Source: an uncultured delta proteobacterium (GTDB lineage Bacteria > Desulfobacterota > Syntrophia > Syntrophales > UBA2192). Taken from it: a stretch of 64,000 nt of DNA. The stretch is taken from the NCBI GenBank assembly GCA_963810965.1, contig CAWEPT010000017.1:55741-119740 (forward strand), in the 5' to 3' direction. The first letter of the stretch is position 1. The number at the start of each line of letters is the position of its first letter. The position numbers and the translations under genes were made by a program. The notes under the pieces are model-generated. The model did not search any database and was not told where the DNA came from. It saw nothing but the letters and a program-made list of their open reading frames with translations. Shown piece after piece: positions 1-64,000 of this stretch.

Positions 1-2
1 AC

Positions 3-137
3 ATCTGGAGCACGATCGGGGTCTCCGAGAGCGTCATCGAGGCAAGCTGGCTTGCCCTGGTGGACAGCATCCAGTACAAGCTGAGCAAGGACAGGCTGAA
101 TCGGAACGGGAAGGAAGCGAGGAAGGCTGTCGCCTAA
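3..137 (+). CDS. cimA: 3' end of a citramalate / 2-isopropylmalate synthase family gene (partial, runs off window start)
   Basis: Frame 3 reads [44 protein letters not shown], then TAA at 135-137. This LeuA-dimer-type C-terminus and the position directly upstream of leuCD are typical of CimA/LeuA enzymes. Confidence 0.55.
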
Positions 138-138
138 A

Positions 139-166
139 CAGTGACCAGTGATTAGTGACCAGTGAC
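139..166. repeat. Four tandem heptads CAGTGAC CAGTGAT TAGTGAC CAGTGAC
   Basis: Read directly in the cimA-leuC spacer. No complementary arm was seen. Confidence 0.8.
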
Positions 167-181
167 CCGTGGAGTAATGAA

Positions 182-1459
182 ATGCCCATGACGATTACGG
201 AAAAGATACTTGCCAGGCACGCGGGGCTCGAGAGCGTTGCCCCGGGGGACCTCGTCGAGGTGAAGGTGGATCTTGCCTTCGCCCACGATTTCACGGCCCC
301 CATCGCCATCCAGGTTTTCAAGGAGATCGGCGCCCCGAAGGTCTTCGACCGAAAGAGGGTCGCCCTCGTGGCCGACCACTTCGTCCCCAACAAGGACATC
401 GCCTCGGCCGAGCAGGCCAAGCTCATGCGCGAGTTCGCCCGCGAGCAGCAGCTCGAGCTTTACTACGAGGTCGGTGAGGCCGGCATCGGCCACGTGCTTC
501 TGCCGGAGCAGGGCCTGGTCGCCCCGGGCCAGGTGATCATCGGGGCCGACAGCCACACCTGCGCCTACGGGGCCCTGGGGGCCTTTTCCACCGGCGTGGG
601 GAGCACCGACATGGCCGCCGTGATGGCCACGGGCGAGATCTGGCTTCGCGTCCCGCCGACGATCCGGGTCGAATACACGGGAGCCCTGAGGCCGCACGTG
701 GGCGGAAAGGACCTGATCCTTCGCCTCATCGGCGAGATCGGCGTCGAGGGTGCGCTGTACAGCGCTCTCGAGTTCTGCGGCGATACCCTCCGCGGGCTTT
801 CCATGCCGCACCGGTTCGCCATGGCGAACATGGCCATCGAGGCCGGGGCGAAAAACGGGATCATGGAGCCCGACGAGGTCACCCGCGCCTACGTGAAGGG
901 CCGGGCCCGGTGGGAGCCCGTTTTCCTCAAGAGCGACGCCGGCGCGAAATACGAAAGAACCATTTCGATCGACGTGAGCTCCCTCGAGCCGCAGATCGCC
1001 TTCCCCCCGTCGCCGGCAAACGTGAAGCCGGTCTCGGAGGCGAAAAACGTCACGCTGGACCAGGTCTTCATCGGTTCCTGCACCAACGGGTGGCTGGAGG
1101 ACCTGCGGGATGCAGCGAGTCTGCTGAAAGGCCGAAAGAAGGCGCCGGGCCTTCGCCTGATCGTCATCCCGGCCACTCCGACCATCCTTCAGGCGGCCAT
1201 GAAGGAGGGGATCATCGATACGTTCCTCGAGGCCGGCGCCGTCATCGGGCCGCCCTGCTGCGGGCCCTGCCTGGGAGGGCACATGGGGATCCTGGCCTCG
1301 GGCGAGCGGGCGCTGGCGACGACGAACCGCAATTTCGTCGGCCGCATGGGCCACCCGAAGAGCGAGGTCTTTCTCTGCAATCCCTTTGTGGCGGCGGCAT
1401 CGGCGGTGTTGGGGAGAATCGCAAGCTCCGGACGAATTATAAAGCAGTGTCTGGAGTGA
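182..1459 (+). CDS. leuC: 3-isopropylmalate/citramalate-pathway dehydratase large subunit (aconitase family)
   Basis: ORF 155-1459. Motifs seen: MTITEKILARH, GADSHTCAYGALGAF, IGSCTNG, CGPCLGGH. ATG 182 lies 7 nt after GGAG at 171-174. Confidence 0.9.
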   Translation: MPMTITEKILARHAGLESVAPGDLVEVKVDLAFAHDFTAPIAIQVFKEIGAPKVFDRKRVALVADHFVPNKDIASAEQAKLMREFAREQQLELYYEVGEAGIGHVLLPEQGLVAPGQVIIGADSHTCAYGALGAFSTGVGSTDMAAVMATGEIWLRVPPTIRVEYTGALRPHVGGKDLILRLIGEIGVEGALYSALEFCGDTLRGLSMPHRFAMANMAIEAGAKNGIMEPDEVTRAYVKGRARWEPVFLKSDAGAKYERTISIDVSSLEPQIAFPPSPANVKPVSEAKNVTLDQVFIGSCTNGWLEDLRDAASLLKGRKKAPGLRLIVIPATPTILQAAMKEGIIDTFLEAGAVIGPPCCGPCLGGHMGILASGERALATTNRNFVGRMGHPKSEVFLCNPFVAAASAVLGRIASSGRIIKQCLE

Positions 1460-1519
1460 AATGGAGTACATGGGTCTGAGTGAAGAAAGACAGATTCCAA
1501 CATTCATTATTCCATTCTC
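1452..1519. repeat. Possible word-repeat hairpin (TGGAGTG/AATGGAGTA arm versus ATTCCAA CATTCAT TATTCCA TTCTC arm)
   Basis: The imperfect complementary arms are built from heptad-like words. The element overlaps the leuC stop in the leuC-leuD spacer. Confidence 0.3.
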
Positions 1520-1564
1520 GCACTGCAGACACTCGGATAGTCACTTCGACTGTAAGGAGACGAC

Positions 1565-2068
1565 ATGAAATACGAAGGTAGAGTCTGGAAGTTCGGCGAT
1601 GATGTGGACACGGATCTCATCATTGCAGCCCGCTATTGCAATGTCTCCGACGGGGCCTTGCTGGCAAAGCACGCCTTTGCCGACGGAAAGCCTGAATTCG
1701 CATCCACCGTCTCGCCGGGGGATGTCATCGTGGGGGGAAGGAACTTCGGCTGCGGCTCCTCCCGGGAGCACGCCCCTATCGCCATCAAGGCCTCCGGCGT
1801 CTCCGTCATCATCGCGAAGAGCTTCGCCCGGATCTTCTACCGCAATGCCTTCAACATCGGGCTGCCGCTCCTCGAGTCGGCCGATGCCGCCGAGGATCTG
1901 CAGGAAGGCGACCGGCTTTCCGTCGATCTGATCGCCGGGAGAATCGAGAACCTCACCCGCGGGAAATCCTACCAGGCCCGCCCGATCCCGCCGTTCATGG
2001 AGCGGCTCATCAAGGCCGGCGGTCTGGTGGAGCACATCCGCAAGGAAAAGCTTCAGAAGCGGCCATAG
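1565..2068 (+). CDS. leuD: 3-isopropylmalate dehydratase small subunit
   Basis: Intact 167-aa ORF. Motifs KFGDDVDTDLIIAARY and GRNFGCGSSREHAP are typical of the short LeuD type. GGAG lies upstream. Confidence 0.9.
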   Translation: MKYEGRVWKFGDDVDTDLIIAARYCNVSDGALLAKHAFADGKPEFASTVSPGDVIVGGRNFGCGSSREHAPIAIKASGVSVIIAKSFARIFYRNAFNIGLPLLESADAAEDLQEGDRLSVDLIAGRIENLTRGKSYQARPIPPFMERLIKAGGLVEHIRKEKLQKRP

Positions 2069-2110
2069 CGTTCAAGCTGCTGCGCAGTTTTGCCCTCGAC
2101 GGTCATGAAA

Positions 2111-2146
2111 AGGCCTTCCGCCCCTTGGGGCGGGAGGCCTTTGTGA
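2111..2146 (+). terminator. Rho-independent terminator after leuD
   Basis: AGGCCTTCCGCCCC..GGGGCGGGAGGCCT stem followed by TTGTGATTCT. Confidence 0.6.
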
Positions 2147-2239
2147 TTCTCGCCTTTGCACGGATCCGCTTCCGGCCAGGGGGCAGGACTCGACCCGCCC
2201 GGAATGGGAACCCTGCCCGGGACAGGAAAGACTTCCCGG

Positions 2240-2268
2240 TTGACGAACCGGGGGGTTTCGTTTAAAGT
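2240..2268 (+). promoter_or_regulatory. Sigma70-like promoter candidate for the mla-like operon
   Basis: TTGACG (2240-2245), a 17-nt spacer, then TAAAGT (2263-2268), about 50 nt upstream of the GTG at 2316. Confidence 0.4.
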
Positions 2269-2315
2269 TTTACCGCAGTTACGCGCAGGGCAGGAGTGTC
2301 CGGGAGGCCGTTTCA

Positions 2316-3093
2316 GTGCGGGATTTCGTGGGGTATGTGGGAAGGCAGACGGAGGTTCGGCTGAACCGCTACGCGGACCAGTCGGCCTTCCTCTACCGGA
2401 TCCTGCGCCAGATCGTCGTCAATCCTCGAGCGGGCCGCAGGCTCCGGATCCGAATCGTCATCGAGCAGATCTATTTCACGGCCGTCGAAGCCCTGTGGAT
2501 CGTGATCCCCATTGCGCTTCTGCTCGGCAGCATGATGATCCTGCAGTTCTCCGGTGTTGCGGCCCAGCATGACCTGGGAAAGATCACGGTGGCCCTGCTC
2601 ATCCGCGAGTTCGGACCGCTCCTCACGGCGCTCATCGTCACTCTCCGGTCCGCCACGGCGATAACCATCGAGACGGGATATATGAACGTGCTGAGGGAAA
2701 TCGAAGCCCTGGAGCTCCAGGGGATCAACCCTCTCGATATCCTGTACGTGCCCCGCATGATCGGCATCACGGTGTCCATGTTCTGCCTGATCACGATTTT
2801 CTGCATCACCTCCGTGCTGGGGGGATACGCCATCGCCTGGGCGCTGACGACCCTGCCCCTGCAGAATTTTCTCTCCCAGATCGGGAAGGCCATCACGGGC
2901 CTCGACATTGCCGTCGTCGCCCTCAAGGCCCTTTTTTTCGGCGTGGGCATCACCGTGATCTCGCTGCACTACGGGCTGGCCATTCAAAAGGGGGATCACG
3001 GAGGTTCCCGTTGCCACTTCGAGGGGGGCCGTTGCGTGCCTCTTTTACTGCCTGGCGGTGAATTTCATTCTCTTTGCCGCCTTCTTCCTGTAG
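2316..3093 (+). CDS. mlaE: MlaE/Ttg2B-type ABC transporter permease (one frame disruption near 2990)
   Basis: ORF 2316-3119 matches MlaE up to HYGLAIQKG. The expected C-terminus ITEVPVATSRGAVACLFYCLAVNFILFAAFFL* lies in another frame and ends at TAG 3091-3093. The switch is at a G-run before GATC. Confidence 0.85.
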
Positions 3094-3100
3094 GTTGGAT

Positions 3101-3767
3101 ATGGCGATTGTCGAACTGAGAGAGTACGCGCACGCCCCCACGGGCCGGGGAAAGGGACTGCAGAAGTTTTCCTTCTCGCTTTCGCCGGGCGATGCCTTCA
3201 GCCTTCATGCCGACCGGATCGACGATGCGCACCTTTTCCTGAGGGCCCTGGCAACCCTCGAGCCGCCGGAGGAGGGAACGTACTTTTTCAAGGGCGAAGC
3301 GCTGGATTTTACCAAGTCCCGCCGGCTCCTGCCCGTCCGGAGAAGGATCGCCTATCTCGGGACCGATGCCGCCCTGATCGGGAACCGGACGCTGAGAACG
3401 AATCTGTTGCTCGGCCGCTACTACCACGAAAACAAGCTGGACCTGGAGTTGAGCGACGATGTCCTGTCCATGTGCCGCCTTTTGGGGATCGAGGAAAAGC
3501 TCGACCTTCGCCCCGCACAGGTCGCGCTGGAGGATGTCCGCGCGGCCGTCATCGTCCGGGAGATGACGAAGGGGGCCGAGGTGTTTCTCATCGAGCAGGC
3601 CTTTGTCGTTCTCGCCCGCCCGGTCGTCGAGCTCTACATCGAGATGATCCGGAAGATGATCGATTCGGGCATTCCCTGCGTCTACTATGCCGGACTGACG
3701 CAGTACGATCGCCTGTTCAAGAAGAAGAGACATCTACATTCGGGACGGCGTGGTGAATGTCGTTTGA
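3101..3767 (+). CDS. ABC-ATPase-fold protein in the MlaF position with all catalytic motifs degenerate (frame change near 3725)
   Basis: Part of ORF 3074-4255, starting at ATG 3101. It aligns in register with MlaF (RRRIAYLG.., EVFLIEQAF) but lacks Walker A, the Q-loop, LSGG, the Walker B D-E and the H-loop. The tail DIYIRDGVVNVV* is in another frame and ends at TGA 3765-3767. Confidence 0.65.
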
Positions 3768-3791
3768 GCGCCGTCCCGTCTCGGGGGAGTC

Positions 3792-4740
3792 ATGGAACTG
3801 AAATTCAGCAGGATGGATCGGGTCGTCGGCGTCTTCCTCATCCTCGTCGTCGCCCTCATGGTGGGCACGGTGGTCCTTCTCGGGCGCGGCAAGGACTGGT
3901 TCCGGCCCACGGTGACCTACTATGCGCAGTTCAAGGAGAACTACAATCTCGCGCCGGGCTCGTCGGTGAAGCTCTTCAAGGCCGAGATCGGGCATGTGAA
4001 GTCCGTGCAGCTCGTCGGGGATGCCGTCCGCGTGCGGCTGTCGATCTTCGAGGAGTATCACAACCGGTTCCGGCAGGACACGGTGGTCACCGTCGAGAGC
4101 CCCACCTTCATCGGGTCGGAATACGTGGCCGTGCGCCCGGGCAAACCCGACAGCCCCCTGATTCCCGCCGGGAGGGACGATCAAATCCGAGGAGAAGAAG
4201 ACCCTCTCGCAGATCCTGGCGGAGTACGAGGTGGAGGAGACGGCCAAGCGCCTGACGGAGACCATCCGGAACCTCGCCGACATCGTCGAGGAATTGAGAG
4301 ACCCGCAGGGACCGCTCTTCGTCTCGCTGAACAGCATCGAGAAAAACCTGAAAAATCTGGAAACGGTCACCACCGGCCTGAAGGAAGGCGAGGGGACGGC
4401 GGGTCAGCTCCTGCGGTCCGACGAGTTGATCAACCGGGTGAACACCTCCATGGAGAGGCTCGACAATGTCTTGAAAAACATCGAGGGCGCCACCCCCGAG
4501 GTGACGGCCAATCTGCGGGAGAGCATGGAGAAAATCCGGGAGATCACGGCCAACCTCGAGAAGGGCAGCCGCGAGGTCCCGGCCGTGATCCGGACGACGA
4601 AGCGCGGCATCCAGGAAATCCGGGACGGTGTGGACGAGATCAATCGCGTCGTCAAGGCCCTCGAAAAGGCCCCCGTAATCAGGGGAAACCTCCCGCCGAA
4701 GCCCGAGGGGAAGGACCTGGACGCGGGACTGAGGAAGTGA
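3792..4740 (+). CDS. mlaD: MlaD/MCE-family substrate-binding protein with a long helical C-terminal extension (frame change near 4185)
   Basis: ORF 3792-4751 gives an N-terminal TM segment plus an MCE domain (YYAQFKENYNLAPGSSVKLFKAEIGHV). ORF 4231-4740 supplies the coiled C-terminus. Confidence 0.8.
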
Positions 4741-4747
4741 GGCGGCT

Positions 4748-5675
4748 ATGAGAACCGTGAAAATTGGAATCGTGCTGTTCTTCGTGATCCTCGCTGGCAT
4801 CCTGCGGCGGGACAAAAGAAGTGGTCGTGCCCGAGCACATCAGCGCCGGCAGCGTGCAGACCGACAAGGGGATGCCATTCTATGAACGGGGCTGTTACGC
4901 CCGTGCCCTGGATCACTTCTACAGGGCCAACGAACTTTACACGGCGATCGGGGACAGCCGCGGCATGGCCATGAGCGCAAACAACATCGGCGTCGTGTAC
5001 CGCGCCATGGGCGAGGCCGCAGCCGCGATCCCCTTCTTCGAGGATGCCCTGCGGATGTACAGGAGTCTCGGGGATCAGGAGGACGTGCGCCAGACGCTGT
5101 CGAACCTGGCGGCTGCCCAGGTCGATACCGGGGATTACGCTTCGGCCGGGAAGAACATCGACGAAGCGCTGAAGATCCACATCCGGCGCAAGCCTTTCGC
5201 CCCGGCCATGACGGTGAAGGGGATTCTCCTTGCGAAGCAGGGCGATGTCAAGGGGGCCGAAGCGATGCTCAAAGAAGCCCTCGATGACATCGACCGGAGG
5301 CATCCGGCCGGTGAGGCCGCCGCGAATTACGCCATGGGGGAGCTGCTGCTCGGGACGGCCCGATACAAGGAGGCCGTTCCCTATTTCAACAAGGCTCTCG
5401 AAAGCGACCGCAAGGCAGGCTTTTACAAGGGGATCGCCGATGACTTGACCGCCCTGGGCCGCTGCAGTGCAGGGCTTCGGGACGATGCCGCGGCCGTGAA
5501 TTACTGGGAGCAGAGCGTGCGGATCTATGCCCTGCTGGGGATGGAGGAAAAGGTCCGGGCGACGATGGGTATGCTGGAAGAGGCGGCAAAGCGCTCGAAC
5601 CGGGATATCGCACTCACCCGCGCCCTTGTGGACCGCTGGCTCAAGGGGGAGATGACGGACAGCCTCTGCGAATGA
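4748..5675 (+). CDS. TPR-repeat protein, probable lipoprotein (frame change inside the signal peptide)
   Basis: ATG 4748 gives MRTVKIGIVLFFVILAG. The next frame gives ..SCGGTKEVVVPEH, joining ORF 4821-5675, which has repeated TPR-like A..Y.RAL..Y... units. Confidence 0.65.
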
Positions 5676-5699
5676 CACCTTCGACGCATAGGCAATGAT

Positions 5700-5783
5700 G
5701 AGTTTTGAGTTTCGAGTTATGAGTTGAAGAGGAGGAACAGAGCCTTCTCCAATTCATAACTCAAAATTCATAACTCAAAACTC
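5700..5783. repeat. Long imperfect hairpin with arms of tandem heptads (GAGTTNN x4 versus NAACTCA/AATTCA words)
   Basis: 5700-5732 reads GAGTTTT GAGTTTC GAGTTAT GAGTTGA AGAGG. 5743-5783 reads CCTTCTCC AATTCA TAACTCA AAATTCA TAACTCA AAACTC. The element is AT-rich relative to its flanks. Confidence 0.8.
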
Positions 5784-5791
5784 GGTGGTTC

Positions 5792-6679
5792 ATGGACGTC
5801 TTCGGCCTCGGCCAGTGTTCCCTCGACTATGTCGGGCGCATCCCCGCCTGGCCTTCCCCCGATACGAAATGTGAGTTCCACGACCTGGTCATCCAGGGAG
5901 GCGGGCCCGTAGCCACGGCCCTGGTGGCCCTTTCCCGCTGGGGGCTTGCCTGCCATTTTGCCGGTGTTGCCGGCGATGACTCGTTCGGGAAGCAGATCGC
6001 CCGCTTTCTTCAAAACGAGGGCGTCGATACCTCAGGCCTTGTCGAAAGGCCGGGACACAGCTCGCAGTTTGCCTTCATCGCCTCGGAGCCCGGAGGAAGG
6101 CGGACCATCTTCTGGCAGAGGCCGACGGGCGAGGCGCTCAAGCCCTCGGAAATCCGGATGGACATCCTCCGTGCCTCCCGCGTCCTGCACACGGACGGGC
6201 TTTTCATCGAGGCATCTCTTGCCGCCGCGTCCGAGGCGAAAAAGGCGGGGGTCATCGTCGCCGTCGATGCGGGGACCCTCCGGGAGGGGATGCTCGAACT
6301 GGCCCGCCTCAGCGACTGCTTCGTGAGCTCCGAGTCCTTCGCCCGTTCCCTTGTCGGCGGCGACGACCCCCTCGGGGCGTGCAGGAGGATCGCCGAGCTC
6401 GGCCCGAGGATAGCGGGCGTGACCCTGGGTGCGAGAGGATATGCGGCCCTGTTCGGCGGGCGATCCATCGTGAAGCCCGCCTGTGCCGTCGAGGCCGTCG
6501 ACACGACGGGCTGCGGCGATGTCTTCCACGCCGGCCTCACCTATGGACTCGTCCGGGGCTGGGACCCCGGGAGAAGCTTCGATCTTGCCGCCTGGGCCGC
6601 GGCGCAGGTGGCGACCCGGATGGGCGGCCGGGCGGGGATCCCGCCGAAAAGCGAGCTGCAGGCCAGGGGGTACGAGTAA
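5792..6679 (+). CDS. PfkB-family carbohydrate kinase (ribokinase-like)
   Basis: Intact 295-aa ORF. GGGPVATALVALSRWG and the C-terminal DTTGCGDVFHAG motif are typical of PfkB kinases. Confidence 0.8.
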   Translation: MDVFGLGQCSLDYVGRIPAWPSPDTKCEFHDLVIQGGGPVATALVALSRWGLACHFAGVAGDDSFGKQIARFLQNEGVDTSGLVERPGHSSQFAFIASEPGGRRTIFWQRPTGEALKPSEIRMDILRASRVLHTDGLFIEASLAAASEAKKAGVIVAVDAGTLREGMLELARLSDCFVSSESFARSLVGGDDPLGACRRIAELGPRIAGVTLGARGYAALFGGRSIVKPACAVEAVDTTGCGDVFHAGLTYGLVRGWDPGRSFDLAAWAAAQVATRMGGRAGIPPKSELQARGYE

Positions 6680-6798
6680 GGGCCTGCATACGGGAGCGCC
6701 CCGCAGTGAAAACCCCGCCCGGTGTCTGCCCGGATTGACGCACCCGGGGATATCCTGTAGAAGAAACGGAAAACACTCTGAAGGGCATTCATGAACTG

Positions 6799-8373
6799 AT
6801 GTCGAAACGGGTCATCATCATCGGTGCGGGCCTTGCGGGGCTGACGGCGGCCCATGCGGCGGCAAGGCAAGGGGCAACGGTTCTCGTTGTCGACCGGGGC
6901 CCCATCGGAATCGGGACGAACTCGGTGCTGGCCAACGGATTCTTTGCCGGCCCGTCGGAAAAATACAGCCCCGATGACTATATCCGTGACACCCTCCGGG
7001 CGGGGCGGGGACTCAACCGGGAATCCATGGTGAGGCTCGTTGCCCGGGAGGCGCCCTCTGCGTTCCAGCGCCTGCGGTCAGCCGGGGTGCTCCTGAAAGA
7101 AAGGGGTGCGCAGCGCTGTGTCGTCTCCCCGGATCCCTCCGTGATTCCCGGCGTTGCCCTCATGAGAAAGCTGGCGGGCCTGGTCAAAAACCTCGACGGC
7201 GTTCATGTCCTCCCCGGCTTCCAGGTCACCGAGCTGCCCTGTCACAACGGCAGGGTCTGCGGCGTCCGGGGTTTCAACCGCAAGGGCGAGGAAATGGACA
7301 TCGACGCCCCCGCCGTGGTCCTTGCCGCGGGAGGCGCAGGGGCCATCTATCGCCGTCATGACAACCAGAAGAAGATCCTGGGGCAGGGATATGCCCTGGC
7401 CGCGCAGGCGGGGCTCGATCTCTGGGACATGGAGTTCGTCCAGTTCTTCCCGCTGGTTCTTGCGGACCCGCGGCTGCCGGCCCTGATCGTCTATCCGCCT
7501 TTTGCACGCGAGGCGAAGCTCGTCGATTCATCCGGTGAGAGCATCCTCGAAAAGCACGGTCTCGGGGATGTCAACGAGGCGATCGTCAAGAAGCGCGACT
7601 CCTTCTCGGCCCTTCTCTTCGAGGAGGCGCAGGCGGGGGGCGTTTTTCTCGACCTTCGCGAGGTTCCCGCTTCGGCCTGGGATGTTCATCCCCTGGCCAT
7701 CTTCAAGAGGCTTCGCTTCAATTTCAGGGGAAAGCCCGTGGCCGTTGCACCGGCCGTCCACTTCACGATGGGCGGTCTGAGGACCGGCGAGACGTGCGAG
7801 ACGGACATCGTCGGCCTTTTTGCCTGCGGGGAGATCCTCTGGGGGCTTCACGGGGCAAACCGGATGGGCGGCAACGCGCTGACGGAGTGTGTCGTGTCGG
7901 GGGCCGTTGCCGGGCGAGCTGCGGCCGAACGGGCCCTGGGTGAAATGCCCGTTCCCTCCTGCCGGGAAAAGCCGCGGCAGCTCCCTGCGGCGGGCACTGT
8001 GCCGGGAGCCGGTGAAATTCGGGACATCCTGTCGGCGATCCGGGCGACGGCCTGGGAGTGCGCGGGGATTGTAAGGTCGGACGAAGGGTTGCGCAGGGGC
8101 ATGGAGAGGCTCGAGGCGATCGAGAAGCGCCTGAAGCCGCTTGGGGCGGCCGGTCCCGGCGGGCGCGCCGTCCTGGAGGATGCCAGGGCAGGGGCCCTCG
8201 TGCTGCGCGCCATCCTGCAGGCGAGCCTCGGGCGCAGGGAGAGCCGCGGGAGCTTCCTGCGGAGCGATTTTGCGGATGAGGACGACGGCAACTGGCGCAG
8301 GAACTCCTGCCTGGGCTACGACGCGGACAAAAACGCCTTCACGGTGAAGTATCTCCCCGTCGAAGGCGCCTGA
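6799..8373 (+). CDS. FAD-dependent oxidoreductase, L-aspartate oxidase / fumarate reductase flavoprotein family
   Basis: Intact 524-aa ORF. Contains the dinucleotide fold IIIGAGLAGLTAA, plus HFTMGGL and LFACGE..GLHGANRMGGNALTECVV. Confidence 0.75.
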   Translation: MSKRVIIIGAGLAGLTAAHAAARQGATVLVVDRGPIGIGTNSVLANGFFAGPSEKYSPDDYIRDTLRAGRGLNRESMVRLVAREAPSAFQRLRSAGVLLKERGAQRCVVSPDPSVIPGVALMRKLAGLVKNLDGVHVLPGFQVTELPCHNGRVCGVRGFNRKGEEMDIDAPAVVLAAGGAGAIYRRHDNQKKILGQGYALAAQAGLDLWDMEFVQFFPLVLADPRLPALIVYPPFAREAKLVDSSGESILEKHGLGDVNEAIVKKRDSFSALLFEEAQAGGVFLDLREVPASAWDVHPLAIFKRLRFNFRGKPVAVAPAVHFTMGGLRTGETCETDIVGLFACGEILWGLHGANRMGGNALTECVVSGAVAGRAAAERALGEMPVPSCREKPRQLPAAGTVPGAGEIRDILSAIRATAWECAGIVRSDEGLRRGMERLEAIEKRLKPLGAAGPGGRAVLEDARAGALVLRAILQASLGRRESRGSFLRSDFADEDDGNWRRNSCLGYDADKNAFTVKYLPVEGA

Positions 8374-8410
8374 AAAAAAGACGGCACTGTATGTGCAGGA
8401 AGGCGATCTC

Positions 8411-8632
8411 ATGAGAAGGATTCTTTCCGTTGCGTTCCTGGTCGCCGCTTGCGCCCTCGTTGCGTGGCTCTGGTGGCCCCTGGCGACGGAGCTGCTCCAT
8501 GCGGGGGTTCCCGCCGATATCGATGACCACCGCGTCTCCCATCACATCTGGCTGACCGGCTTCATCTCCATCTGTGCCGTTTTCATCTCCCTGGGAATCA
8601 GGAACATCGGGGACAGGGACGGCGAAAGTTAA
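8411..8632 (+). CDS. Small two-TM membrane protein, paralogue 1
   Basis: Lies within ORF 8393-8632. ATG 8411 follows AGGAAGG. Shares LVAWLWW..EL..AG.P......LTGF with the next ORF. Confidence 0.5.
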   Translation: MRRILSVAFLVAACALVAWLWWPLATELLHAGVPADIDDHRVSHHIWLTGFISICAVFISLGIRNIGDRDGES

Positions 8633-8658
8633 CGCTGCAGGCAGCGGAGGAGACTTCG

Positions 8659-8868
8659 ATGAGCAGGCTCATTCGTTTCACGCTGGTGGCGGGGGCGGCC
8701 GCAATGCTCGCCTGGCTCTGGTACACGGCATGGCCGGAGCTCTTCCGGGCCGGGATGCCCTCCATCACCGAGGATGCCGATTTTGCGCTCCTGGTGCGGC
8801 TGACGGGATTCGTCGTCATCCTCGCGACCGCCCTTTATTTCGCGGTTAAAAATCTCATGAAGAAGTGA
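8659..8868 (+). CDS. Small two-TM membrane protein, paralogue 2
   Basis: 69-aa ORF with MLAWLWY..ELFRAGMP....RLTGFVVI, colinear with the upstream paralogue. Confidence 0.5.
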   Translation: MSRLIRFTLVAGAAAMLAWLWYTAWPELFRAGMPSITEDADFALLVRLTGFVVILATALYFAVKNLMKK

Positions 8869-9114
8869 TCCGTCAGCGGGAGCCGGAAAAATAAGTTCGG
8901 CAGGATATTTCGGGGTATCGGTTCGGAGTGAGAAAACAGGTTTAGTGCTTTGATTATGTCGGTACAGCTTACAGTGCATCCTGTGCAACAGGAATTACTT
9001 AATTATTTAATATAAAATAATATTTTTCGAAAATTCGTGTTTGGTTTTATTTCGCCCGCGGAAAAGTGTCGGTGGACTTTACATTCAGACTGCAAGTCCC
9101 CCTTTGTCGCATCC

Positions 9115-9140
9115 CTGCTCAATGCGCTTGAATTGAGCAG
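9115..9140. promoter_or_regulatory. Perfect 9-bp inverted repeat CTGCTCAAT-N8-ATTGAGCAG (candidate activator site)
   Basis: Read directly. Its centre lies about 95 bp upstream of the GG of the sigma54-like element at 9221. Confidence 0.4.
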
Positions 9141-9220
9141 CCGTATCAATTAAAATAGCAATACATTCGATTACTTGACACTGAAATGGGCGGCGCTCTC
9201 CTCTGCCTGCTTCGACCACG

Positions 9221-9236
9221 TGGTATGGAGATTGCC
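9221..9236 (+). promoter_or_regulatory. Sigma54-type -24/-12 promoter candidate for the plus-strand EPS operon
   Basis: TGGTATGGAGATTGCC compared with the consensus TGGCACG-N4-TTGCW. GG (9222-9223) and GC (9234-9235) have the canonical 12-nt offset. Confidence 0.45.
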
Positions 9237-9754
9237 TTATGATTGGACAAGAGAGAGAAGGAAAAGGTGTCGCGGGTCCGGGGTTGTCCAGCAATTCCCC
9301 TTCACCGGAGGCAATCCGGCTCAAGGAAATAATTCGTCAACCGATACAGATCATTGGAACAATGCATCGGTGAGTGCCCCCGGCATGTCAACAGAAACGA
9401 GGGGATTCCCGTATCCGCCACGCCTTCATGATTCCGAAATCCATACATAGAAGACCGTCCGTTTCCTGAACCCGGATGGAGACTGTGTGCGCGAGTGAAT
9501 ATCCGGTGTTCAAGCCTGGGATCAGAGCCTCACGGGGCATGACAGGGGGCTTTGCGGGAGAGAGGTACGTGCTTCTGTCTCGCAGGGCCCTCCGGATGGT
9601 CAGGCGCCATCACTCACGGCGCCTCGATGCCTTTTCAGTTCGTTCATGTAACTGAGAGGGCGTAAGCCTGCCTGCTGCACCTCGAAGCGGATACCTGCCT
9701 GATCGGAAAGCGAAGCACAACCCATCTCATGTCTGACCGGTTCCTCCTGATCGA

Positions 9755-11428
9755 ATGATGACGACGGATAGTCCATCCCCCAAGGTTTCCGCGATAGGCG
9801 TTGTCGCAGAAAAAAATGAACAAGGCATCGTCGAAGAATTCTTCGAATTATTCAAGACGCCTTGGGAATTCGCAAGTAGCGAAAAGTCTTACGACATTCT
9901 GCTGATAACTGCGGATACGGAAGATAAGATCGATGCGCCCGTCGTCATCCTCTACGGGAGCGGGAAAAGAAAGATCGATGAGCGCTGTGGGATTCGGCTC
10001 GCGAAGGGCAGGTCCGCGGTTCGCTATTGAGATGGCAGGGCAAGGTCGTTCCAATCTACGGGAAGGCGTCGGCTCTGGAGTCCCTCCGGGGAAGCCGTCG
10101 TGGAGATTCAAGGCACCCATGAAGCCGCCGGATTACGAATTGGAAATCAGGGCCGACCTCTCTATCGCTTCGGCTTCGATTTATTCCGGGAGGTGGAGCA
10201 TCTTCTCCGCTCGGGTCAGCCCGCCACAATCATGCTTCCATCCCCACTCTCGATATTCACATAGAGCTTCTCCGGGACTGCATTCTGTCGGCGGGTGTCC
10301 CGCTTGTCGAGATCCCCCCTTTTCCTCCGAACACCGCTTCATCGCGTGCCTCACCCACGACGTGGATTTTGTCGGGATCCGCCGTCACAGGTTCGATCCC
10401 ACGATGTTCGGGTTCATCTACCGGGCACTCTTCGGTTCGCTGGTCCGGGCGATGCGGGGTTCCCTGTCATGGAAAAAATTGCTGGCCAATTGGGAAGGCC
10501 GTTATCTCGCTGCCCGGCATCTATCTGGGTATCCAGAAGGACGTCATGATCCAGTTCGACCGCTATGCCGACATCGAGCGGGGTCTGCCGTCGACCTTTT
10601 TCCTCATCCCCTATAAAAACAGGCCCGGGATCGACCTGGAAGGTCGCACTACGAAAGGGCGTGCCGTCAAATACGACATCGGCGATATCGCCCCGGAAGT
10701 TCAGAAACTCCTCGCCCGCGGCTGCGAGATCGGTCTCCACGGCATCGACGCCTGGCACAGCATCGGAGAGGGGCCACGACGAGCGGATGCAGGTCTCCCG
10801 GATGATTGTCAAGGCCGGACATGGGCAGTCCGAATGCATTGGCTGTTCTTTTCGGAAGACTCTCCCGACGTGCTGGAGCAGGCCGGCTTTTCCTACGACT
10901 CGACAGCGGGATACAACGATACGGTCGGTTACAGGTCCGGCACGTCCCAGGCATTCCGGCTGCCGGGAACGGCGCTCTATGAGCTGCCGCTGCACATCAT
11001 GGATACGGCGCTCCTTTCCCCCGGACGGATGGCACTTTCGGAGGCCGCTGCATTCGAAAGGATCAAGGAAATCTGTTCCCATGCATCGGCAAACGGGGGG
11101 GCCCTCACCATCAACTGGCATCACCGCAGTGTGGGGCCTGAGCGTTTCTGGGATGATTTGTACATAAACGCTGCTCGGGGAGATGAAAAAGAACGGGGCA
11201 TGGTTTGCGACGGCACGGGACGCCGTCTCGTGGTTTGATAAGAGACGATCGGTTGTGTTTCGCAGGGTCGACAGGCGCGGCACGGAAATGCACATCCAAC
11301 TCACGTGCCCTTCCGGGGATGACACGCCCGGCGTTGTTTTGAGGGTTCATGCCCCTTCCCCGACAGCACTCTGCGTCATTCGTGAGCGGCAGAGGCAGGG
11401 GTGGAAAAGATCAGCCCGTGTATGGTGA
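9755..11428 (+). CDS. Polysaccharide deacetylase-like (NodB-homology) protein with an N-terminal extra domain (at least 3 frame changes)
   Basis: Reconstructed from ORFs 9755-10030, 9933-10616, 10369-11238 and 11183-11428. Motifs include CLTHDVDFVG, STFFLIPY, EIGLHGIDAW and ALTINWHHRS. Confidence 0.6.
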
Positions 11429-11483
11429 CCTCGACACCGTTGTTCCCATCCATTTGTAGATCATGGGCAAGAGGAGAACCTCG

Positions 11484-12690
11484 ATGGAAGCAGAAAAACG
11501 AAAAACAGCGGTCTACATGGTGGTCTATGGCACCTACGCCACGGATCCCCGTGTTCGCAAAGATGCCGAGACGCTCGCCTGCCTTGAGGATTTTACCGTA
11601 ACGGTCGTCGTACCGAAACTAGGGGATGCTCCTGGCACAACGCAACTAAACGGCGTCAACGTGGTTGAGTTGGATGTCTGTCGATACCGGGGAAAGAGCA
11701 TATACGGGTATCTGGCATCGTACCTGAAATTTTTGTGGGCTGCATTCCGGCACTGTTCCAGGCTGACCCTTCGCGGCGGGATCGATGTGGTCCACATACA
11801 CAACATGCCGGATTTCCTCATTTTCTCGGCCATCGTGCCGCGCCTTCTGGGGAAGAAAATCATCCTGGACATCCACGACACCGTACCCGAAACCTTTATC
11901 GGTAAGTTCAGAAACCATTCCGGCTTGATGTTCCGGCTCCTGTGCATGGAAGAATCCATCTGTTGCCGCCTTGCACACCGGATCCTCTGCGTCAATCACC
12001 CTCAGCGAGATCTGCTGGTGAGCCGGGGTATCCCCGAACACAAGATCTCGATCTCCATGAACGTTCCCGACGAACGATGGTTCGGTAACGGTTCAGGCGA
12101 CGATCCTGGAGGAAAAGCGACGAACAGCTTCGACCTGGTATACCATGGATTATTGGCCAAGAGGCTGGGTGTCGACCTGACCATTCGGGCCGTCTCGAAC
12201 CTCAACGGCAGTATCCCCGGTCTGAAGTTTCATGTCATCGGATCCGGTGATGACCGGGAAGAACTCATTTCTTTGGCCGAGAGCCTGGGCCTGAGTTCCT
12301 GTATTCAGTTCCACGGATCCATCCCCATCGATCAAATTGCCACTACCCTGCGTCCCATGCATCTGGGAGTCGTTTCCAACCGGAGCAACATCGCAACGGA
12401 ACTCATGCTGCCCGTCAAGATGCTTGAATACGTCGCGCTGGGCATCCCGGTCGTTGCGCCGCCGCTGCGAACGATTAAACATTACTTCTCCGATGACATG
12501 CTGAGTTACTTTGAGACGGAAGACGTCGACTCGCTATCATTGGCCATCCGGGATGCCTACCGGAATGAGGAAAAACGACTGAAGCAGGCGAAAAGCGCCA
12601 GAAAATTTCTGGACCAGTACGGCTGGGTGCGACAGAAGCAGGAATTCATCGGTCTTTACCGATCGCTGGCCCTGCAGTCCGGATCCGTGA
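11484..12690 (+). CDS. GT4-family (GT-B) glycosyltransferase; 3' end uncertain
   Basis: First part of ORF 11463-13451. ATG 11484 follows GAGGAG. Motifs include VVHIHNMPDFL, F.VIGSGD and LPVKMLEYVALGIPVVAP. An out-of-frame TGA at 12688-12690 plus AAGGAG-ATG 12720 suggest a lost stop. Confidence 0.75.
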
Positions 12691-12719
12691 AAGAAAAAAC
12701 AAAAAAGGAGATCAGCAGC

Positions 12720-13704
12720 ATGCTGAACATGGCGCAGATCGGGGTCGGATACTGGGGCCCGAATCTGTTGAGGAATATGGTCTCGAGCAAGAGATGCCGG
12801 GTGAAAACGGTTGTCGACCTGTCCCCCGAGCGGCAGGAATACGTTCGCGGCCTTTATCCGGCGGTCAATGTCACGGCGGACGTTCGTGACGTGTTTGAAG
12901 ACCCTGAAATCCAGGCCGTCGTGATCGCTACGCCCGTCAAGTCGCATTTCGATCTGGCCATGAAAGCCCTGGGAGCGGGAAAGCACATCATGGTCGAAAA
13001 GCCAATCGCCACAACGGTTGCCGAGGTTGACGAGATCGGCAGACCTCGCCGACAAAAAGAAGCTTGTCGCGATGGTCGGCCACACGTTCCTCTACAATGC
13101 GGCCGTCCGTTACGTGAAGAAACTGATCGACGCGGGCGAACTGGGCGACATCCGCTACATCTACAGCCAGAGGCTCAACCTGGGCAGGATCCGGTCCGAC
13201 GTCGATGCCCTGTGGAACTTTGCCCCCCACGACATCAGCATCATCCAGTACTGGCTGGGGGACCCGGAGCCGGTTTCTGTCATGAAAAGGGGAGTCGACT
13301 ACATCCAGGAAACAATCGACGACGTTGTCTTCATGAACATCTGTTACCCGAACAAGGTCATGGCGAACATCCATGTCAGCTGGCTGGATCCGCGAAGGCT
13401 CCGCCAGATGACCGTCGTGGGATCCAAAAAGATGGTCGTCTACGACAATGACGCCGAAAACAAGATCGCCATCTACGACAAGGGGATCGAGCGCAAGGCG
13501 GTCCTGGGGCAGAACATGGACTATGACAACCCCCGGTCGCGGAGCTTCAATCATCGAGAAGGGGACGTGATTCTGCCACGAATCGATTTTCCGGAGCCGA
13601 TCAAGGTCGAGATCGAGCACTTCGCGGACTGCGTCGAAAACGGCACCATGTGCCTGAGCGGTATCGATCATGCCCGCAAGGTCGTCCGTATCCTGGCCTC
13701 CTGA
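12720..13704 (+). CDS. Gfo/Idh/MocA oxidoreductase, WbpB-like UDP-sugar 3-dehydrogenase (frame change near 13040)
   Basis: MLNMAQIGVGYWGPNLLRN..AVVIATPVKSHF..GKHIMVEKP (tail of ORF 11463-13451) joins ORF 13018-13704. Confidence 0.75.
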
Positions 13705-13732
13705 GGCCAGTTCCCGATATCCCGAGGTGCCG

Positions 13733-14200
13733 ATGTCTGCTCCCACCAAAGTCTTCAAGTGTCAGATCCGCGATGTCACGTTCGGCTCCAACGTGACCGT
13801 CATCGAGCCCGTGAACCTCTATGAATGCTCGATCGGCGACGACTGTTTCATCGGCCCCTTCGTGGAGATCCAGAAGGGCGTGGCGGTTGGCAGCCGGACC
13901 CGGGTGCAGTCCCACACGTTTATCTGTGAACTGGTGACGATCGGCGAGGACTGCTTCATCGGCCACGGCGTGATGTTCATCAACGATCTGTTCTCGGAAG
14001 GCGGACCGGCGCAGGGCCGGATGGATCTCTGGAAATCGACCGGCATCGGCAATCCCGTCTCCATCGGCTCCAATGCGACCATCCTGCCCGTGAAGATCTG
14101 CGACCGGGTCGTCATCGGCGCCGGCGCCGTTGTGACCAAGGACATCACACAGCCGGGCTTTTACGCCGGAAACCCTGCCCGACTGCTCCGGAAGCTTTGA
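13733..14200 (+). CDS. Left-handed beta-helix N-acetyltransferase, WbpD-like
   Basis: Lies within ORF 13670-14200, starting at ATG 13733. Hexapeptide repeats are present (IGDDCFIGPFVEI, IGEDCFIGHGVMF, IGAGAVV). Confidence 0.8.
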   Translation: MSAPTKVFKCQIRDVTFGSNVTVIEPVNLYECSIGDDCFIGPFVEIQKGVAVGSRTRVQSHTFICELVTIGEDCFIGHGVMFINDLFSEGGPAQGRMDLWKSTGIGNPVSIGSNATILPVKICDRVVIGAGAVVTKDITQPGFYAGNPARLLRKL

Positions 14201-14250
14201 CCGAAATCGCGTGTAAAAATCGATATCAGCGAATAATAAACGAGGACCTT

Positions 14251-15378
14251 ATGACTATCCAACTCGTAGACCTGAAGAAACAATATGAATCGATCAAAAC
14301 GGAGATCGATGCCGTCATCGCGCGATGTCTGTCGAAAACCGCCTTCATTGGCGGCTCCTACGTCAAGGACTTCGAAGAAGCCTTCGCCCGTTTCTGCGGG
14401 GTCCGGCACTGCGTCGGCGTCGGGAACGGCACGGATGCCCTCTTTATCGCGCTCAAAGTGTCTGGGAATCGGAAACGGCGACGAGGTCATCGTCCCGGCC
14501 AACAGTTTCATCGCCACGGCCGAGGCGGTGACCCAGGCTGGCGCAAGAGTGGTCTTTGCGGACATCGACCCCGGGACATACAACATGGATGTCGCCCGGA
14601 TCGAAGACAGAGATCTCGCCGAAAACGAAAGCGATCATCCCGGTGCATCTCTACGGCCAGCCCGCCGACATGGATCCGATCCTGGCCCTGGCGCGAAAGC
14701 ACGGGCTGAAGGTGATCGAGGACGCCGCCCAGGCGCACGACGCAGAATACAGGGGACGCAGGGTCGGCTCGATCGGCGATTGCGCCTGCTTCAGCTTCTA
14801 CCCCGGCAAGAATCTCGGGGCCTACGGGGATGCCGGGGCGATCGTGACCGACGATGATGAGCTTGCCCGAAGGGCCAGGATGTTCGCGAACCACGGCCGC
14901 ATCGACAAGTACGATCATGAACTGGAAGGCATCAACAGCCGCCTCGATGCCCTCCAGGCCGCAATTCTCTGGGTCAAGCTCAAACACCTGCCGCAGTGGA
15001 CGGAGGCGAGCGCGCAGAACGCCTACCGGTACAACCAGCTACTGGCAGGCTCCGGGTTCATGACGCCATCCGAGATCGAAGGATATCCGGGCTGTCTACC
15101 ATCTCTATGTGATCCGGGTACCCGAGAGAGCTGCGGGGCGCGCTGCAGGCCCATCTGCAGTCAAAGGGGATTTCGACGGGCATCCATTACCCCATCGCCC
15201 TGCCCAACCTGAAGGCATACGCATACCTGAACCACTCGGCGGCGGCCTTCCCGGAGGCTTCCAAGGCATCCAGGGAAATCCTTTCCCTTCCATGTACCCC
15301 GAACTGCGGGAGGATGAAATCGAGTACATCGGGAAGGCCATCAACGCCTTCGCGGTCCCTGAACCAGGCCACCCGTGA
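14251..15378 (+). CDS. DegT/DnrJ/EryC1-family sugar aminotransferase, WbpE-like (at least 3 frame changes)
   Basis: Reconstructed from ORFs 14197-14709, 14285-14857, 14556-15212 and 15109-15378. Motifs include [37 protein letters not shown] and SLPMYPEL. Confidence 0.8.
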
Positions 15379-16317
15379 AACCCGGATCGGCAAACGAAAT
15401 GCAGGACAGCAAAGCGGGACAAGAGCACATATCGGTCTGCATCTGCACCTACAAGCGGCCGGTCCTGCTCGAAAGGCTTCTCCGCGCGCTGGGCAGCCTG
15501 GAGACGGGCGATCGGTTCACCTACTCCGTGGTCGTCGTGGACAACGATGCCGAGGCATCGGCGAAACTCGTGGTGGAGCGGTTCGCGCAGGGCGCCGCCG
15601 TTTCCGTCCGCTACGATGTCGAGCCGGATCGCAGTTTCTCCCTCGTCCGGAACCGCGCAGTCGACCATGCGAGGGGAGCCCATATCGCGTTCATCGACGA
15701 TGACGAATACCCCGGCACGGACTGGCTTCTCCGCCTGTTCCGGGCCATGAAGGACTACGGGGCGGACGGTGTCCTGGGCCCCGTCATCCCGGAATACGAG
15801 ACGGAGCCGCCCGACTGGGTGATCCCGGTGAAACTCTGCGAGCGGGAGAGTTTCGAGACGGGCACCGTCATCCGGAATCATGTCTACACGAGAACGGGCA
15901 ACACCCTGCTCGACCGCTCCCTGTTCCCGGGGGGGCGGAGTCCCCTTCGATCCGCAGTTCGGCCGGATGGGGGGGGAGGACACGGATTTTTTCCGGCGAA
16001 TGATGAATGACGGCAAGCGGTTCGTCTGGTGCCAGGAAGCCCCCGTCCGGGAATGGGTACCGCGGGAGCGAATCTCGAAAGTCTATTTTCTGAAAAGGGC
16101 TTTGATGCGGGGCTTTCTCGAATCGAAAAACTTGAGTGCCTTGAGTTCCAGTGTCCTGAAGTCCTTCGTCGCGGTGATCCTCTACACGGCTGCATTGCCC
16201 TTTTTTCTTTTCATGGGTCAACATGTCTTTATGAAGTATCTGATTAAAGACTGCGATCATCTCGGGAAAATTCTCGGCGCCTGCGGGTTCCCCCTGTTCA
16301 GAGAAAGAACCTTTTAG
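15375..16317 (+). CDS. GT2-family glycosyltransferase (frame change near 15940)
   Basis: ORFs 15375-16010 and 15880-16317. Motifs include ISVCICTYKRP, VVVDNDA, AFIDDDE and GGEDTDFF. Confidence 0.8.
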
Positions 16318-16337
16318 AAAAACGACACTTGACGGAC

Positions 16338-17423
16338 ATGGGAAACGACATGAAAGAGCTGGCAAGAAATTATACGGTAGAAGTCGATAAGGCCAATAAC
16401 GACGCGTGGAACGAGATCATCAAGCGATTCGACGACGCGAACATCTATAACACTTCGGCCTACGGAGAAGTGAGATTCGGAAAGAAAAACATCAGTCGCA
16501 CCATTCTGAAGAATAACGGCGAGATCGCGGCGGTAGCCCAGTCACGGATTGTAAAAATTCCCGTTCTGAATGCCGGGATCGCATACATACGATGGGGCCC
16601 ACTGTGGAGAGCAAAGGGGCATGCGAACAACATTGAGACGTTTCGGCAGATCCTGAGAGCATTGCGGAATGAATATGCGATAAGGCGGGGATATGTTTTG
16701 AGGATCTATCCGATGCTGTTCGACGACGCAGCCGATACATTCAGTCCCATTTTGCAGGAAGAGGGCTACGTGTATCGCAGGGAGGGCAAGAAGGACAGAA
16801 CGATGCTCATCGATCTGAAAGCACCCGTCGCTGATTTGAGAAAAGGGCTTGCTCAAAAATGGAGAAATTCGTTGAATAAAGCCGAGAGAAGCAATCTCGA
16901 GATTATCGAAGGCGAAGAGGATGCCCTGTTCGAAAAATTTATAGAAATCTACAGGGATATGCTTCAACGAAAGAAGTTTGTCGAGCCCAATGACATCAAT
17001 GAATTCAGATGGATTCAAAAGCATCTCCCTGAAGAAATGAAAATGCAAATCGTTTTGTGCCGGCACGAAGGTCATATTTGTTCAGGAGGGATCTTCAGTG
17101 CAATGGGAGACACGGGATTGTATTTGTTCGGTGCGACGAATGATGCGGGCATGAACAGCAACGGTTCCTATTTGATTCAGTGGAAATATCTGGAGTGGCT
17201 GAAGCAAAACAATCTGGCGTTCTACGATCTGAACGGAATCAATCCTGAAACGAATCCGGGAACGTACAAATTCAAAGAGGGTCTGTGCGGGAAGAACGGC
17301 AGGGACGTGTATTTCCTGGGGCAGTGGGAGACCTGCGACAATGCATTCAGCCGGGTCGTTGTCCAATGTGGGGAAAAATTGGCGGCCAAAGTGAAACAAT
17401 CGAGAAAGAATCAGGTCGCTTGA
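16338..17423 (+). CDS. FemAB-family (aminoacyl-tRNA-dependent transferase-like) protein, PEP-CTERM-locus type
   Basis: Intact ORF 16329-17423, visibly more AT-rich than its neighbours. Motifs KWRNSLNKAER, GATNDAGMNSNGSYLIQW and KFKEG are typical of FemAB-like acyltransferases. Confidence 0.7.
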   Translation: MGNDMKELARNYTVEVDKANNDAWNEIIKRFDDANIYNTSAYGEVRFGKKNISRTILKNNGEIAAVAQSRIVKIPVLNAGIAYIRWGPLWRAKGHANNIETFRQILRALRNEYAIRRGYVLRIYPMLFDDAADTFSPILQEEGYVYRREGKKDRTMLIDLKAPVADLRKGLAQKWRNSLNKAERSNLEIIEGEEDALFEKFIEIYRDMLQRKKFVEPNDINEFRWIQKHLPEEMKMQIVLCRHEGHICSGGIFSAMGDTGLYLFGATNDAGMNSNGSYLIQWKYLEWLKQNNLAFYDLNGINPETNPGTYKFKEGLCGKNGRDVYFLGQWETCDNAFSRVVVQCGEKLAAKVKQSRKNQVA

Positions 17424-17496
17424 ATCAAAATTCCTGGCGGACAACCAGGCAAAAAACATTCAACGAAGCCGTTGAACGCACAGGATCGTTTCAGCG

Positions 17497-18409
17497 ATGG
17501 CAACCATGAATCTCAAATACATCCTGATCACACCGGCGAGAAACGAGGAGTCCTTTATAGAAGGGACGATCCAGTCGGTCATTGCGCAGACCGTGAGGCC
17601 GCATCAATGGATCGTCGTAAGCGACGGCTCGACGGATCGCACCGATGAAATCGTTAAGCAATATGCCCAGGAGCGGTCGTGGATGGAGTTGATCCGGATG
17701 CCGGAGCGCCGCGATCGAACCTTTGCAGCCAAGGCGAGGTGTTTCAATGCAGCCTGCGAACGCCTGAATGGCGTGCCCTATGACATCATCGGCAATCTCG
17801 ATGCCGACATCACGTTCGGGCCGGACTACTTCGAGTACCTGCTGGGCAAATTCTGCCGATAACCCGAAGCTTGGTGTCGCGGGAACGCCTTTCGTCGAAG
17901 ACGGCTCCGCCCCTTACGACTATCGGGTTGCGAATATCGAACACGTATCGGGTGCCTGTCAGCTGTTCAGGAGAGAATGCTTCGACGAAATCGGCGGGTA
18001 TGTGCCGATCAAGGCCGGGGGGATCGACTGGGTCGCCGTGACGACGGCAAGAATGAAGGGCTGGCAGACCCGTACGTTTACAGACAAGACATGCTTTCAT
18101 CATCGAAAGATGGGCACGGCGAAAGGGAGCATCTATTCGGCCAAGTTCAGGCTGGGCAGGGAGGATTACTATCTCGGCGGCCATCCCCTGTGGGCCCTTT
18201 TAAGGGCCGTTTCCCAGATGAGACATAAACCCTATGTGATTGGCGGCTTATTCCTGTTGCTGGGATACATGACATCGGCTGCAAAGAGGATCGAGAGGCC
18301 GGTGTCGCCGGAGCTTCTTCATTTTTGCCGAAAAGAGCAGATGCAGCGGCTTCGCCGCATGCTTTCCCGAAGTCGATCGGGTCGTAGGAGACGGCACGCG
18401 CCATGCTGA
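17497..18409 (+). CDS. GT2-family glycosyltransferase (frame change near 17850)
   Basis: ORFs 17497-17862 and 17768-18409. Motifs include ILITPARNEE, VVSDGSTDRT, NLDADI and GGIDW. Confidence 0.8.
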
Positions 18410-19250
18410 TTGTCAATGCAGATGACTGGGGACGCAACAGGGACGCGACGGACAGAAGTCTGGAATGTCATCGGAATGGCAGGATAACGACCGTCAGCGC
18501 CATGGTCTTCATGGAAGATTCGGAAAGGGCTGCGGACCTTGCCCGGGCGAACGGCCTCGATGTCGGTCTTCACCTGAATTTCACCACTCCCTTCAGCGGT
18601 ACCGTACGCGACGCGATGCTGATGGCGGGCCATCGGAGGGTTGCCCGATTTCTGCGGCCGCAGAAGCTCATACGCCTCGTTTATCATCCCGCGCTCAGGG
18701 GGGACTTCGAGCTACGCCTACCGGCGGCAAGTCGAGGAGTATGAGCGACTCTACGGCGGTCCGCCGTCCCGCATCGACGGGCACCACCACATGCATCTTT
18801 GCGCCAACATGCTGATCGACCGTGTCATCCCCGCCGGGATCCGGGTCCGGAGGAATCTTTCTTTTTTTGAAGGGGAGCGAAGCGTCTTCAATCGAACGTA
18901 CCGCAAGGTTGTCGATACCTGGCTTGTCAGAAGGTACACATGCACCGACTATGTCTTTCGCCTGCCGCCGATCGCAATGGATCGCGGCATGAAGCGAATC
19001 GCGAACATCGCATGCGACATCCGTGGTCGAATTGGCGGTGCACCCCGAGTCGGCGGGCGAGTATGATTTTCTGATGGGCCATGAATATCCGGACTGCATC
19101 GCGGGGGTCGCGAGAGGCGGATACAAGGACATGGAGGTGAACGCAGGGATGACGACCTGCCGGATGCGAGGCCGCCGCGCTCGGAGAAGGTGCGTCCGGA
19201 TTGCAAGGGCATGTGCCGGCGGAATTCGCGACACTCGGGTGAATGAATGA
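18403..19250 (+). CDS. YdjC/ChbG-family carbohydrate deacetylase (2 frame changes)
   Basis: ORFs 18403-18744, 18641-19066 and 19023-19250. Motifs include MLIVNADDWG, GLHLNFT, IDGHHHMH and ELAVHPE. Confidence 0.75.
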
Positions 19251-20421
19251 CGGAAGAGTCGGGGATCAAGATTTCGAACAGTCTCCGCCGATTGGAGAAG
19301 TGGATCGAGGATCACGATTACCGGGGATATGAACCCTTCGACGGGCTTTCTTCCTTTTTTCGGCCCCTCACATTCGGCAGTCTGTTTGCGGATCGGATCC
19401 TGCTGCAACTGGTCCGCCAATCCCCCGTCAACCTCAGGCCCCTTCTGGGTATCAAACCCCAGGATTCCACGAAGGGCAGGGGCTACATCGCCTGGGGATA
19501 CCTGACGATGCTGAAATGCACGGGAAACGAGGCCTACCGGGGAAAGGCCGTCCGCTGTCTCGAGTGGTTGATGGAGAACAAGTCTCCGAAGTTCAAGGAG
19601 TATTCCTGGGCGAATCACTTTGATTTCGCGAGCCGTGCGGGACGCTACTCGAAACACGAATCGATCATCGTCTGGAGCGCCCTCATCAGCCATGCTTTCC
19701 TGGATGGCTATGAGCTGCTGGATGACCGTCGCTTCCTCGATGTGGCGGAGAGCGCTTGCCGCTGGATGCTGGATCTGCCGAGAGAGCGCACGGACAGCGG
19801 CACCTGCATCAGCTACCTGGCGACGGGGCAGAGTTCCATCCACAATTCAAACATGCTGGGCGCGGCGGTGCTTGCCCGCGCCTGGCGGCACACGAAGAAG
19901 AGCGAATATCTCGAAGCCGCCTCGGAGGCCATGAAATACAGTTGCAGCCGCCAGCGAGCGGACGGCGCGTGGTGGTATGCCGAAGATCCCAAGTTCCACT
20001 GGATCGACAACTTTCACACGGGTTACAACCTGGACAGCCTGAAGTGCTATATCGAGAATACCGGCGATCAGACTTACCGGGACGGAATGCGTAAGGGTCT
20101 GGAGTTCTACAAGCGGCACTTCTTCGAAGAGGACGGTTGCCCCCGGTACTACCACAATCGCACCTACCCCGTCGACAGCCAGTGCATGGCCCAGGCGATC
20201 GAGACCCTTGCGAATTTCTCCGACGTGCGACGAAGAGTCGCTGGCTATTGGCCGTCAAGGTTGCCCTCTGGACGATCGGTAACATGCAGGATCCGGAGGG
20301 GTATTTTTATTACAGGAAATACCCTCTGTTCAAAGTGAAAACGCCCATGCTTCACTGGGCGCAGGCTACCACCTATAAAGGATTGGCGTTGCTGCTGCGA
20401 GGCTGCAACAGGCCCAGATAG
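19247..20421 (+). CDS. Conserved EPS-locus protein, possibly an (alpha/alpha)6-barrel polysaccharide-modifying enzyme (frame change near 20230)
   Basis: ORFs 19247-20338 and 20137-20421. It is rich in W/Y/H with spaced aromatic motifs (YSWANHFDF, DGAWWY, NFHTGYNLD). The fold assignment is a guess. Confidence 0.3.
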
Positions 20422-20448
20422 AGTCCGGAAAATTGCAGAGGACGAGCC

Positions 20449-21397
20449 ATGTCGATCTTCGACCATGAAATCAGCGTCAAAGGCAGAATGGTCAAGGTGC
20501 CCGCAATTCCGGGTCGGCGACAGCATTGTCGTTGATGAAAGGCCGAGCGTTGAAGGTGGCGGAAATCTTCGACGAGTACTGGCTGGAAAAGCGTCACTTG
20601 CCGGATCCGTTGCGGGTGATCGAAGAGATTCGAAATGCGGGGCAGGTGCCCGATCTGTTTACGTTTTCGCAACGCGTGCCCGATACGGAGCCCCGATATG
20701 ATTTCCCCATGGAATGGTCCAATTATGCCGTCATACCGCTCAGTACCTACGACCACTGGCTGAAAAAGCAGGTGTCCTCCATGACGAAGAGAAATATCCA
20801 GTCGAGCGGGAAGAGGGGGGTGGAGGTGCGGGTTATGCGCATTCGATGACGACTACGTCCGGGGGATCATGTCCATCTACAATGAGACGGCAATCCGGCA
20901 AGGGCGAAAGTTCTGGCATTACGGGAAGGATTTCGCGTCCGTTCAGAAAGAAAACGGCACCTACGCGGAGCGCAGCCTTTTTCTCGCCGCTTTTCTTGAA
21001 GGACAGATGATCGGCTATATGAAAATCGTTCTCGATGAGGACACGGCGGCGATCATGCAGATCCTGTCGAAGATGGAATTCTACGACAAGCGGCCCAATA
21101 ACGCACTCATGGCGGCGGGGGTGAGAGAATGTTGCTCGAGAGGGATAAAGCATCTCCTGTATGAAAAGTACGTCTATGAGGGAAAACCCGACAGTTCGCT
21201 GACGGAATACAAGAAAAGCAACGGGTTCATTCAGAATCGACGTGCCGCAGTATTTCGTGCCCCTGACGGCAAGGGGTTCACTGGCCCTCCGGCTGGGTCT
21301 GAACAGGAGTCAAAAGGACAAGCTGCCGTATTGGCTGACGTCCCGCCTGGTTGCCTTGAGGACAAAATGGTACGAGCACCGAATGGACAAACGATGA
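20449..21397 (+). CDS. GNAT/FemAB-like acyltransferase-fold protein (at least 3 frame changes)
   Basis: Starts at ATG 20449. Pieces are ORFs 20465-20701, 20526-20849 and 20869-21474, plus an unlisted tail frame ..LALRTKWYEHRMDKR* ending at TGA 21395-21397. Confidence 0.45.
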
Positions 21398-21448
21398 AGT
21401 GCGACAACGGAAAGCACGCAAAGGATTTCACCCTGGAGCGGAACCTGG

Positions 21449-23304
21449 ATGCCCGGAATCACCGGCCTGATTGACCTGTCCGGAAAAACAAGGAACCGCG
21501 AAGGCGTTCCCCATACCGATACCGTGGCGGCGATGATCGAGGCGATGCGATACGAGCCTTTTTACACGAGTCGGCAGTACGGCAATCCGGACGCGGGGGT
21601 CTACCTGGGCTGGGTGGGCGAAGCCGGGAAAATCGGGAGTCATCCGGGCCGGTCGAGGACGAAAAGGCCGGGCTTGATTCTTTTTGCGTCGAAGTATGCG
21701 GAGATTCCGGATCAGGAAAATTCCGGAAGGAAATGGGCAGGGTCTTCGGATCCTGAATCTCTATGAAAGAATCGGAGAAGAAATTTCCGGATCGGATCGA
21801 ACGATCGATTGCCGGATGCCTGGTGGACGAACGACGCAGGCGATGCTTTCTCTTCAGCGATCGCCTGGGAATGGAGAGGGTGTTCTGGTACGAGGACGAC
21901 GAAAAAATCCTGTTTTCCTCGGAGGCCAAAGCCATCCTCGCGGTCGTTCCTGAAACGAGGAAATTTGATCCGGAAGGATTGGGGCAGTTTTTCACTTGCG
22001 GATGCACGCTTCGGTGAAACGTCGCTGTACCGGAATGTTCGGGTGCTGCCCGGCGGGTCGGTGATGGCCTGGACGAAGGGACGCCCTGCGCGGATTTCGA
22101 GGTATTTCGACCCTGCGGAATGGGAAGCCTTGGAGCCTCTGGGGGAGAAGGCGTTCCTGGAGGCGCTCTGCGGAGCGCTGAAATCGGTCGTCGTTGCCTA
22201 CACACGGAGCCGATGCAGACCGCCGTGTCGCTGACGGGCGGGCTCGACAGCAGAATGATCATGTCCTGCCTCGATGCACCGGAAGGGACGGTCCCCTGTT
22301 ACAGCTTCGGAAGCATGTATCGGGAGACCTACGACGTCAAGGTGGCCAGGAGGGTGGCCGAGACACTGCCGCCAGCCGCACCGCGTGCTCGTTCTGGGGG
22401 ATGAACTTCCTGGGGGAATTTTTCCATCATTGATCGGGCCGTCTTCATCTCGGACGGTTACCTGGGGTTTTCCGGTGCCGCCGAACTCTACCTCAACGGG
22501 CTGGCAAGAAAGGTGGCGCCTTACGGCTCACGGGGAACTACGGCGGGGAGTTGCTCCGGGGGGTCCGGGCCTTCAAGAGCGCCAACCCCAAGGGCGGATT
22601 CCTCAAGGTGGAAATGCAAGTCCGCGTACAGGAAGCGATCAGGGAATTTGCCCGGCTCGATGGCATGAAGCCGGAGTCATTTACGCTTTTCAAGCAGGTG
22701 CCGGCCGGATACGGACGTTATGCGATCGAAAGGTCTCAGGTCACGATGCTGTCCCCGTTCCTCGATGAAGAGGTGATTCCCTTGATTTATCAAAGGCCGC
22801 AGCGATTTACCGGGGGCGAAGACCCGTCGGTCCGCGTGATCGGCCGCTGCAATCGCGGCGCTCACGGAAATCCCGACGGATCGCGGCCTGCTGGGCGGAA
22901 AAGGCCGGCCGGCGAGGGCTGCCCGTAGAATTCACCGTGAGGCGATGTTCAAACTGGAATATTGGACCGGGCACGGCATGCCGGACGGAATGGCTCGGCT
23001 GTCCCGCCTGGGTCCGGAGGCCGCCCATGAGAGGTTGTTCAGGGGGCGCCATAAATTTCAGCATTTTCGCTCCTGGATCCGTCGGGAGTGCGCTCCTGCC
23101 ATCGGGGAGATCCTTTTCGAGGGACGTCCGGCAAGCCTGGCGGAATTCATCGACTTTCCCCGGGTCGAGCGGATGATGGCCGACCACGTGCAGGGGCGCC
23201 GGAATTATGCGGAGGAGATCGACAAGGTCGTCACTGTCGTTCTCGCGGAGAGGCTCCTGCTCCGGGGGGCGGGCCGGCCGCACCGGCCGGAACTGGGGGG
23301 TTGA
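21449..23304 (+). CDS. Asparagine synthase (AsnB)-family amidotransferase-like protein lacking the N-terminal Cys (many frame changes)
   Basis: Pieces are ORFs 21449-21766, 21763-22017, 21809-22234, 22120-22404, 22551-22928 and 22945-23304. The synthetase motif SLTGGLDSRMI is present. The N-terminus reads MPGITGLI rather than MCGI. Confidence 0.7.
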
Positions 23305-23390
23305 GATTTGCCGTGAAGTACACCATAATACGGCAGTCATAACGCTCGCCCGCCGCGGGAGGCGGGGAGAACGAAAAGGAGTAAGTGGCC

Positions 23391-24671
23391 ATGACTCGAC
23401 ACGCCTTGACCATGCTGGCCGTTGCGGTGATCGGCCTGGCGGTCCTCTCCGAGACGAATGCCGCCACCATCCAGGCGGGTAATTGCAGCCAGTCCAGCAC
23501 GCAGTCGGCGATCAACTCCGCATCGAACGGGGGACACGGTGAGCGTGCCTGCGGGAAACTGCACGTGGACCTCGACCGTGACCATCCCGTCGAGCAAGCG
23601 GATCGCGCTGATAGGCGCGGGAACCGACGTGACGGTGATCACCTTCAGCCCGGCCGGGGGGACCGCCCTGAACCTTTCGAAGTCCGGCTCCCGGGTGTCC
23701 GGGTTCACCTTCCGGGAGGGGGCCATCCTCGTGGACGGCAGCAACTGGCGCATCGATCACTGCAAGCTGCAGTTCGGCGCCTGGTCCGACGGGATCACCG
23801 CGGGGTCGATCGACACGGTGAATGGCTATCACCCGACGGGGGTCATCGACCACTGCATCCTCAATAACATGCGCGTCCTGGTGATCGGGACGAATTTCGG
23901 CCTGGAAGAAAACGGCACGCAGCACGCGATGTGGAGCCCGTCCGCTGGGGCTGGGCACCAACAATGCCGTCTTCGTGGAAAACTGCACCTTCAACGGGAT
24001 CGCCAGACTCGGTGAACGCCATCGATGCGAACTACGGCGGCCGCTTCGTGTTCCGGCTACAACATGCTGAACGACATCTACGTCGAAGCGCACTCCGTAC
24101 AGGGCAACAATCGGGCAGCCAGGAGCTGGGAGATCTACAACAACACGTTCAACCAGGTCAGCAAGGCGATGTGGGTGCCGATGTTTCTGCGGGGCGGCAC
24201 CGGCGTTGTGTTCAACAATACCATCACGGGGACGTGGAATACGGCGGGAATAGCCCTGGATAATGTCCGGGATTGCGAAACCAGGGAAGTGTCCGGGCGG
24301 TGCGATGGAAGCTCGCCATGGGACGGGAACCAGGCCGGGCAGAAGCGGATACCCGTGCCGGGACCAGATCGGCCGGTCGACGGACAGTTTCCTGTGGACC
24401 GCATCGACCCCTTACCCGCCTCAGGCCCTCGATCCCGCCTATGCATGGAACAACAAGCATGGGGACCAGCGACGTTCTGTTCTTCCATCACAACAACTGC
24501 GCCAACCACATCCAGTCGGGGCGGGATTATTTCAACAACACGGTGAAGCCGGGGTACACCCCATACACCTATCCGCATCCCCTCGTTCAGGGAGGAATTT
24601 CCTCGACCCTGGCGCCTCCGGAAAACCTGCACGTGTCTCGGGTGGGCACCCTGAGAGGCCCCGGTCGATGA
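23391..24671 (+). CDS. Secreted right-handed beta-helix-like protein (possible polysaccharide lyase/hydrolase) (at least 4 frame changes)
   Basis: Signal peptide MTRHALTMLAVAVIGLAVLSETNA. Pieces are ORFs 23385-23867, 23458-24015, 24025-24546, 24263-24811 and 24273-24671. Repetitive turn-like motifs are present (IDHCKL, IDHCILNN, VFVENCTF, VVFNNTITG). Confidence 0.5.
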
Positions 24672-24830
24672 CGCCGTGGGCGCGACCGGATCTCTCTGCC
24701 CTGCCCCGGTTCGACGCTGCCCTGCCGCCATGCGTCAGATGGCGAACACGCAGGGTGTCGCATTCATGGTACTTCCGGGCTGTGCAGGGGCGGCGAACGG
24801 AGCCATCATGAAACCGGCAATCGATCCATT

Positions 24831-26179
24831 ATGCCTGCACAGATAGCGACCCTGCTCGTCGTCATCTTTATCCTGTATCTGTTCTGGACGGACCTGAAGG
24901 AGGATCAGGGAGACATCGAATGCGATATGGATCCCGATGATCTGGATGTTCCTGGCCGGATCGCGGTATGTGTCCCAGTGGCTCGACCTCGGTCAGCCCA
25001 TCGATCCCCGGGAGATCTACAGGGAGGGTAGCCCCCTCGATTCCGCGATTTTCGGCGCCCTGATCGTCGCGGGCGCCGCCGTCCTGGCGCGGCGCGGGCT
25101 GGATTGGGGCCGCCTGCTGCTGGAAAACCGATGGATCGGGTTCTACTTTCTGTTCTGCGCCATCAGCATCGTCTGGTCCGACGATTCCTTTGTCTCCCTG
25201 AAGCGATGGATCAAGGCGATGGGCGATGTCATCATGGCCTTGGTAGTCCTGACGGAGGAACGCCCGTACGAGGCGGTCGGTACCCTGCTCAGGCGTCTCG
25301 CTTTTGTGATCTTGCCTTTGTCGGTGTTGTTTATCAAGTTTTATCCCGACCTGGGACGGGCCTATCACATATCCGCCCCGATGTATACGGGCGTTGCCAC
25401 GAGTAAAAACAGCCTCGGGCAGATTTGTTTGATTTCCGGCATCTACTTTAGCTGGAGCTTGATATTCCAATGGCATGAAGAAATCGAAAAGGGCGGTATT
25501 CCTCGCGTTGCCGTCGACGCTGCTGTTTCTCGTGATGATCGCGTGGCTTTTTTATATGGCGGACAGCGCGACGTCTTTGACTTGTTGGCTCGTCGTTTTA
25601 GGACTCTTCCTGGCCGGTCGGGTTCCGGCACTGGCAAACGAACCTCGCAAATTCCTGTTTTCCGGTGTCATCGTGATCGCGCTGCTCGGTGTACTGGAGA
25701 ATACGTTGGGGATCAGCAATGCGATCATTGCAAGTCTCGGACGGAGCCCGGATTTGACGACGAGAGTCCCCCTGTGGGAAATGCTTGTGAGTCTGGATAC
25801 AAATCCATTGATCGGCGTTGGTTATGAAAACTTTTGGTCTGGCGAGCGGGTCAGCTTTATATGGAGGAAATTCCCGGGAATCATTCAGGCGCACAACGGC
25901 TATGTCGATCTATACTTGAATCTGGGAATCATCGGCCTTCTTCTCCTGGTGATCAATATCTTCATCGGGTTTGCGAACGTATTCAGAATGCTCGAATCCG
26001 ACTACGCCATTTCCATGCTGCGGATCGCATTTATTATTGCTGTCGTCTTGAATAACTGGACAGAGGCAACGATCAAGCCCGTATCGAACATGTTCGTGAT
26101 CCTGCTCTTTGGTGTCATGGACGTGTCCGATCGAGCCGGGATGGAAGACATCAGCGAAGGCACGGGCGATCGTGCATGA
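24831..26179 (+). CDS. O-antigen ligase / Wzy-like polymerase family membrane protein (2 frame changes)
   Basis: ORFs 24831-25031, 24937-25827 and 25475-26179. It is multi-TM, with a Wzy_C-like segment GYENFW...AHNGYVDLYLNLGIIGLLLL. Confidence 0.75.
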
Positions 26180-26236
26180 GGCAGAAAACAGGATCGATTC
26201 CTACGCGGGACCGGCGACCGCCGTCTGAATACAACA

Positions 26237-27223
26237 ATGAATGATCGAATCGTTGCGATTGATTTTGTGAAGGGGATACTCGTCTTATGCATGGTCGTCT
26301 ACCACACCCTGAACTATCGGGGCTATGAAACTCTCCCGCACGATTATCTTCTGTTTGTGCCCCCCTCTTTCGTCATGCTTGCCGGGTTTATTATCACACA
26401 TGTCTATGTATTTAAATACGGACTGGCCTCCAGGAATCTCGTCTTGAGATTGACCGTGAGAGCATGCAAACTGCTTCTGCTGTTTACGGTTCTCAATATC
26501 GGCGCCATGGTCATCTTCTCGAGCAAATACGGGGGGATCGGTTCGAGTCTGGCGAATTTCATGGGGAACTGGATCGAAATTTACATCCTCGGGGGCAGTC
26601 GCAAGGCCGCGTTTGAAGTGTTGCTTCCCATCGGCTATTTGCTGTTTCTGGCCATCCCGGCATTGAAACTTCAATCGTTGGTCCCGTATGCGATTGGCGC
26701 AATTTCGGCGACGACGGTTGTCGTCTGCCTGGTGGCGGAATCCTGCCATTATCCCGTGTATAATCTCTATATGATCAGCGCCGGGGCCATCGGCATGGGC
26801 ATCGGCATTTTACCGGGTCACACCCTGAATGCCGCATCCCGCTCGCCGATTGCGCTGGTGTCCTTCTACGCACTCTATTGGGCCAGCTTCCTGCTTTTAG
26901 GGGACAGATACGTGATTCAACTGTTCGCGACGCTCATCTACGTGCTTGTCGTATACGCCGCGGCGAGCCGCATCGATCTGCAGCGCTGGCTGCCGAGGCA
27001 GTCTCTTCTTCTGGGGCGCTATTCGCTATTGTCCTACATCATGCAGATCCTCTATCTTCAAATCTTGATACGGCTGTCCTTTTACAGCGTCTTCCAGTGG
27101 TTCGGCACCGTGGTCATGATCGTCCTGACAATGCTGATGACATGGATGACGATCCTGATCGTCGATTGTGCGAGGGGGAAAAACGATGCATTCGACGGCG
27201 CATACAAAAAAATATTTGCCTGA
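26237..27223 (+). CDS. Integral-membrane acyltransferase-like protein (Acyl_transf_3/DUF1624-like)
   Basis: Intact 328-aa ORF, AT-richer than its flanks. It has about 9-10 hydrophobic segments and the N-terminal motif RIVAIDFVKGILVLCMVVYH. Confidence 0.45.
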   Translation: MNDRIVAIDFVKGILVLCMVVYHTLNYRGYETLPHDYLLFVPPSFVMLAGFIITHVYVFKYGLASRNLVLRLTVRACKLLLLFTVLNIGAMVIFSSKYGGIGSSLANFMGNWIEIYILGGSRKAAFEVLLPIGYLLFLAIPALKLQSLVPYAIGAISATTVVVCLVAESCHYPVYNLYMISAGAIGMGIGILPGHTLNAASRSPIALVSFYALYWASFLLLGDRYVIQLFATLIYVLVVYAAASRIDLQRWLPRQSLLLGRYSLLSYIMQILYLQILIRLSFYSVFQWFGTVVMIVLTMLMTWMTILIVDCARGKNDAFDGAYKKIFA

Positions 27224-27318
27224 AGAACAGGAGGAGGACGAGGCATGACGGAGAAGCACCTCACCGGCGTATCCCGGAGTGAAGGACAGAGGGCGCATTG
27301 TCAAAAGGCGGTCGATCG

Positions 27319-27723
27319 ATGAAGAAGCCAGGGATCAGGTTATCTCGAACACCTGTAACCAGAGCGCAGTGCCAGGACACAGGCATGGCCGTGGTTCTCA
27401 TCCTCCTGTTGCTGGCCCTCTATTGGAATCGTGCGCCCTATCTCTATGGTGCAATCGGAGTTCACGTTCTCAACATGATTGTCCCGCAGGTGTATCGCCC
27501 GGTTGCTGTGCTATGGCTCGGGCTGGCCCACCTGCTGGGGACGGTCGTGTCCAGGGTGATCCTGACGGTTGTATACCTGGTCATCGTGACACCGATCGGA
27601 CTGGTGCGGCGCATGATGGGGATCGATTCCCTGCAATTGAAGGAATTCAAAAAAGCGGACGATTCCGTCATGCATGAGACGGAATCACACATTACCGCGG
27701 AGGACATTCAACGACCTTACTAG
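27319..27723 (+). CDS. SxtJ-family small membrane protein
   Basis: Lies within ORF 27298-27723. Two TM segments followed by PIGLVRRMMGIDSLQLK resemble SxtJ-like proteins that accompany carbamoyltransferases. Confidence 0.6.
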   Translation: MKKPGIRLSRTPVTRAQCQDTGMAVVLILLLLALYWNRAPYLYGAIGVHVLNMIVPQVYRPVAVLWLGLAHLLGTVVSRVILTVVYLVIVTPIGLVRRMMGIDSLQLKEFKKADDSVMHETESHITAEDIQRPY

Positions 27724-27738
27724 AAGGAGAGCGACCTC

Positions 27739-27888
27739 ATGGATTTTCTGAAAGACTTATGGGGATTTTTCAAACACAGGAAAAAATATTGGCTGCTGCC
27801 GATCGTCAGCGTGCTGCTCCTGTTCGGCATCCTGCTGGTGTTGACGGGCGGCTCGGCCATTGCGCCGTTCATCTACACGCTGTTCTAG
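27739..27888 (+). CDS. DUF5989-type 49-aa membrane peptide
   Basis: Below the ORF-track size cutoff. Sequence is MDFLKDLWGFFKHRKKYWLLPIVSVLLLFGILLVLTGGSAIAPFIYTLF*. GGAGAG lies 8 nt upstream, and the APFIYTLF C-terminus is characteristic. Confidence 0.65.
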   Translation: MDFLKDLWGFFKHRKKYWLLPIVSVLLLFGILLVLTGGSAIAPFIYTLF

Positions 27889-27955
27889 ACCGGAACGGAT
27901 CGAATGGAAGAGCGGTTTCTGGACTCAATCGTCGTGAATTCGGCGAGGAGCGGTC

Positions 27956-29824
27956 ATGAAGCAGGCAATCCTGGGCATATCGGCCTACTATCACGACAGC
28001 GCGGCGGCAATCCTGGTGGACGGCGAGATCGTCGCCGCCGCGCACGAAGAGCGATTTACGAGGAAGAAGCATGACCCGTCGTTCCCGCATGCACGCGGCG
28101 CGTTACGTGCTGGAGGAGGCCGGCGTCTGGAGTTCAGGGATCTTCTGGCGGTCGCGTTTTATGACAAGCCGTTCCTGACGTTCGAGAGACTGCTGGAAAC
28201 CTACGACGCTTTTGCGCCCCGGGGACTGGTCAGCTTCTGGTCGGCGATTCCGGTCTGGATCAAGGAGAAGCTGTTCATGAAGCGGATGCTCCGCGAGAGT
28301 CTCTGCCGAACTCGGGAAGGGGACGTGCCGATTTTCTTTCCGGAGCACCACCTGTCCCACGCGGCCAGCGCCTTCTACCCGTCCCCCTTCGAGGAGGCGG
28401 CGATCGTGACGATCGACGGCGTGGGCGAGTGGGCGACGACCACCATCGGGCAGGGCGCGGGGAAGCGAGATCACGATTCACCAGGAATTAAGATTTCCCC
28501 ATTCCGTGGGGCTGCTGTATTCCGCGTTCACCTACTACACGGGCTTCCGGGTCAACAGCGGGGAATACAAGCTGATGGGGCTTGCCCCCTACGGGAACAG
28601 CGGATGCGTCCCAGACGGCGGACTTCAAGTCGAAAATCGTGCGCGAGCTGGTGGACATCCGAGAGGACGGGTCGATCCTCCTCAACATGGACTACTTCGA
28701 TTATCGCGACGGGCCTGCGGATGGTCAACGAGGAGAAGTGGCTGGACCTGTTCGGGATCCCGGCCCGAGAAGCCGGAGACGGAGATTTCCCAGGACTACA
28801 TGAACATGGCGCTGGCCATCCAGCAGGTGACCGAGGAGATCGTGCTCCGGCTCTGCCGCACCGCAAAGGAAGCGCACCGGGAGCCAAAATCTCGTGCTGG
28901 CCGGAGGCGTCGCGCTGAACAGCGTGGCGAACGGCAAGGTGCTCAAATCGGGCCTTTTCGACGATATCTGGATTCAGCCCGCAGCGGGCGATGCGGGCGG
29001 CGCGGTGGGCGCAGCCTGTGCCGTCTGGCACATTTCGATGGGCAGGGAGCGCAAGACCGAGGACCGGCCAGGACGGGATGAAGGGTGCGTTCCTGGGGCC
29101 GGAGTACAGCGGAAGCCGGATCGAAAAGACCCTGCGCAGGTTCGATGCCCGGCCCGGCATTTCGAGAACTACGATGAACTGGCCGCCGACGGTCGCGAAG
29201 ATCCTGTCGGAGGGAGCCGTCGTCGGATGGTTTTCGGGCCGGATGGAGTACGGGCCCCGTGCCCTGGGAAGCCGGAGCATCCTCGGGGATGCGCGCAACC
29301 CCGAAATGCAGAAGAAGATGAACCTCAAGATCAAGTACCGGGAGGGGTTCCGGCCCTTCGCCCCGACCGTGCTGGAGGAGGATATCCAGGAGTACTTCGA
29401 TGTGGATCGTCCATCGCCATACATGCTCCTGGTCGTCCCGATCCGTGAGGACAAGAAGAAACCGGTTCCCGCCGATTACAACGACTGGAGCCTTTACGAT
29501 CGCCTCTATTTCCTGCGCTCCGACCTGCCTGCCATCACGCACGTGGACTATTCGGCGCGGATCCAGAGCGTCCGGCGCGACGTGAATCCGAGGTACTGGC
29601 AGCTGATCCGGGAATTCAAGAAGCTGACCGGCTACGGTGTCATCGTCAACACGAGTTTCAACGTGCGCGGCGAGCCGATCGTCTGCACGCCGGAGGATGC
29701 GTACCGCTGCTTCATGCGCACGGAGATGGACTACCTCGTCCTCGGCGATTACCTGCTCGACAAGAAAGAGCAGCCGCCGCTGCCGGAGACGAAGGACTGG
29801 CGGGCGGAATTCAAACTGGACTGA
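27956..29824 (+). CDS. NodU/CmcH-family carbamoyltransferase (at least 4 frame changes)
   Basis: ORFs 27956-28918, 28894-29448 and 28991-29824 plus connecting frames. Motifs include ILGISAYYHDSAAAILVDGEIVAAAHEERFTRKKHD, GRMEYGPRALGSRSILGD and NTSFNVRGEPIV. Confidence 0.85.
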
Positions 29825-29827
29825 CCC

Positions 29828-31020
29828 ATGGCCATGAAGCAACGGCTTGCCAATGTCCTGATGGTCCTCGTCTCGGTGATCATCGCGTTGCTGCTGGGCG
29901 AGGCGGGCGCAAGGGTCTTCCTGAACCCCTCGGATTACCTGTCGGCCACGCTGAAAAAGGACGGCATCCTCGGGGGGGTCATCAGCCCGGCACCGGCGGC
30001 TTCGACGCATGGGGCTACCGGAACCGATCGGTCCCCGCGAGCGTCGACATCGTGGCCCTCGGGGATTCCCACACCTACGGGAACACGGCCAGGATGGAGG
30101 AATCCTGGCCCCATGTCACGGGCGCCCTGACCGGCAGGAGCGTCTACAACATGGGCATGGGCGGGTACGGGCCGAACCAGTATTTCCACCTGATGACGAC
30201 GCGCGCCCTGGGGTTGAAACCGGCCGTCGTTCTCTGCGGCCTTTACATGGGCGACGATTTCGAGAACGCCTTTGCCATGACCTATGGGGTCGAGCACTGG
30301 TCGTACCTGAGGCAGCAGCGGTTCGAGAACATCGATGCCGACATCTGGCGGGAGCCCGAGGACGACAAAGTCCTGAAAGACCTCCGCGTCTGGCTGTCGA
30401 GGAACAGCGTGCTGTACCAGGTCGTCGTCCACGGCCCCGTGGCCGGCCGTCTCAAGGGGTACATCCAGCTGTCCCGGGCGGCCCGGGAGCCGGATCCGCT
30501 GACCACGACACTGATCGCCGAAAATGGGTCGATCCGGGAGGCGTTTCGCCCCGCCGCAATCCGGGATCGGCTGGACCTGGGCCGGAAAGAAATCCGCGAA
30601 GGCCTGCGGATCACAAAGCGGCTCCTGCAGGACATGAACGAGGCCTGCCGGAAGAGCGGGTGCCGGTTCGTCGTGGTCGTGATCCCGACCAAGGAGATGG
30701 TCTTTGCATCCTACCTGGAGCGGGATTCGTCGATCCATCTGCGCGGCGTCATCGACGAGCTGCTGGCCAACGAGCGGGCGATCCGGAAGGAGTTGTTCGC
30801 GTATTTTCAGGCAGCCGGGATCCGCTACGTCGACACGCTTCCGGCCCTGGAGCGCATGGCGGGTCAGGGCCTGTACGCGCACAGCGACCGGGACATGCAT
30901 CCCGGCAGGAACGGATACCGGGTGATTGCCGAGTCCGTTGCCGACTACGTGAGTCGCTCCGGGCTGCTGGACGGGCAGGGGGACGACCGCCGGCCCCCGG
31001 CGGGGCGGCCGTCGAGATAG
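29828..31020 (+). CDS. SGNH/GDSL-type hydrolase or acyl-esterase with an N-terminal TM anchor (frame change near 30000)
   Basis: ORFs 29828-30130 and 30052-31020. Contains the block-I motif VALGDSHTYG and a late DRDMHPGRNGY (D..H) motif. Confidence 0.6.
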
Positions 31021-31085
31021 CCGGCCGGCGCCGCGGCCGCAGGGACAATGGCGGCGCGAACGAAACGAAACGGGAGCAAGGTGTC

Positions 31086-32192
31086 ATGAAGATATTGATC
31101 ACGGGGAACATGGGGTATATCGGGCCGTCCGTCGTGGACCGGCTGCGCGAAACCTGCCCGGAGGCTATGCTCGCAGGGTTCGACATCGGGTACTTCGGCA
31201 GATGCATCACCGAGTGCCGGAGCGCTTCCGGAGTGCAGGGTCGACGTTCAGTATTTTGCGGACATGAGGCAATTTCCCGGAGGACATTCTGGACGGGGTG
31301 GATGCCGTCGTCCACCTGGCCGGCATATCCAACGATCCGATCGGAAACCGCTTCGAGGACGTGACGCTGGACATCAATCACCGGGCCAGCATCGACACTG
31401 GCGAAGAAGGCGAAGCGAATGGGGGTTCGAGTCTTTCGTGTTCGCCTCCAGTTGCAGCATGTACGGCTCGGCGGACGACAGCGCCAGAACGGAGCGATCT
31501 CCCCTGAATCCGCTGACCGCGTATGCGCGATCCAAGGCCCTCACGGAGAGGGACCTGGAACCGCTGGCCTCCGAACGGTTCAAGGTCACGAGCCTGCGGT
31601 TTTCCACGGCCTGCGGGTGGAGCGAACGGTTGAGGCTGGATCTGGTCCTGAACGATTTTGTGGCGGGAGCCGTCGCCTCGAAGCGGATCACGATCCTGAG
31701 CGACGGAACGCCCTGGCGCCCCCTGATCAACGTGAAGGACATGGCGCGCGCAATCGACTGGGCGATCGGCAGGGAAGCCGGCTGACGGGGGTGACTATCT
31801 GGCCGTGAACGTCGGGAGCGACGAGTGGAATTACCAGGTGAAAGATCTGGCGGAGGCGGTGGCCCGGGCCATCCCCGGGGTCGATGTGTCCATGAACCCG
31901 GATGCCCAGCCGGACAAGCGCTCCTACCGGGTCAATTTCGATCTGTTCCGGAAGCTCGCCCCGGCCCATCAGCCGGCCGTCGAGCCTGGCGGAATCGATC
32001 CGGGAGCTGAAGGAGGGTCTGGAGGCCATGCGGTTCAGGGACGCGGAGTTCCGGGCGTCCCGGCACATGAGGCTCAAGGTCCTGACGGAATTCCAGGAAA
32101 TGGGGCTGCTGAACGAGAAACTGCAATGGGTCAAGGCGCCCGCACGCGGGCCGAGAACCCCGGGACGCAGAGCCGCTGAGGGCATTCGGTGA
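31086..32192 (+). CDS. NAD-dependent sugar epimerase/dehydratase (SDR) (at least 4 frame changes)
   Basis: Starts MKILITGNMGYIGPSV at ATG 31086. Pieces lie in ORFs 30009-31364, 31298-31507, 31264-31785 and 31902-32192. Contains SSCSMYG and PLNPLTAYARSK (YxxxK). Confidence 0.7.
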
Positions 32193-32235
32193 GAAGCCCG
32201 TCGCGGCACGTTCAAATCAGGAGGAACGGATACCA

Positions 32236-32798
32236 TGATTTTCACCGAAACGAAATCTGAAGGGAGCCTACATCATCGACATCGAACGCCTGGAGGATTC
32301 ACGCGGCTTTTTCGCGCGGGCCTTCTGCCAGAAGGAGTTTGAGACGCACGGCCTCAAGCCGATCATCGCGCAGGCCAACGTCGCTTTCAACCACAAGAAA
32401 GGCATCCTGCGCGGCATGCACTTCCAGTACCCGCCTGCGGCGGAGACGAAGCTCGTGCGCTGCACGCGCGGGGCGATCCTCGACATCATCGTCGATCTGC
32501 GGCCGGAAAGCCCCACCTACCTGCAGCATATCGCCGTCGAGCTGACGGAGGACAACAACCGCGCCCTGTATGTGCCGGAGCGTTTCGCGCACGGATATCA
32601 AGTGCTGCGGGACAAAACGGAAACGAGCTACCAGGTGGGCGAGTTCTACACGCCGGGCGCCGAGGGCGGCCTGGCTACAATGATCCCCGCCTGGGGCTTG
32701 ACTGGCCGCTGCCGGTCTCGGTGATTTCGGAGAAGGATCAGAAGTGGAAACTGCTCGACGAGATCGAGCCGGAACTGAAGCGGCGCATGAGCCTCTGA
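32236..32798 (+). CDS. rfbC: dTDP/CDP-4-dehydro-6-deoxy-sugar 3,5-epimerase (RmlC cupin) (2 frame changes)
   Basis: Starts at ATG 32236. The core lies in ORF 32416-32724 (GILRGMHFQYPPAAETKLVRCTRGAILDIIVDLR, YVPERFAHGY). The tail frame ends at TGA 32796-32798. Confidence 0.8.
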
Positions 32799-32886
32799 GC
32801 GACCGTGACGGATCGATGCCGATCCGAGTCCGCGGTCCTCGACTACCGATCAACTTCAACAGAAGCATACGCAGAGGAAATGACAT

Positions 32887-34223
32887 ATGATCTTGGTTGA
32901 TAATGCATTGAAAGCCCGGGAGGAACAGGGAAACCCGATCCGCGTCGCGATGATCGGCGCAGGCTTCATGGGGCAGGGCCTCACGAATCAAATCGTGAAC
33001 AGCATGCCGGGCATGCGCATGGTCGCCGTGCAGAATCGCCACCTGGAAAAGGCGTTCCATGTCTACCGCTACTCGGGGCTGGAGGACATCGTCGAGGCGA
33101 CAACACAGGCGCAGATGGAGGATGCCATCCGTGCCGGGAAGCCGGTCGTGACGGAAGATGCCTTCCTGCTGGCGAGATCCGGGCAGGTCGATGTACTGGT
33201 GGACGTGACCGGATCGGTGGAGTTCGGGGCACACGTCGTTCTCGAGGCGTTCAAGCACGGCAAGGACGTCGTCTTGATGAATGCCGAGCTCGACGCGACG
33301 ATCGGGCCGATCCTGCAGGTGTACGCGAAGAAATACGGAGTCATCATGTCGGCGTGCGAAGGGGACGAGCCCGGCGTGCAGATGAACCTCTATCGCTGGG
33401 TCAAGGGGCTTGGGACTGATCCCGCGAGTGCTCGGCAACGTCAAGGGGCTTCAGGATCCATACCGGAATCCGACGACCCAGAAAGGCTTTGCCGAGCGAG
33501 TGGGGCCAGAACCCGGCGATGGTGACGAGCTTTGCCGACGGCTCGAAGATCAGCTTCGAGCAGACCATCGTGGCGAACGCGACCGGGTTTCGTGGTGAAG
33601 TCGCGAGGGATGTCCCGGGGCCTCGAGTACCGCGACGACGTCATGAAGATCGGAAGCATCTACGACATCGAGGAACTGCGCCGACTCGGCGGGATCGTCG
33701 ATTACGTGGTCGGCACGCCGCTGACGAAGGTCTATTGCCTGGCCGAGCACCCCGATCCCAAGCAGCAGCACTACCTGAACCTGTACAAGATGGGAGAGGG
33801 GCCGCTCTACCCGTTCTTCATCCCCTACCATCTGGTCCACTTCGAGGTGCCGAACGCGATCGCGCGGGTGGTGCTGTTCCGCGATCCGGTGGCCCAGCCG
33901 CTGGGAGGGCCGGTGGTCGAAGTCTGCGCCGTGGCCAAGCGCGATCTCAAGGCGGGCGAGGTTCTCGACGACTACGGCATGTACATGACATATGGCGAGG
34001 CCGTCAATGCCGATGAGATGAGCGAGAAGCGATACCTGCCCGAGGGCCTTGTCGAGGGCTGCAGGCTCAAGCGGGATATCCGGAAGGACGCCGTCATCAC
34101 GTACGATGATGTGGACCTTCCGCCGAACCGTCTTGCGGACCGGCTGCGCGCCGAGCAGTACCGTCATTTCCGGGGCGAGACATGGCTGGAGGAGTCATCT
34201 CGGCTGATCGGAGGACCGGATAA
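32887..34223 (+). CDS. NAD(P)-binding homoserine-dehydrogenase-like oxidoreductase with a SAF domain (COG4091-like); frame changes, 3' end uncertain
   Basis: ORFs 32887-33525, 33410-33598, 33489-34016 and 33532-34548. Contains the Rossmann motif IRVAMIGAGFMGQG. The in-frame reading continues to 34548, implausibly overlapping rfbF. Confidence 0.55.
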
Positions 34224-34345
34224 GCAGCGCGGGGATCAGTGCAGGGCCGCGCGCGCGAGTCATCCTGCGCGACGGGGGGATTCGATGAAGGTCATCAGAT
34301 TTCTGCGACAGGATGCGATGGCCGTAAATCTTGCGAGGAAAGCAA

Positions 34346-35142
34346 ATGAAAGTTGTTCTGTTCTGCGGCGGAATGGGCATGAGGTTGAGGGAATATTCGG
34401 AATCGATTCCCAAGCCCATGGTCGAGATCGGATACAGGCCGATCATGTGGCACGTGATGAAGTACTATGCCCATTACGGGCACAAGGATTTTATCCTGTG
34501 CCTGGGATACAAGGCCGACGTGGTGAAAAAATATTTTGTCAATTATGACGAGTGCATCTCGAACGATTTCGTCCTGAGCAACGGGTGCAAGGACGTGGAA
34601 CTGCTGAGCAGCGACATCAGCGATTGGAAAATCACTTTTGTGGACACCGGCCTGCGCTCCAATGTGGGGGAGAGACTCAAGGCAGTTGAAAAGTATGTCG
34701 GTGAGGAAGATGTCTTTCTGGCGAATTATTCGGATGGGTTGACGGACCTTTACTTTCCGGATTATCTGAAAATGTTCCTGGCGAGCAATAAGGTGGCTGC
34801 CTTCGTTTCCGTCAAGCCCACGCAGAGTTTTCACGTCGTGACGTTCCGAAACGGTCAAGACGTGTCCGGCATCCGTCACCTCGGCGATTCGGACATCTGG
34901 ATCAATGGGGGATATTTCATCTTCCGGAAAGAAATCTTTCGATACATGAAAGCAGGGGAAGAACTCGTCGTCGAGCCGTTTCAGAAGGCTCATCGAGGAC
35001 CGGCAGATCGTCACCCTTAGGCACAACGGCTTCTGGGTCGCCATGGATACCTTTAAAGACAAGCAGTATCTGGATGATCTGGTTTCGACGGACAGGGCGC
35101 CGTGGGAAGTGTGGAAGACGGACGGAGTCGAGGGACAGGTGA
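34346..35142 (+). CDS. rfbF: Glucose-1-phosphate cytidylyltransferase (frame changes near 34990 and the 3' end)
   Basis: MKVVLFCGGMGMRLREYSESIPKPMVEIGYRPIMWHVMKYYAHYGHKDFILCLGYK in ORF 34331-35020. The continuation ..FWVAMDTFKDKQYLDDL..APWEVW lies in ORF 35043-35315. Confidence 0.85.
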
Positions 35143-35151
35143 AAATGCGGC

Positions 35152-35808
35152 ATGCTGAATATCAGGCTCGCACAAAGAGAAAAAGGGCCCCTGAACATAC
35201 TCTGTTTGGGTGCGCACAGCGACGACATCGAAATCGGCTGCGGGGGCACGATCCTGCAACTGCAGAAAAGGAACGAGAACCTCGTGTTTTACTGGGTCGT
35301 GTTCAGTGCGAATGAGAAACGGAAAAAAGAGGCTCACGCAAGCGCAAGGGCGTTTCTGTCCGAAGCAAAAAAGTATACGGTTGTCACGAAGAATTTCAAG
35401 GACGGCTATTTCCCTTATTTCGGGGCGGAAATAAAGGAGTATTTCGAAACGCTGAAAAAAGCGTTCTCCCCGGATCTGATCTTGACGCCATACCCGTCAT
35501 GATTTGCACCAGGATCATCGTCTCCTATCGGAGCTGACATGGAATACATTCCGAGACCATATGATCCTGGAATACGAAATAGCCAAGTACGATGGGGATC
35601 TGGGTTCGCCGAACTGTTTGTGCACCTCGATGAGGACGTCTGCAGGAAAAAAGCGAATCTGATACGCACGATATTCAGAACGCAGGCCGGGAATCACTGG
35701 TTTTCGGAAGAGATCTTTCTATCCCTGTTGAGGCTGAGGGGTATCGAGTCGAACGCGCCCACAGGATACGCTGAAGCCTTTTACAGCCGAAAAGCGGTGC
35801 TGGGATAG
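35152..35808 (+). CDS. PIG-L/LmbE-family deacetylase (2 frame changes)
   Basis: ORFs 35152-35502 and 35539-35808 plus a middle frame. Contains ILCLGAHSDDIEIGCGGT and HQDH. Confidence 0.75.
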
Positions 35809-35814
35809 CAGCCA

Positions 35815-36966
35815 ATGCATGTGGGGAGAGGATCTGCGAGCATCCGGGAAATGGAAAGACCGATGAAATGGAGAGCGGGCGATTGGGTGGAAGTCCGAAG
35901 CAAGGAGGAGATCCTCGGCACGCTCGACAGCTCGGGCCGGCTGGAGGAGCTGCCGTTCATGCCGGAAATGTTTCGGTATTGCGGGCAGCGTTTCCGCGTC
36001 TACAAGAGGGCGCACAAGACGTGCGACACGGTGAGCCGGACCGGGGGGCGGCGTCTGAAGGATGCGGTCCACCTCGAACTGCGCTGTGACGGCGAGGCCC
36101 ACGGCGGCTGTCAGGCGGCATGCCTGCTGTTCTGGAAAACGGCGTGGCTCAAGCCGGTCGGCGGGACGGGCGAGGCGTCCTCGGGCCGGGATCGTTCCAC
36201 GGACACGCCTGCGCCGGACTCGTGCACGGAAGAGCATGTGCGGGCCGCAGCGAGCAGGAACGATCCGGCGGCCGAGCCCGGCGAGACGGTGTACGTCTGC
36301 CAGGCCACGGAATTGACCCGGATCACCGAGTATCTTCCCTGGTGGGACATGAGGCAGTACCTGGAGGACGTCACGTCGGGGAACGTCACCGTCGGCCGCC
36401 TGTTCTGCGGGATGGTCTATGCGTGCTTCTGGGAGGTGCTGGAGCACTCTGGGAATGCGCTGGGAGGTGCGCTGGTCCGGTTCTACGACCGATATCACCG
36501 ACTCTGGGGCGGGCTGCCCTTCCCGAGAAAGATGGGGACAATCCCGGCGGACCGGAGCACGCCGACCCTTGCCCTGAACCTCCAGCCCGGGGAACTCGTC
36601 CGGGTCCGGTCGCACGACGAAATCCTGTCGACCCTGAACACGGAAGGGAAAAACCGGGGACTTTCATTCGACGGTGAGCAGGTGCCCTTCTGTGGCGGCG
36701 TGTACCGCATCCGGTCCCGGGTCTCGAAATTCATCGATGAGAGAACAGGCAGGATGAAGTCGATGAAAAACGAAGCGGTTATTCTGGAGGGGGTATGGTG
36801 CCAGGCGAGGTACAGCGATTGCCGCATGATGTGCCCGCGAAGCATCTATTCGTGGTGGCGCGAGATCTGGCTCGAGCGGATTTCTGAAAGCGAGAGCCGT
36901 TGCGAAGGGGCTGTCCCGGGAGGGGCCGGGGAAACGGGCCTTACCCCGCACGGAAGAGGCCGATAA
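35815..36966 (+). CDS. Hypothetical protein with an internally duplicated Cys-containing domain
   Basis: Intact 383-aa ORF; the start may be an internal ATG at 35851 or 35863. The N-terminal and C-terminal thirds align with each other (G[DE].V.VRS..EIL.TL...G....L.F..E....CG...R...R..K..D...RTG...........LE..C.......C......W....WL). Confidence 0.5.
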   Translation: MHVGRGSASIREMERPMKWRAGDWVEVRSKEEILGTLDSSGRLEELPFMPEMFRYCGQRFRVYKRAHKTCDTVSRTGGRRLKDAVHLELRCDGEAHGGCQAACLLFWKTAWLKPVGGTGEASSGRDRSTDTPAPDSCTEEHVRAAASRNDPAAEPGETVYVCQATELTRITEYLPWWDMRQYLEDVTSGNVTVGRLFCGMVYACFWEVLEHSGNALGGALVRFYDRYHRLWGGLPFPRKMGTIPADRSTPTLALNLQPGELVRVRSHDEILSTLNTEGKNRGLSFDGEQVPFCGGVYRIRSRVSKFIDERTGRMKSMKNEAVILEGVWCQARYSDCRMMCPRSIYSWWREIWLERISESESRCEGAVPGGAGETGLTPHGRGR

Positions 36967-37034
36967 TCCAAAACTGCCGGGAGAAACGGGTTTTCCACGG
37001 GAGACGAAGCAAGACAAGATTGGGGAGGTAATCC

Positions 37035-38169
37035 ATGATAAAATCGTTCGAAAAGCCCATCTATGTGACGAGACCGTTCCTGCCGCCGCTGGCAGAGTTT
37101 TGCAGGGACCTGGAGGAAATCTGGGAGTCTCGATGGTTGACCAACAACGGCCCCGTTCTCCAGCGGTACACGCAGGAGCTCTGCAATACCTTCGAAACAG
37201 AGAATGTGTGTCTCTTCAACAACGGGACCCTCGCGCTGCAGATCGCCCTGCAAGGGATGGGCATCACCGGCGAAGTCATCACGACCCCTTATTCCTTTGT
37301 TGCCACGACGCACTCGCTATTCTGGAACAAGATCAGGCCCATTTTCGTTGATATCGAGCCCGAATACTACAACCTGGATCCGGAAAAAGTTGAAGCGGCA
37401 ATCACGCCTTGGACAACCGCGATCCTGGCCGTGCACGTTTACGGTCATCCCTGCAAGCTGAATGCGCTAGCCGACATCGCAAGGCGAAACAACCTGAAGC
37501 TCATTTATGATGCGGCCCACGCCTTCGGTGTCAAAGTGAACAATCACCCGATTTCCCACTTCGGGGATCTGAGCATGTTCAGTTTTCACGCGACGAAAAC
37601 GTATCATTCCTTCGAAGGCGGCATGCTGACGTTCAAGGAATCCGGATTGAAGGGCGTGTTCGATTATTTGAAGAACTTCGGCTTCAAGGATGAGATGGAA
37701 GTCGTCATGCCGGGGACGAACGCTAAAATGAACGAGATCCAAGCCCTGATGGGGACTCCATGTGTTAAAACACCACGAGGAAATCGTGGAGCAGCGCTCA
37801 AAGATCACGCAGCTCTATCGGGAGCTCTTGATTGATGTGCCGGGCATTCGCTTGGCGGCACCGCTGCCGTCCAATGTCCGATACAACCATTCCTACATGC
37901 CCATCGAGGTAGAGGAACGTGAGTTCGGAATGAACCGCGATACCCTGTACGACAGGCTCAAGGAATGGAACGTTTTCACTCGGCGCTATTTCTATCCGCT
38001 CATCTGTGACTTCGCCTGCTACCGCAGCGTGTCCATGAACGATCCGCTGACGGTAGCCCGTCGTGTGTCGGACTCGATACTGACCCTGCCGATTTACGAA
38101 AGCCTGCCTTTGTCGGATGTAGGGACCATCTGCGAGATTATCAAGTCCCTGCATCGCAATAATACGTGA
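37035..38169 (+). CDS. DegT/DnrJ/EryC1-family sugar aminotransferase (frame change near 37760)
   Basis: ORFs 37035-37835 and 37762-38169. Motifs include NNGTLALQIAL, FSFHATKTYHSFEGG and NAKMNEIQALMG. Confidence 0.8.
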
Positions 38170-38320
38170 CTCACGCAGCGGTAGTGTCTCTGCCGGGGAT
38201 GGGTTGGGCAAAGAGCGGTGCCGTCCAATCGTGGCATGAAGCAGTCCATGCCGGGCTTGTAACCGACCATGAATCTCGTAAAGCAGGGACAAAGAGGACA
38301 AGCCGAACAGGGGAGGGGGC

Positions 38321-39034
38321 ATGAAAAAAGTCGTCATTTTCGGAAATACACGATGGGCAGAGCTGGTGAACTTCTGTATCACCGAGGATTCATTCTTTGA
38401 GGTGGCCGGATTCACGGTTGACCCGCAATATATCCATAATCCCACATTTGCGGGACTGCCCGTCGCTCCGTTCGACACCGTCGAGCAGATTTTCCCGCCG
38501 ACCGAGTACGCCATGTTGATTGCCCTCAGCTATCAGCAAATGAACAAACTGAGGAGAGACAAGTATCTTCAGGCCAAGTCGAAAGGGTACGAACTGGTTT
38601 CGTACGTTTCATCGAGGTCCACGACGTGGCCCGACTTGGCGTTGGGCGAAAACTGCCTGATCATCGATGCCTGTGTCAATCCCCTTGTGACAGTGGGCAA
38701 CAATGTGTCCATCGGTGCAAATGCTATGATCGGTCACCATGCCGTGCTCATGGACCATTGTTTCATCTCGCCCGGAGCCGTCCTGTTGGGGAGTGTTACC
38801 GTCGGGCCGTCCAGTCTCGTCGGCGCCAATGCAACCATCCGGGAGGGAGTGACGATTGCCCCCGAATGCCTCATCGGCTCCGGAGTGACCATCACGAGCA
38901 ACACCCTTGAGAAGGGGGTTTACCTGGGGCGATCCCCGCAGCTGCTGCCGAAGGGGAGTGACAGGCTGACCACATGGCTCACCTGGTCCGTACCGAAGGG
39001 GGGAACGACGAGGAAAGCGCCCCGGTCAACCTGA
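38321..39034 (+). CDS. NeuD/PglD-family hexapeptide sugar N-acyltransferase
   Basis: 237-aa ORF. It has an N-terminal Rossmann-like KKVVIFGN... region followed by hexapeptide repeats (IGANAMIGHHAVL, VGANATIREGVTI, IGSGVTI). Confidence 0.75.
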   Translation: MKKVVIFGNTRWAELVNFCITEDSFFEVAGFTVDPQYIHNPTFAGLPVAPFDTVEQIFPPTEYAMLIALSYQQMNKLRRDKYLQAKSKGYELVSYVSSRSTTWPDLALGENCLIIDACVNPLVTVGNNVSIGANAMIGHHAVLMDHCFISPGAVLLGSVTVGPSSLVGANATIREGVTIAPECLIGSGVTITSNTLEKGVYLGRSPQLLPKGSDRLTTWLTWSVPKGGTTRKAPRST

Positions 39035-39217
39035 CATCGCGGCCCTCGGATGCGGGGTGCGTCGGGCCGGTTGACTTGTACGGCGTCGGCACGACGCAGG
39101 AAACGAGAGAGTCTGCGAGACCGTTTCATGCCGTTCGGCCCGCGACATGCGTTACATGCCTGTTACGACGCGACCGATTCGTCACCATCGATTCCATTGA
39201 AGGGAGGCTGTGTTCCG

Positions 39218-39469
39218 ATGAGTATTCTTGCACATCTCGAAAAATTTTTATTGGAGGAGGTTGCCGTTGATACCAGTCGAAAGTCGCTGGCGCCGGATGA
39301 TGATCTGCTCGAGCAGGGGGTTGTCGACTCGATGGGAATCCTGAAGCTGGTCGCTTACATCGAGGAGACCTATGGCGTGCAGATAGACGACGAGGATGTC
39401 ATCCCGGAGAACTTTCAAACCCTCGCGTGCATGGTGACGTTCATCGAACGCAAAACGCGGGGCAAGTGA
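39218..39469 (+). CDS. Acyl/peptidyl carrier protein (DltC-like)
   Basis: Lies within ORF 39050-39469. ATG 39218 follows GGGAGG. It is 83 aa long, with the phosphopantetheine site GVVDSMGILKL. Confidence 0.8.
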   Translation: MSILAHLEKFLLEEVAVDTSRKSLAPDDDLLEQGVVDSMGILKLVAYIEETYGVQIDDEDVIPENFQTLACMVTFIERKTRGK

Positions 39470-39524
39470 CGGACCAGCTCGTGGTTCCGACCCGGCAGAA
39501 GGCAGGGCGAAGGATAACGGAACG

Positions 39525-39782
39525 GTGCGATGCAGCCGGACCAATGGCGGCGAAGCGGTGGATGAGCCTTCACGTTTATTGTGCCGTCGTCTGTGCAGTG
39601 CTCAAGATACATTTCAAGAGTGCGGCGCGTTCGGTTTCGATTTCCATCGGAGGCTGTTCCGCGACTCCGCTGCTTTGCTGAGAAGGAAAGGGCGCCTGAT
39701 CTTTGAAATTGCAGCAGGGCAGGAAGCGTGGAACGACCGGTGTTTTTGCGGGGAGGAGGAGTACGAACGGATTCAGTACTAG
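39525..39782 (+). pseudogene. Possible 3' remnant of a HemK/PrmC-like methyltransferase
   Basis: ..DEPSR....GFDFHRRLFRDSAALLRRKGRLIFEIAAGQE resembles the C-terminal third of PrmC-type enzymes. No SAM-binding or NPPY region lies upstream. After the stop, the reading ..GGTEIRVISAVR continues the resemblance. Confidence 0.3.
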
Positions 39783-39915
39783 GAAGGCGGGACGGAAATC
39801 CGGGTGATCTCCGCCGTCAGGATGTGGAAGCGAAAGCGTTTTCCGCGAGTCGGTCGAGGGAGGCGGCATGCGTGTGATAACGGGAATCCGTGAACGGGGA
39901 AAATGAGGGTGCGAA

Positions 39916-41061
39916 ATGAATTTCGAGTTCAGTGAGGAGCAGCTGCAGTACAAGATCAACGCCGTTGAGTTTGCGAAGAAAAAACTCAACGATGACCTGA
40001 TCAGGCGGGATCGGGACGCCGCGTTCTCTCGCGAACTGTGGCAAATGTGCGCCGATTACGGAATTCTGGGTTTTTCGTTTCCAGAGCAGTACGGGGGAAA
40101 CGGAGCGGACATCGTCAGCACGATGCTGCTCATGGAAGGCCTGGGATACGGGTGCAAAGACAGTGGGCTGCTGTTTGCGCTAAACGGGCAGATGTGGTCG
40201 GTTCAGATGCCCATTCTGAATTTCGGCACCGAAGAACAGAAAAACCGGTATTTGCCGAAACTGTGCCGGGGCGAGTGGATCGGTGCGGACAGCATCACGG
40301 AGCCGGACTCCGGGTCCGACGCCTACAGCCTTCGGACCACGGCAATGCTGGAAGCCGGGGAGTACGTCCTGAACGGCGCAAAGACATTTTGCACGATGGC
40401 CCCCGAAGCAGACGTGTTTGTCGTGTTTGCCACCGTGGATAGGCGAAAGGGATTCATGGGTGTAACCGGATTCATCGTTGAGCGGAACGCGCCGGGCTTT
40501 ACCGTCGGCAAGGGCATCGAGAAGATGGGGCTTAGGACGGCTCCCTTCGCAGAGCTATTTTTCGAGGACTGCCGGATTCCAGCCGAAAACCGCCTCGGCA
40601 GGGAGGGAAACGGGGCGAAGATTTTCGATGACATCATCGAGTGGGAGCGGGGGTGCATCCTGGCAAGCTTCATTGGCGCGATGGAGAGACAGCTCGAGCA
40701 GTGCATCCGGTATGCCCGGGAGCGGAAGCAATTTGGAAAGTCCATCGGAAAGAACCAGTCCATAGCCAACCGTATCGTCGACATGAAGGTCCGGATGGAA
40801 ACGGCGCGGCTGATCCTGTATCGGTTGGCATGGACGAAAGAAACACACGGAAAAGCCCCGATGGAGGCAGCCATGGCCAAACTGTACCTGAGCGAGGCAT
40901 GGGTCCAGTCCTGCCTCGATGCGGTCCAGATCCACGGGGGGTACGGCTACACGACGGAATTCGAGCTGGAGAGGGACTTGCGGGACTCCATCGGCAGCCG
41001 AATCTATTCCGGGACAAACGAGATTCAGCGAAATATCATTGCCCGCTACCTGGGGCTGTAA
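39916..41061 (+). CDS. Acyl-CoA dehydrogenase-family flavoprotein (probably acts on a carrier-protein thioester)
   Basis: Intact 381-aa ORF with an ACAD fold (ITEPDSGSDA, NGAKTFCT, IHGGYGYT). The MCAD-position catalytic Glu in YEGT is Ser here (YSGTNEIQRNI). Confidence 0.8.
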   Translation: MNFEFSEEQLQYKINAVEFAKKKLNDDLIRRDRDAAFSRELWQMCADYGILGFSFPEQYGGNGADIVSTMLLMEGLGYGCKDSGLLFALNGQMWSVQMPILNFGTEEQKNRYLPKLCRGEWIGADSITEPDSGSDAYSLRTTAMLEAGEYVLNGAKTFCTMAPEADVFVVFATVDRRKGFMGVTGFIVERNAPGFTVGKGIEKMGLRTAPFAELFFEDCRIPAENRLGREGNGAKIFDDIIEWERGCILASFIGAMERQLEQCIRYARERKQFGKSIGKNQSIANRIVDMKVRMETARLILYRLAWTKETHGKAPMEAAMAKLYLSEAWVQSCLDAVQIHGGYGYTTEFELERDLRDSIGSRIYSGTNEIQRNIIARYLGL

Positions 41062-41240
41062 CCCGTCGGGCGGGAAGGGTGCGCAAGGCAAATGACGTAC
41101 CACATTTGGGGCTGGCAGGCTTGCGCCGCTGGAAGGAAATGAGGATGCGTTGCGCATCCGCAACGCAATGACCCCGGGCGGCACGTGACAGTTGCCAGAC
41201 GAACGGACGAATCGTACCCCTTCAAACGAGGTGATGATGC

Positions 41241-42880
41241 ATGCTTTACTTGTTGCACCAGCTTGTATCGGAAAGCGCTCTGAGATTTCCTGAACGGATA
41301 GCCGTTCGCTTTCAGGGCCGCGGCATCACCTATGCGGATCTGGAGAGCGAGTCAGGCAAACTGGCCCGGGTCCTCGGCGGAAATGGGCGTGAAGAGAGGG
41401 GACAGGGTCGGGATTCACTTGAACCGGTCCATCCACTCCGTCATCGGGGCCCTGGGGATCCTGAAGGCGGGGGCGGCGTACGTGCCCATCGATCCCATGG
41501 CTCCTGCGGCTCGCATCGACTACATCGTGAACAAGTGCGGGATACGCCATCTGATCACATCGCAGAAAAGGCTCGGGGCCCTGGAGGGAGTCTTTCCCTC
41601 GGGTGCCCCGCTGCAGGGAGTATTCAGTCATGGACGGCCGGGAATCCCGGCCGCAACCGTTCGGGTCGGCGGTCCAGGTCGATTGGGAGGAGGTCCGGGA
41701 CGGAATCCCCGACGGCGACCGAGATGCGGCGAGCCTGGATTCCGACCTTGCGTATATCCTGTTCACGTCGGGATCCACCGGCAATCCGAAGGGGGTCATG
41801 ATCACACATCGCAATTCCCTTACCTTTGTCGATACGGCTCACGATTTTTTCGGGATCGACAAGGAGGATCGGTTTTCGAACATCTGCCCTCTGCACTTCG
41901 ACATGTCCGTCTTCGATCTGTACGTAGCGTTCAAGGCGGGGGCATCCGTGGTCATCATCCCGGAGAGCGCGGCGATTTTTTCTGCGAAGCTGGCGGAAAC
42001 CATCGAAAAAGACAGAATCACCGTGTGGAACTCCGTGCCGTCGGCGCTCTCCCTCCTGGCCAACTATGGGAAGCTGGATCAGCACGACCTGTCGGGATTG
42101 AGGCTGGTTCTCTTTGCCGGCGAGGTGTTTCCTGTGAAATATCTGCGGCGGCTCAAGGAATGCGTCCCGGCGGCGAGGTTCTGCAATATGTACGGGCAGA
42201 CGGAGGCCAACACGTCGACTTATTACTGGGTCGACCGGGTTCCCGCGGACGACAGGCAGGTGCTTCCGATCGGCAAATCGCTCCCGAACTTCGACGTGTT
42301 TGCCCTGGACGAGGACGGCCGCAAGATCGAAGGGCCGGGACACGAGGGCGAATTGTTCGTGAGAGCCTCCTCGGTCGCCCGCGGCTATTGGGGGGACGAG
42401 GAAAGAACTCGGCAAAACTTCGTGCGGAACCCCCTGCTGCCGGACCTGAACGAGACGGTGTACCGGACGGGCGACCGGGTCCGGATGGACCCCGACGGGA
42501 ATTACGTGTTCCTCGGCCGCAAGGATCACATGATCAAGAGCCGGGGCTACCGGATCGAGATCGGGGAGATCGAGGCCGTGCTGCAGAACCATCCCGGCGT
42601 CCGGCAGGCCGTCGTCGTCCCGATACCGGACGATCTCATCGGCAACCGGATTTCCGTGCTGATCGTTCCCGCGGCGCGGGAAGGGATCGGGAAGGAGGAG
42701 ATCCTCGCCTACTGCTCCGGCCATCTGCCGAAGTACATGATCCCGGAGATCGTGGAGTTCCGGGACCGCCTGCCGACGACCTCCTCGGGAAAGGTGGACC
42801 GGGCGAAACTGGCGGCGGTGGAGAGGCCCATAGGAAATCGCGGCGCGAGAGAATGCAGGGCCGCGGGTCCACGGCGGTGA
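41241..42880 (+). CDS. Stand-alone NRPS-type adenylation enzyme (DltA-like) (2 frame changes)
   Basis: ORFs 41241-41801, 41332-42891 and 41603-42880. Core motifs seen: LAYILFTSGSTGNPKGV, HFDMSVFD, NMYGQTEA, YRTGDRV, GRKDHMIKSRGYRIEIGEIE and SSGKVDR. Confidence 0.85.
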
Positions 42881-42954
42881 ACATCCGGTGACCCGGTGAG
42901 CGCTGAACGGTGCGCTCGAACGAGTGCAAAGAATCCAGGGGAAAGGAATCGTCA

Positions 42955-43920
42955 ATGAAGAAGATCATACGTAACGATTGGCGCCGGGTCTCCGGCGAGC
43001 CGTATGCGTCAGGGCGAGACATTCTAAGCGCATGACCGACATCCGGAGGGGTTCGATGTCGATCGGGTGCGATTCGTGGAGGGGGGCGTTCTTTCCCTGG
43101 ATCCGAAGGCCGGGCATTTGGTCAGCGTGATTGCCGGGAACGGAAAAGCCGTGCGGCCGGAAGATCGGCAGTGCGGAATTGCGCCTGGAGGCTGGCGTGC
43201 ACCTTTACATTCCCCCGGGCATGCCGTTGGCGGTCGAGGCCGAAGTGGGGACCGAACTGGTGAGCGTCTCGTGCCCGGACGCGTCGCGGGCGCGCGGGGA
43301 CGGAACTTCTGGTCCGGAACGAGAGATACCTGGCGGCCTGCGCGGCTCCCTCGCAGCCGCTTCGCTGGATTCTGACGCCCCAGTACCTGAGCCGGAGAGT
43401 ATTTCTGCACCATGACAGGACGCTCCTGTCCCGATCCGGGAACCCGGTGTCCTGGTTTCGCACCACGATGTTCGATGTCGGAGGCCTGCCGGGGAACGAG
43501 GAAGGCGAGCCCGTGTTCAAGATGTCGTACAACTCCCGGACGGAATTCAACGTGTGCTACGATGTAAAGGGAACCGCGCGCGTCCGCATGGCCCTGCACC
43601 CCTATTCGGATTCGGGACAGCCATGGGGACCCTGGCATTCGCTCGACGGGGATGCGACCTACCACTTGAACGAGACGGCGGGAGGGCCGGAGGAGGAATG
43701 CCGGATCGACGAAAAGACAGGGAAAAAACGATATTTCCGAAATAAGCACGAGGTCTTTATCGCGGACGGGCACGTGTCGCTCTTCTGCCTGTTCGACCCG
43801 GCTCCCACTGGCGCGGAGCGGCACAAGCCGGGCGAGTACAGCGACTACGAGCCCCTGTCGGAGATCGTCGGAACCGAGTGGTACGAAGCGCCAGCAGAAG
43901 GAAATGGCGAGGTTCGATGA
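42955..43920 (+). CDS. Hypothetical protein (possibly cupin-like) (at least 3 frame changes)
   Basis: Starts at ATG 42955 (MKKIIRNDWRRVSGEPYASG). Pieces are ORFs 43067-43375, 43131-43415 and 43447-43920. No motif was confidently recognised. Confidence 0.3.
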
Positions 43921-44119
43921 GATGGTGGACCGGCTCTCTCTTGCGCAAGCAACAGGGGAACTGAATGCAATGCGAAGGTCTCGTCTATGGGACACCTATG
44001 TCACGGGCCGGGAGGCGCAGATGTCATTTGAAAGGAATCTGATCTCAGGGAAGGTCGCCGAGGGTCAGGGCCGCGAAGGTGTCATCTGCCCATGGATGCA
44101 GAGGGAATCCGAGTCGTGA
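43904..44119 (+). CDS. Small hypothetical protein (71 aa)
   Basis: This ORF overlaps the upstream stop by 17 nt, which suggests translational coupling. No recognisable motif. Confidence 0.3.
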   Translation: MARFDEMVDRLSLAQATGELNAMRRSRLWDTYVTGREAQMSFERNLISGKVAEGQGREGVICPWMQRESES

Positions 44120-44397
44120 AAGGGGATTCGAAGAAACTGGATCGCACATGCCGAGTCTGCTGGAAGAATTTTACGCCGCGTGCGTCAACCCTTCTCAATT
44201 GAAACCGAAGTGTGGCGGGGTTCTTCTCTCGGGATGGCCGCATGCCCGGCAGAAAAGAGTGAAGCGTAGCCGCATCCATTCTGCACAGAGAAGACGAAAC
44301 CGTCCCGGAGGTGTTCAGCGATGCGATGTGCCGGATTCGAACCGGACTTCTTCCGGCGGGCGGCCTCTGAACAGGAAAACGAGTGGACTTGCAGAGG

Positions 44398-45590
44398 ATG
44401 GAGATTGAGCCCGCTGCAAAAACGGCAAACCATCTGGGTTTTTTGGATGGAATCCGCGGTGCTGCGGCCCTGTACGTCATGCTGGCGCATTGCATGATTT
44501 GGGGAGGTTGGTATTGGAATCCGCTGCCAAACGCGAAAATTGCCGTGGACATCTTCATGGTCTTGTCCGGATTCCTGATGGTCTTTCACTACCGGGTCCG
44601 CGAAGGGACAGAACCGATAGAATCGTGGCGGACAGCCGCTCGATTCTGGGTGCGTCGTTACTTTCGTGTTGCCCCCGTGTATTACCTTCTGCTGGCCATC
44701 GTATATGTCTCCTGGGGCACACTGGTCCAGGGATATACGACGCTGCAGCAAATCAATCCGGATCAATGGCAGAAACCGTCGATTTATGATCCCGACCATT
44801 ATCAGATGGACTGGGTCAACGTGCTAGTTCACGCTTCCTTTCTTTTTGGATTGTCCCCTCAGTATGCTTTCTCCAACATGACGCCCGATTGGAGTATCGG
44901 CCTGGAGATGCAGTTTTACGCGGCATTTCCTGTGCTGTATGTGCTGTTGAGGAGATACTCTTGGGTTTGGATAGCCATGGTTTCACTGGCCCTGAGTATG
45001 GTCTGCAATCGTTTATTTCTCGCTCTTCCCGGAGCCCTGCCTGGCACACTGGGATTATTCCCGGAGCCATCATTCTTGCTGATGAAGCTGCCGCTCTTCA
45101 TTGTCGGGATGCTGGCATGTGAGATTTACTGTCTGCATCAGCAAGCACCGGGAAAGTGTGTGCTGATGACGATGGGTGTTCTTCTGGTCACGGCTACGTA
45201 TGCGATTTGGGTCAGTATCGCCACGGGAATCATTCTCTGGCTGGCATGGAGCCGCGCTGCCGAAGCAGGAGACGGACTGGATTGGATACGTCGATGGCTG
45301 GAAGCCTCCTTGAGCAACCGATATGCAAAGCTCATGGCCGATTGTTCGTATTGCGTCTACCTGATGCACGGCCTTTTGATTTCTGCTCTAGGCGGGGGAT
45401 GGCTGTTTCTTAATCCTGCCTTTTTAAGCCTCAGTCCCCCCTCCGCGTAGGGATTCTCATGTCCATCGTCTGTCCCGGGACGTATCTGGCGTCATTCCTG
45501 CTTCATCACCTGCTCGAAAGACCGGGCATCAACATGGGTCGTTGGGTGATTCATCGCTGGATTCCCCTTGCTGACGCTGCGAAAAAGTGA
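44398..45590 (+). CDS. Acyltransferase-3 family membrane O-acyltransferase (frame change near 45440)
   Basis: ORF 44383-45450 carries NHLGFLDGIRGAAALYVMLAHC. A tail frame ..LLHHLLERPGINMGRWV.. ends at TGA 45588-45590. Confidence 0.75.
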
Positions 45591-45785
45591 AGGCCGTTAC
45601 TAGCCTGAGGCCCTTTGCTAGCAAAGCGCCTCAAACTGAGCGGGCCGCGCTGGAAAGAAGGCATTCTTGCGAAGCGGGTCAGCAGTAGACAGTTCTGGAT
45701 ACAATTCGACTTGAGTGGTAGAATCAAATGTCGAACAGACCTCATAATCTCTCTTCCGTGAGAATAGATTCATTTATTCGAATCA

Positions 45786-47262
45786 ATGACAGAAAAGTTA
45801 AAAAAGGACGAACTCACCCAAAAGACGATCCGCGCCCTCTCGTGGAGCCTTCTGGAATCTGTCGGAGTGCAGACCGTGAGGTTTGCATTCGGGGTTGTCC
45901 TTGCGCGACTGCTTTATCCTGAGCAATTCGGGCTAATCGGGATGCTGTGGGCATTCATTGTGGTGGCGCAATCCGTCACCGACAGCGGATACGGTGCAGC
46001 CCTGATCCAGAAGCAGGAGGCGACGGACGTCGACCTCAATTCGGTCTTCTATTTCAATATCGTGATTGGGCTGGCTGCGATGGGTCTGATCTGCCTCATC
46101 GCCCCATGGATTGCAGCATTTTTCAATCAGCCGCAACTGACATCGCTGACGCGGGCTATGTCGGTCATCATCGTGCTCAATTCGATCGGGGAGATCCATT
46201 TTACGCTCATACACAAGAAGTTGGATTTCAAAGTGCTGACCAAAGTCAGCCTTACCGAAACAGCGATCTCCGGCACCATCGGCATTGCGTTTGCGTTCAT
46301 GAGTTTCGGCGTGTGGAGCCTCGTGGCCCAGCAGGTATCCGGTTCGATCATTCGCAACCTCTTGCTGTGGTGCTTCAATTCGTGGCGTCCGGCCTTCGTC
46401 TTCAGTTTTTAGTCTCTGCGGAAGCTATTCGGGTTCGGGTCGAGAATGCTTGCTTCGGGTTTGCTTGAGCAGATATTCTCAAATCTTTATCAGTTGGTGA
46501 TCGGGAAATTATTTACGGCGGCGGATCTGGGTTACTTCATGCGCGCCAAGACATTCCAGGAAATTCCGACAAACATCGCTGTCCGGCACTGGTCTCTCGG
46601 GTTGTATTCCCCGTTTTTTCCAGCATCCAGGATGATACGGCGCGTCTGAAGACCGGGTTGAAGAAAGCACTGACCACGCTTGTCATGATTCAATTTCCCA
46701 TGATGATTGGGATGGCCGTCGATTGCAAAACCTCTCGTATTGACTCTGTTGACGGATCGATGGGCGGAATGCATACCCTACCTCCAACTGCTGTGTTTTG
46801 CCGGCCTGCTCTATCCCGGCGCACTTGATGAACCTGAACGTGTTGATGGCGCTGGGCAGATCGGACCTGTTTCTCCGGCTGGAGATCATGAAAAAAATCC
46901 TGATCGTCATCAGCATCGCCGTGACCTGGCAGTGGGGCATATCAGCCATGATCTACGGCCTGATCGTCCTGTCCGTATTGTGTTTCTATCTGAACAGTTA
47001 CTACACAGGAATTCTGATCGGCTATACGTTGTCGGCGAGCAGACTCGGGACATGCTGCCCTATCTGCGTCATGGCCGTGCTGATGGGGGTTTCCGTGTAT
47101 GCCGCGGGACATGCTGCCGATGCAAGCGATTGGCAGATGCTGCTCCTGATCGAAATGACGGTTGGGATTGGCGGTGTATGTTTTCTTGTGCCGGGTTTTC
47201 CGGCTGGCGGCGTTCATGGAGATATGGGCGATGGGATGGAAGAAGGATACATGGCGACATGA
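45786..47262 (+). CDS. Wzx-like polysaccharide flippase (MOP superfamily) (at least 4 frame changes)
   Basis: ORFs 45786-46412, 46446-46649, 46707-47429 and 46798-47262. The N-terminus ..TIRALSWSLLESVGVQTVRFAFGVVLARLLYPEQFGLIGM is typical. AT-richer than its flanks. Confidence 0.75.
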
Positions 47263-47321
47263 TCGGGCAGAAGCGTGCAGGGGATCGAGGTCGGCCAGTC
47301 AGGAAACGGGGAGAGAGGATC

Positions 47322-48254
47322 ATGGAGCCTATTAGTCAGCGTACTGATGATCACGTACAACCATGCGCCGTACATCGAGCAGAGCGATCGAAGGGGTCCT
47401 GCAACAAAACGAACGGATTTCCCGTATGAGCTGGTCATCGGGGAGGACTGCTCGACGGACGGGACTCGCGAAATCGTGCTTCGAATATCAAAAGAGATAC
47501 CCGGAACATCATCCGGGTGATCACGTCGGATCAGAATGTCGGGTTGAAGAAAAATGCATCGCGCACCCGAAGGGCCTGCCGGGGGAAATACATCGCGTTC
47601 TGCGAAGGAGACGATTACTGGCATCACCCGGAGAAGCTCCAGATGCAGGTGGATTACCTCGAGAGCCATCCGGAATGCGGCCTGGTGTATTCGAATTACA
47701 ATGTGGACAACGTCAAGTCAAAGACCCTGATTCGGGATTTCATTACATACAAGAAATGGAAACGTGCAGGATAAACTGAGGTCCGCTGTATTTCCTCGAT
47801 GGAGAAATGTCCGTGACAATTCTTACCTGCACGGTGATGGTGAGGAGCGAGCTGCTGGAGAAAATCATCGAGGCGGATCCGTACCTGCATGAAAGCGGCC
47901 ATTTTATGATGGGCGACATCCAGATGTGGGTGGAAATGTCTGCGATCGCTGAGACAGGATATATCCCGGAATCTCTTGCGACCTATAGCGTTTCGGAAGA
48001 ATCCGCAACGAGGAGCCAGAAGGATCGTGAACGAATTGAGATTTCAGGCATCCCTCAGCGAACTGACGCTGTATCTGAGCGAGAAATACAGGATGCCGGA
48101 AGACGTCCGGCAGCGTCGACGTGGAGCAGTGGTGCGATGCGTCCGCTGCGACTGGCCTTTGCATGAAAGGAATGCGGCATTGGCGAAGGAAGTGAGGAGA
48201 CGAAAGATCGATATTCACATGGCAAGACTGGTGTCGGTATTACGGGGCCCGTAA
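47322..48254 (+). CDS. GT2-family glycosyltransferase (at least 4 frame changes)
   Basis: GAGAGAGGA-N5-ATG at 47322. Dropping one G after the ATG gives [20 protein letters not shown]. Pieces are ORFs 47275-47520, 47517-47774, 47807-48166 and 47976-48254. Contains GEDCSTDGT and FCEGDDYW. Confidence 0.7.
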
Positions 48255-48385
48255 TGCTATCGGTTCACTATGGCTATATGTTCTGTTCGCTGTCGTTGAA
48301 GAATCGTCTGATCCAGTCAGAAAGGAAAGAGTGGTATGAATAAGAACAATTATGAAGCGATTTCTCGCGAAGAAGGTGTGCGGAC

Positions 48386-49509
48386 GTGAGCAGGGGGAAA
48401 GCACGCAGAATCTGCATGCTTACCGCGCGGGGGTACGCGCACAATGCCTTCCGGTGCGGGTTCTACGAGGCGCAGGACGTGCTGGCGGGGATCGACGACG
48501 TCGATCTGATCGCACTTCGGCCGAAACCGCACTATGCGATCCGTCAGCCCCTGCAGAAATACCTGGTCTGGCACGATTTCACGGGCGTGTCGTGTCCATG
48601 AACATGGTCTTGAGCCCGTGCGACATGGCGGGCGAGTACGAGCTGTTCGTCGCCCATGTCCCCCATATCCAGGACCTGATCCAGCTGTCCGCCGTCAAGG
48701 GCTGGAAGGAGCGCTGCCGGCGGAGCATCTGCTGGATCGACGAGGTCTACGCCGCCGACGTAGCGGCCTACAGGACCTGGCTTTCCGTCCTGAAGGACTT
48801 CGACCACGTGGCGCTGGGCATGAGCGGGACGGTGGAGACCTTCAGCCGGGTCTATGACCGCCCGTGCCACTTCGTGCCGGGCGCGGTCGACGCGCTCCGG
48901 TTCAGCCCACTGCCGGATCGCCCGGAGAAAGTCGTCGACATTTACAGCATCGGCCGGATCGGGGACGGTTTGCACCGTGCCCTGCTGGATTTCGCCGCCG
49001 CGGGGAAACGGTATTACCTGCACGACACGTTTCTCGCGTCGCATGCCTCCGTCTACGATCACCGGCAGCATCGGCAGCTGATTGCGAACACGGCCAAGCG
49101 GAGCCGCTATTTTCACGTTGCGCCCGCGAAGATGAACGTGCCGGAGGAGACGAGGGGGCAAAGCGAGATCGGATTTCGCTACTACGAGGGGTCGGCGGCC
49201 GGGGCAGTCCTGATCGGCCAGGTCCCGCAGTGCGAGGCGTTTCAGACGATGTTCGGCTGGCCCGATTCCGTGATCGAAATAAGCCCCGACGGGTCCGATG
49301 TGGCGGCCGTCCTTTCGCGGCTGGAGGCGGACAGGGAACGGGTGTCGGCCATCGGCAGGCGCAATGCGGCGGAGGCGCTTCTCCGTCACGACTGGCTCTA
49401 TCGATGGAAACGGATCTACGAGATTGTCGGACTGAGCGTAACGGATGAAATGAGGCTGCGGGAGGATCGGCTGAAAACGCTGGCGGAAGCGGCAAGCGAT
49501 CCGGGATAG
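48386..49509 (+). CDS. CgeB/DUF3880-like glycosyltransferase-fold protein (frame change near 48590)
   Basis: ORFs 48386-48601 and 48352-49509. The C-terminal part ..RYYEGSAAGAVLIG...RRNAAEALLRHDWLYRWKRI resembles GT1_2/CgeB-type proteins. Confidence 0.45.
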
Positions 49510-49652
49510 CGTGAGGGGATGGCGTGGAAACGCAATGATGGAGGCCTGCCTCTGCGCGGAACCGCGCGGGATCGCGCGGGGGTTCATCCGGCGCGAGACG
49601 GAGCGGGCAATCGGCGATTCGGGAGTGCAGGGCGGGGCGGGCGCGGCTTGCG

Positions 49653-50304
49653 ATGAATCAGACGTCGATCTGGTCGCTCGAATATCTGATGGGACGGTGG
49701 AGCCCCGGCATCGGCGACCCCCACTTCATGGGATGGTTCACGGCGGTCTCTTACCTGGTCTGTGCCGTCGTGGCGGCGTTTTTCGCCACGTTCCTCAATC
49801 AGATGGAGGAAAAACGAGACTGCCGATTCTGGCTGATGATCACGTTGCTGATGCTGTTCCTCGGGAGTCAACAAGCAACTCGACCTCCAGTCGTTATTTG
49901 CCGAAGTGGGGAGGCAGATTGCGCTTGCCCAGGGTTGGTATCCCCAGAGGCGTGTTGTGCAATTTTCCTTTATCGCCGTCTTCGTAACGATACTGATCGG
50001 AGCCTTCCTTTGGTTTGCGAAAGCCTGCCGCGATCTATTCAGGCGATACCTGATCGCATCCTTCGGATTATTGTTTCTGATCGGTTTTGTCATCCTCCGA
50101 GCCTCGGCATTTCATCATGTCGACGAGATGATTCAATATGACCTCCATGGGATCAAGATGAACTGGGTGCTCGAATTGACGGGTATCCTGCTGATTCTCG
50201 TGGAGGGGATTGAAAGCATTGGCGGATCCACTGCTCGACTCCGCAAGGATCTGACCGGGGACCTGGAAACGGGCTGTGCGGGGAAATGCGTCTTGTCGCG
50301 ATGA
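49653..50304 (+). CDS. Hypothetical multi-TM membrane protein (frame change near 49870)
   Basis: ORFs 49653-50141 and 49906-50304, with several hydrophobic segments. Confidence 0.4.
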
Positions 50305-50397
50305 GCGGAACGGCAGCAGGCGGCGGATCTTCACGGGTTGCGGAAGACGGCGCAGGGGAGGAAAGCGGCAGGACCGTCAATCGGTCGGTGTCTGAAT

Positions 50398-50430
50398 CAG
50401 GGCGGGACGAAATCCCGCCCTTATTCTTTT
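50398..50430 (+). terminator. Rho-independent terminator closing the plus-strand EPS operon
   Basis: CAGGGCGGGA-CGAAA-TCCCGCCCT followed by TATTCTTTT. Confidence 0.7.
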
Positions 50431-50649
50431 GCCGAAGACGGCAGGGACTGCCTTTCGGCCGGGGCCGTCCTCTTTCATCTGGATCATCTTCATCACAGGC
50501 TTGCGCGGCGATCCATGCTTTTTCTCAACAGAGGCGATCAAAGAGACAATCATCCGCCAGTTAGCCGTTGGGGCGCGGCGTCTCTTCGACGTTAACTTGT
50601 AAGATTGTTTTCACGGAAGGGAAGCGGGCTGAATTCCGGGAGAAGGGGT

Positions 50650-51820
50650 TCAGCCCTCTTCTCTTTTGTCCGGGAAATCCTGCGGCGAGGACGAGCGCCG
50701 ACTCGGCGATTTCTCTTTCTCCGCGAGCCGTTCCTGTAAGTGTTCGACCTTTGCCGCCAGCTTCGCCCGGCTGTCGTAGCTCTTTTTCATCTCCCGGAAG
50801 AACTTGGTGAAAACCTTTTCCAGGTCTTCCCGGTTTCCGTTCCGGGCCTGCAGCTCCCGCGTCAGGTTCCGGGTCTCGTTCTCCTGCGAAGCCAGCCTCT
50901 CCTCCAGCATGCGGATCCTTGCCTGCATTTCCTGAAGAATCGGTGTGGCCGTTTCGGATGCTCCGACCCCCTCCTTTTCCTTTTCGTCGGGAAAGGAGTC
51001 CTGCGTATCCCCCTTCGTTCCCAGATTTCTTGCCTGGGCAACCGCCTCGATCAGGTCACGGCCGATGATCTTTACATCATCGGCGTATCCGTACACAAAA
51101 GCGGCATCGCAGAGAGAATTGATGAGCCTGGGGATGCCAAGGGAGTGCTTGTAGATGGCCTTGAGGGCCTCAGGATCAAAAACATCGAGATTCTGAGCCC
51201 CGGCAACCGTAAGACGATGACGGATGTAGCCGTCGACCTGCACCTGGTCCAGCGCATCGAGGTGGCAATAGACTGTGATCCTCTGGACGAACTGTTCCAT
51301 GCGCTTCTGCTGAAGTTTCTCCTTCAACTGGGGCTGGCCCACGAGAATCATCTGGATCAGGTGGTGCTTTTCGGATTCCAGGTTGGAGAGCATCCGGATT
51401 TCTTCCAGCGACCGCTCCGGCAGGTTCTGGGCCTCGTCGATGATCAGGATGACCCGTTCCCTCTTTGCGAATTGCCGAGGAGATAGGCATAGAGACGGGT
51501 CAGCAGGAGCGTCTTGTCGGCATTGGCCACCTCGAGGTCGAACTCCTGACAGATCATCTTCAGCAGTTCCTGGGGGTGAACGAAGGTGTTGTTGATGATG
51601 CCGACATGGATGGTCTGGGGGATCTTGCGCAGGAGATAGTTGATCAGGGTCGTCTTGCCGGAGCCGATTTCGCCGGTCACGACAACAAATCCCTTGCTTT
51701 CCTGGATGGCATACTCCAGGTGGGAGTAACATTCTCATGACCCGGGCTCATGTAGAGGTAGTCCGGGTCCGGGGTCAGGTTGAAGGGTTTTTCCTTTAAT
51801 CCGTAAAAAGACTCGTACAT
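50650..51820 (-). CDS. ExeA-like AAA ATPase, PEP-CTERM-locus secretion ATPase type, with a C-terminal coiled coil (2 frame changes)
   Basis: Starts MYESFYGLKEKPFNLTPDPDYLY at 51820. Walker A GEIGSGKTT lies in ORF 51444-51680. ..ILIIDEAQNL.. and the remainder lie in ORF 50650-51738. Confidence 0.75.
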
Positions 51821-51835
51821 TCGTTCGTCGTTCCT

Positions 51836-52645
51836 TTAATCCAGCGATTTGTTAAAAACCGTTCCGATGATGGGCTTGTTTTTCATCATCTCCAGTACTT
51901 TCAGAACATCTTCCTTCTTTGTCTTTTCCGCCTCCACGACGAGGAGGATCCCGTCCACCAAATTGGCCAAGACAAGCGGATCGGCCGATGTCAGAACCGA
52001 AGAGGTGTCAAAGATGATGAAACGCTCCGGATACCGTTCTTTCATCTCTTTCAGCAGAGCTTTCATCTTTTCCGAGCCGAGCAACTCCGCCGAATTGGTG
52101 TGAGGGCTGCCGCCGCGGAGTATGACAATCCGATCCATTCCCGGATTCACGAGACCGTCGGTCATCGGTTTTTTGTCGACCAGGCAGTCCGCAAACCCGG
52201 GCCCATCGTCCAGCCCCATGTATTTGTGAATGGTCGGTTTCTTGATGTCGCCATCCACCAGCAGGACCGTTTTATTGAATTGATGCGAAAAGCTGATCGC
52301 AAGGTTGATCGCCGTCAGGGTCTTCCCCTCGCCGGGATTGGCGCTCGTGATCATGAGGGTGTTTTTCCCCTCTTCGCTCATGGTGTTCAGGATCTGCGTC
52401 CGCAGAATCTTGAGTCGATCCGCTTCATCCCGGGTACAGACGGAAATCACCCGGTTTCTGTGCAGGAGATCCTCATCGCACTCGATGACTTTCGTGCTCG
52501 AGTAGACGGGTTTCAGCGGTTTGTATTGAGCCCGGGTTGTTTGTTCGGTCTGTGGGACCGCCGGTTCGATGCTTCGTCCATCCCCCGTCTCAATCTTTTC
52601 TCTGTCTTGTTTTGCTTTCTCAAGGGCCTGTCTCAATTTGCTCAT
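51836..52645 (-). CDS. BY-kinase-like P-loop ATPase (EpsG / PEP-CTERM-locus tyrosine autokinase type)
   Basis: Intact 269-aa ORF. Contains Walker A ITSANPGEGKT, plus VLLVDGD and IFDTS. No Tyr-rich C-terminal tail (it ends ..GTVFNKSLD). Confidence 0.75.
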   Translation of the reverse strand: MSKLRQALEKAKQDREKIETGDGRSIEPAVPQTEQTTRAQYKPLKPVYSSTKVIECDEDLLHRNRVISVCTRDEADRLKILRTQILNTMSEEGKNTLMITSANPGEGKTLTAINLAISFSHQFNKTVLLVDGDIKKPTIHKYMGLDDGPGFADCLVDKKPMTDGLVNPGMDRIVILRGGSPHTNSAELLGSEKMKALLKEMKERYPERFIIFDTSSVLTSADPLVLANLVDGILLVVEAEKTKKEDVLKVLEMMKNKPIIGTVFNKSLD

Positions 52646-52717
52646 GCTCGGTTGATCCTCTATACAGGTTTCGTCATCTTCTGCCGGAAAATGACTCTCA
52701 TCCTACCTGCTTCTCCT

Positions 52718-54365
52718 TTATTTTTCCTTCCTTGCCAGATTCGATGCTCCCCGGTGCAAATCCTCGAATACCCGTGAAATGATATTCTTTTCCGATCTGG
52801 CTTTCTTTTCCTCGTCGGTTATCACATACGGCATGATGGTCAATACGGGGACCTTCGTAATTTTGCGCAGTTGCTCGGGGGATTTGATGGAATGATCGAG
52901 GTTTTCCGTCATGATGGAGGCAAACAGCCCGGCAAACAGGGACAGGAAAAGTCCGGCCAGCATGATTTTTAACCGGTCCGGCTTTTCCGGTTTAAGGGGA
53001 ACCCGAGGCTCCTCGATGACCAGGAATCGTTCTCCAAGCTGGGTGTCCTCGATTTCTTTCGCTACTTTTGCATCGGTCAGCTTGGCCAGCGTCTCATTGT
53101 ACTGCCTTGACGCGTTATCGTAGTCCTGGGCCAGTTTGCTGTATTCGCTCTGCACCAGTGAGGACATCTGGCTCTTTCTGGCGAATTCGCTGATCTTCCT
53201 CTGGATCTCGTCCCGCTTTCTGATTTGCCGGTTCAGCTCGTCTTCCGCGGAATTCGATCTTGCCTGGCGCCGGCTTCGTTTCTGCTCTTCGACCTGCTTC
53301 GATAAAACGGATATCTCTTCTGACAGTCTGCTTCACCGTCGGGTCATCGGGTCCGGAGTTCTTTTTCAGCTCGGCATGCCGGTTTCTGAGTGCCTCGAGT
53401 TCGCTTTCTTTCTTGCTCAGCTCGTCCGATATGCCCAACTGGTTTTCAAGCCTTTGAATTTCGGCTCTCGTTTTTCGGACATCGGGATGCTTGTCCGAAT
53501 ATCTGGACTGCAGGCTCGTGAGTTGTGCGCGCAATTGCGTCAGGCGAACCATCGGATCGTTCGAAGGTTGTGCGCCTGCCACCCCTCCACCGGCAGGGAC
53601 ATTGGAAGCCAGTTGAGATCCGGATGTCCCGGCTTTCAGTTCTTCCAGTTGCTTGATCCTGGCATTGACCTCTTCGAGCTGCTGGTTCAGGCGATAGGTC
53701 TGCTCGAGATTGAAAGCCATGTTCTCGGGAAATTCGCCGGCATGCGCTCTCTTGAAATCGTTGAGTCTTTTTTCAACAGCATTTGTCTGTTCTTTTAATT
53801 GATTGAGTTTCTCCTGTAATACCGCTGTGGCCTGCTTGGTGATCTGATCCCTTCTTTGGAGATTTTTTTCAACATAGAGAGAGGAGAGCTCTGTTGCAAC
53901 TTTATGAGCCGTCAACGGATCGTCGGCTGAATAAGAAAGTCTAAAGGCAACCGTCTGGCTGGGGCTATATGACCTGGGATCGATATCTCCGGACTTGATC
54001 GTTTTCAGTTCTATATTCTTGCGCATATCATTCAGTGCGGCCTCAACGGCACGCGGATCATCCGGATTTGGAATCAGGTTGAGTTTCTTGGAGATCTGAA
54101 GCAACTTGTCCTGTGTCAAAATCTGCTGGGTGATAACTTGCAGGCGCTCCTCGACAAATCCCATGGAAACGCTTTTCAGAAGCTCGCCGGCTATCTGTCC
54201 TTCGATTAAAATCGTCGCGGAGGATACATACACCTTGGGTGAGAAAAGAGCGAAGAGGACCGATCCGGCAAAAACAAGAGATGAAATAACAATGAATATC
54301 TTTTTCCGCCTTCTGATGAACCCTTTGACAAATTTAGCGTCTATTTTTTCCGGTTGTTCGCGCAT
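52718..54365 (-). CDS. Wzz/PCP-type chain-length determinant (EpsF-like) (at least 2 frame changes)
   Basis: ORFs 53115-54374 and 52718-53167. It has an N-terminal TM segment, a long coiled periplasmic region and a C-terminal TM segment (IMLAGLFLSLFAGLFASI). Confidence 0.7.
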
Positions 54366-54456
54366 AGGCACCAAGCTATCCTCAATAAAAAATCGATTTG
54401 TTATGAATTGTCACAGCCTGTCGACTATGTATACGGCAATTTCGCGTATGTCTTCA

Positions 54457-54473
54457 TGCAATAAATACGCCCC
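54457..54473 (-). promoter_or_regulatory. Sigma54-type -24/-12 promoter candidate for epsF-epsG-ATPase
   Basis: The minus strand reads GGGGCGTATTTATTGCA. GG and GC have the canonical 12-nt offset and the TTGCA -12 box is present. It lies about 90 nt upstream of ATG 54365. Confidence 0.4.
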
Positions 54474-54556
54474 TATTTTCCCTGAATTCTTAAAAAAATC
54501 AAGAGATTATTTGATTCTGTCCGCCATGACTGCATCGTGTAACTCACCGCTTTCAT

Positions 54557-54579
54557 TATTCAAATAGCGATATTGAATA
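54557..54579. promoter_or_regulatory. Inverted repeat TATTCAA-N9-TTGAATA (candidate activator site)
   Basis: Read directly. Its centre lies about 97 bp upstream of the -24 GG. It shares TCAA..TTGA half-sites with the palindrome at 9115-9140. Confidence 0.35.
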
Positions 54580-54785
54580 CTTTCCTCGTATTTTTTGCTC
54601 CAGATGCAGTGAAGATAAAAATGTGTAACCATTATATACATTACAATAAATCCATGACGGATATGGAGTAAGGTCGCTTGATTCGAATTGAACCTGCAAA
54701 CTTTGCAGCTTAAGGGAGGAAAGGCTACATGATGTGCAGGAAAGAGACGCCGGGCTGGTGCATGACGCAGTGAAATGCAATGGGT

Positions 54786-56384
54786 TTATACACTTGTCTT
54801 TCGCAGAAGCAGCTTGAGTTCCTCCAGCGTATCCGCCTCCTCGGGCGGCTTGTCCTTCCACTTCACGATGCGGGGCGAGCGGAGGGTCAGGCCCGATTTG
54901 TGTCGCGCAGACGTCTCGATGCCCTCGAAGGCGATCTCGAAGACGAGCTGCGGACTCACGGAGCGCACGGGTCCGAATTTCTCGAGGGTGTTCTGCCGGA
55001 TGAAGGCGTCGATGCGCCCGATTTCGTCATCGGTGAGCCCGGAGCAGGCCCTGGCCACGGGAACGAGGTCGCCCCGGCGCCAAACCCCGAAGGTGTAGTC
55101 GGTAAAAAGGTTTTCCCTCCCAGCCTGTCCGGGCCGGGCGTAGATGAGGATCGCGTCGATCGTGTGAGGCTCGATCTTCCACTTCCACCAGCTGCCCCGG
55201 TGCCGCCCCGCCTCGTAGGGCGAATCGAGGTGCTTGAGCATGAGCCCCTCGGCTTGCACGGCGCGACACTCCCGGCGCCTCGCCGTCAGATCCTCCCAGC
55301 TTGCATCTTTCAGGATCTCCGACAGGCGGAGGCGTCCCTCAAAGCCGCGTTGTCCGAGAATCCTCTCCAGTTCGGCCCGCCGATTTCGCAGGGGCTCCGT
55401 CCGGATGTCCTTTCCCTGCGACTCGAGGAGGTCGAAGGCCATGAAGATGACGGGAATCTCCTCGAGGATCTTCCGGGTCGGTGACTGGCGCCCGATCCGT
55501 CTTCTGCAGCAGGCTGAAGGGCAGGGGGCTTCCGTCTTTCCAGGGGAGGATCTCCCCGTCGATGACCGTGCCGTCCGGCAGGGTTGCCGCTGCGTCCGCA
55601 AGCTCGGGAAATGTCCGTCCAAGCAGCTCCCCGCCCCGGGACCAGATGAAGGCCATCCCGCCGCGTTTGACGACCTGGGCCCGGATCCCGTCCCGTTTCC
55701 ATTCGGCGCACCACTGGCGCCTGTCTCCGAGGGTCTCGGGCAGCGCGTCGAGCGGGAAGGCGAGCTGGAGCGGGTAAGGGCGGCTCACATCCGCCTCCCC
55801 CCGGTCCGGCGAGAGGAGCCAGCGGAAAAACTCTCCTGTGGGCTCCCAGGCGCTCATGAGCCGGTGCGAGATGACGGTGGCTTCCAGACCGGCGAGCTCG
55901 CCGAGTGCCCGGATGATCGTCTGCCGCGAGATGCCCACACGGAGATCCCCCGTGATCATCTTGTTCCAGACAAGCCGCTGCCTGTCGTCCATCTCCCGCC
56001 AGGTGCCGAGAATGGAGTCCCTGAGGGATGTCTCATCGTCATCCTGCAGCGGCAGAAGCCTCTCCTCCACCGTTGCCCGCAGCCCCAGGGGGCTCGACAC
56101 CCCGTCAGCCGCCGGGAGCAGCAGCGCGATCGTTTCTGCCACATCGCCCACCGCCTCATTGCATTCGTCGATAAGCCAACCCGGTATACCCGCTGCCAAG
56201 GAGGCCCATTCTTTGAGTTTCGCCGTGGGGACAGTGCGCTTGATTTTGTCGCCGATAAGAAACCAGAGGGCCCAGGCCGCATCGTCGGGCGGCGCCTCGG
56301 CAAAGTAGCGCTTCAGCGCCTCGACCTTGCTGCGGTCTTCGTCGTCTCGTCGAGGGTGAAATAAAGGTCGGTAAACCGTTGCAT
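54786..56384 (-). CDS. ATP-dependent DNA ligase (ligase-associated damage-response type) (2 frame changes)
   Basis: ORFs 55339-56391 and 54786-55622. Contains the adenylation motif CAEWKRDGIR, plus EGLMLK and WWKWK. The natural start MQRFTDLYFTLDETTKT (ATG 56384) is out of frame with the body. Confidence 0.85.
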
Positions 56385-56395
56385 AAGACACCGGG

Positions 56396-56501
56396 TTAAT
56401 GGAGTAATGGAATGGTGGAATGATGGGGTTAAGGATACGGGATTCTTTTTATCACCCATTATTCCATCACTCCAATATTCCAGTATTCCATTCTTCCTTA
56501 A
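56396..56501. repeat. Word-repeat hairpin (TAATGGA/GTAATGG/AATGGTG words versus TATTCCA/TCACTCC/AATATTC/CAGTATTCCA)
   Basis: Read directly between the exonuclease stop (56498-56500) and the ligase start. AT-rich. Confidence 0.75.
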
Positions 56502-57499
56502 TCTTCCGTCGTCTCATCGGCTGCAAACCTGGCCTTCAGCGGTTTGGCGTCGATGCCTTTCTCCCGGAGCATGCGCACGACGGGGGAGACAAAACCGTGG
56601 GTGACATGGACCTCTTCGGCCCCCGTTGCCGCGATCGTCTCCATCAGGCCGGGCCAGTCCGCGTGGTCCGAGAGAACGAAGCCGCGATCGACGCCGCGGC
56701 GGCGCCTCATCCCGCGGATGCGCATCCAGCCCGAGGCCAGGGCCGTCGAGCACTCGCCGAACTGCCTCATCCAGGTTGTGCCGCGGGCAGAGGGCGGCGC
56801 GAGGATGATCGCCCGGCTGAAATCACTTTTCTTTGTCGCCTTCTCCACGGGGAGCGTGTTCGGAAGCCCCACGCCGCTCATCCGGTAGCGCCGGTTCATC
56901 TCCTCCACCAGGCTGTGCGTATACACGGGACCCATGGAAGGATCGAGCCCCATGAGGACGCTCTGCGCCTTGCCGAGGACATAGGCCAGGATCACGCTGG
57001 CGCGGCCCGCTTCCTGGTTCGATCTCCACCAGGCACGGATCTCTTCGAAGACACGCGCCGGATCGTCCCAGCGATAGACGGGCAGCCCGAAGGTCGACTC
57101 GGTGATGAAGCTCTGGCATCGAAGAAGCTCGAAGGGCGTGCAGGTGGGGTCGGCCTGGATCTTGTAATCGCCGCTGAAGACCGTCACGTGCCCCCGGTGC
57201 TCGATCCGCACCTGGGCCGAGCCCAGGATGTGGCCGGCGGGGTGCAGCGACAGGCGATAGCCGTTGAGGTCGACGGCCTCCCCGTATTCCAGCAGCTGGA
57301 TCGTGGCCTCGTTTCCCAGGCGTGTCCTCAGGACGTGGCTGCCCTCGCGGGATGCCAGGTAGTGCCCGCACCCCTTGCAGGTGTGATCGGCATGCGCGTG
57401 GGTGATGACGGCGCGATCCACGGGGCCCCAGGGGTCGATGTGGAAGCCGCCGGCCTCGCAGGCAAGGCCCCGCTCTGTCATGCGAAGGGGGAACATCAT
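56498..57499 (-). CDS. Ligase-associated DNA damage response exonuclease (metallo-beta-lactamase/beta-CASP fold)
   Basis: Lies within ORF 56498-57646, starting at ATG 57499. Contains ITHAHADH, ESTFGLP and VLSDHADW. Confidence 0.8.
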   Translation of the reverse strand: MMFPLRMTERGLACEAGGFHIDPWGPVDRAVITHAHADHTCKGCGHYLASREGSHVLRTRLGNEATIQLLEYGEAVDLNGYRLSLHPAGHILGSAQVRIEHRGHVTVFSGDYKIQADPTCTPFELLRCQSFITESTFGLPVYRWDDPARVFEEIRAWWRSNQEAGRASVILAYVLGKAQSVLMGLDPSMGPVYTHSLVEEMNRRYRMSGVGLPNTLPVEKATKKSDFSRAIILAPPSARGTTWMRQFGECSTALASGWMRIRGMRRRRGVDRGFVLSDHADWPGLMETIAATGAEEVHVTHGFVSPVVRMLREKGIDAKPLKARFAADETTED

Positions 57500-57754
57500 G
57501 ACTCGAGTATGGCATAAACCCGCAAACCCTGCAACGGCACATGGGTTTCCGGACGTTTCCCCGTGCCCGCGGCACCCGGAAAATGTGCTTGACAGGCATT
57601 GCGGCGTGGCGATATGTTGCGCCGTGTGGTCTAAGGGGGGGACCATTCTGGAGGGAATAGGGGCCGGTGATCAAGGGTCTGTCAGCGGTTCCCGGTTTTT
57701 CTGTCAGAGTGTCAGCTCCCGGTCATCGAGAATTTTTTAACAGGAGGGAGCACG

Positions 57755-57955
57755 ATGGCGCAGGGAATCGTCAAGTGGTTCAACGAGAAAAAAGGGTTTG
57801 GCTTCATTCAGCAGGACGGGGGCGGTGATCTCTTCGTCCATTACACGGCGATCAAGGCCGCTGGATTCAGGAGTCTGCAGGAGGGGCAGCGGGTCCAGTT
57901 CGAGATCGAGACGACGGACAGGGGCCCGAAGGCGAAGAACGTGGAGATGATGTAA
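57755..57955 (+). CDS. Cold-shock protein (CspA family)
   Basis: 66 aa, with [12 protein letters not shown] (RNP1) and DLFVHY (RNP2). AGGAGG lies upstream. Confidence 0.95.
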
Positions 57956-57975
57956 GAAAAAAAAGACCCAGAAAC

Positions 57976-58009
57976 AGGCGGTGCCTTCCCGGTGCCGCCT
58001 CTTTATTTT
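57976..58009 (+). terminator. Rho-independent terminator after the csp gene
   Basis: AGGCGGTGCC-TTCCC-GGTGCCGCCT followed by CTTTATTTT. Confidence 0.6.
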
Positions 58010-58143
58010 CCGGGTGCGACCGTCGGCGGGCGCCCGGAAATTTCTGATAGAATTCATGTCGAAAGGCTGATATAAGAAGAAATACTTTCCATCTTACTTG
58101 CATTCATTTTCCATCGCTCATTCTGAAAAGGAGGTGAGATCCC

Positions 58144-58641
58144 ATGGCATCAGCGGCTTTTTTAAAGGAATGTAATGTCTTCGAGGGATTGAACGACGCG
58201 CAGATCGAGAAGCTCGCCGCGATTGCGAAAGAAGAAGCCTATCCGACCGGGGCCCTGCTCTACAAGGAAGGCGACCCCTCGACCCACCTGTATCTGGTCC
58301 AGCAGGGGAAAGTCTTTCTGGAAATGAAATGCGACATGGGACCCACCCGGCCCCCCATGCAGGTCATCATCGACGTGGTGACGCGCCGGGAGGCCTTCGG
58401 ATGGTCCGCTTTCGTCGAGCCCAATCTCCACACCCTGAGCGCTCTCATTGCGGAGCCGACCAAGATGATTGTCTTCGAGGGCGGCAAGATGAGGGCCCTG
58501 ATGGAGGAGGACTGCCAGATGGGTTTCGAAATCATGAAGGGGCTCACCAGGCTGCTCGCCTCGAGGCTCAATCACACCCGGGTGCTGCTCATCGGCGAGA
58601 GGGCCCTGGCGACCCTGACGTCGAACACGGAATACGCCTGA
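58144..58641 (+). CDS. Stand-alone cyclic-nucleotide-binding domain protein
   Basis: Intact 165-aa ORF with a cNMP-binding beta-roll pattern (FEGL...QIEKLA........G..LYKEGD....LYLV..G.V...). No DNA-binding or other output domain follows. Confidence 0.7.
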   Translation: MASAAFLKECNVFEGLNDAQIEKLAAIAKEEAYPTGALLYKEGDPSTHLYLVQQGKVFLEMKCDMGPTRPPMQVIIDVVTRREAFGWSAFVEPNLHTLSALIAEPTKMIVFEGGKMRALMEEDCQMGFEIMKGLTRLLASRLNHTRVLLIGERALATLTSNTEYA

Positions 58642-58700
58642 AAAAAGGCGAGCGGACTCTGAACGAACAAGAGGCGGGGATTGCGGTCCTCGCCTTTTTT
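58641..58700 (+). terminator. Long-range stem AAAAAAGGCGAG...CTCGCCTTTTTT (terminator-like)
   Basis: 12-bp complementary ends flank a 36-nt insert and are followed by a T-run, immediately after the cNMP-binding gene. Confidence 0.4.
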
Positions 58701-58844
58701 CGTCTATCTCGTCTATTCAGTCTATTCGGTCTATTTCGTCGAAAGAATGGAACGATGCGACCATCAATCGGGTTCCGACGAAACGAGACCGAAAAGACTA
58801 GAAAGACCGAACAGACGGAATAGACCGAAAAGACGAGATCAGAC
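58701..58844. repeat. Word-repeat hairpin with 9-nt periodicity (GTCTATNNN x4 versus GACNGAANA x6)
   Basis: 58701-58741 reads CGTCTATCTC GTCTATTCA GTCTATTCG GTCTATTTC GTCG. 58776-58844 reads CGACGAAAC GAGACCGAAAA GACTAGAAA GACCGAACA GACGGAATA GACCGAAAA GACGAGATC AGAC. Confidence 0.8.
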
Positions 58845-58850
58845 CAGAGC

Positions 58851-60849
58851 ATGCTTTCACTCCAGAACATCTCCAAGCAGTACGGCCCCAAGGTCCTCTT
58901 CGAGGGCTTCTCCCTGTTCATCGGCGAGCGCGACCGGATTGCCCTGGTCGGCTCCAACGGGACGGGCAAATCGACGCTGATGAAGATCGTCACGGGCGAG
59001 GTCGAGGCCGACACGGGCGCGATCCACAAGTCCCGCTTCTCGACCGTCGGCTACCTGCCCCAGGAGCTCATCGGGCACGCCGGCCGGACGCTCCTCGAGG
59101 AGACCCTGAAGGCCTTCGAGGATCTGCAGCAGCTCCAGGCTCGCTTTGACGAGATCTCCATGGAGATCCAGGCAAGGACCGCTGCCGGGGAATCCGGCCC
59201 CGAGATCGAGAGCCTGCTTGCCGACATGGGGCGCATCCAGCACCGCATCGAGGACGGCGAGGGCTGGCGGATCGAGGCCAGGGCCAAGGAGATCCTTTTC
59301 GGGCTCGGCTTCGGGGAGTCGGATCTTCACCGGCCCTCGGGGGAGTTCAGCAGCGGCTGGCAGATGCGGATCGAACTGGCGAGGCTCCTCCTGAGGGAGC
59401 CGTCGGTGCTGCTTCTCGACGAACCGACAAACCACCTCGACATCGAATCCCTCGAGTGGCTCGAGGCCTACCTGAAGTCCTACGCGGGGGCCGTCCTGCT
59501 CGTCTCGCACGACCGGCGCTTCCTGGACAACCTGGTCCGTCGCACCGTCGAGATCACCCAGGGGAGGGGGACGGAGTATGCGGGCAACTACTCCGACTAT
59601 CTGCGCGAAAAGGAAACCCGGCGCGGACTCCTCGAGGCGGCCTTCGAGAACCAGCAGAAGATGATCCGCGAGACGGAGCGCTTCGTCGAGCGCTTCCGGG
59701 CCAAGAGCACGAAGGCAAGACAGGTTCAGAGCCGGCTGAAGCGCATCGAGAAGATCGATCTCATCGAGCTCGAGACCGATGAGCAGGAGATCGCCTTCCG
59801 GTTCCCGGCACCGCCCCGGTCGGGCAGGTACGTCCTGCAGCTCGAGGGCGTGGACAAGCGCTACGGAGACACTCGCGTGCTCGACGGGGTCTCGCTCACC
59901 ATCGAGCGGGGGGACCGCGTCGCCGTGCTCGGTGTCAACGGCGCCGGCAAGTCGACGCTGGCCAGGGTCCTGGCGGGCACCGAGCCGATCCAGGGCGGGC
60001 GCCGCACCGAGGGGCACCAGGTCATTGCCTCCTACTATGCCCAGAACCAGGCCGATGCGCTCAACCCCGCGAGGACGGTGCTCGAGAGCGTCGAGGAGGT
60101 GGCGGCCTTCGGCACGGGGGGAAACCTCAGGACCCTGCTGGGTCATTTTCTCTTTTCCGAAGACGACGTGTTCAAGCGGGTGTCGGTCCTGTCCGGCGGA
60201 GAGAAGAGCCGGCTCGCGCTGGCGCGGATGCTCCTGGTGCCGGCCAATTTCCTGATCCTCGACGAGCCGACGAACCACCTCGACCTGCGCTCCAAGGAGG
60301 TCTTGAAGGATGCCCTGCGGGCCTTCGAAGGGACCTTCGCCATCGTCTCCCACGACCGCGACTTCCTGGCCGGCCTCATCACAAAGGTCATTGTGGCAAA
60401 AGATCGGGGGCTTGTGGTCTACCCGGGCTCCGTCGACGACTACCTGCGGATCTGGCACGAGAAAGAGGCCGGGGAGCAAACCGGCAGACAGACCGGAAAA
60501 AACGGCGCCGACCCCGATGCCGGCGAGCAGGAGCGGAAATCAGGGCGAGCGGGAACGCAAGCGCCGCGAGGCCGAGCGCCGCCAGGAGCGCTACCGGAGG
60601 CTCAAACCGCTGAAGGACGAACTCGAGGGCCTCCTTTCCCGGATCGGGCAGATGGAGAAACGCAAGGAGGAGCTGGAATCGATGCTTGCCGACCCGCGGA
60701 CATACGGGGACGCCAGTCAGGCGCGCTCGGCGGGCTCCGAGCACCGCGAGATCGCGCCGGCCCTCGACGCGCTGTATCAGCAATGGTCGGTGGTTCAGGA
60801 AAAGATCGACGCGATTGAGCGGGAGATGACTGAGGCGGGGGAATTGTGA
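58851..60849 (+). CDS. ABC-F family ATPase (two ABC domains, no TM domain) (frame change near 60530)
   Basis: ORFs 58851-60818 and 60310-60849. Two Walker A motifs (GSNGTGKST, GVNGAGKST), two signatures (FSSGWQ, LSGGEK) and a C-terminal coiled coil. Confidence 0.9.
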
Positions 60850-60852
60850 GCA

Positions 60853-60883
60853 TAAAAAAAGGGGAGCCAAAAGCTCCCCTTTC
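60853..60883. terminator. Bidirectional terminator between the ABC-F and HesB-like genes
   Basis: AAAAAAA-GGGGAGC-CAAAA-GCTCCCC-TTTCCC. Confidence 0.65.
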
Positions 60884-60909
60884 CCGTATCCGGTCAAGTG
60901 CCGTGCCGA

Positions 60910-61230
60910 TCAGCCGCACTCACCGCCGCAGCCGCCGCAGCCGTCGGCCTTCTGAAGGCTGGAGGTGATCGCGTAGCCCGACCCGCGGGGTGTCTCGACG
61001 AAATCGACCTTGATGGGTTTCACGTTTTCCAAAAGCGCCTTCTCGATCATGAAGGTCAGCCCGTTCGTGGTGAAAACTTCGTCGCCTTCCTGTGACTCAT
61101 CCAGAGCCATGCCCAGGGAGGGCCCGGCTCAGCCACCCTCGTTGAGGAATATCCTGACGAGGGCTTTCTCGTTGCGTTCCTTGAAAAACGCAACCATCAT
61201 CTCTTCCGCTTTGGGTGTGATTTCAAACAT
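60910..61230 (-). CDS. HesB/IscA-like protein with an in-frame UGA (candidate selenocysteine, codon 34)
   Basis: GGAGGA-N7-ATG at 61230. Reads MFEITPKAEEMMVAFFKERNEKALVRIFLNEGG-UGA(61131-61129)-AGPSLGMALDESQEG..., continuing as ORF 60910-61110 and ending ..ADGCGGCGGECG*. The UGA sits where IscA/HesB proteins carry the GGC Cys. Confidence 0.65.
61106..61128 (-). promoter_or_regulatory. Hairpin immediately 3' of the UGA (candidate bacterial SECIS)
   Basis: The mRNA reads GCCGGGCCCUCCCUGGGCAUGGC. GCCG pairs with UGGC and GCCC with GGGC, around a UCCCU loop. Confidence 0.35.
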
Positions 61231-61310
61231 TTAAATTTCCTCCGGAGAAATTATCATCTTAGATTAATGTGCACACGATTTGTGCCTTGTCAAACGATAT
61301 TTTAGGGGAT

Positions 61311-61379
61311 AGGTAACAGGTGACAGCCGACAGCCAACAGATCCCTTCTATCTGGCTGTAGACTGTAGACCTGTCACCT
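61311..61379. repeat. Word-repeat hairpin (AGGTAAC AGGTGAC AGCCGAC AGCCAAC AGATCCC versus CTGGCTGT AGACTGT AGACCTGT CACCT)
   Basis: Read directly in the divergent spacer between the HesB-like and radical SAM genes. Confidence 0.75.
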
Positions 61380-61416
61380 GAAGCCTCACGTAAGATAGAA
61401 TCCACCAGCTTAGAAA

Positions 61417-62985
61417 TTGCGTTCCGCCGAAGTAAGGAGAGAACCCATCGCCCACTTTCTTCTGATCCACCCCCCCGTCGCCAAGGCCTGTGAGCCGCCG
61501 GGCGGGATTGCGCGGCTGGCCGGCTGCCTGAGGGAGCACGGCGTCGGGTGCACCGTCCTGGATGCAAACCTGGAAGGCCAGCTGGCTTTCCTCGAAGAGG
61601 CGGCCGGACCCGCCAGTCAGAAATTTGACACCTGGACGAACCGGGCCCGGCGCAGGCTCCCGGAGCATCTTGCCCGGCTGAGAAGCCCGGGGCTTTACGG
61701 CCATGTGGACCGGTACCGCCGCTGCGTCAATGACGTCAACCGCCTCCTGGCGCGGCGGGGGCGGCAGGCGGGCCTTTCCCTCAGCCTGGCCGATTACCAG
61801 GACCCCCGGTATTCCCCCCTCAAGTCCGGAGACCTTCTCCGGGCCGCCTGCGAGCATGAATCCAACCCCTTCCATCCCTGGTTCAGTCGAAGAATTGAGG
61901 CCCTCGTCGCCGATAGCAATCCCGCCGTTGCCGGCGTATCCCTGAACTACCTGAGCCAGGCCCTCTGCGCCTTTGCCATGATCGGCTTCATCCGGGAGCG
62001 CTTCCCCCGGCTCGTCATCGTGCTGGGCGGCGGGCTCGTGACGTCGTGGCTCAAGGGAACCGGCGGCCGCAACCCCTTCCCGGGGCTCGTCGACCACTGT
62101 GTCGCCGGCCCGGGGGAGGACTTTCTCCTGGGGCTTGCCGGGGTCGGGCCATGCGGGGAGCGTTTCCACCGACCCGACTACAGCGATTTTGCCTCAGGGG
62201 ACTACCTTGCGCCCGGTCCGATCCTCCCCTACAGCGCCTCCCGGGGCTGCTGGTGGCGCCGGTGCACCTTCTGCCCGGAGAAGGCCGAGGGGCAATGCTA
62301 CCGCCCCGTCCCGGAGGAGCAGGTCCAGGCGGACCTGGGAGCGCTCATCGGGGCGGGGCGCCCGTCCCTCATCCACTTTCTCGACAGCACGATGAGCCCG
62401 CGGCTCCTGGAGCACCTGGCCGATCATCCCCCGGGGGTGCCCTGGTATGGTTTTACCCGGGTGACCCCCAGGCTTGCCGATGCGGATTTCTGCAGGGCCC
62501 TGAAGGCGTCGGGCTGCGTGATGCTGAAACTCGGCCTCGAGTCGGGCGACCAGGGGGTGCTCGATGCCCTCGAGAAAGGGATCCGCGTCGACGAGGCCTC
62601 GCGGGCCCTGAAGGCCTTGAAGGGGGCCGGCATCGGCACCTATGTCTACCTTCTCTTCGGGACCCCGGCTGAGAGCCCCGCGGCGGCGCAGCGCACCCTG
62701 GAGTTTGCAGCAGGACATGCCGATGTGATCGATTTTCTCAACCTGGCGATCTTCAATCTTCCCGCCGGCTCCGACGAGGCGGCCAACCTGTGCGTCCACC
62801 CCTTCTCCGAGGGGGATCTTTCGCTTTACGTCGATTTCGACCACCCGGCGGGGTGGGGCAGACGGGAGGTGCGGGCCTTTCTGGACAGGGAGTTGCGCCG
62901 GCACCCCGCCGTTTCGCCCATCGTGCGGCGCCAGCCGCCGTATTTCACGTCCAATCACGCCCCTTTTATGCTAAATTTTTGTTGA
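61417..62985 (+). CDS. B12-binding-domain radical SAM protein
   Basis: Intact 522-aa ORF; the track start is TTG and the true start is uncertain. An N-terminal Rossmann-like B12 domain is followed by SRGCWWRRCTFCPE, then LKLGLESG. Confidence 0.75.
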   Translation: MRSAEVRREPIAHFLLIHPPVAKACEPPGGIARLAGCLREHGVGCTVLDANLEGQLAFLEEAAGPASQKFDTWTNRARRRLPEHLARLRSPGLYGHVDRYRRCVNDVNRLLARRGRQAGLSLSLADYQDPRYSPLKSGDLLRAACEHESNPFHPWFSRRIEALVADSNPAVAGVSLNYLSQALCAFAMIGFIRERFPRLVIVLGGGLVTSWLKGTGGRNPFPGLVDHCVAGPGEDFLLGLAGVGPCGERFHRPDYSDFASGDYLAPGPILPYSASRGCWWRRCTFCPEKAEGQCYRPVPEEQVQADLGALIGAGRPSLIHFLDSTMSPRLLEHLADHPPGVPWYGFTRVTPRLADADFCRALKASGCVMLKLGLESGDQGVLDALEKGIRVDEASRALKALKGAGIGTYVYLLFGTPAESPAAAQRTLEFAAGHADVIDFLNLAIFNLPAGSDEAANLCVHPFSEGDLSLYVDFDHPAGWGRREVRAFLDRELRRHPAVSPIVRRQPPYFTSNHAPFMLNFC

Positions 62986-63074
62986 AAATTTCGGAAAAAG
63001 ACTACAGAGTGTGGGCGGATTTCCCGATCTTGATTGCGTATCTCCTCTAAATAAATGGATAAAAAGGGGAAAAG

Positions 63075-63090
63075 CGGCAAATTCCTTGCA
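63075..63090 (+). promoter_or_regulatory. Sigma54-type -24/-12 promoter candidate upstream of the histidine kinase
   Basis: CGGCAAATTCCTTGCA. GG (63076-63077) and GC (63088-63089) are offset by 12 nt, with GGCA and TTGCA boxes. It lies about 115 nt upstream of ATG 63205. Confidence 0.5.
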
Positions 63091-63204
63091 AAGGAACTGT
63101 AAAGCAGAGGCAAGGGGACAAAAGGATTGGTTTCAGACCCTGACGGTTGCCATTCGGGCCGCCCCGGAAGCAGGCCCGGGAGAGGAAAAGGAAGCGACGC
63201 CGGC

Positions 63205-64000
<796 letters not shown>

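Follow-up and report, generated by a model that had tools for sequence, protein, structure and literature searches.

The spacer upstream of a PfkB-family kinase gene holds a hairpin at positions 5696–5783 of the 64-kb stretch of DNA analysed here (referred to as the window), with arms made up of four (5') and five (3') tandem 7-nt units, GAGTTnn and nnAACTC, respectively. The left arm reads GAGTTTT GAGTTTC GAGTTAT GAGTTGA and the right arm (CC)AATTC ATAACTC AAAATTC ATAACTC AAAACTC, and the sequence is exactly that given in the original prediction. This had also listed elements of the same architecture elsewhere, and the hairpins at 56393–56502 (8-nt words), 58695–58847 (9-nt words) and 61308–61379 (7-nt words) were confirmed, while the single arm placed at 139–166 is part of an unpaired array covering 137–171. 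A copy regarded as probable at 1452–1519 is indeed an element (1445–1545), but a decayed one with a weak fold (z −1.6). The features found at these loci are listed below together with the methods that identified them.

137–171, plus strand: unpaired array of five 7-nt units, ACAGTGA CCAGTGA TTAGTGA CCAGTGA CCCGTGG (TRF, custom scan)
1445–1545, plus strand: decayed word hairpin in the leuC–leuD spacer (weak fold, orthologue alignment)
5696–5727, plus strand: 5' arm of four units GAGTT(TT/TC/AT/GA), G- and T-rich (TRF, custom scan, inverted-repeat search)
5729–5749, plus strand: central mini-hairpin and loop, GAGGAGG-N7-CCTTCTC (MFE structure, alignment with relatives L005, L006 and L007)
5749–5783, plus strand: 3' arm of five 7-nt units nnAA(C/T)TC, containing no G (TRF, custom scan, inverted-repeat search)
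56393–56435, minus strand: one arm of an 8-nt word hairpin, the C-rich 3' arm on the sense strand (scan, fold, inverted repeats)
56456–56502, minus strand: partner arm of the 8-nt word hairpin, the sense strand reading GGAATACT GGAATATT GGAGTGAT GGAATAAT (scan, fold)
58663–58703, plus strand: terminator-like GC-rich stem followed by a T-run, past the cNMP-binding-domain gene (DNA fold)
58695–58745, plus strand: 5' arm of a 9-nt word hairpin, five units (T/C)CGTCTATn, the complement of AGACnGAAn (TRF, scan, fold)
58777–58847, plus strand: 3' arm of the 9-nt word hairpin, seven to eight units AGAC(C/G/T)nnAn (TRF, fold)
61308–61341, plus strand: 5' arm of a 7-nt word hairpin, GGTAACA GGTGACA GCCGACA GCCAACA (TRF, scan, fold)
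61351–61379, plus strand: 3' arm of the 7-nt word hairpin, TCTGGCTGTAGACTGTAGACCTGTCACC (fold, orthologue comparison)

The elements begin at or just past the upstream stop codon and finish 4–25 nt before the next start, and the arms of the four paired loci in the window are 15–65 nt apart. They lie in short AT-rich spacers (GC content of 0.36–0.51 for the elements compared with 0.54–0.66 for the flanks) which, as had been claimed, are mostly between co-directional genes: this is the arrangement at four loci and likewise at 58695, although here the element follows the terminator-like hairpin, and only 61308–61379 sits between divergent genes (HesB-like on the minus strand and B12-binding radical SAM on the plus strand). 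The elements at 58695 and 61308 are in likely promoter regions and not in operon interiors. Neighbouring genes identified by Pfam encode a TPR protein, PfkB kinase, DNA ligase, cNMP-binding protein, ABC-F ATPase and radical SAM protein, with LeuC and LeuD named from sequence outside the Pfam scan.

The array at 137–171 begins 1 nt past the upstream stop codon and its final unit runs into the GGAG before the leuC start, and the first word of 1445–1545 encodes the last codons and stop of leuC. The 3' arm at 5749–5783 is directly followed by GGTGG, with the ATG of the PfkB-family kinase gene 8 nt beyond the arm end. At 56393–56502 both neighbours are on the minus strand (the gene at 56498–57646, with no Pfam match, and an ATP-dependent DNA ligase gene), and on this sense strand the G-rich 5' arm (56456–56502) comes immediately past the stop codon and the 56393–56435 arm adjoins GGTG and the ATG at 56391. 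The arm at 58777–58847 reaches to 4 nt short of the ABC-F ATPase gene ATG, where a canonical Shine-Dalgarno sequence is absent; this arm has more units than its 5' partner and is therefore partly unpaired. The terminator-like stem at 58663–58703 is conserved in relatives L007 and L010, and its T-run overlaps the beginning of the 58695 element; it was missed by our consensus terminator scan, which permits only loops of 8 nt or less.

The word hairpins are the longest inverted repeats of the entire 64 kb, each able to pair in several registers, and fold strongly under both RNA and DNA parameters. The region 5690–5790 folds at −41.0 kcal/mol (z −6.96, with 0/200 shuffles as good), 56385–56510 at −46.8 on the plus and −40.8 on the minus strand (z −5.0 and −4.0), 58695–58844 at −54.6 (z −5.7), and 61300–61390 at −37.3 and −44.1 (z −4.2 and −5.9). 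The fold of 1445–1525 is weak (−21.6, z −1.6) and 130–185 is a tandem repeat without a hairpin (z +0.9).

We scanned for arrays with at least four units, a period of 7–10 and at least 72% unit-to-unit identity after removing low complexity sequence. Eight arrays were found in the window compared with 0.10 per composition-preserving shuffle, and all eight are the loci noted above. The same scan of ten independently assembled Syntrophaceae and Syntrophales MAGs, referred to as L001–L010 and also used to compare orthologous spacers, gave 0.5–3.6 arrays per 10 kb compared with ~0.1 in shuffles. All eight arrays in the window lie in the ~18 kb common to the relatives, a density of ~4 per 10 kb of native DNA, whereas the 46-kb gene cluster inserted at 8.7–54.7 kb has none; taking six independent loci, simple arithmetic gives P ~5e-4 for this avoidance.

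A number of familiar identities were considered and rejected. The word hairpins are not intrinsic terminators as they are AT-rich, 30–50 bp long and have no T-run, and only the 58663–58703 stem fits. CRISPR arrays have direct repeats of ~24–48 nt with unique spacers of similar length, and the units here are contiguous and 7–9 nt. There were no Rfam matches at gathering thresholds, with only sub-threshold miRNA-precursor noise at E values of up to 1. Three-frame stop codons, considered as what the 5' arms are for, are provided by several words but, by eye, not by GAAGATCG, CAGGCTTC or TCGTCTAT, and our impression is that CsrA-type GGA motifs or Shine-Dalgarno-like cores, considered as a feature common to all words, occur in some only. 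Consensus scans for sigma-70 promoters and terminators inside the elements gave nothing convincing. Separately, TTGACG-N17-TAGAAA is conserved in the right arm of the L007 and L010 ABC-F hairpin, which we note as a lead only.

Variation of the elements among related genomes

Orthologous spacers of the ten relatives hold the same or analogous elements, and with these recovered in independent assemblies the elements survive the concern that they might be artefacts. Some have been kept with little change. The 5696–5783 hairpin is 92% identical to its L005, L006 and L007 counterparts, compared with 0.60–0.64 at four-fold sites of the flanking genes; in these alignments the central loop (5729–5749) is more variable across species than the arms, and substitutions in the arms are few and pair-breaking. 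The flanks TGACACCTT... and GGTGnnCCATG are shared by the window and L005–L007 elements, which are therefore orthologous and not independent insertions. The ABC-F hairpin (58695–58847) is 0.81 and 0.72 identical to those of relatives against 0.65 at four-fold sites, the CAGTGAC array (137–171) has five units in the window and six in L002 and is ~92% identical in L009, and L007 carries a homologous, diverged counterpart of the 56393–56502 hairpin (0.65 identity).

Other loci have changed more. The decayed 1445–1545 element is orthologous to a strong 8-nt GTGTCTGA / TCAGACAC hairpin of L001, L003 and L008, and the leuC–leuD spacer identity between the window and L001 is 0.74, though four-fold sites are 0.92 identical. 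At the 61308–61379 site, L005 has only a short outer hairpin, GGTAACAGGCGACAGG...CCTGTCACC, L007 has an unrelated word hairpin (AGGGTAT / ATACCCT), and L010 has nothing. Both arms in the window are expanded relative to the short L005 hairpin, and we count 61308–61379 as in-situ growth from a short hairpin like it. Whole-element swaps are strictly confined to the spacer, with the flanking coding DNA tracking species relatedness. We rejected a homologous-recombination tract around a swapped spacer, since the coding flanks resemble L001 most closely all the way to the spacer edge and there is therefore no long tract. Distant relatives can have near-alike elements and close relatives unalignable ones, a pattern that fits transfer or mobility no worse than it fits purifying selection. 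In L007 a whole hairpin has been duplicated in tandem. Inspected by eye, orthologous spacers showed neither target-site duplications nor clean empty sites, and what is observed in them is replacement and not insertion. A locus can keep its element long-term or have another word hairpin swapped in exactly within the spacer, an unusual way to evolve in which long persistence is combined with replacement limited to the spacer.

The number of units also differs in otherwise near-identical sequence, with the leuC–leuD hairpin having four, five and five left-arm units and six, five and six right-arm units in L001, L003 and L008, respectively. As these are near-identical orthologues, replication slippage is at work, which the original prediction had listed among its possibilities. 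Perfect young arrays were found at L005/L006, L012, L014, L069 and L151.

The prediction that each locus has a different word holds inside the window, where blastn found no second copy of any element and the elements are not a near-identical copy set, but not for the lineage, as word families recur at other spacers among the ten related genomes and in metagenomes. GTGTCTGA is present in two L001 spacers, including the adjoining GAGTGAAGAA, and GGTGAGAG occurs in differing spacers of L003 and L006. The AGACnGAAn 9-mer of 58786–58835 is also found upstream of the pfkB homologue in L001, L002, L003, L009 and L010; in sense orientation, AGAC arrays abut the ABC-F ATG (window, L007 and L010) and the pfkB ATG, and there is little or no Shine-Dalgarno sequence at these starts. 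There are at least 14 word families in the clade and about 90 canonical 7/8-mers across all loci.

It should also be noted that the hairpin, which had been taken as the basic unit, is not in fact that unit. Unpaired arrays and pairs of non-complementary arrays share the same spacers as hairpins, and unpaired CGAGGWY plus AGACnGRAT arrays are conserved in L002, L009 and L010. The conservation of these and of the unpaired 137–171 array goes beyond what a hairpin role can explain.

Metagenome and viral arrays and the polarity of the arms

The AGAC 9-mer family is multicopy in many environmental and metagenome contigs. Its hairpins are found in 2–3 copies on single short metagenome contigs with a central sequence common to different contigs, and several metagenome arrays stop 10–20 nt ahead of an ATG. 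A literature search by 9-mer word sequence returned unrelated primer matches only. In viral contigs, six-unit heptamer arrays of three differing cores occur in 37, 13 and 17 stretches, all far above chance; GAGTT is not a unique word, being only 2–3 times commoner than the two control cores. An inverted partner within 150 nt was found for 18/140 viral GAGTT arrays, always on the 3' side, compared with none for control segments. The spacers holding the viral-contig arrays are co-directional in 50 cases, convergent in 16 and divergent in four, and the GAGTT arrays show no preference for sense or antisense (21 vs 29). We also rejected a special leader unit AAAGCAGTT before these arrays, as the edge units are simply degenerate (AAGTT 19, CAGTT 14 and TAGTT 12).

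The arms of the word hairpins are polar in composition. From 69 non-redundant word hairpins, 54 of the 66 informative cases have more G than C in the 5' arm, and an independent finder gave this G-first polarity for 22/25 word hairpins compared with 116/192 ordinary hairpins. Whichever strand is read, the G-rich arm is the leading one. The rule is common to unrelated words and therefore suggests a constraint on single strands (RNA or ssDNA) instead of word-specific recognition. The two strands fold equally well, with only 8/22 hairpins better on the sense strand, and on this count we rejected sense-strand RNA selection via G-U pairs. RNA covariation was unsupported in the leuC–leuD hairpin alignment, in which 1/27 pairs is compensatory and the covariation term is positive. 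In seven tests (two of them out of phase and uninformative), the unit variants of one arm mirrored those of the other no better than permuted units did, and a single inverted duplication is therefore not the whole story.

Weighing the explanations

The elements are of the foldback short-tandem-repeat kind, like STRR and long simple sequence repeats, and consist of runs of 4–8 imperfect 7–9-nt units confined to extragenic native DNA. Two inverted runs are usual, and a 30–50-bp imperfect multi-register stem can therefore form in either DNA strand or in any transcript that reads through the spacer. The explanation that we tentatively favour, while giving it rather less than an even chance, is that these are slippage-built foldback repeats which would behave as REP-type extragenic palindromes when transcribed. 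Replication slippage adds and removes whole units between close relatives, and hairpins once formed would be retained since they would act like REP/BIME-type extragenic palindromes. If co-transcribed with the flanking genes, an element would give an intercistronic stem-loop ending just before the next ribosome-binding site, which could insulate or stabilise mRNA segments, hide the untranslated C-rich arm, and perhaps bring the stop codon near the next start codon. Function would then rest on the architecture and not on the word. RNA covariation and strand bias lend this function no support, and the conserved unpaired arrays and the two promoter-region elements count against it. If the elements do shape operon expression, gene-finding and operon models of high-GC anaerobes miss a common regulatory layer.

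A bolder form of this, which we offer as an unlikely suggestion, is that the word hairpins might make up a functional class of wide occurrence that is periodic, polar (G-rich arm first on both strands), architecture-dependent and exchanged as spacer-sized cassettes between related genomes. Hosts could include the Syntrophales, Geobacter, Acidobacteriota, many uncultured soil and sediment bacteria, and phages, and the class could act either as a register-tolerant intercistronic stem shielding C-rich RNA and coupling stop to next start, or as a scaffold for an oligomeric single-strand-binding factor.

The most serious competitor to slippage-built repeats with REP-type behaviour is that these are dispersed selfish foldback elements (REPIN/MITE-like), small non-autonomous hairpin families copied between spacers and genomes with incidental effects on the host, in which the tandem sub-repeats would be a recognition or structural part of the ends. 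We consider this possible though probably not correct. Word families at non-orthologous spacers (GTGTCTGA twice in L001, GGTGAGAG in L003 and L006, and AGAC 9-mers at two kinds of locus) are what copying would produce, as are AGAC hairpins with a shared central sequence repeated 2–3 times per short metagenome contig, the swaps limited to spacers whose coding flanks follow species relatedness, the near-identical elements of distant relatives, their absence from the recently inserted 46-kb cluster, and the tandem duplicate of a whole hairpin in L007; the G. metallireducens analogues also number 8–24 pairs per genome and attract IS elements (PMC2700814). However, there is no second copy within 64 kb, orthologues compared by eye lacked target-site duplications as well as clean empty sites, and the shared flanks make the window and L005–L007 elements orthologous instead of independent insertions. 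Some 90 words would moreover demand very many families or a structure-specific mobilising enzyme.

The arrays might instead be bound as double-stranded DNA, with one protein dimer per 7–9-bp unit (RHH-like) or by IHF/HU-type global regulators. The format matches omega heptads (PMC9499535) and ParG ACTC boxes (PMC3130281), the arms are more conserved than the loops and vary in their distance from each other, unpaired arrays would be permitted, RNA covariation is absent, and the 58695 and 61308 elements are in likely promoter regions. We regard this as improbable, as each of the at least 14 clade word families (~90 words overall) would require its own protein, the elements are mostly situated between co-transcribed genes, and no RHH or partition gene adjoins them among the identified neighbours. 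Free drift of unit numbers also argues against it, and G-first polarity across unrelated words is a matter of base composition, not a feature of protein-binding sites.

We judge equally improbable that the AGACnGAAn and CAGTGAC arrays act as single-stranded RNA on translation initiation, as multivalent sites for the ribosome (S1) or an RNA-binding protein with the inverted arm as a mask in cis. AGAC arrays meeting the ABC-F and pfkB ATGs in sense with little or no Shine-Dalgarno sequence, surplus right-arm units that stay unpaired, and metagenome arrays ending 10–20 nt before an ATG are consistent with this, and the same idea has been put forward for TAACTGA repeats (PMC4679880). It would cover only a subset of the elements, however, the viral GAGTT arrays show no sense or antisense preference (21 vs 29), and the words are too diverse for a single binding protein.

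A pure mutational by-product, produced by slippage and snap-back template switching in non-coding DNA with neither function nor mobility, is quite improbable too. It would explain the unit indels, the young arrays that are still perfect, the degenerate units at array edges, decayed copies like 1445–1545, and the lack of both covariation and strand bias, and heptamer arrays of any word are common, as is also the case for prokaryotic long simple sequence repeats according to the summary of Mrazek 2007 in PMC4679880. A by-product of this kind would not account for elements that are far better conserved than four-fold sites or for word families shared by different loci, and G-first polarity is unexpected from an unbiased process unless fold-back priming needs a G/T-rich strand. 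Should the elements prove selfish or mutational, they would still be useful for telling native from acquired DNA and as a marker of a lineage-specific replication or repair property. Finally, chance or assembly artefact has practically nothing to recommend it beyond the fact that repeats can be mis-assembled, given eight arrays compared with 0.1 in shuffles and orthologous elements in ten independent assemblies.

Comparison with known repeats and binding arrays

Tandem-word hairpins have been reported in passing from cyanobacteria since the 1990s and from Geobacter in 2009. To our knowledge, no function has been proven for the STRR, Gmet_I or TAACTGA repeats. STRR have the consensus words CCCCART, TTKGTCA and CAACAGT and are hosted by heterocyst-forming cyanobacteria; none of these words occurs in tandem in the window. 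The original prediction did not recognise the elements as a described class, but there are precedents for the architecture in STRR (PMC2670836), Gmet_I (PMC2700814) and TAACTGA repeats (PMC4679880).

Cyanobacterial STRR form heptamer hairpins between hupS and hupL with a suggested role in transcript stability or translational coupling, and resemble our elements in their ~7-nt tandem units, location in operon spacers, capacity to form hairpins and variability among close relatives (PMC2670836). Tandem heptanucleotides in intergenic DNA, as in STRR, are found at 137–171, 5696–5783 and 61308–61379. Unlike STRR, the units here are of 7, 8 and 9 nt and imperfect, the host belongs to the Syntrophales, and there are many word families instead of three.

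The Gmet_I classes 1–3 of Geobacter metallireducens were predicted as global-regulator sites (Aklujkar et al. 2009, PMC2700814), and are opposite-strand paired sites, each of 3–5 tandem 7–9-nt repeats with variable spacing, e.g. in proB–proA; they were found by BLAST at 8–24 pairs per genome and attract IS insertions, with IHF/HU binding offered as a guess (PMC2700814). The architecture is identical and is seen at four window loci, there are also several word classes per genome, and Geobacter is a related lineage of the former Deltaproteobacteria. The words are not the same: GTTGCTYN, TCTCCGTS[Y] and MTYCTGA had no tandem match in the window, and an ATTCTGA array is present in metagenome locus L114.

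TAACTGA heptamer direct repeats of marine Beggiatoaceae, cyanobacteria and Bacteroidetes (MacGregor 2015, PMC4679880) lie a few nt upstream of start codons, often replacing a canonical ribosome-binding site (PMC4679880), much as the AGAC 9-mer arrays lie ahead of the ABC-F and pfkB genes. They have one dominant word and are nearly all direct (one indirect set in 170), whereas our elements draw on many words and mostly form inverted pairs. Long simple sequence repeats with 5–11-nt units are described as non-coding, most commonly heptamers, and attributed to slippage (Mrazek 2007, as summarised in PMC4679880). Going by that summary, our viral-contig heptamer arrays agree with these, but long simple sequence repeats are long near-perfect arrays, whereas those here have 4–8 units and are degenerate, inverted-paired and polar.

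There is also a likeness to REP/BIME/REPIN, which are co-transcribed, species-specific extragenic palindromes: our elements are likewise imperfect spacer hairpins of 80–150 nt, mostly 3' of genes in co-directional or convergent spacers and present or absent at orthologous sites, and REP elements also favour co-directional and convergent over divergent spacers. REP families have hundreds of near-identical copies, a conserved GTAG end and a cognate RAYT transposase, and their arms, unlike those here, lack tandem sub-repeats. A GTAG-type end was not evident in the element sequences read from the window, and no element has a second copy within these 64 kb, while word families do recur across relatives and metagenome contigs.

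Amongst protein-binding arrays, ParB/omega of pSM19035 requires at least four contiguous 7-bp heptads, direct or inverted (PMC9499535), and ParG of TP228 binds degenerate ACTC boxes with 4-bp AT-rich spacers, both direct and inverted (PMC3130281). The elements here similarly have at least four contiguous units (4–8 per arm), and the GAGT+TTT ... ACTC+AAA of the 5700 element closely resembles the ParG format of a box plus an AT spacer. RHH arrays, in contrast, are found at promoters beside the par or regulator genes of the same system, have a single word in each system and consist of contiguous units with no 15–65-nt loop, and no RHH, ParA or regulator gene adjoins our elements among the identified neighbours.

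The window elements belong to an already noticed repeat type, of which they are a new member, and show that the tandem-word hairpin architecture is dense in another lineage, has a strong composition polarity, and is absent from recently acquired DNA.

Word hairpins in the window and their genomic setting

The hairpin in the TPR–pfkB spacer reads exactly as originally predicted, and the other loci predicted with it are also real (we refer to the 7–9-nt tandem units of these elements as words, and to two inverted runs of words in one intergenic spacer as a word hairpin).

5696–5727, 5' arm of the TPR–pfkB hairpin, four 7-nt units GAGTTnn
Between the two arms, a short mini-hairpin
5749–5783, 3' arm, five units nnAA(C/T)TC
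56393–56502, 8-nt word hairpin
58695–58847, 9-nt word hairpin (the ABC-F hairpin)
61308–61379, 7-nt word hairpin
1445–1545, decayed, weak word hairpin (the leuC–leuD element; fold z –1.6)
137–171, unpaired five-unit array (the CAGTGAC array)

A scan of the window for arrays (at least four units, period 7–10, unit-to-unit identity at least 72%) found eight, all at the predicted loci, compared to 0.10 per composition-preserving shuffle, and the longest repeats in an inverted-repeat search of the whole window were the word elements, each reported in several registers. The TPR–pfkB hairpin ends 8 nt short of the start codon (ATG) of the PfkB-family kinase gene and folds at –41 kcal/mol as RNA (z –7.0) and –20 kcal/mol as DNA (z –5.8). 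The elements are more AT-rich than their surroundings, as predicted (GC 0.36–0.51 compared to 0.54–0.66 in the flanks), and none matched an Rfam family. The original prediction of a different word at every locus stands inside the window, where no element has a second copy, but not across the lineage, in which word families recur; the observation itself is confirmed, and its interpretation was right in part.

The nearest relatives of the window are Syntrophaceae/Syntrophales genomes assembled from metagenomes, ten of which (L001–L010) are syntenic with it. Relative to L005, L006, L007 and L010, the window has an insertion of approximately 46 kb (8.7–54.7 kb) which is missing there between the same flanking genes, has a GC of 0.57 compared to 0.63 for the rest of the window, and encodes glycosyltransferases, FemAB-like and AlgX/SGNH-like proteins, an acyl-CoA dehydrogenase and an AMP-binding enzyme; its acquisition as a surface-polysaccharide cluster is probable. 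The ~18 kb outside the insertion holds all eight arrays, the insertion itself none, and the relatives carry 0.5–3.6 arrays per 10 kb compared to ~0.1 in shuffles. The elements are thus a mark of native DNA rather than artefacts of assembly.

We also note a small HesB/IscA-like ORF (60907–61230, minus strand) with an in-frame TGA (…FLNEGG(TGA)AGPSLGMALDES…GCGGCGGECG(stop)), which is probably a selenocysteine codon because it is conserved in L005, L006, L007 and L010. The C-terminal GCGGCGG tract is a 9-nt 'CAGCCGCCG' repeat at 60911–60943 (TRF).

Replacement and slippage in orthologous spacers

Where a spacer holds an element in the window, most relatives also have one there, often a different one.

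Elements in orthologous spacers of the window and its relatives
TPR–pfkB, window, L005, L006, L007: common GAGTTnn hairpin
TPR–pfkB, L002, L009, L010: CGAGGWY array, small hairpin, then AGACnGRAT 9-mers up to the ATG
TPR–pfkB, L001: AGAC 9-mer array with a GTGTCTnA left array
TPR–pfkB, L003: AGAC 9-mer array with a left array of other words
TPR–pfkB, L004, L008: CAGGCTTC / CCCGAATC hairpin
5' of leuC, window, L002, L009: CAGTGAC array
5' of leuC, L003: GGTAAGAG hairpin
5' of leuC, L008: GAAGAGCG hairpin
5' of leuC, L001 (4180–4330): unrelated ~130-nt inverted repeat, GGCTTGTGAAAAACGGCC … GGCCATTTTTGACAAGCC, with no word array; may be a conventional MITE
5' of radical SAM gene, window: GACAGCC words
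5' of radical SAM gene, L005: short outer hairpin only
5' of radical SAM gene, L007: AGGGTAT / ATACCCT hairpin
5' of radical SAM gene, L010: nothing there

These comparisons reveal both the origin and the dynamics of the elements. Near-identical copies differ by whole units, which is the signature of slippage: the leuC–leuD hairpin has 4 left and 6 right units in L001, 5 and 5 in L003, and 5 and 6 in L008, and the CAGTGAC array has five units in the window and six in L002. Change has proceeded at very uneven rates. Identity of the GAGTTnn hairpin in the window to those of L005–L007 is 92%, compared to only 0.60–0.64 at four-fold degenerate positions in the genes on either side, and the ABC-F hairpin shares 0.81 and 0.72 identity with L007 and L010 compared to 0.65 at such sites. 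The window and L001 are 0.84–0.93 identical at four-fold sites yet have unalignable spacers (0.49), and L001 is still the nearest match for the flanking coding DNA as far as the spacer edge; for leuC–leuD, the spacers of these two are 0.74 identical compared to 0.92 at four-fold sites. Elements thus persist, decay, or are swapped as spacer-sized cassettes.

Several further features of these spacers were seen. In L007 (5738–5948) the entire GAGTTnn hairpin is tandemly duplicated as a ~108-nt unit including the GGTGnACCAT ribosome-binding region, demonstrating larger-scale duplication of entire elements. LeuC has two C-terminal versions (window 1430–1462 and the orthologous region in L001–L010): in the window, L001, L003, L008 and L009 its ORF extends by 5–10 codons into the leuC–leuD element's first word and uses an array-supplied TGA stop, and in L002, L006, L007 and L010 the LeuC alignment ends ~10 residues earlier (the L002, L006 and L007 ORFs end soon afterwards, with …PEEL(stop) in L002 and L006), so the element has rewritten the terminus of a conserved enzyme. 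The TPR stop codon lies inside a short perfect palindrome distinct from the word arrays (GCGAATGACGCC…GGCGTCATTCGC or TAATCGCAAA) in L002, L003, L009 and L010 (~9880–9915) and in L004 and L008. The CTTCCCGGTTGACGAACCGGGGGGTTTCGTTTAAAGTTTTACC block (window 2240–2290), which precedes the gene at 2316 and is highly conserved in all ten relatives, is probably a promoter or operator. Finally, TTGACG-N17-TAGAAA is conserved within the ABC-F hairpin right arm of L007 (12940–12985) and L010 (13270–13315); the window counterpart (58765–58805) is TTCCGACG, and the unit AGACTAGAA is invariant across all three. This may be a promoter, in which case the transcript would start downstream of the left arm; a consensus promoter scan did not call the site.

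Word vocabulary, polarity and competing explanations

The most likely reading of the word elements, and one we hold tentatively, is that they would be foldback short-tandem-repeat elements built by slippage and retained as REP-like extragenic palindromes, acting as intercistronic stem-loops when transcribed. We infer this function without support from covariation. Dispersed selfish foldback elements are a serious if somewhat unlikely rival. Words recur at more than one site: L001 has GTGTCTGA in two of its spacers, L003 and L006 have GGTGAGAG in spacers that do not correspond, and the AGACnGAAn 9-mer of the window (58777–58847) is also present 5' of pfkB in five relatives. A metagenome scan with four AGACnnnAn units matched many soil/sediment contigs (GC 0.50–0.63) with ATCTGGTCT...AGACCAGAT hairpins, together with coding and eukaryote-like noise. 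Some contigs have two or three of these hairpins, the central sequence is common to different contigs, and hairpins of other words are also present (e.g. ATTCTGA, GAACTGA, GGTAAAC, GGAGAGTT).

Approximately 90 distinct canonical 7/8-mer words were counted across the fetched loci taken together, and all three heptamer cores tried in viral contigs were far above chance (six-unit arrays: GAGTT 37, GATGT 13 and GGTAT 17 stretches), showing a general architecture with a broad vocabulary and modest preferences; array edges are merely degenerate units. Such arrays of heptamers may be widespread but overlooked in phage genomes. Phage-like contigs L220, L206, L201 and L189 each have 3–5 separate GAGTTnn arrays, and in L182 one directly adjoins a tRNA gene end. 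Word arrays and word hairpins also turned up in lineages fetched by chance, namely Smithella-type Syntrophales, an Acidobacteriota MAG and a Geobacter MAG (L012 2403–2711; L014 4310–4656; L026 1837–1888, 6091–6168 and 14191–14236; L025 1460–1493), some long and perfect (e.g. GGAGACA x18, AGGCAGG x8).

Selection on RNA structure was not supported: the sense strand folded better in only 8/22 hairpins, 1/27 pairs in the leuC–leuD alignment were compensatory (with a positive covariation term), and the few substitutions in 5700-type (GAGTTnn) arms break pairs. Arms are more conserved than loops, and unit variants are not mirrored between arms beyond permutation expectation. Of 140 viral GAGTT arrays, 18 have a partner in inverted orientation no more than 150 nt away, in every case on the 3' side and in none on the 5' side; control segments had none, so foldback is not due to chance. 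These arrays show no strand preference (21 sense, 29 antisense) and are commoner in co-directional (50) and convergent (16) spacers than in divergent (4) ones.

When word hairpins from all loci were pooled (69 after removal of redundancy), 54 had G>C in the 5' arm and 12 had C>G there, and an independent inverted-repeat finder gave 22:3 for periodic arms compared to 116:76 for ordinary hairpins. Locus orientation cannot cause this polarity because the arrangement reads identically on both strands. It fits a constraint on single strands (RNA or ssDNA), such as one in which synthesis of the G-rich arm would precede that of the C-rich, G-poor arm, the latter being paired on appearing.

Double-strand protein-binding arrays are a serious rival of low probability: ParB/omega of pSM19035 needs at least four contiguous 7-bp heptads, direct or inverted (PMC9499535), ParG recognises ACTC boxes separated by AT-rich spacers (PMC3130281), and the DNA-bound format of such ribbon-helix-helix proteins matches the window arrays exactly, but a composition rule common to unrelated words argues against word-specific binding. 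For the subset next to start codons, translation-initiation arrays are another serious rival, though an improbable one; TAACTGA arrays occur just 5' of start codons, with S1, Csp or CsrA binding suggested by MacGregor (PMC4679880). A pure mutational by-product, the least probable of the serious rivals, is in keeping with Mrazek's finding, as summarised in PMC4679880, that heptamers dominate prokaryotic long SSRs with slippage held responsible, but the polarity rule speaks against an unbiased mutational origin.

Comparison with known systems

The elements belong to a kind that is already known, though little understood; what most merits follow-up is their polarity rule and cassette-like turnover. 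No published consensus word is present in the window. The STRR heptamer repeats of cyanobacteria make hairpins in the hupS–hupL spacer, among other places, and possible roles in transcript stability or translational coupling were suggested for them (PMC2670836). In G. metallireducens, Aklujkar et al. described paired sites of three classes, the two sites lying on opposite strands at variable distance and each consisting of 3–5 tandem 7–9-nt repeats, including one between proB and proA, and guessed at IHF/HU binding (PMC2700814); the class 3 word is the same ATTCTGA found in the ATCTGGTCT...AGACCAGAT metagenome contigs.

Follow-up and report, generated by a model that had tools for sequence, protein, structure and literature searches.

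A conserved noncoding module with a predicted σ54-type promoter and leader RNA at the head of a variable glycan island in uncultured Syntrophales

The window analyzed here, a 64,000-nucleotide stretch of DNA, carries a gene-free interval of ~0.9 kb (8869-9754) that separates nadB and two small membrane-protein genes, sm1 and sm2, from a polysaccharide cluster of ~41 kb encoded on one strand (Table 1). That the region heads such a long cluster agrees with its first-pass annotation, all of whose listed sequence features were found where it had placed them. The interval has a GC content of 51%, against 58.8% for the window as a whole, and its earlier description as an AT-rich leader holds only in part: a very AT-rich block (16.4% GC) is present, but it lies upstream of the predicted promoter as nontranscribed regulatory DNA, whereas the part predicted to be transcribed is itself 56.5% GC, which makes the designation a misnomer. 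The statement that no convincing open reading frame occurs is upheld by comparison with 18 homologues, across which only short, mutually inconsistent ORFs are seen and none keeps its frame, start, or stop. This comparison is important because the downstream genes of the window carry many frameshifts, and on its outcome we reject both a hidden frameshifted gene and a small ORF in the region. The candidates considered were a minus-strand “MDELKRH” ORF and a plus-strand GTG ORF following a purine-rich tract, which differ in length and frame among homologues, with loss of the ATG in L004, L071, and L073. Viral contigs searched for the region gave no match, and a viral origin is rejected. The NadB of the window has no exact counterpart on record.

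Within this interval, a noncoding module of ~720 bp (8957-9678) is kept as a single unit in ~20 loci. It was recovered at full length by blastn and nhmmer from 5 loci in genomes and 20 in metagenomes, with L063-L083 deriving from sediment and digester samples, and a search of the metagenomes with a 23-nt pattern returned 20 true loci and 1 chance match. Its position is mostly right after nadB and the two small genes, and the order pfkB-nadB-sm1-sm2-module recurs in L002, L004, L006, L064, L069, L070, L073, L074, L076, L077, and L080, with no sm1 match in L007; the relatives without the module (L005, L008, L011, and L032) are also without the cluster at the same position. Inserts upstream of it in L002/L004 and in L069 contain metabolic genes and an IS256-family transposase but no activator. 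L002 and L004 are homologous to the window from 8958 onward, with the first of two direct repeats marking the start of the module, and at ~9678 conservation stops abruptly whatever gene follows, as the variable genes’ own 5′ UTRs begin. Beyond this edge, identity is 0.52-0.84 where the first gene is the same as the window’s and only 0.25-0.39 where it differs. The module is the constant head of a variable island, which the first-pass annotation missed together with the two invariant direct repeats at fixed 110-bp spacing and the near-invariant 3′ block with its hairpin, all described below.

Table 1. Positions of the module’s elements and of the neighboring genes in the window
Feature	Position	Strand	Remarks
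nadB	6799-8373		upstream of module; NadB, and also PfkB, called by Pfam
sm1	8393-8632		small membrane-protein gene upstream of sm2
sm2	8659-8868	+	69-aa small membrane protein; last conserved chromosomal gene before module
Direct repeat 1, TGTCGGTACAGCTTACA	8957-8973	+	TGT-N11-ACA; candidate distal activator site, ~-282 from predicted start
16%-GC block	8990-9050		between the two repeats; ATTACTTAATTA..TAATAT....TTTTTCGAAAATT
Direct repeat 2, TGTCGGTGGACTTTACA	9067-9083	+	candidate proximal activator site, ~-172 from predicted start
Perfect inverted repeat, CTGCTCAAT-N8-ATTGAGCAG	9115-9140		lineage-specific
IHF-like site, ATTCGATTACTTG	9165-9177	+	2 mismatches to WATCAANNNNTTR; ~-77, between repeat 2 and promoter
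σ54-type promoter (predicted), TGGTATGGAGATTGCC	9221-9236	+	-24 GG 9222-9223, -12 GC 9234-9235; TGG-N9-TTGC register
Structured noncoding 5′ leader (predicted), ~430 nt	9247-9678	+	conserved; folding z-scores; no conserved ORF
GGCGCC-N9-GGCGCC hairpin	9603-9623	+	variable, dispensable, not terminator-like
Terminal hairpin GCCUUUUCAGUUCG...UGUAACUGAGAGGGC and following GUAAGCCUGCCUG	9629-9674	+	hairpin 9629-9661; most conserved stretch of transcript
First gene	9755-11453	+	555-aa polysaccharide-deacetylase-like orthologue; broken by at least 9 small indels

Conservation of this kind could in principle reflect relatedness only, the module being a recently shared intergenic spacer without special function. 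In keeping with such an origin, the leader body of close relatives is less conserved (identity 0.64-0.67) than the synonymous, fourfold-degenerate sites of nadB (0.86-0.88), from which we conclude that most of it is weakly constrained or has a separate history, and its covariation is not significant. Invariant blocks nonetheless persist in lineages whose nadB fourfold sites are near saturation (0.53-0.60): in L064 and L080, these sites are 0.53-0.54 identical to those of the window, compared with 0.66 for the part spanning the upstream elements and promoter and 0.76-0.88 for the 3′ block. The drop in identity beyond the module wherever the first gene differs from the window’s also speaks against a simple shared spacer, and the exact 110-bp distance between the repeats in 18/18 loci, despite changes elsewhere, together with the constraint comparison largely refutes an explanation to which we assign next to no probability.

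The best-conserved promoter-like feature of the module is the -24/-12 element, for which canonical GG/GC spacing had been claimed and is indeed present. σ54 promoters are recognized by a GG at -24 and a GC at -12 in the register TGGCAC-N5-TTGCW, with rpoN-dependent initiation expected ~12 nt downstream of the GC. The GG and GC of the motif TGGYAYRRAGAWTGCY are invariant and their spacing is fixed in 20/20 copies examined, including those from lineages near saturation at nadB fourfold-degenerate sites. The 18 aligned sequences (alignment A4) share an invariant GTGG.A...AGA.TGC.TTA, and variation among copies is limited to TGG(T/C)A(T/C)(G/A)(G/A)AGA(T/A)TGC(C/T), such that the comparison with orthologous loci suggested at the outset finds the element conserved. 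The pattern TGGYAYN5TTGCH occurs 2 times in 64 kb against 0.2 expected. Counting against the assignment, the motif departs from the consensus in TGGTAT in place of TGGCAC, two positions different, and in the last base of the -12 element, which is C or T rather than A/T. Transcription is predicted, on the register of the motif, to start near 9247. Motif searches for GAFTGA, the EBP Walker A, and the RpoN box detected neither rpoN nor an enhancer-binding protein in the 64-kb window or close loci, a locally encoded activator being rejected for the upstream inserts as well, and the literature on rpoN in Syntrophus yielded nothing usable.

Transcription could instead depend on a σ70-type promoter, e.g., TTGAAT-17-TAAAAT at 9128-9156, from which initiation near 9163 would be expected, or on read-through from nadB-sm1-sm2, with the GG/GC block serving as another protein’s site or as part of an RNA. 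A consensus scan scores 9/12 at this position, but three σ70-like sites in 1.8 kb are unremarkable against 1.0 ± 0.9 expected; and while the TAAAAT is largely conserved (TCA.TAAAAT, A4 columns 206-216), the corresponding -35 sits within the nonconserved palindrome region and varies among loci (CTGAAT, TTTTTT, and CTGATT). Read-through would be helped by the lack of a clear plus-strand terminator after sm2. The invariant GG-N10-GC in exact σ54 register, with repeats 150 and 260 bp upstream, is on the other hand the canonical σ54 layout, and we consider the σ70 or read-through origin rather improbable. We judge the region to be a real σ54-type promoter cassette with a conserved leader.

Activator sites of σ54 promoters are typically found 80-200 bp or farther upstream, in many cases together with an IHF site or a bent region. 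In the module, two direct repeats of the form TGTCGGTA-N5-TTACA precede the promoter and are likely to be its enhancer. The first is more than 90% conserved in 17 homologues, and GTCGG and TTAC of the second are invariant in 18/18 sequences; the repeat pattern matches exactly 2 times in the window, where 0.32 would be expected. The two lie exactly 110 bp apart in all 18 loci despite spacer divergence and the substitutions and indels found elsewhere, and repeat 2 precedes the -24 GG by 150-154 bp in every locus. An additional copy of the repeat, in inverted orientation, is found ~170 bp further upstream in some loci. Between the repeats, the 16%-GC block (A4 columns 55-100) is conserved in sequence and not in composition alone, and is presumed to be bendable or architectural DNA. 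An IHF-like site downstream of repeat 2 includes part of an invariant CTTGA (A4 columns 235-239 are conserved), and in the same alignment column the match to the IHF consensus has 0 mismatches in L002, L004, and L071 and 1 in L073 and L076, a weak form of evidence. The upstream palindrome singled out by the first-pass annotation exists as a perfect inverted repeat, for which 0.04 occurrences with arms of at least 9 bp are expected by chance in the region, but the enhancer role ascribed to it does not survive comparison. In L007 it is degraded, and L002, L004, L006, and most other loci lack it; most homologues do not conserve its right arm, and neither arm is present in L002, L004, and L006. 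As lack of conservation in orthologous loci is the very ground on which its proponents would have abandoned it, we reject the palindrome as an enhancer, and it is probably not functional.

An untranslated leader of ~500 nt, as proposed earlier, follows from the predicted start, of which ~430 nt are conserved and show more stable folding than controls. Single-sequence folding against shuffled controls gives z = -3.59 for the plus and -1.43 for the minus strand, and folding of the alignment gives z = -4.15 and -3.31, respectively. In the predicted layout, a 5′ domain at ~9264-9440 is followed by a 3′ domain, which the helix 9453-9461/9593-9601 closes, and then by the terminal hairpins. Paired cells amount to 88.6%, compared with 36-50% when the partners are slid, and 22 double-sided changes are counted against 12.9 ± 3.6; in RNAalifold, by contrast, covariation is no greater than in column-shuffled alignments, with similar counts of compensatory pairs, and the covariation of the leader is modest to weak. 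The leader body of L006 is only 49% identical to that of the window, and L064 and L078 have a shortened distal stem with its base kept. Scans with Rfam 15, including EAR and the c-di-GMP riboswitches, produced no match at E up to 1 in window positions 8000-11000 and none in the leader of 8 homologous loci, the only match there being a chance miRNA elsewhere. Two GGAUG motifs, considered as CsrA-type GGA sites, are not conserved and are better explained, by eye, as helix strands, and a “GNRA tetraloop” after the hairpin (GUAA, GCAA, GUGA, GGGA) was judged too weak since transitions at one position suffice to produce it.

Toward the 3′ end of the leader, two hairpins behave very differently. The GGCGCC hairpin, which the first-pass annotation had described as a GC hairpin followed by T residues, is present, but no T run adjoins it: the CCTTTT begins only at 9630, 6 nt after the stem. 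With its 5′ arm deleted in three lineages (L075, L080, and L083) and no terminator-like site called on the plus strand between 8300 and 10100, its reading as an attenuator is rejected. Within and just past the terminal hairpin, in contrast to this variable element, lies a near-invariant block of ~45 nt (9630-9674). Its invariance is partly a matter of ascertainment because 13/18 aligned copies were themselves retrieved by matching a 20-base pattern taken from this block; five genome-derived copies, not selected by pattern, agree throughout it except at five or six transition sites. The terminal stem consists of 16 pairs, four of them G-U; two pairs vary one-sidedly with pairing kept (UA/UG and GU/AU), and pairing is lost in a few sequences at four pairs, most of them outer. 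A degraded second copy of the 3′ element occurs inside the cluster in L072 and L078 only, with none further in the window, and we dismiss the idea that such copies recur within the operon.

The abrupt end of conservation just past a stable 16-pair hairpin, whatever gene follows, together with the strand-specific folding signal, might also point to a free-standing noncoding RNA of ~430 nt, made from the σ54 promoter and ending at the terminal hairpin, with the island genes using their own promoters within the variable 46-180 nt. No conserved promoter-like element is seen between the block and the genes, however, and the hairpin is followed by neither a U tract nor a called plus-strand terminator. 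With the next gene on the same strand and within 46-180 nt of the module in every locus, we hold this unlikely, slightly more so than the σ70 alternative. Less probable by a clear margin of judgment is that the 3′ block acts at the DNA level as a recombination site, its inverted arms TTCAGTT and AACTGAG flanking a 9-bp variable spacer at which cassettes are exchanged. Such a site would account for the position of the block exactly at the constant/variable junction, for invariant arms around a spacer that varies at three positions, and for the two element copies flanking the first gene in L072 and L078. But the second copy is found in one lineage only, with none further in the window and no cassette array; no integrase or recombinase is encoded among the island ORFs scanned; the four G-U pairs of the stem fit a plus-strand RNA hairpin; and ordinary homologous recombination in a conserved head suffices to explain the junction.

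The genes that follow the module differ by locus, with a 555-aa deacetylase-like protein, a FemAB-like protein, a 325-aa deacetylase, or a PPTase plus NRPS encoded first. In the window, the ATG at 9755 matches the N terminus of the intact 555-aa orthologue in L006, to which DNA alignment shows the indels that scatter tblastn pieces over three frames; a THDVD motif and a VimE-like deacetylase match below the family cutoff support the assignment. As the cluster is full of frameshifts, it may not be expressed here. Among the ~45 ORFs scanned in the window, no Pfam or NCBIfam match to an exosortase, PEP-CTERM protein, PrsR, or bEBP was obtained, and the FemAB-like proteins score below the TIGR03019 cutoff (169.8 vs. 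260); a PrsR or PEP-CTERM link is unsupported.

Together, these observations lead us to propose, with somewhat better than even confidence, that 8957-9678 is a conserved regulatory cassette, the constant head of a glycan/lipopeptide biosynthesis island that is hypervariable and exchanged horizontally, in an uncultured Syntrophales clade (Syntrophaceae/Smithella-like). In such a cassette, σ54 RNA polymerase would be held closed on the promoter while an unlinked enhancer-binding ATPase binds both repeats together as a rigid unit, a step that bending of the AT-rich spacer, and perhaps IHF at ~-77, would assist; the activator would then loop to the promoter and open the closed complex for initiation near 9247. 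More speculatively, the folded leader, and especially the 3′ block with its hairpin, may act on the elongating polymerase or the transcript, either by conferring resistance to Rho or termination or as a processing or stability element, which would let a single promoter serve ~41 kb. The conserved head could in turn supply the homology for island swapping by recombination. Whether the leader or its 9629-9674 block belongs to a new class of cis-acting RNA (polymerase-modifying or Rho-blocking), a processive antiterminator that is protein-independent or dependent on a novel factor and analogous to EAR, put, or JUMPstart, and whether the 110-bp repeats represent a new enhancer architecture, are suggestions to which we attach rather low odds. 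Nothing observed calls for antitermination: internal intrinsic terminator-like sites in the operon are at chance level, and we reject them as requiring it; no NusG paralogue was found nearby, with tblastn of Escherichia coli RfaH and NusG finding nothing below E = 0.5 in the window or any locus, although a distant or unlinked one may exist; and resemblance to ops is at chance.

Members of the Syntrophales, key partners in methanogenic degradation, live in aggregates, a setting in which surface polymers are important, and we know of no cultured member of the clade concerned. If the cassette works as proposed, its promoter, candidate enhancer sites, and leader would offer a defined handle on the switching of a whole surface-glycan island, a sequence tag for finding variable islands in metagenomes, and a candidate new leader RNA family that may act in antitermination. 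The comparison also shows that the glycan island is exchanged between lineages along with its control region, as O-antigen loci are. As σ54 control of exopolysaccharide genes and long leaders on long operons are already established, the gain is incremental: the kind of switch is familiar, and the leader RNA matches no described family.

Among known systems, PEP-CTERM/exosortase loci with the PrsK/PrsR σ54 regulator (PMC1569441, PMC9850573) share with the present island an exopolysaccharide-type cluster with FemAB-like and deacetylase genes and a σ54-type promoter, but no exosortase, PEP-CTERM protein, or PrsR was seen in the window, and the published targets of RpoN and PrsR are the genes of PEP-CTERM proteins and not the biosynthesis operon (PMC1569441, PMC9850573). 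Recruitment of antitermination factors by leader elements is common among long operons for glycans and antibiotics (PMC7819879), as in the JUMPstart/ops leaders that, with RfaH, head O-antigen and capsule clusters in Enterobacteria and in the brp leader of V. vulnificus (PMC7819879, PMC7593976). Common to these and to the present module are a conserved noncoding leader element that marks the constant border of a glycan cluster whose content is hypervariable, a fixed chromosomal position, and one promoter for a long operon; the conserved element spans ~45-430 nt here and 39 bp in JUMPstart/ops. Identity with ops/RfaH is rejected, as the best leader match to the ops 12-mer GGCGGTAGnnTG, GGCGTAAGCCTG at 9659-9670, has 2 mismatches at the bases that RfaH reads, such matches number 51 in the window against 55 expected, and no NusG paralogue was found nearby.

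The Bacillus subtilis eps-associated RNA (EAR) likewise belongs among structured RNAs, in leaders or within operons, for which a part in sustaining polymerase elongation through long polysaccharide or antibiotic operons has been proposed or shown; to EAR, as to any other Rfam family, the present leader shows no sequence or structure match. The same likeness extends to the 5′ leaders of Bacteroides fragilis capsule loci with UpxY and to LoaP leader hairpins (PMC7819879, PMC12691694), although upxY and loaP are adjacent to their targets and no NusG-like gene is adjacent here. A role of the leader in elongation is inferred by analogy with these systems. Control of exopolysaccharide loci by σ54 and enhancer-binding proteins is exemplified by Vibrio fischeri syp, with SypG and an upstream enhancer, and by Burkholderia Bep, with BerB. 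The present case differs from this type in that the activator is not encoded nearby, in that its candidate sites are a pair of 17-bp direct repeats (TGT-N11-ACA) with a constant spacing of exactly 110 bp, and in that a single promoter with a 500-nt leader behind it appears to drive ~41 kb. σ54 promoters are strongly associated with exopolysaccharide genes (PMC3162934), and what the module shares with such loci is the following: a -24 GG/-12 GC element before a large cluster, repeated sites >100 bp upstream, and a bendable or IHF-like region.

The first-pass annotation had called 8869-9754 free of open reading frames, a claim that was checked with care, given how many frameshifts there are in the window. 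Among 18 homologues no open reading frame on either strand keeps its frame, start or stop, so the region is genuinely non-coding. The elements reported from the sequence are indeed there: an ATG for the first gene at 9755, a perfect inverted repeat at 9115-9140 (0.04 expected by chance in the region for arms of at least 9 bp), the sigma-54-type motif TGGTATGGAGATTGCC at 9221-9236 (2 pattern matches in 64 kb vs. 0.2 expected), a GGCGCC-N9-GGCGCC hairpin at 9603-9623 and a very AT-rich block at about 8990-9050 (16.4% GC). The region is low in GC (51% vs. 58.8% for the whole window), but 'AT-rich leader' is a misnomer: the low-GC portion lies upstream of the proposed promoter and the predicted transcript (9247-9678) has 56.5% GC. 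The second sigma-54-pattern match falls in a gap between an acyl-CoA-dehydrogenase-like gene and an adenylation gene (table).

Searches with blastn and nhmmer matched the region in four related loci (L002, L004, L006 and L007), and a 23-nt pattern taken from its 3' end, scanned once against metagenomes, added 20 true loci and one chance match. Most loci align over the full ~720 bp (window 8951-9678), and the upstream order pfkB-nadB-sm1-sm2 is retained down to NadB identities of 68-70%. The first downstream gene varies, encoding a 555-aa deacetylase-like protein, a FemAB-like protein, a 325-aa deacetylase, or a phosphopantetheinyl transferase followed by an NRPS; full-length conservation ahead of such different genes marks the module as the constant head of gene sets that vary. 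The adjoining sm1 (8393-8632) and sm2 (8659-8868) encode hydrophobic proteins of 79 and 69 aa that share about 30% identity and belong to no Pfam family, and both genes are kept beside nadB across the clade. Insertions separate sm2 from the module in some loci: a transposase of the IS256/Mutator family in L069 and L077, and in L002 and L004 a 5.7-kb insert with unrelated genes (aldo-keto reductase with Fe-S domains, alpha/beta hydrolase, SRPBCC (polyketide cyclase/dehydrase-like) domain protein, GNAT).

The -24/-12 element, when checked in orthologous loci, keeps its GG and GC invariant and at fixed spacing in 20 of 20 copies, with the consensus TGG(T/C)A(T/C)(G/A)(G/A)AGA(T/A)TGC(C/T) in A4, the alignment of module homologues. 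Two direct repeats upstream are invariant or more than 90% conserved in A4, and in every one of 18 loci the distance between them is exactly 110 bp, despite divergence of the AT-rich spacer; the promoter GG follows repeat 2 by 150-154 bp, and repeat 1 marks the module start, homology with L002 and L004, with their insertion upstream, beginning at 8958. The palindrome at 9115-9140, in contrast, did not withstand comparison, being degraded in L007 and absent from L002, L004, L006 and most others, and we read the two direct repeats, not the palindrome, as candidate activator sites. With a rigid distal site pair, a bendable region and flexible spacing ahead of the -24/-12 element, the layout is the one canonical for enhancer-dependent promoters. 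In three loci the repeat motif (GTCGGTATCTCTTACA) occurs a third time, inverted, ~170 bp upstream of repeat 1, and no stringent sigma-54 motif was found there on the opposite strand.

We propose that an unlinked sigma-54 enhancer-binding activator (bEBP) would act from the two repeats on the sigma-54 promoter, with transcription predicted to start near 9247, a reading that we hold to be probable though well short of assured. Transcription from a sigma-70 promoter at 9128-9156, a conserved transcript serving as a free-standing noncoding RNA, a recombination site and a region without function were also considered, but all four account less well than a sigma-54 cassette for a GG/GC register that never varies and for a repeat pair fixed at 110 bp. 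No bEBP or rpoN signature was found in the window or close loci.

Coordinates of features of the module, the island and related loci (window positions unless a locus is named)
Feature	Position	Remarks
Direct repeats 1 and 2, TGTCGGTA-N5-TTACA	8957-8973 and 9067-9083	Sole two pattern matches in window
IHF-like site, weak	~-77	Overlaps invariant CTTGA
Terminal hairpin GCCUUUUCAGUUCG...UGUAACUGAGAGGGC, then GUAAGCCUGCCUG	9629-9661 (hairpin)	16 pairs, four G-U
Second sigma-54-pattern match, TGGTACGTCATTTGCC	41087-41102 (-)	
PigA/RedW-like L-prolyl-carrier-protein dehydrogenase and adjoining amino-acid adenylation enzyme	39916-42891	Dehydrogenase 460 bits, just below 500 cut-off
Island content		Glycosyltransferases, two DegT aminotransferases, hexapeptide acyltransferases, GFO-type oxidoreductases, Wzy-like polymerase, Wzx-type flippase, carbamoyltransferase, acyltransferase-3, FemAB-like proteins
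Third repeat-motif copy	L004 18308-18323; L065 971-986; L066 3554-3569	
sm2-module insertions	L069 3968-5209 (-); L002 12100-17700	
Module, then phosphopantetheinyl transferase and 1,084-1,233-aa NRPS	L064 3182-4661; L075 670-4808; L080 3301-7687; L083 999-3399	Leader-strand coordinates; module not followed by glycan genes
Second, degraded copy of last ~90 nt of leader	L072 6482-6580 (-); L078 1131-1229 (-)	

The leader matches no Rfam family in the window or in 8 homologues, and folds more stably on the + strand (z = -3.59, 0 of 100 shuffles as good) than on the reverse (z = -1.43). RNAalifold energies for 16 sequences, set against conservation-preserving column shuffles, give z = -4.15 (+) and -3.31 (-), and three sub-domains reach z = -3.2 to -4.0 each in alignment folding. 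The consensus structure pairs 88.6% of cells, vs. 36-50% with partners slid, and double-sided changes number 22 vs. 12.9 +/- 3.6 in shuffles, with plausible compensation in some helices (9453-9461/9593-9601 and the hairpin UGAACCCGGAU/AUCCGGUGUUCA); a distal stem is shortened in L064 and L078 with its base retained. Covariation is nevertheless not decisive, since column-shuffled alignments yield 10-23 'compensatory' pairs by RNAalifold vs. 15 in the real one. The purine-rich 5' end GAAAAGGUGUCG (9261-9280) is complementary to CGAUGCCUUUUC (9617-9636), the 5' arm of the terminal hairpin, and to CCUU at ~9425. The other homologues show a version of 7-12 bp, and the complementarity may mean an alternative pairing or a switch, or just purine/pyrimidine chance.

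The best-conserved part of the transcript, 9630-9674, owes its invariance partly to the pattern with which loci were fished, but in five genome-derived copies found through NadB, not by that pattern, the block is identical save five or six transition sites, even though the leader body of L006 shares no more than 49% identity with that of the window. Ten of the 16 terminal-hairpin pairs never vary, two vary one-sidedly with pairing kept, and four, mostly outer, are broken in a few sequences. Conservation stops at ~9678, 46-180 nt upstream of the various start codons. The degraded leader-end copy of L072 and L078, which separates the first gene (deacetylase) from a gene for an acyl-carrier protein, has three stem pairs broken without compensation and is probably a recombination scar.

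Less certain than the promoter reading is what the leader does: once folded, it might, through its terminal block especially, act in elongation or on transcript fate and so allow ~41 kb to be expressed from one start. An ops-like 12-mer in the leader matches at chance level, no NusG paralogue lies nearby and internal terminator-like sites occur at a chance-level count; all three tests having failed, a role for the leader RNA is only something we infer.

Leader-body identity is 0.64-0.67 in close relatives, where nadB fourfold sites stand at 0.86-0.88, and 0.61-0.66 in distant ones, where they stand at 0.53-0.54, with the 3' block at 0.76-0.88 throughout. The module's history is thus separate from that of nadB, and these comparisons suggest that it moves together with the island by recombination, the floor being set by constraint on repeats, promoter and 3' block. 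NadB itself (6799-8373) shares 91-93% identity with proteins from MAGs of uncultured Syntrophaceae (e.g., UBA2192, UBA5744). In module-free relatives (L005, L008, L011 and L032) nadB/sm is followed directly by exonuclease, cNMP-binding protein and ABC-F genes, the last two of which lie at ~58-61 kb in the window; module and ~41-kb cluster thus form an island whose place in the chromosome is fixed. In the two closest relatives the contigs end at the module or slightly within it (L001 at window ~8964, L003 at ~9027), consistent with, and expected of, assemblies failing at a strain-variable island.

From 9.7 to ~50 kb all cluster genes lie on the + strand, and the PigA/RedW-like and adenylation pair in this polysaccharide cluster suggests that the glycan is decorated with pyrrole-2-carboxyl or a similar acyl group. 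Frameshifts run throughout the island genes (9755-50000; e.g., 9755-11453, 14285-15212, 27956-29824, 45786-46412): the first gene occupies three frames, with at least 9 small indels against the intact 555-aa L006 orthologue, the DegT and carbamoyltransferase genes are split, and Wzx is split or truncated. Housekeeping genes on the flanks (pfkB, nadB and ABC-F) are intact, and the frameshifts reflect either low consensus quality over a strain-variable island or island decay.

The rigid 110-bp candidate enhancer pair is noteworthy, as is the finding, in an uncultured clade, of an undescribed conserved leader heading an exchangeable glycan island. The suggested link to PrsK/PrsR is unsupported, because neither exosortase nor PrsR was found, unlike in that system (PMC1569441, PMC9850573), and the FemAB-like match falls under the family cut-off. 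Sigma-54 control of exopolysaccharide genes is itself well documented (PMC3162934), and JUMPstart/ops-RfaH, UpxY leaders and LoaP hairpins (PMC7819879, PMC12691694), along with EAR, offer an analogy for a leader that enables long-operon expression.

Follow-up and report, generated by a model that had tools for sequence, protein, structure and literature searches.

The stretch of DNA analysed here (the window; 64,000 nucleotides of contig CAWEPT010000017.1, from an uncultured Syntrophales lineage) contains an exopolysaccharide (EPS) island with a candidate control region at either end. Polysaccharide genes on the plus strand span about 9755 to 49509 and converge with a minus-strand export operon, which confirms the view of the initial annotation that two convergent operons lie within one island. 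In the related genome L146, a 69-aa gene of the left flank directly joins the cold-shock, cNMP-binding, and ABC genes of the right flank; because the region is absent from this genome, we consider it a true island. The genes at its right end are as follows:

52718-54365, minus strand: XrtA-system polysaccharide chain-length determinant ("epsF"; TIGR03007)
52645-51836, minus strand: XrtA-associated tyrosine autokinase (TIGR03018, 2.1e-60)
51738-50650, minus strand: XrtA/PEP-CTERM ATPase (TIGR03015, 1e-48)
ending at 54786, minus strand: ATP-dependent DNA ligase, the upstream neighbour of the region at 54375-54785

The chain-length determinant is broken into two pieces by a frameshift (54365-53115 and 53167-52718), which match TIGR03007 with E-values of 1.4e-38 (profile positions 10-303) and 1.7e-25 (profile positions 353-477), and the tyrosine autokinase and ATPase genes follow downstream in the same operon (50650-52645, minus strand). 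The intergenic region at 54375-54785 is the control region of this chain-length, tyrosine kinase, and ATPase operon. The closest relatives are metagenome-assembled genomes labelled delta proteobacterium, Syntrophaceae, or Syntrophales, with 80% identity in the protein downstream of the region, and the order of ligase, intergenic region, and chain-length determinant is kept in all close relatives. The start codon of the chain-length determinant (ATG or GTG) aligns across all relatives, and the ATG at 54365 is conserved.

We also surveyed the window for regulators and RNA elements. Neither the window nor the fetched close-relative loci contain a gene for an enhancer-binding protein, rpoN, or ihf; a GAFTGA-type protein is absent from the window and from 19 close-relative loci, and no PrsK, PrsR, or PrsT gene is found within the window. 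Rfam gave no match in the window at gathering thresholds and none in either regulatory region at E-values up to 1, and an exact-protein look-up with the tyrosine kinase of the window returned no record.

Left-end promoter and PrsR-type sites

That sigma-54 controls PEP-CTERM/EPS loci is a prediction dating from 2006 (PMC1569441). At PEP-CTERM genes, a 17-nt motif ending in TTTACA (motif 1), sometimes repeated, was described upstream of a sigma-54 motif and assigned to PrsR (Haft 2006, PMC1569441), and the predicted sites of DVUA0057, the PrsR orthologue of Desulfovibrio vulgaris, include TGTCGGACAGGCTTACA and TGTCGGAGAACCTTACA (Kazakov 2015; PMC4641369, Additional file 4). On plasmid pDV1, the motif TGTCGG-N5-YTTACA precedes the prsT operon and two PEP-CTERM genes. 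We took motif 1 from pDV1 and from Additional file 4 of Kazakov 2015 (PMC4641369) and scanned 128,000 positions of the window with a PrsR matrix made from 28 of the DVUA0057 sites in that study. Deriving the motif from the fetched loci, either from TTTACA paired with sigma-54 matches or from PEP-CTERM genes, yielded too few instances. For sigma-54 promoters, the scoring matrix was built from 87 D. vulgaris promoters published in PMC4641369 (Additional file 6). The features at the left end are:

8957-8973, plus strand: distal PrsR-type site TGTCGGTACAGCTTACA (PEP-CTERM box motif 1), 16.4 bits, the best match in the window
9067-9083, plus strand: proximal PrsR-type site TGTCGGTGGACTTTACA, 15.6 bits, the second best match in the window
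9115-9140, no strand assigned: palindrome CTGCTCAAT-N8-ATTGAGCAG, between the PrsR-type sites and the promoter
9220-9236, plus strand: putative sigma-54 promoter GTGGTATGGAGATTGCC, predicted start near 9247

For comparison of the left flank, relatives were reached through the FAD oxidoreductase gene (6799-8373), which was chosen as the anchor because a homologue search from the N-terminal part of the first gene in the left operon had produced a single weak match. The -24/-12-type element scores 11.4 bits, ranks ninth in the window, and lies in a 20-nt block of identity (GTGGTA..GAGATTGCCTTA) shared with four relatives amid otherwise diverged sequence; GTGGTA..GAGATTGC.TTA is invariant in L142, L143, L145, and L144, and its flanks diverge. 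From its conservation, the element is well supported as a sigma-54 promoter. Both PrsR-type sites are perfect matches to TGTCGG-N5-YTTACA. They lie 110 nt apart and are conserved together with the promoter in the same four relatives (L142-L145), and the proximal site is 136 nt upstream of the sigma-54 motif, compared with 122-133 nt in the relatives.

Taken as a whole, the left end (8957-9236) is a full match to the PrsR (DVUA0057) regulon, with two perfect 17-mers followed by a conserved -24/-12 element. Its distances of 136 and 246 nt fall within the range of the D. vulgaris targets (Kazakov 2015, PMC4641369), although the proximal spacer of 136 nt is longer than the 32-92 nt reported for PEP-CTERM protein genes (Haft 2006, PMC1569441). 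The initial annotation had named PrsR-like proteins as possible activators, and for the left end this guess proves right. Its sequence marks the left end as a canonical PrsR target, with activator sites predicted at 8957-8973 and 9067-9083 and not in the palindrome.

The palindrome had been proposed as an enhancer site on the basis of its TCAA..TTGA half-sites. Its sequence and that of TGGTATGGAGATTGCC at 9221-9236 were given correctly, as were the distances, and arms of equal length (9 bp) arose in 12 of 1000 shuffles. The relatives contradict the proposed role: both arms are altered in L142 with pairing kept, a different inverted repeat occupies the position in L145, and L144 has none, while the promoter stays. 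The left-end palindrome thus behaves as a structure or as dispensable DNA rather than as a fixed protein site, and by sequence it is not a PrsR site.

Candidate promoters at the right end

At the right end, the chain-length determinant served as the query against genomes and metagenomes to collect orthologous upstream regions, the ligase being upstream in all of them. The protein identities of the chain-length determinant were 96, 93, 89, 81, 80, 79, 77, 75, and 44%, the last belonging to the most distant relative, L002 (EpsF only 44% identical). Two sets of signals near the gene could be read as a promoter:

54457-54473, minus strand: sigma-54-like -24/-12 element GGGGCGTATTTATTGCA with GG-N10-GC spacing, predicted start near 54446
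54475-54502, minus strand: sigma-70-like pair, -35 TTGATT (54502-54497) and -10 GAAAAT (54480-54475), with a 16-nt spacer

The initial annotation had placed a -24/-12 element with GG/GC spacing on the minus strand at 54473-54457, about 90 nt from epsF, and this holds. In GGGGCGTATTTATTGCA, GG (54471-54470) and GC (54459-54458) are separated by exactly 10 bases, and the distance from the -12 C to the conserved ATG (54365) is 92 nt. The match itself is weak. The element scores 8.3 bits, compared with a minimum of 9.4 and a median of 16.8 in the training set of the matrix, and its match to TGGCACG-N4-TTGCW falls outside the score range of accepted promoters, although the matrix comes from a distant organism of higher G+C content. 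It ranks 23rd in the window, where 22 matches, mostly within coding sequence, are at least as good, and its strength was equalled in 206 of 2000 shuffles of the region (about 10%).

Conservation speaks more clearly for the element than its score does. Ten of 11 lineages keep GG-N10-GC, over a range of EpsF identity from 96% down to 44%, the variant lineage being L071, in which AG replaces GG. The case for sigma-54 gains from the fact that GG and GC move together across indels: a one-base spacer deletion in L068 is accompanied by a one-base shift of GG, so that both dinucleotides stand at -1 relative to the flanking conserved block, and in L002 both lie two bases farther (+2) from the conserved GAAAAT block. 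No base of the -12 element TTGCAT varies among the 13 sequences with 75-96% identity; however, the entire 60-nt block surrounding GGGGCGTATTTATTGCA is conserved, and the conservation of TTGCA is therefore not specific to the sigma-54-like element. Matrix scores in three relatives are low (2.8 in L068, 1.9 in L071, and -1.8 in L002). Among 55 genomes, sigma-54 motifs were not enriched upstream of chain-length determinants, with a mean best score of 3.5 on the forward strand versus 5.9 on the reverse. In other taxa, beyond this clade, the operon does not begin with the chain-length determinant, and for this reason the promoter comparison was confined to the clade.

A second reading of the same block is an ordinary sigma-70 promoter, in which TTGATT/16/GAAAAT would drive the operon from a start near 54468, the A/T-rich AAATAAT just upstream would act like an UP element, conventional regulators would bind the conserved dyad and the AATGAWAGCG block described below, and the likeness of GG and TTGCA to a sigma-54 promoter would be fortuitous. 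Wzz/Wzc-type EPS export operons have sigma-70 promoters and conventional regulators, and the right end shares with them its gene content, a candidate -35/-10 pair, and an A/T-rich upstream tract. Nothing in the region varies less among 11 lineages than the two hexamers (TTGAT is 91-100% and AAAAT 100% conserved), AAAAT is kept even in L002, where the sigma-54-like score collapses, and the -10 candidate has the A at position 2 and the T at position 6. The invariant TTGATT/16/GAAAAT fits a sigma-70 promoter as well as the neighbouring element fits a sigma-54 promoter, and the competing sigma-54 match is weak and within chance. Against this, the hexamers are themselves weak, since they fit only 8 of 12 consensus positions, below our scan threshold, and such matches are common in A+T-rich DNA; a scan of 54300-54850 for TTGACA and TATAAT 16-18 nt apart (at least 9 of 12 positions) found no match, where 1.3 were expected by chance. 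A sigma-70 promoter would also leave unexplained the invariant TTGCAT, which would then lie at +7 to +12, the N10 between GG and GC that is held across indels, and the fixed position of the dyad about 117 bp upstream of a start near 54468. On balance, we consider an ordinary sigma-70 promoter the leading alternative, though rather unlikely. We also considered GAATTC as an ECF-type -35 element and rejected it, as the AAC core is absent.

Returning to the sigma-54 reading, the right-end region may hold a weak sigma-54 promoter. We regard its -24/-12 element as a putative, moderately supported promoter with a weak consensus match, backed mainly by the conservation of GG-N10-GC. The proposal that such an element precedes the first operon gene at both ends of the island is accordingly upheld for the left end and moderately so for the right.

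Upstream elements at the right end

Between the putative promoter and the ligase gene, the following features were identified:

54497-54509, plus strand: IHF-like core AATCAAGAGATTA with an A-tract (AAAAAA) on its 5' side, centred about -57 from the predicted start
54548-54557, minus strand: conserved block AATGAAAGCG (AATGAWAGCG)
54557-54579, no strand assigned: palindrome TATTCAA-N9-TTGAATA, whose left arm overlaps the right arm of the conserved dyad
54576-54592, minus strand: 17-bp dyad AATACGAGGAAAGTATT (AATAC-N7-GTATT), centred about -138

The palindrome was the element put forward as the enhancer site of this end. It is present as described, with its centre about 98 bp from the GG, and yet its properties are those expected by chance. 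An inverted repeat with 7-bp arms and a spacer of 4-16 nt appeared in 309 of 1000 dinucleotide shuffles of this A+T-rich, 411-bp region, pairing is complete (7/7) only in the window and in its closest lineages, L063 and L064, compared with 0-5 of 7 pairs in eight others, and column identity across it is 0.70-0.75 versus a regional mean of 0.77. With conservation confined to three lineages, the palindrome does not hold up as an enhancer site and is, judging from these comparisons, most likely a lineage-specific accident.

The dyad that it overlaps behaves differently. AATAC-N7-GTATT occurs once in the window and is the best-conserved upstream element, with a column identity of 0.86 versus the regional mean of 0.77. 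Its arms are identical in L002, despite the 44% identity of EpsF, and in L003 and L071 an A:T pair has become G:C, with both arms changed. From the centre of the dyad to the -24 G the distance is 112-115 nt in all 10 lineages with GG-N10-GC, despite divergence and indels in between. This makes AATACGAGGAAAGTATT the best candidate for an upstream activator site at the right end.

The IHF-like core sits between the dyad and the -24/-12 element. AATCAAGAGATTA fits the IHF consensus, WATCAANNNNTTR with a 5' A/T tract. Its core, ATCAA-N4-TTA, is lost in L002 but retained by the other 10 of the 11 lineages, and the N4 varies (GAGA, GTGA, GATA, GCTA, GCGA, or CTGA). The AATGAWAGCG block is invariant save for the W (A/T) position in 13 sequences at 75-96% protein identity and is not kept in L002. 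An ops/JUMPstart-like reading of AGCGGTGAG was rejected, as its invariant part is AGCG only.

In their order and distances (a dyad near -138, an IHF-like site near -57, and GG-N10-GC at -24/-12), these predicted elements resemble the classical enhancer/IHF/sigma-54 promoters, such as nifH, Pu, and glnHp2. The right end differs from them in having GGGGCGT instead of TGGCACG and in its conserved sigma-70-like hexamers, which overlap the IHF-like site. The elements, the way they are conserved and spaced, and the lack of PrsR-type sites described below are observations; that sigma-54, IHF, and an activator would bind here, and where transcription would begin, we infer. The sigma-54 element (GG 54471-70, TTGCA 54461-57) would set the start near 54446, the IHF-like site centred near -57 would bend the intervening DNA, and the dyad AATAC-N7-GTATT (54592-54576), near -138, would bind an enhancer-binding protein encoded outside the window. 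We tentatively favour such a three-part enhancer-dependent promoter, made up of the dyad, the IHF-like site, and a weak -24/-12 element, with slightly less than even confidence.

Regulators of the two operons

The initial annotation had suggested that one enhancer-binding protein recognizes TCAA..TTGA palindromes about 95-97 bp upstream of both sigma-54 promoters and so co-activates the convergent operons. The two palindromes do lie at similar distances from their GG/GC elements, and the 9-bp arms on the left are uncommon by chance (12/1000). The following observations speak against this model. The half-sites TCAA and TTGA are indeed common to both ends, but their spacing, which had been described as shared, differs by one base (TCAA-N10-TTGA on the left versus TCAA-N9-TTGA on the right), and the arms have only TCAA in common. 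No word of 8 or more bases is common to both regulatory regions. On the right, the palindrome is within chance (309/1000) and poorly paired in eight lineages (0-5/7), and on the left it is changed, replaced, or deleted in relatives that keep the promoter. Nor do the two ends mirror each other in architecture, as the left end already carries two canonical PrsR-type 17-mers and the right end none. Shuffles, relatives, and differing spacing all contradict a single activator acting through these palindromes, and we regard it as highly improbable.

A common regulator could also act without the palindromes. PrsR might control the right-end operon from a distant or strongly degenerate site, or indirectly by way of another regulator, so that both ends would answer the same signal without sharing a nearby site. 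The genes are components of the XrtA/PEP-CTERM system, and the right-end operon has the same gene set as a D. vulgaris target operon of the PrsR regulon (Rajeev 2011, PMC3333781; Kazakov 2015). For that operon, DVUA0036-0041, which carries the genes for the chain-length determinant, tyrosine kinase, and ATPase, a sigma-54 promoter has been predicted, and DVUA0057 targets it (PMC4641369, Additional files 5 and 6; PMC3333781), the sites lying 220-240 bp ahead of the promoter. Enhancers can work at a distance (PMC4641369). The right end differs from the PrsR regulon in that it lacks TGTCGG-N5-YTTACA and has a dyad of its own, AATAC-N7-GTATT. Within 54375-54800 the PrsR matrix reaches at most 8.7 bits, less than for any of the 28 published sites, and this match lies downstream of the putative promoter. 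The best right-end match to TGTCGG-N5-YTTACA has 3 mismatches in 12 positions, a level reached in 56% of shuffles, and no site of at least 10 bits was found in the intergenic region among the 14 related loci scanned. Remote or indirect control by PrsR is, in our estimation, improbable.

Two further candidates were set aside. A 14.1-bit PrsR-matrix match at 55324-55308 is a coding-sequence coincidence: it lies inside the ligase gene, is without the ACA end, and drifts along with the ligase coding sequence in relatives. TTACAC (54542-54537, 64 nt upstream of the -24/-12 element) was considered as the 3' end of motif 1 and rejected, as there is no TGTCGG half and TTACA is not invariant (TTATA, TTAAA, and TTGCA occur).

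As TGTCGG-N5-YTTACA is absent from the right end but occurs twice at the left-end promoter, the activator of the three-part promoter is probably not PrsR, and each of the convergent operons would then answer to its own activator. Extended to the island as a whole, its halves would depend on two sigma-54 activators, with PrsR acting on the left (biosynthesis) and a second, dyad-binding protein on the right (chain length and export). We consider this arrangement possible but doubtful.

Sigma-54/PrsR control of PEP-CTERM/EPS loci rests on prediction plus partial experiment (PMC1569441, PMC3333781, PMC4641369, PMC9850573), having been partly tested in Desulfovibrio, Zoogloea, and Aquincola. Against this background, the left end is a further case of known PrsR/sigma-54 control of EPS genes, and the right end amounts to a weak variant of it at best. 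Another such example, from an uncultured Syntrophales lineage, adds little by itself. The value of the analysis is corrective, as it locates the PrsR-type sites of the left end, and because the right-end promoter is without such sites, the idea of a shared palindrome should be dropped. If the right-end dyad is the site of a second activator, synthesis and export would be regulated separately within one island, and polymer synthesis on the one hand and polymer length and export on the other could be tuned by separate signals. Such split regulation, if true, would be of modest interest for the formation of biofilms and aggregates in syntrophic communities.

The left-end palindrome and the operon leader

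The palindrome at 9115-9140, at the left end of the island, was aligned with the corresponding region of four left-flank relatives (L142, L143, L145, and L144). Both arms are altered in L142, with pairing retained (CTGTTGAAT / ATTCAACAG), while L145 has another inverted repeat, AGATC-N7-GATCT, in its place, and L144 lacks the palindrome. No T-run follows it. To judge from this alignment, the palindrome behaves like a hairpin or like spacer DNA that is dispensable, and not like a fixed site for a protein.

The leader of the left operon (9247-9754, approximately 508 nt) contains long conserved stretches, one of which, at approximately 9631-9663, is an invariant hairpin, GCCTTTTCAGTT-N9-AACTGAGAGGGC. 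This hairpin is present in all four relatives and, because its stem is invariant, shows no covariation among them; it also had no match in Rfam. It may represent an unrecognized cis-regulatory RNA.

Inverted repeats and 17-mers at the right end

Directly past the stop codon of the ATP-dependent DNA ligase gene, the conserved segments CCTGCA ... TTTGCAGG (54688-54745, minus strand) could pair, with G:U replacements in L001 and L072. In the window, a perfect palindrome, CTGCAAA-G-TTTGCAG, is present as well. This may be a terminator-like structure of the ligase gene, albeit one with no T-run.

The 17-mer TGTATATAATGGTTACA (54624-54640, minus strand) has a TGT-N11-ACA layout, as many activator sites of Desulfovibrio do in general outline. 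It falls in a 14-nt insertion confined to the window and two relatives, L063 and L064, and is therefore not conserved. Within the ligase ORF, TGTCGGAGATCCTGAAA (55308-55324, minus strand) scored 14.1 bits with the PrsR matrix, which was built from 28 DVUA0057 sites; we rejected it as a chance match, as it lacks the ACA end and varies with the coding sequence in relatives.

Another motif, TTGGCACGGATATTGTA, recurs in EPS loci of Syntrophorhabdus and other delta-proteobacteria (L018 at 19853, L028 at 19120, L043 at 17102, and L044 at 19156). It is directly preceded by TTACA repeats and reads TTGTA at the position of the TTGC of sigma-54 promoters.

Island distribution and gene integrity

Presence of the island, along with the DNA ligase, varies among close relatives (window 8868-58641 versus L146 11862-14185 and L144 12063-14142). 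In L146, which lacks the island, a 69-aa gene directly abuts cold-shock, cNMP-binding, and ABC genes. At this junction, L144 has transposase and integrase genes, as well as a rearranged copy of the PrsR-site/sigma-54 module upstream of a FemAB-like gene.

Many window genes are split or fused by frameshifts when compared to intact orthologues.

Split and fused genes in the window
9755-11430, first left-operon gene: at least three ORFs (564 aa in L142 and L145)
11463-13451, 413-aa glycosyltransferase and 327-aa GFO/IDH/MocA oxidoreductase: seemingly fused
52718-54365, chain-length determinant: two ORFs
54786-56391, ATP-dependent DNA ligase: two overlapping ORFs

These frameshifts suggest either that the assembly is of an error-prone (long-read) type or that the island is decaying.

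Follow-up and report, generated by a model that had tools for sequence, protein, structure and literature searches.

A HesB/IscA-like selenoprotein gene missed by ORF calling in an uncultured Syntrophales bacterium, with a candidate SECIS element 3' of its UGA codon

The stretch of 64,000 nucleotides analysed here (64 kb; hereafter the window) contains a genuine selenoprotein gene that was missed by ORF calling. The gene is best explained as a monocistronic gene for a 106-aa homologue of the A-type (IscA/HesB-like) Fe-S carriers, with selenocysteine (Sec) at the position of the first conserved cluster-ligand cysteine. We consider it highly probable (roughly 0.9) that Sec is inserted at codon 34 of this carrier-like protein in a SelB/SECIS-dependent manner, and that the second of two hairpins 3' of the UGA, H2, is the likely SelB-binding stem-loop. 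The family has been described since 2006, hence the gene is an ordinary member and adds little that is new. A preliminary description of the same DNA, made from the letters alone, had proposed a HesB/IscA-like selenoprotein missed by ORF calling, and its proposal is borne out by a match to the NCBIfam model NF038090, by the pairing of Sec and Cys forms among relatives, by a SECIS-like element and by the ligand position that the UGA occupies.

Gene structure and conservation of the interrupted frame

The 66-aa ORF starting at Met 61110, noted in the preliminary description, is present in the ORF listing (60910-61110(-)) together with a 33-aa ORF in the same frame (61129-61230(-)). From the ATG at 61230 the frame runs through 33 codons to the TGA at 61131-61129, which is its sole break as had been stated, and then through 72 codons more to a second TGA at 60912-60910. 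An in-frame TAA lies immediately 5' of ATG 61230, which is therefore the first possible start. The product reads MFEITPKAEEMMVAFFKERNEKALVRIFLNEGG-U-AGPSLGMALDES...DGCGGCGGECG, and the gene is split in two by ORF callers because its internal UGA is read as selenocysteine. The coordinates of the gene and its associated elements are collected in Table 1.

Table 1. Features of the selenoprotein gene and its flanks, in window coordinates
Feature	Position	Strand	Remarks
Coding sequence, HesB/IscA-like selenoprotein, 106 aa	60910..61230	(-)	ATG 61230, Sec codon 34, stop TGA 60912-60910
In-frame UGA, selenocysteine 34, motif GG-U-AGP	61129..61131	(-)	TGA in 77/80 related loci; aligned with the IscA GGCSG Cys
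Hairpin H1, GCCC[UCCCU]GGGC, starting 5 nt past the UGA	61111..61123	(-)	Covariation, Sec-form specificity
Hairpin H2, GGCUC[UGGAU]GAGUC, starting 20 nt past the UGA, apical loop 25 nt past the UGA	61094..61108	(-)	Candidate SECIS
Extended H1, minimum-energy hairpin starting inside the UGA, competes with H2	61104..61130	(-)	-19.0 kcal/mol
C-terminal Cys-rich tail, C98-x2-C101-x3-C105	60916..60939	(-)	Three Cys invariant in alignment A2
Shine-Dalgarno GGAGG, 8 nt 5' of ATG	61239..61243 (61243-61239)	(-)	Invariant in 14/14 syntenic loci
-35-like TTGACA within conserved promoter block (putative)	61288..61293	(-)	Invariant in 14/14 syntenic loci
A/T-rich -10-like stretch, 17-19 nt 3' of TTGACA	~61270-61263	(-)	
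Intrinsic terminator, 12-bp G+C-rich stem GAAAGGGGAGCU/GGCUCCCCUUUU then U-run	60854..60883	(-)	z = -3.6

Upstream of the gene, 14 syntenic genomes have in common an invariant TTGACA (61293-61288), the GGAGG and the ATG. The strong ribosome-binding site earlier ascribed to this ATG is thus found at the same place in all 14 loci. We take the TTGACA block to be a probable promoter, and the joint conservation of block, GGAGG and ATG shows that the expression signals serve Met1 and not Met41, which has no Shine-Dalgarno sequence in front. A palindrome in the promoter spacer, GCACAAATCGTGTGC, was considered as an operator and rejected, as its left half is not conserved. Downstream, an intrinsic terminator separates the selenoprotein gene from a convergent ABC-F gene, and none of 200 shuffled sequences folded as stably as its stem (z = -3.6). 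This stem was missed by a simple consensus terminator scan and revealed by folding.

The search of 5.8 billion proteins (120 matches listed) gave a bimodal result. The closest homologues among the matches listed, at 75-95% identity, are all 63-68 aa long and start at Met41 (about 55 of the 120), and the full-length homologues among them have 101-110 aa and 45-58% identity. The full-length homologues share the Met1 start and the motif GG-C-xGPSLGMALDE, with Cys in the UGA column, so that the alignment with Cys-containing homologues proposed in the preliminary description came out in favor of its reading. That description had also named a start of the homologues at the downstream Met as grounds for rejection; they do not start there, and the database entries of 63-68 aa are the same truncation artefact.

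A genome scan with one genome per species returned 419 relatives, and the best 80 of these were analysed, namely MAGs of Syntrophales, Syntrophaceae, Syntrophorhabdus, Desulfatiglandales and Desulfobacteraceae. The aligned codon in these best 80 of 419 relatives is TGA in 77, TGT in two and TGC in one. The 33 codons upstream are free of stops in all 81 sequences, and an ATG stands at codon -33 in 77 of the 81. Conservation by codon position is 0.75/0.86/0.55 in the upstream 33 codons and 0.78/0.85/0.54 in the downstream part, against a flat 0.41 in the 5' flank. The upstream pattern is the same as the downstream one and unlike the flank, which means that the two halves are translated as a single protein. 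Over about 6 kb around the gene, 14 Syntrophaceae/Syntrophales MAGs are syntenic with the window (78-93% nucleotide identity), and TGA is found in all 14.

These data bear directly on the view that the UGA is a true stop and that the locus encodes a 33-aa peptide, a 66-aa protein of its own from Met41, or both, or else is a decaying pseudogene. Such a view could draw on the short ORFs from Met41 that gene callers report so often among the matches listed, and on the presence of other disrupted genes in the window. However, both halves are under coding constraint in one frame in 80 genomes. Met41 belongs to the LGMALDE motif, where it is internal and invariant, also in the full-length Cys homologues, and it is Met1, not Met41, that is preceded by the conserved promoter and ribosome-binding site. 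Moreover, a Sec-specific RNA element follows the UGA (see below), and the TGA of a pseudogene would not persist in 77 species. We regard true termination at this codon as very improbable.

The quality of the assembly deserves some caution. Frameshifts affect several ordinary genes in the window, among them those for ABC-F, DNA ligase and carbamoyltransferase, and the ABC-F frameshift is absent from five relatives and thus specific to the window; the assembly therefore has errors of the indel type, and its base-level quality is imperfect. This might favor the explanation that TGC or TGT in an ordinary Cys-type IscA/HesB gene was turned into TGA by faulty sequencing or assembly. The errors seen, however, are indels and not substitutions, and the TGA, unlike the indels, is an in-frame codon common to many species. 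Since all 14 syntenic genomes have TGA at this codon, as do 77 of the 80 relatives, TGC or TGT in its place is very unlikely. The window furthermore carries the synonymous-site signature of H1 and H2 that marks the Sec forms and is absent from most Cys forms. The probability of such an error is in our view minute.

Equally slight is the probability of a genome-wide reassignment of UGA (genetic code 4 or 25), with Trp or Gly rather than Sec encoded here. A W does appear at the UGA column in a few homologues (database entries P0009, P0018 and P0073), but the W codon of P0009 is TGA in its DNA, and the W entries are therefore TGA codons translated by the gene caller under another genetic code. 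TGA is also the commonest stop of the coding-like ORFs in the window, ending most of them, the selenoprotein gene included. Finally, the full-length homologues have Cys, a metal ligand, at the UGA column and not Trp or Gly.

The genomic context was surveyed for Sec machinery and for functional hints. The window has a G+C content of 58.8%. No tRNA, tRNA-Sec included, was found in the 64-kb window or in 113 loci, and no SelA, SelB or SelD domain among the 30 largest or nearest ORFs scanned in the window. These 30 ORFs include aconitase, a flavoprotein, glycosyltransferases, carbamoyltransferase, acyl-CoA dehydrogenase, acyltransferases, a Wzz-like protein, DNA ligase, a cNMP-binding protein, the ABC-F ATPase, a B12-binding radical-SAM protein and a histidine kinase. 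For the related species Syntrophus aciditrophicus, SelD and 19 selenoproteins have been reported (PMC1794560). Three further sites in the window at which an in-frame TGA separates coding-like stretches (~26177, 33523 and 39032) were considered as selenoproteins and rejected, representing separate adjacent genes or a frameshifted gene, and no second selenoprotein gene was found in the 64 kb. Across the 80 loci the neighbours vary: a convergent ABC-F gene is present in 39 loci and an upstream RdgB-like gene in 30, TPR/YggS-like genes occur on the downstream side, and none of the loci has isc, suf or nif genes near the selenoprotein gene. With variable housekeeping neighbours and no Fe-S genes, the context gives no functional hint.

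Family membership and predicted metal ligands

For HMM scoring, Cys was written at the UGA position. The 106-aa product passes NF038090 (IscA_HesB_Se) with 115 bits against a cutoff of 85 (E = 1.6e-33), covering model positions 1-100 of 101, and stays below the cutoff of TIGR01911 (HesB_rel_seleno; 41.6 vs 66.35 bits). The published HesB-like selenoproteins of S. aciditrophicus, Syntrophobacter fumaroxidans and Desulfovibrio vulgaris, with sequences taken from the supplement of PMC1794560, score 107-114 bits with NF038090 and fail TIGR01911 as well. The protein behaves exactly like these published members and therefore joins a known, curated subfamily as a new member; its identity to the S. 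aciditrophicus protein is 50%. The statement in the preliminary description that HesB-like selenoproteins are known from anaerobic deltaproteobacteria agrees with these published members.

The product also falls below the cutoffs of the broader and neighbouring models: TIGR00049 (54.1 vs 58.8 bits), the equivalogs IscA (31.3 vs 150.6), SufA (36.7 vs 136.2) and ErpA (38.2 vs 117), and, marginally, Pfam PF01521 (25.5 vs 26.3). The 66-aa fragment alone gives merely a 12-bit Pfam match. The protein is homologous to the IscA/SufA/ErpA, TIGR00049 and PF01521 families and stands outside the named equivalogs.

A profile of the family matches structures of A-type carriers with E-values from 4e-15 (Aquifex IscA, 1nwb) to 1e-4, the others being HI1723 (2apn), E. 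coli IscA/YfhF (1r94 and 1s98) and SufA (2d2a). The UGA column coincides with the Cys of GGCSG in 1nwb, 2apn and 1r94, in agreement with the earlier placement of the UGA at the conserved Cys of the GGC motif. In E. coli IscA this residue is Cys35, a cluster ligand. The C-terminal cysteines of the product coincide with the CGC region of the structures. Within alignment A2 the tail residues C98, C101 and C105 never vary, and they match the Cys region near the end of IscA. Such a three-Cys tail is usual in the family, and the suggestion that it forms an extra cluster was mistaken, as its residues correspond to the Cys ligands at the C-terminus of IscA. All three ligand positions of A-type carriers, one within GGCSG and two within the CxC near the C-terminus, are present, U34 and the C-terminal cysteines being the predicted metal ligands. 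Homology of this kind points to a function as an Fe-S or Fe-Se carrier, which we put forward as a prediction from the protein sequence.

The known relatives place the gene in a familiar setting. Eleven bacterial HesB-like selenoproteins were described by Zhang et al. in 2006, including those of S. aciditrophicus, S. fumaroxidans, Desulfovibrio and Geobacter; the same paper reports conversions of Sec to Cys, accompanied by fossil SECIS elements (PMC1794560). The family is listed with the motif UxGP in a 2026 review (PMC13188914). An archaeal HesB-like protein was labelled with 75Se in Methanococcus maripaludis, its function being called "not clear" (PMC11097638); in the literature on HesB-like selenoproteins we found no 75Se labelling or mass spectrometry of a member of the NF038090 subfamily.

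The gene resembles this bacterial family (PMC1794560, NF038090) in length (about 105 aa), in the motif GG-U-xGP with Sec at the first ligand position, in its Cys-rich C-terminal tail, in the existence of Cys homologues and in the Syntrophales-like host clade. It differs from most relatives in the tail itself, which reads C-x2-C-x3-C here and C-x2-C-x-C there. With TIGR01911 it shares the UxGP motif and homology in the IscA/HesB domain, but the archaeal SECIS is in the 3' UTR, whereas the element described below lies within the coding sequence. To the A-type carriers IscA, SufA and ErpA (1nwb, 1r94/1s98, 2apn, 2d2a) the protein is homologous over its whole length; unlike them it has Sec at the first ligand position, a third C-terminal Cys and no isc, suf or nif neighbours.

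Two hairpins 3' of the UGA

The stretch ATGGCTCTGGATGAG 3' of the UGA is nearly invariant in the TGA forms, wobble positions included. RNAalifold, applied to 78 Sec-form sequences from the UGA to +60 (alignment A3), returned a consensus of two adjoining hairpins. In H1, columns 9-12 pair with 18-21 (NCCC[UCNCU]GGGN), and in H2, columns 24-28 pair with 34-38 (GGCUC[UGGAY]GAGYC). Pairing is found in 99% of the cells of this two-hairpin consensus, and it collapses once the partners are slid by 1-3 columns. Double-sided changes occur in 12 cells vs 1.7 in shuffles, with none of 500 shuffles reaching as high a value. The compensatory changes all lie in H1, at the wobble bases of Gly36-Gly40 and Pro37-Leu39, and come from sequences of different clades; the variation in the H2 stem is limited to G-C/G-U, without double compensatory substitutions.

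The Cys forms provide a natural comparison, for which 25 distinct sequences were obtained from metagenomes by a TGY-specific pattern and set against 75 Sec forms. H2 is fully paired in all 75 Sec forms vs 5/25 Cys forms, and H1 in 68/75 vs 5/25. Within H2, the wobble bases of Ala42, Leu43 and Glu45 have an entropy of 0 bits in the Sec forms vs 0.95-1.79 bits in the Cys forms, and in these same Sec forms the wobble bases that lie outside the stems vary freely (1.5-1.7 bits). Being intact in the Sec forms and decayed in the Cys forms, the element is specific to UGA-containing genes.

The published consensus of Zhang and Gladyshev for the bacterial SECIS comprises an apical loop of 3-9 nt, an upper stem of 4-16 bp, a minimum free energy of -7.5 kcal/mol or below, a G within the first two loop positions and 16-37 nt from UGA to loop (PMC13188914). 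H2 has a 5-nt loop on a 5-bp stem (6 bp with U23-A39) and a G at loop position 2 followed by another G (loop UGGAU in 65/75 Sec forms and UGGAC in 10/75). Its loop, at columns 29-33 of alignment A3, is separated from the UGA at columns 1-3 by 25 nt. In stability it is borderline: H2 alone in the window sequence is slightly weaker than the energy threshold (-6.4 kcal/mol, or -7.1 with the extra U-A pair, vs -7.5). H1 and H2 together reach -14.2 kcal/mol in the window sequence, and across the family an energy of -7.5 kcal/mol or below is attained by H2 alone in 25/75 sequences and by H1+H2 in 75/75. A search of Rfam, at the gathering threshold and at E <= 10, gave no SECIS or other meaningful family, the matches being only terminator-like 3' ends of sRNA models. 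H2 is the best candidate for the SECIS stem-loop to which SelB would bind, and H1 is a second Sec-specific hairpin, apart from the likely SelB-binding H2.

The hairpin that the preliminary description placed right after the UGA exists in the form of extended H1. In naked RNA of the window sequence this fold wins, and the base-pair probability of H2 is 0.00. As the conserved element, however, extended H1 was rejected: two of the outer pairs are disrupted, one in 50/75 sequences and the other in 36/75, and what is conserved are H1 and H2. Extended H1 is therefore a feature of the window and not of the family. A long single stem drawn by eye (columns 3-11 with 24-33) was rejected as well, as it is 87% paired, without covariation and no better than shuffles.

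It could be argued that Sec is inserted here but that the SelB-binding element is H1 (or extended H1), or a composite of H1 and H2, rather than H2. The true compensatory substitutions lie in H1, H1 is as Sec-specific as H2, and in the window sequence no other fold comes close to extended H1 in stability. Against this, the loop of H1, UCNCU, contains no G and is only 9 nt from the UGA, which places it outside the bacterial SECIS model (PMC13188914); the outer extension is not conserved; and, judging from the E. coli fdhF SECIS, H1 would lie within the stretch that the ribosome must unwind with the UGA in its A site. We consider this alternative unlikely, if the most serious of those weighed here, and favor H2 as the SelB-binding stem-loop.

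H2 resembles the fdhF-type SECIS of E. coli as a stem-loop within the coding sequence, just past the UGA, with a small loop and G-G at positions 2-3. The arrangement as a whole differs from that type in having two separate short hairpins in place of one long bulged hairpin, and in that the proximal hairpin bears the covariation. That the two hairpins constitute a functionally distinct SECIS architecture, unlike the single bulged hairpin of the textbook model, seems to us rather doubtful. If it were so, H1 would have a role of its own, for example in ribosome pausing or in hindering RF2 before H2 is presented, and the Fe-S carrier encoded by the gene would have a true Fe-Se ligand and a distinct chemistry of cluster transfer.

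Proposed decoding and meaning

We propose the following course of events. The gene would be transcribed from its own conserved promoter and translated from ATG 61230 behind the GGAGG. In the E. coli fdhF SECIS the lower helix melts and the upper stem-loop alone is needed. Because that element behaves so, we infer that a ribosome with UGA-34 in its A site would have unwound the mRNA immediately 3' of this codon, H1 included. H2 would then be free at the mRNA entrance and may recruit SelB-GTP-Sec-tRNA(Sec), leading to insertion of Sec instead of termination. On arrival at the second TGA, with no such element downstream, the codon would act as a stop, and the terminator follows. Going by homology, the product is most likely dimeric, with iron or an Fe-S cluster bound via Sec34 and C98/C101/C105, and may be regarded as an Fe-Se-ligated variant of the A-type carriers.

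The main value of the finding lies in annotation, insofar that standard ORF calling splits the gene and leaves a meaningless 66-aa fragment. Such fragments number in the dozens in public protein collections, where some go by the name "Fe-S cluster assembly protein IscA"; a few entries give the UGA as Trp. For the subfamily, the comparison of Sec and Cys forms yields a clean and testable definition of the recoding element (H1 + H2), and it raises no new question. For the organism, the gene adds one selenoprotein to the selenoproteome. Its presence implies that the host is an anaerobe of the Syntrophales type that decodes Sec and depends on selenium.

Annotation and breadth of the HesB-like selenoprotein family

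Metagenome-derived collections systematically mis-annotate the HesB/IscA-like selenoproteins as a family. Truncated proteins of 63–68 amino acids make up about 55 of the 120 matches listed, and some of these fragments carry the name “Fe-S cluster assembly iron-binding protein IscA”. The public database homologues P0009, P0018 and P0073 (see also positions 261–581 of the related locus L113) have tryptophan at the selenocysteine (Sec) position, as a result of contig translation under a code in which TGA specifies Trp. The HesB-like selenoprotein of Geobacter sulfurreducens, the sequence of which was published in the supplement of PMC1794560, scores 36.5 bits against NF038090 (IscA_HesB_Se) and 30.1 bits against TIGR01911 (HesB_rel_seleno), and thus fails both; the “HesB-like” family of the literature is therefore broader than these two curated NCBIfam models.

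In the related locus L055 (∼3100–3162) the Sec codon is replaced by the cysteine codon TGC, while the second of the two hairpins that follow this codon (H2, the best SECIS candidate) is intact (ATGGCTCTGGACGAGTCA) and the first (H1) is mostly kept. The locus has the look of a recent Sec-to-Cys conversion that left a fossil SECIS behind, of the kind that PMC1794560 describes for the HesB-like protein of Desulfitobacterium hafniense.

Surroundings of the selenoprotein gene

Inverted arrays of 7-nt repeats lie at 61311–61380, in the intergenic region that separates the selenoprotein gene from the divergent radical-SAM gene (61417), and also at 2813–2915 of L003. The copy number of the heptamer varies widely among relatives, with 8.4 copies of CTGTCGG in L003 and four of CCTGTTA in L008. 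The arrays, which lie upstream of the conserved promoter of the selenoprotein gene, may have a regulatory or structural role.

An intact ABC-F ORF of 657–685 amino acids is present in five relatives, and the frameshift in the ABC-F gene of the window is therefore specific to this assembly; it reflects an indel error or else a pseudogene of recent origin. One frame encodes both ABC domains and the other the C-terminal coiled-coil domain. The further genes that look frameshifted or fragmented suggest an assembly with a tendency to indel errors of the kind seen in long-read data.

Repeats and seemingly disrupted genes in the window
Feature	Position	Strand	Remark
Perfect 10-nt inverted repeat CAGGTGACAG/CTGTCACCTG	61317–61326 and 61371–61380		Intergenic, selenoprotein gene/radical-SAM gene
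Tandem CTGTAGA ×2	61356–61369		Intergenic, selenoprotein gene/radical-SAM gene
ABC-F ATPase	58851–60849	+	Split by frameshift between ∼60499 and 60545
ATP-dependent DNA ligase	54789–56391	-	Looks frameshifted or fragmented
Carbamoyltransferase	27956–29824	+	Looks frameshifted or fragmented
GFO/IDH/MocA oxidoreductase	11463–13704	+	Looks frameshifted or fragmented
Dehydrogenase-like gene	32887–34548	+	Looks frameshifted or fragmented
AMP-binding enzyme	41332–42891	+	Looks frameshifted or fragmented

A large cluster for the biosynthesis of polysaccharides and the cell envelope (∼9900–53300) is unrelated to the selenoprotein gene. Its genes include those for glycosyltransferases, a DegT-type aminotransferase, a carbamoyltransferase, acyltransferase-3 proteins, a hexapeptide acetyltransferase with an acyl-carrier protein, an acyl-CoA dehydrogenase, a Wzz-like chain-length determinant and an O-antigen-ligase-like membrane protein.

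Two uses of TGA in one gene

TGA occurs twice in the selenoprotein gene. At 61129–61131 it encodes Sec and precedes H1 and H2; at 60910–60912 it is the stop codon and precedes the terminator. With both uses, the gene is a compact example of context-dependent decoding.
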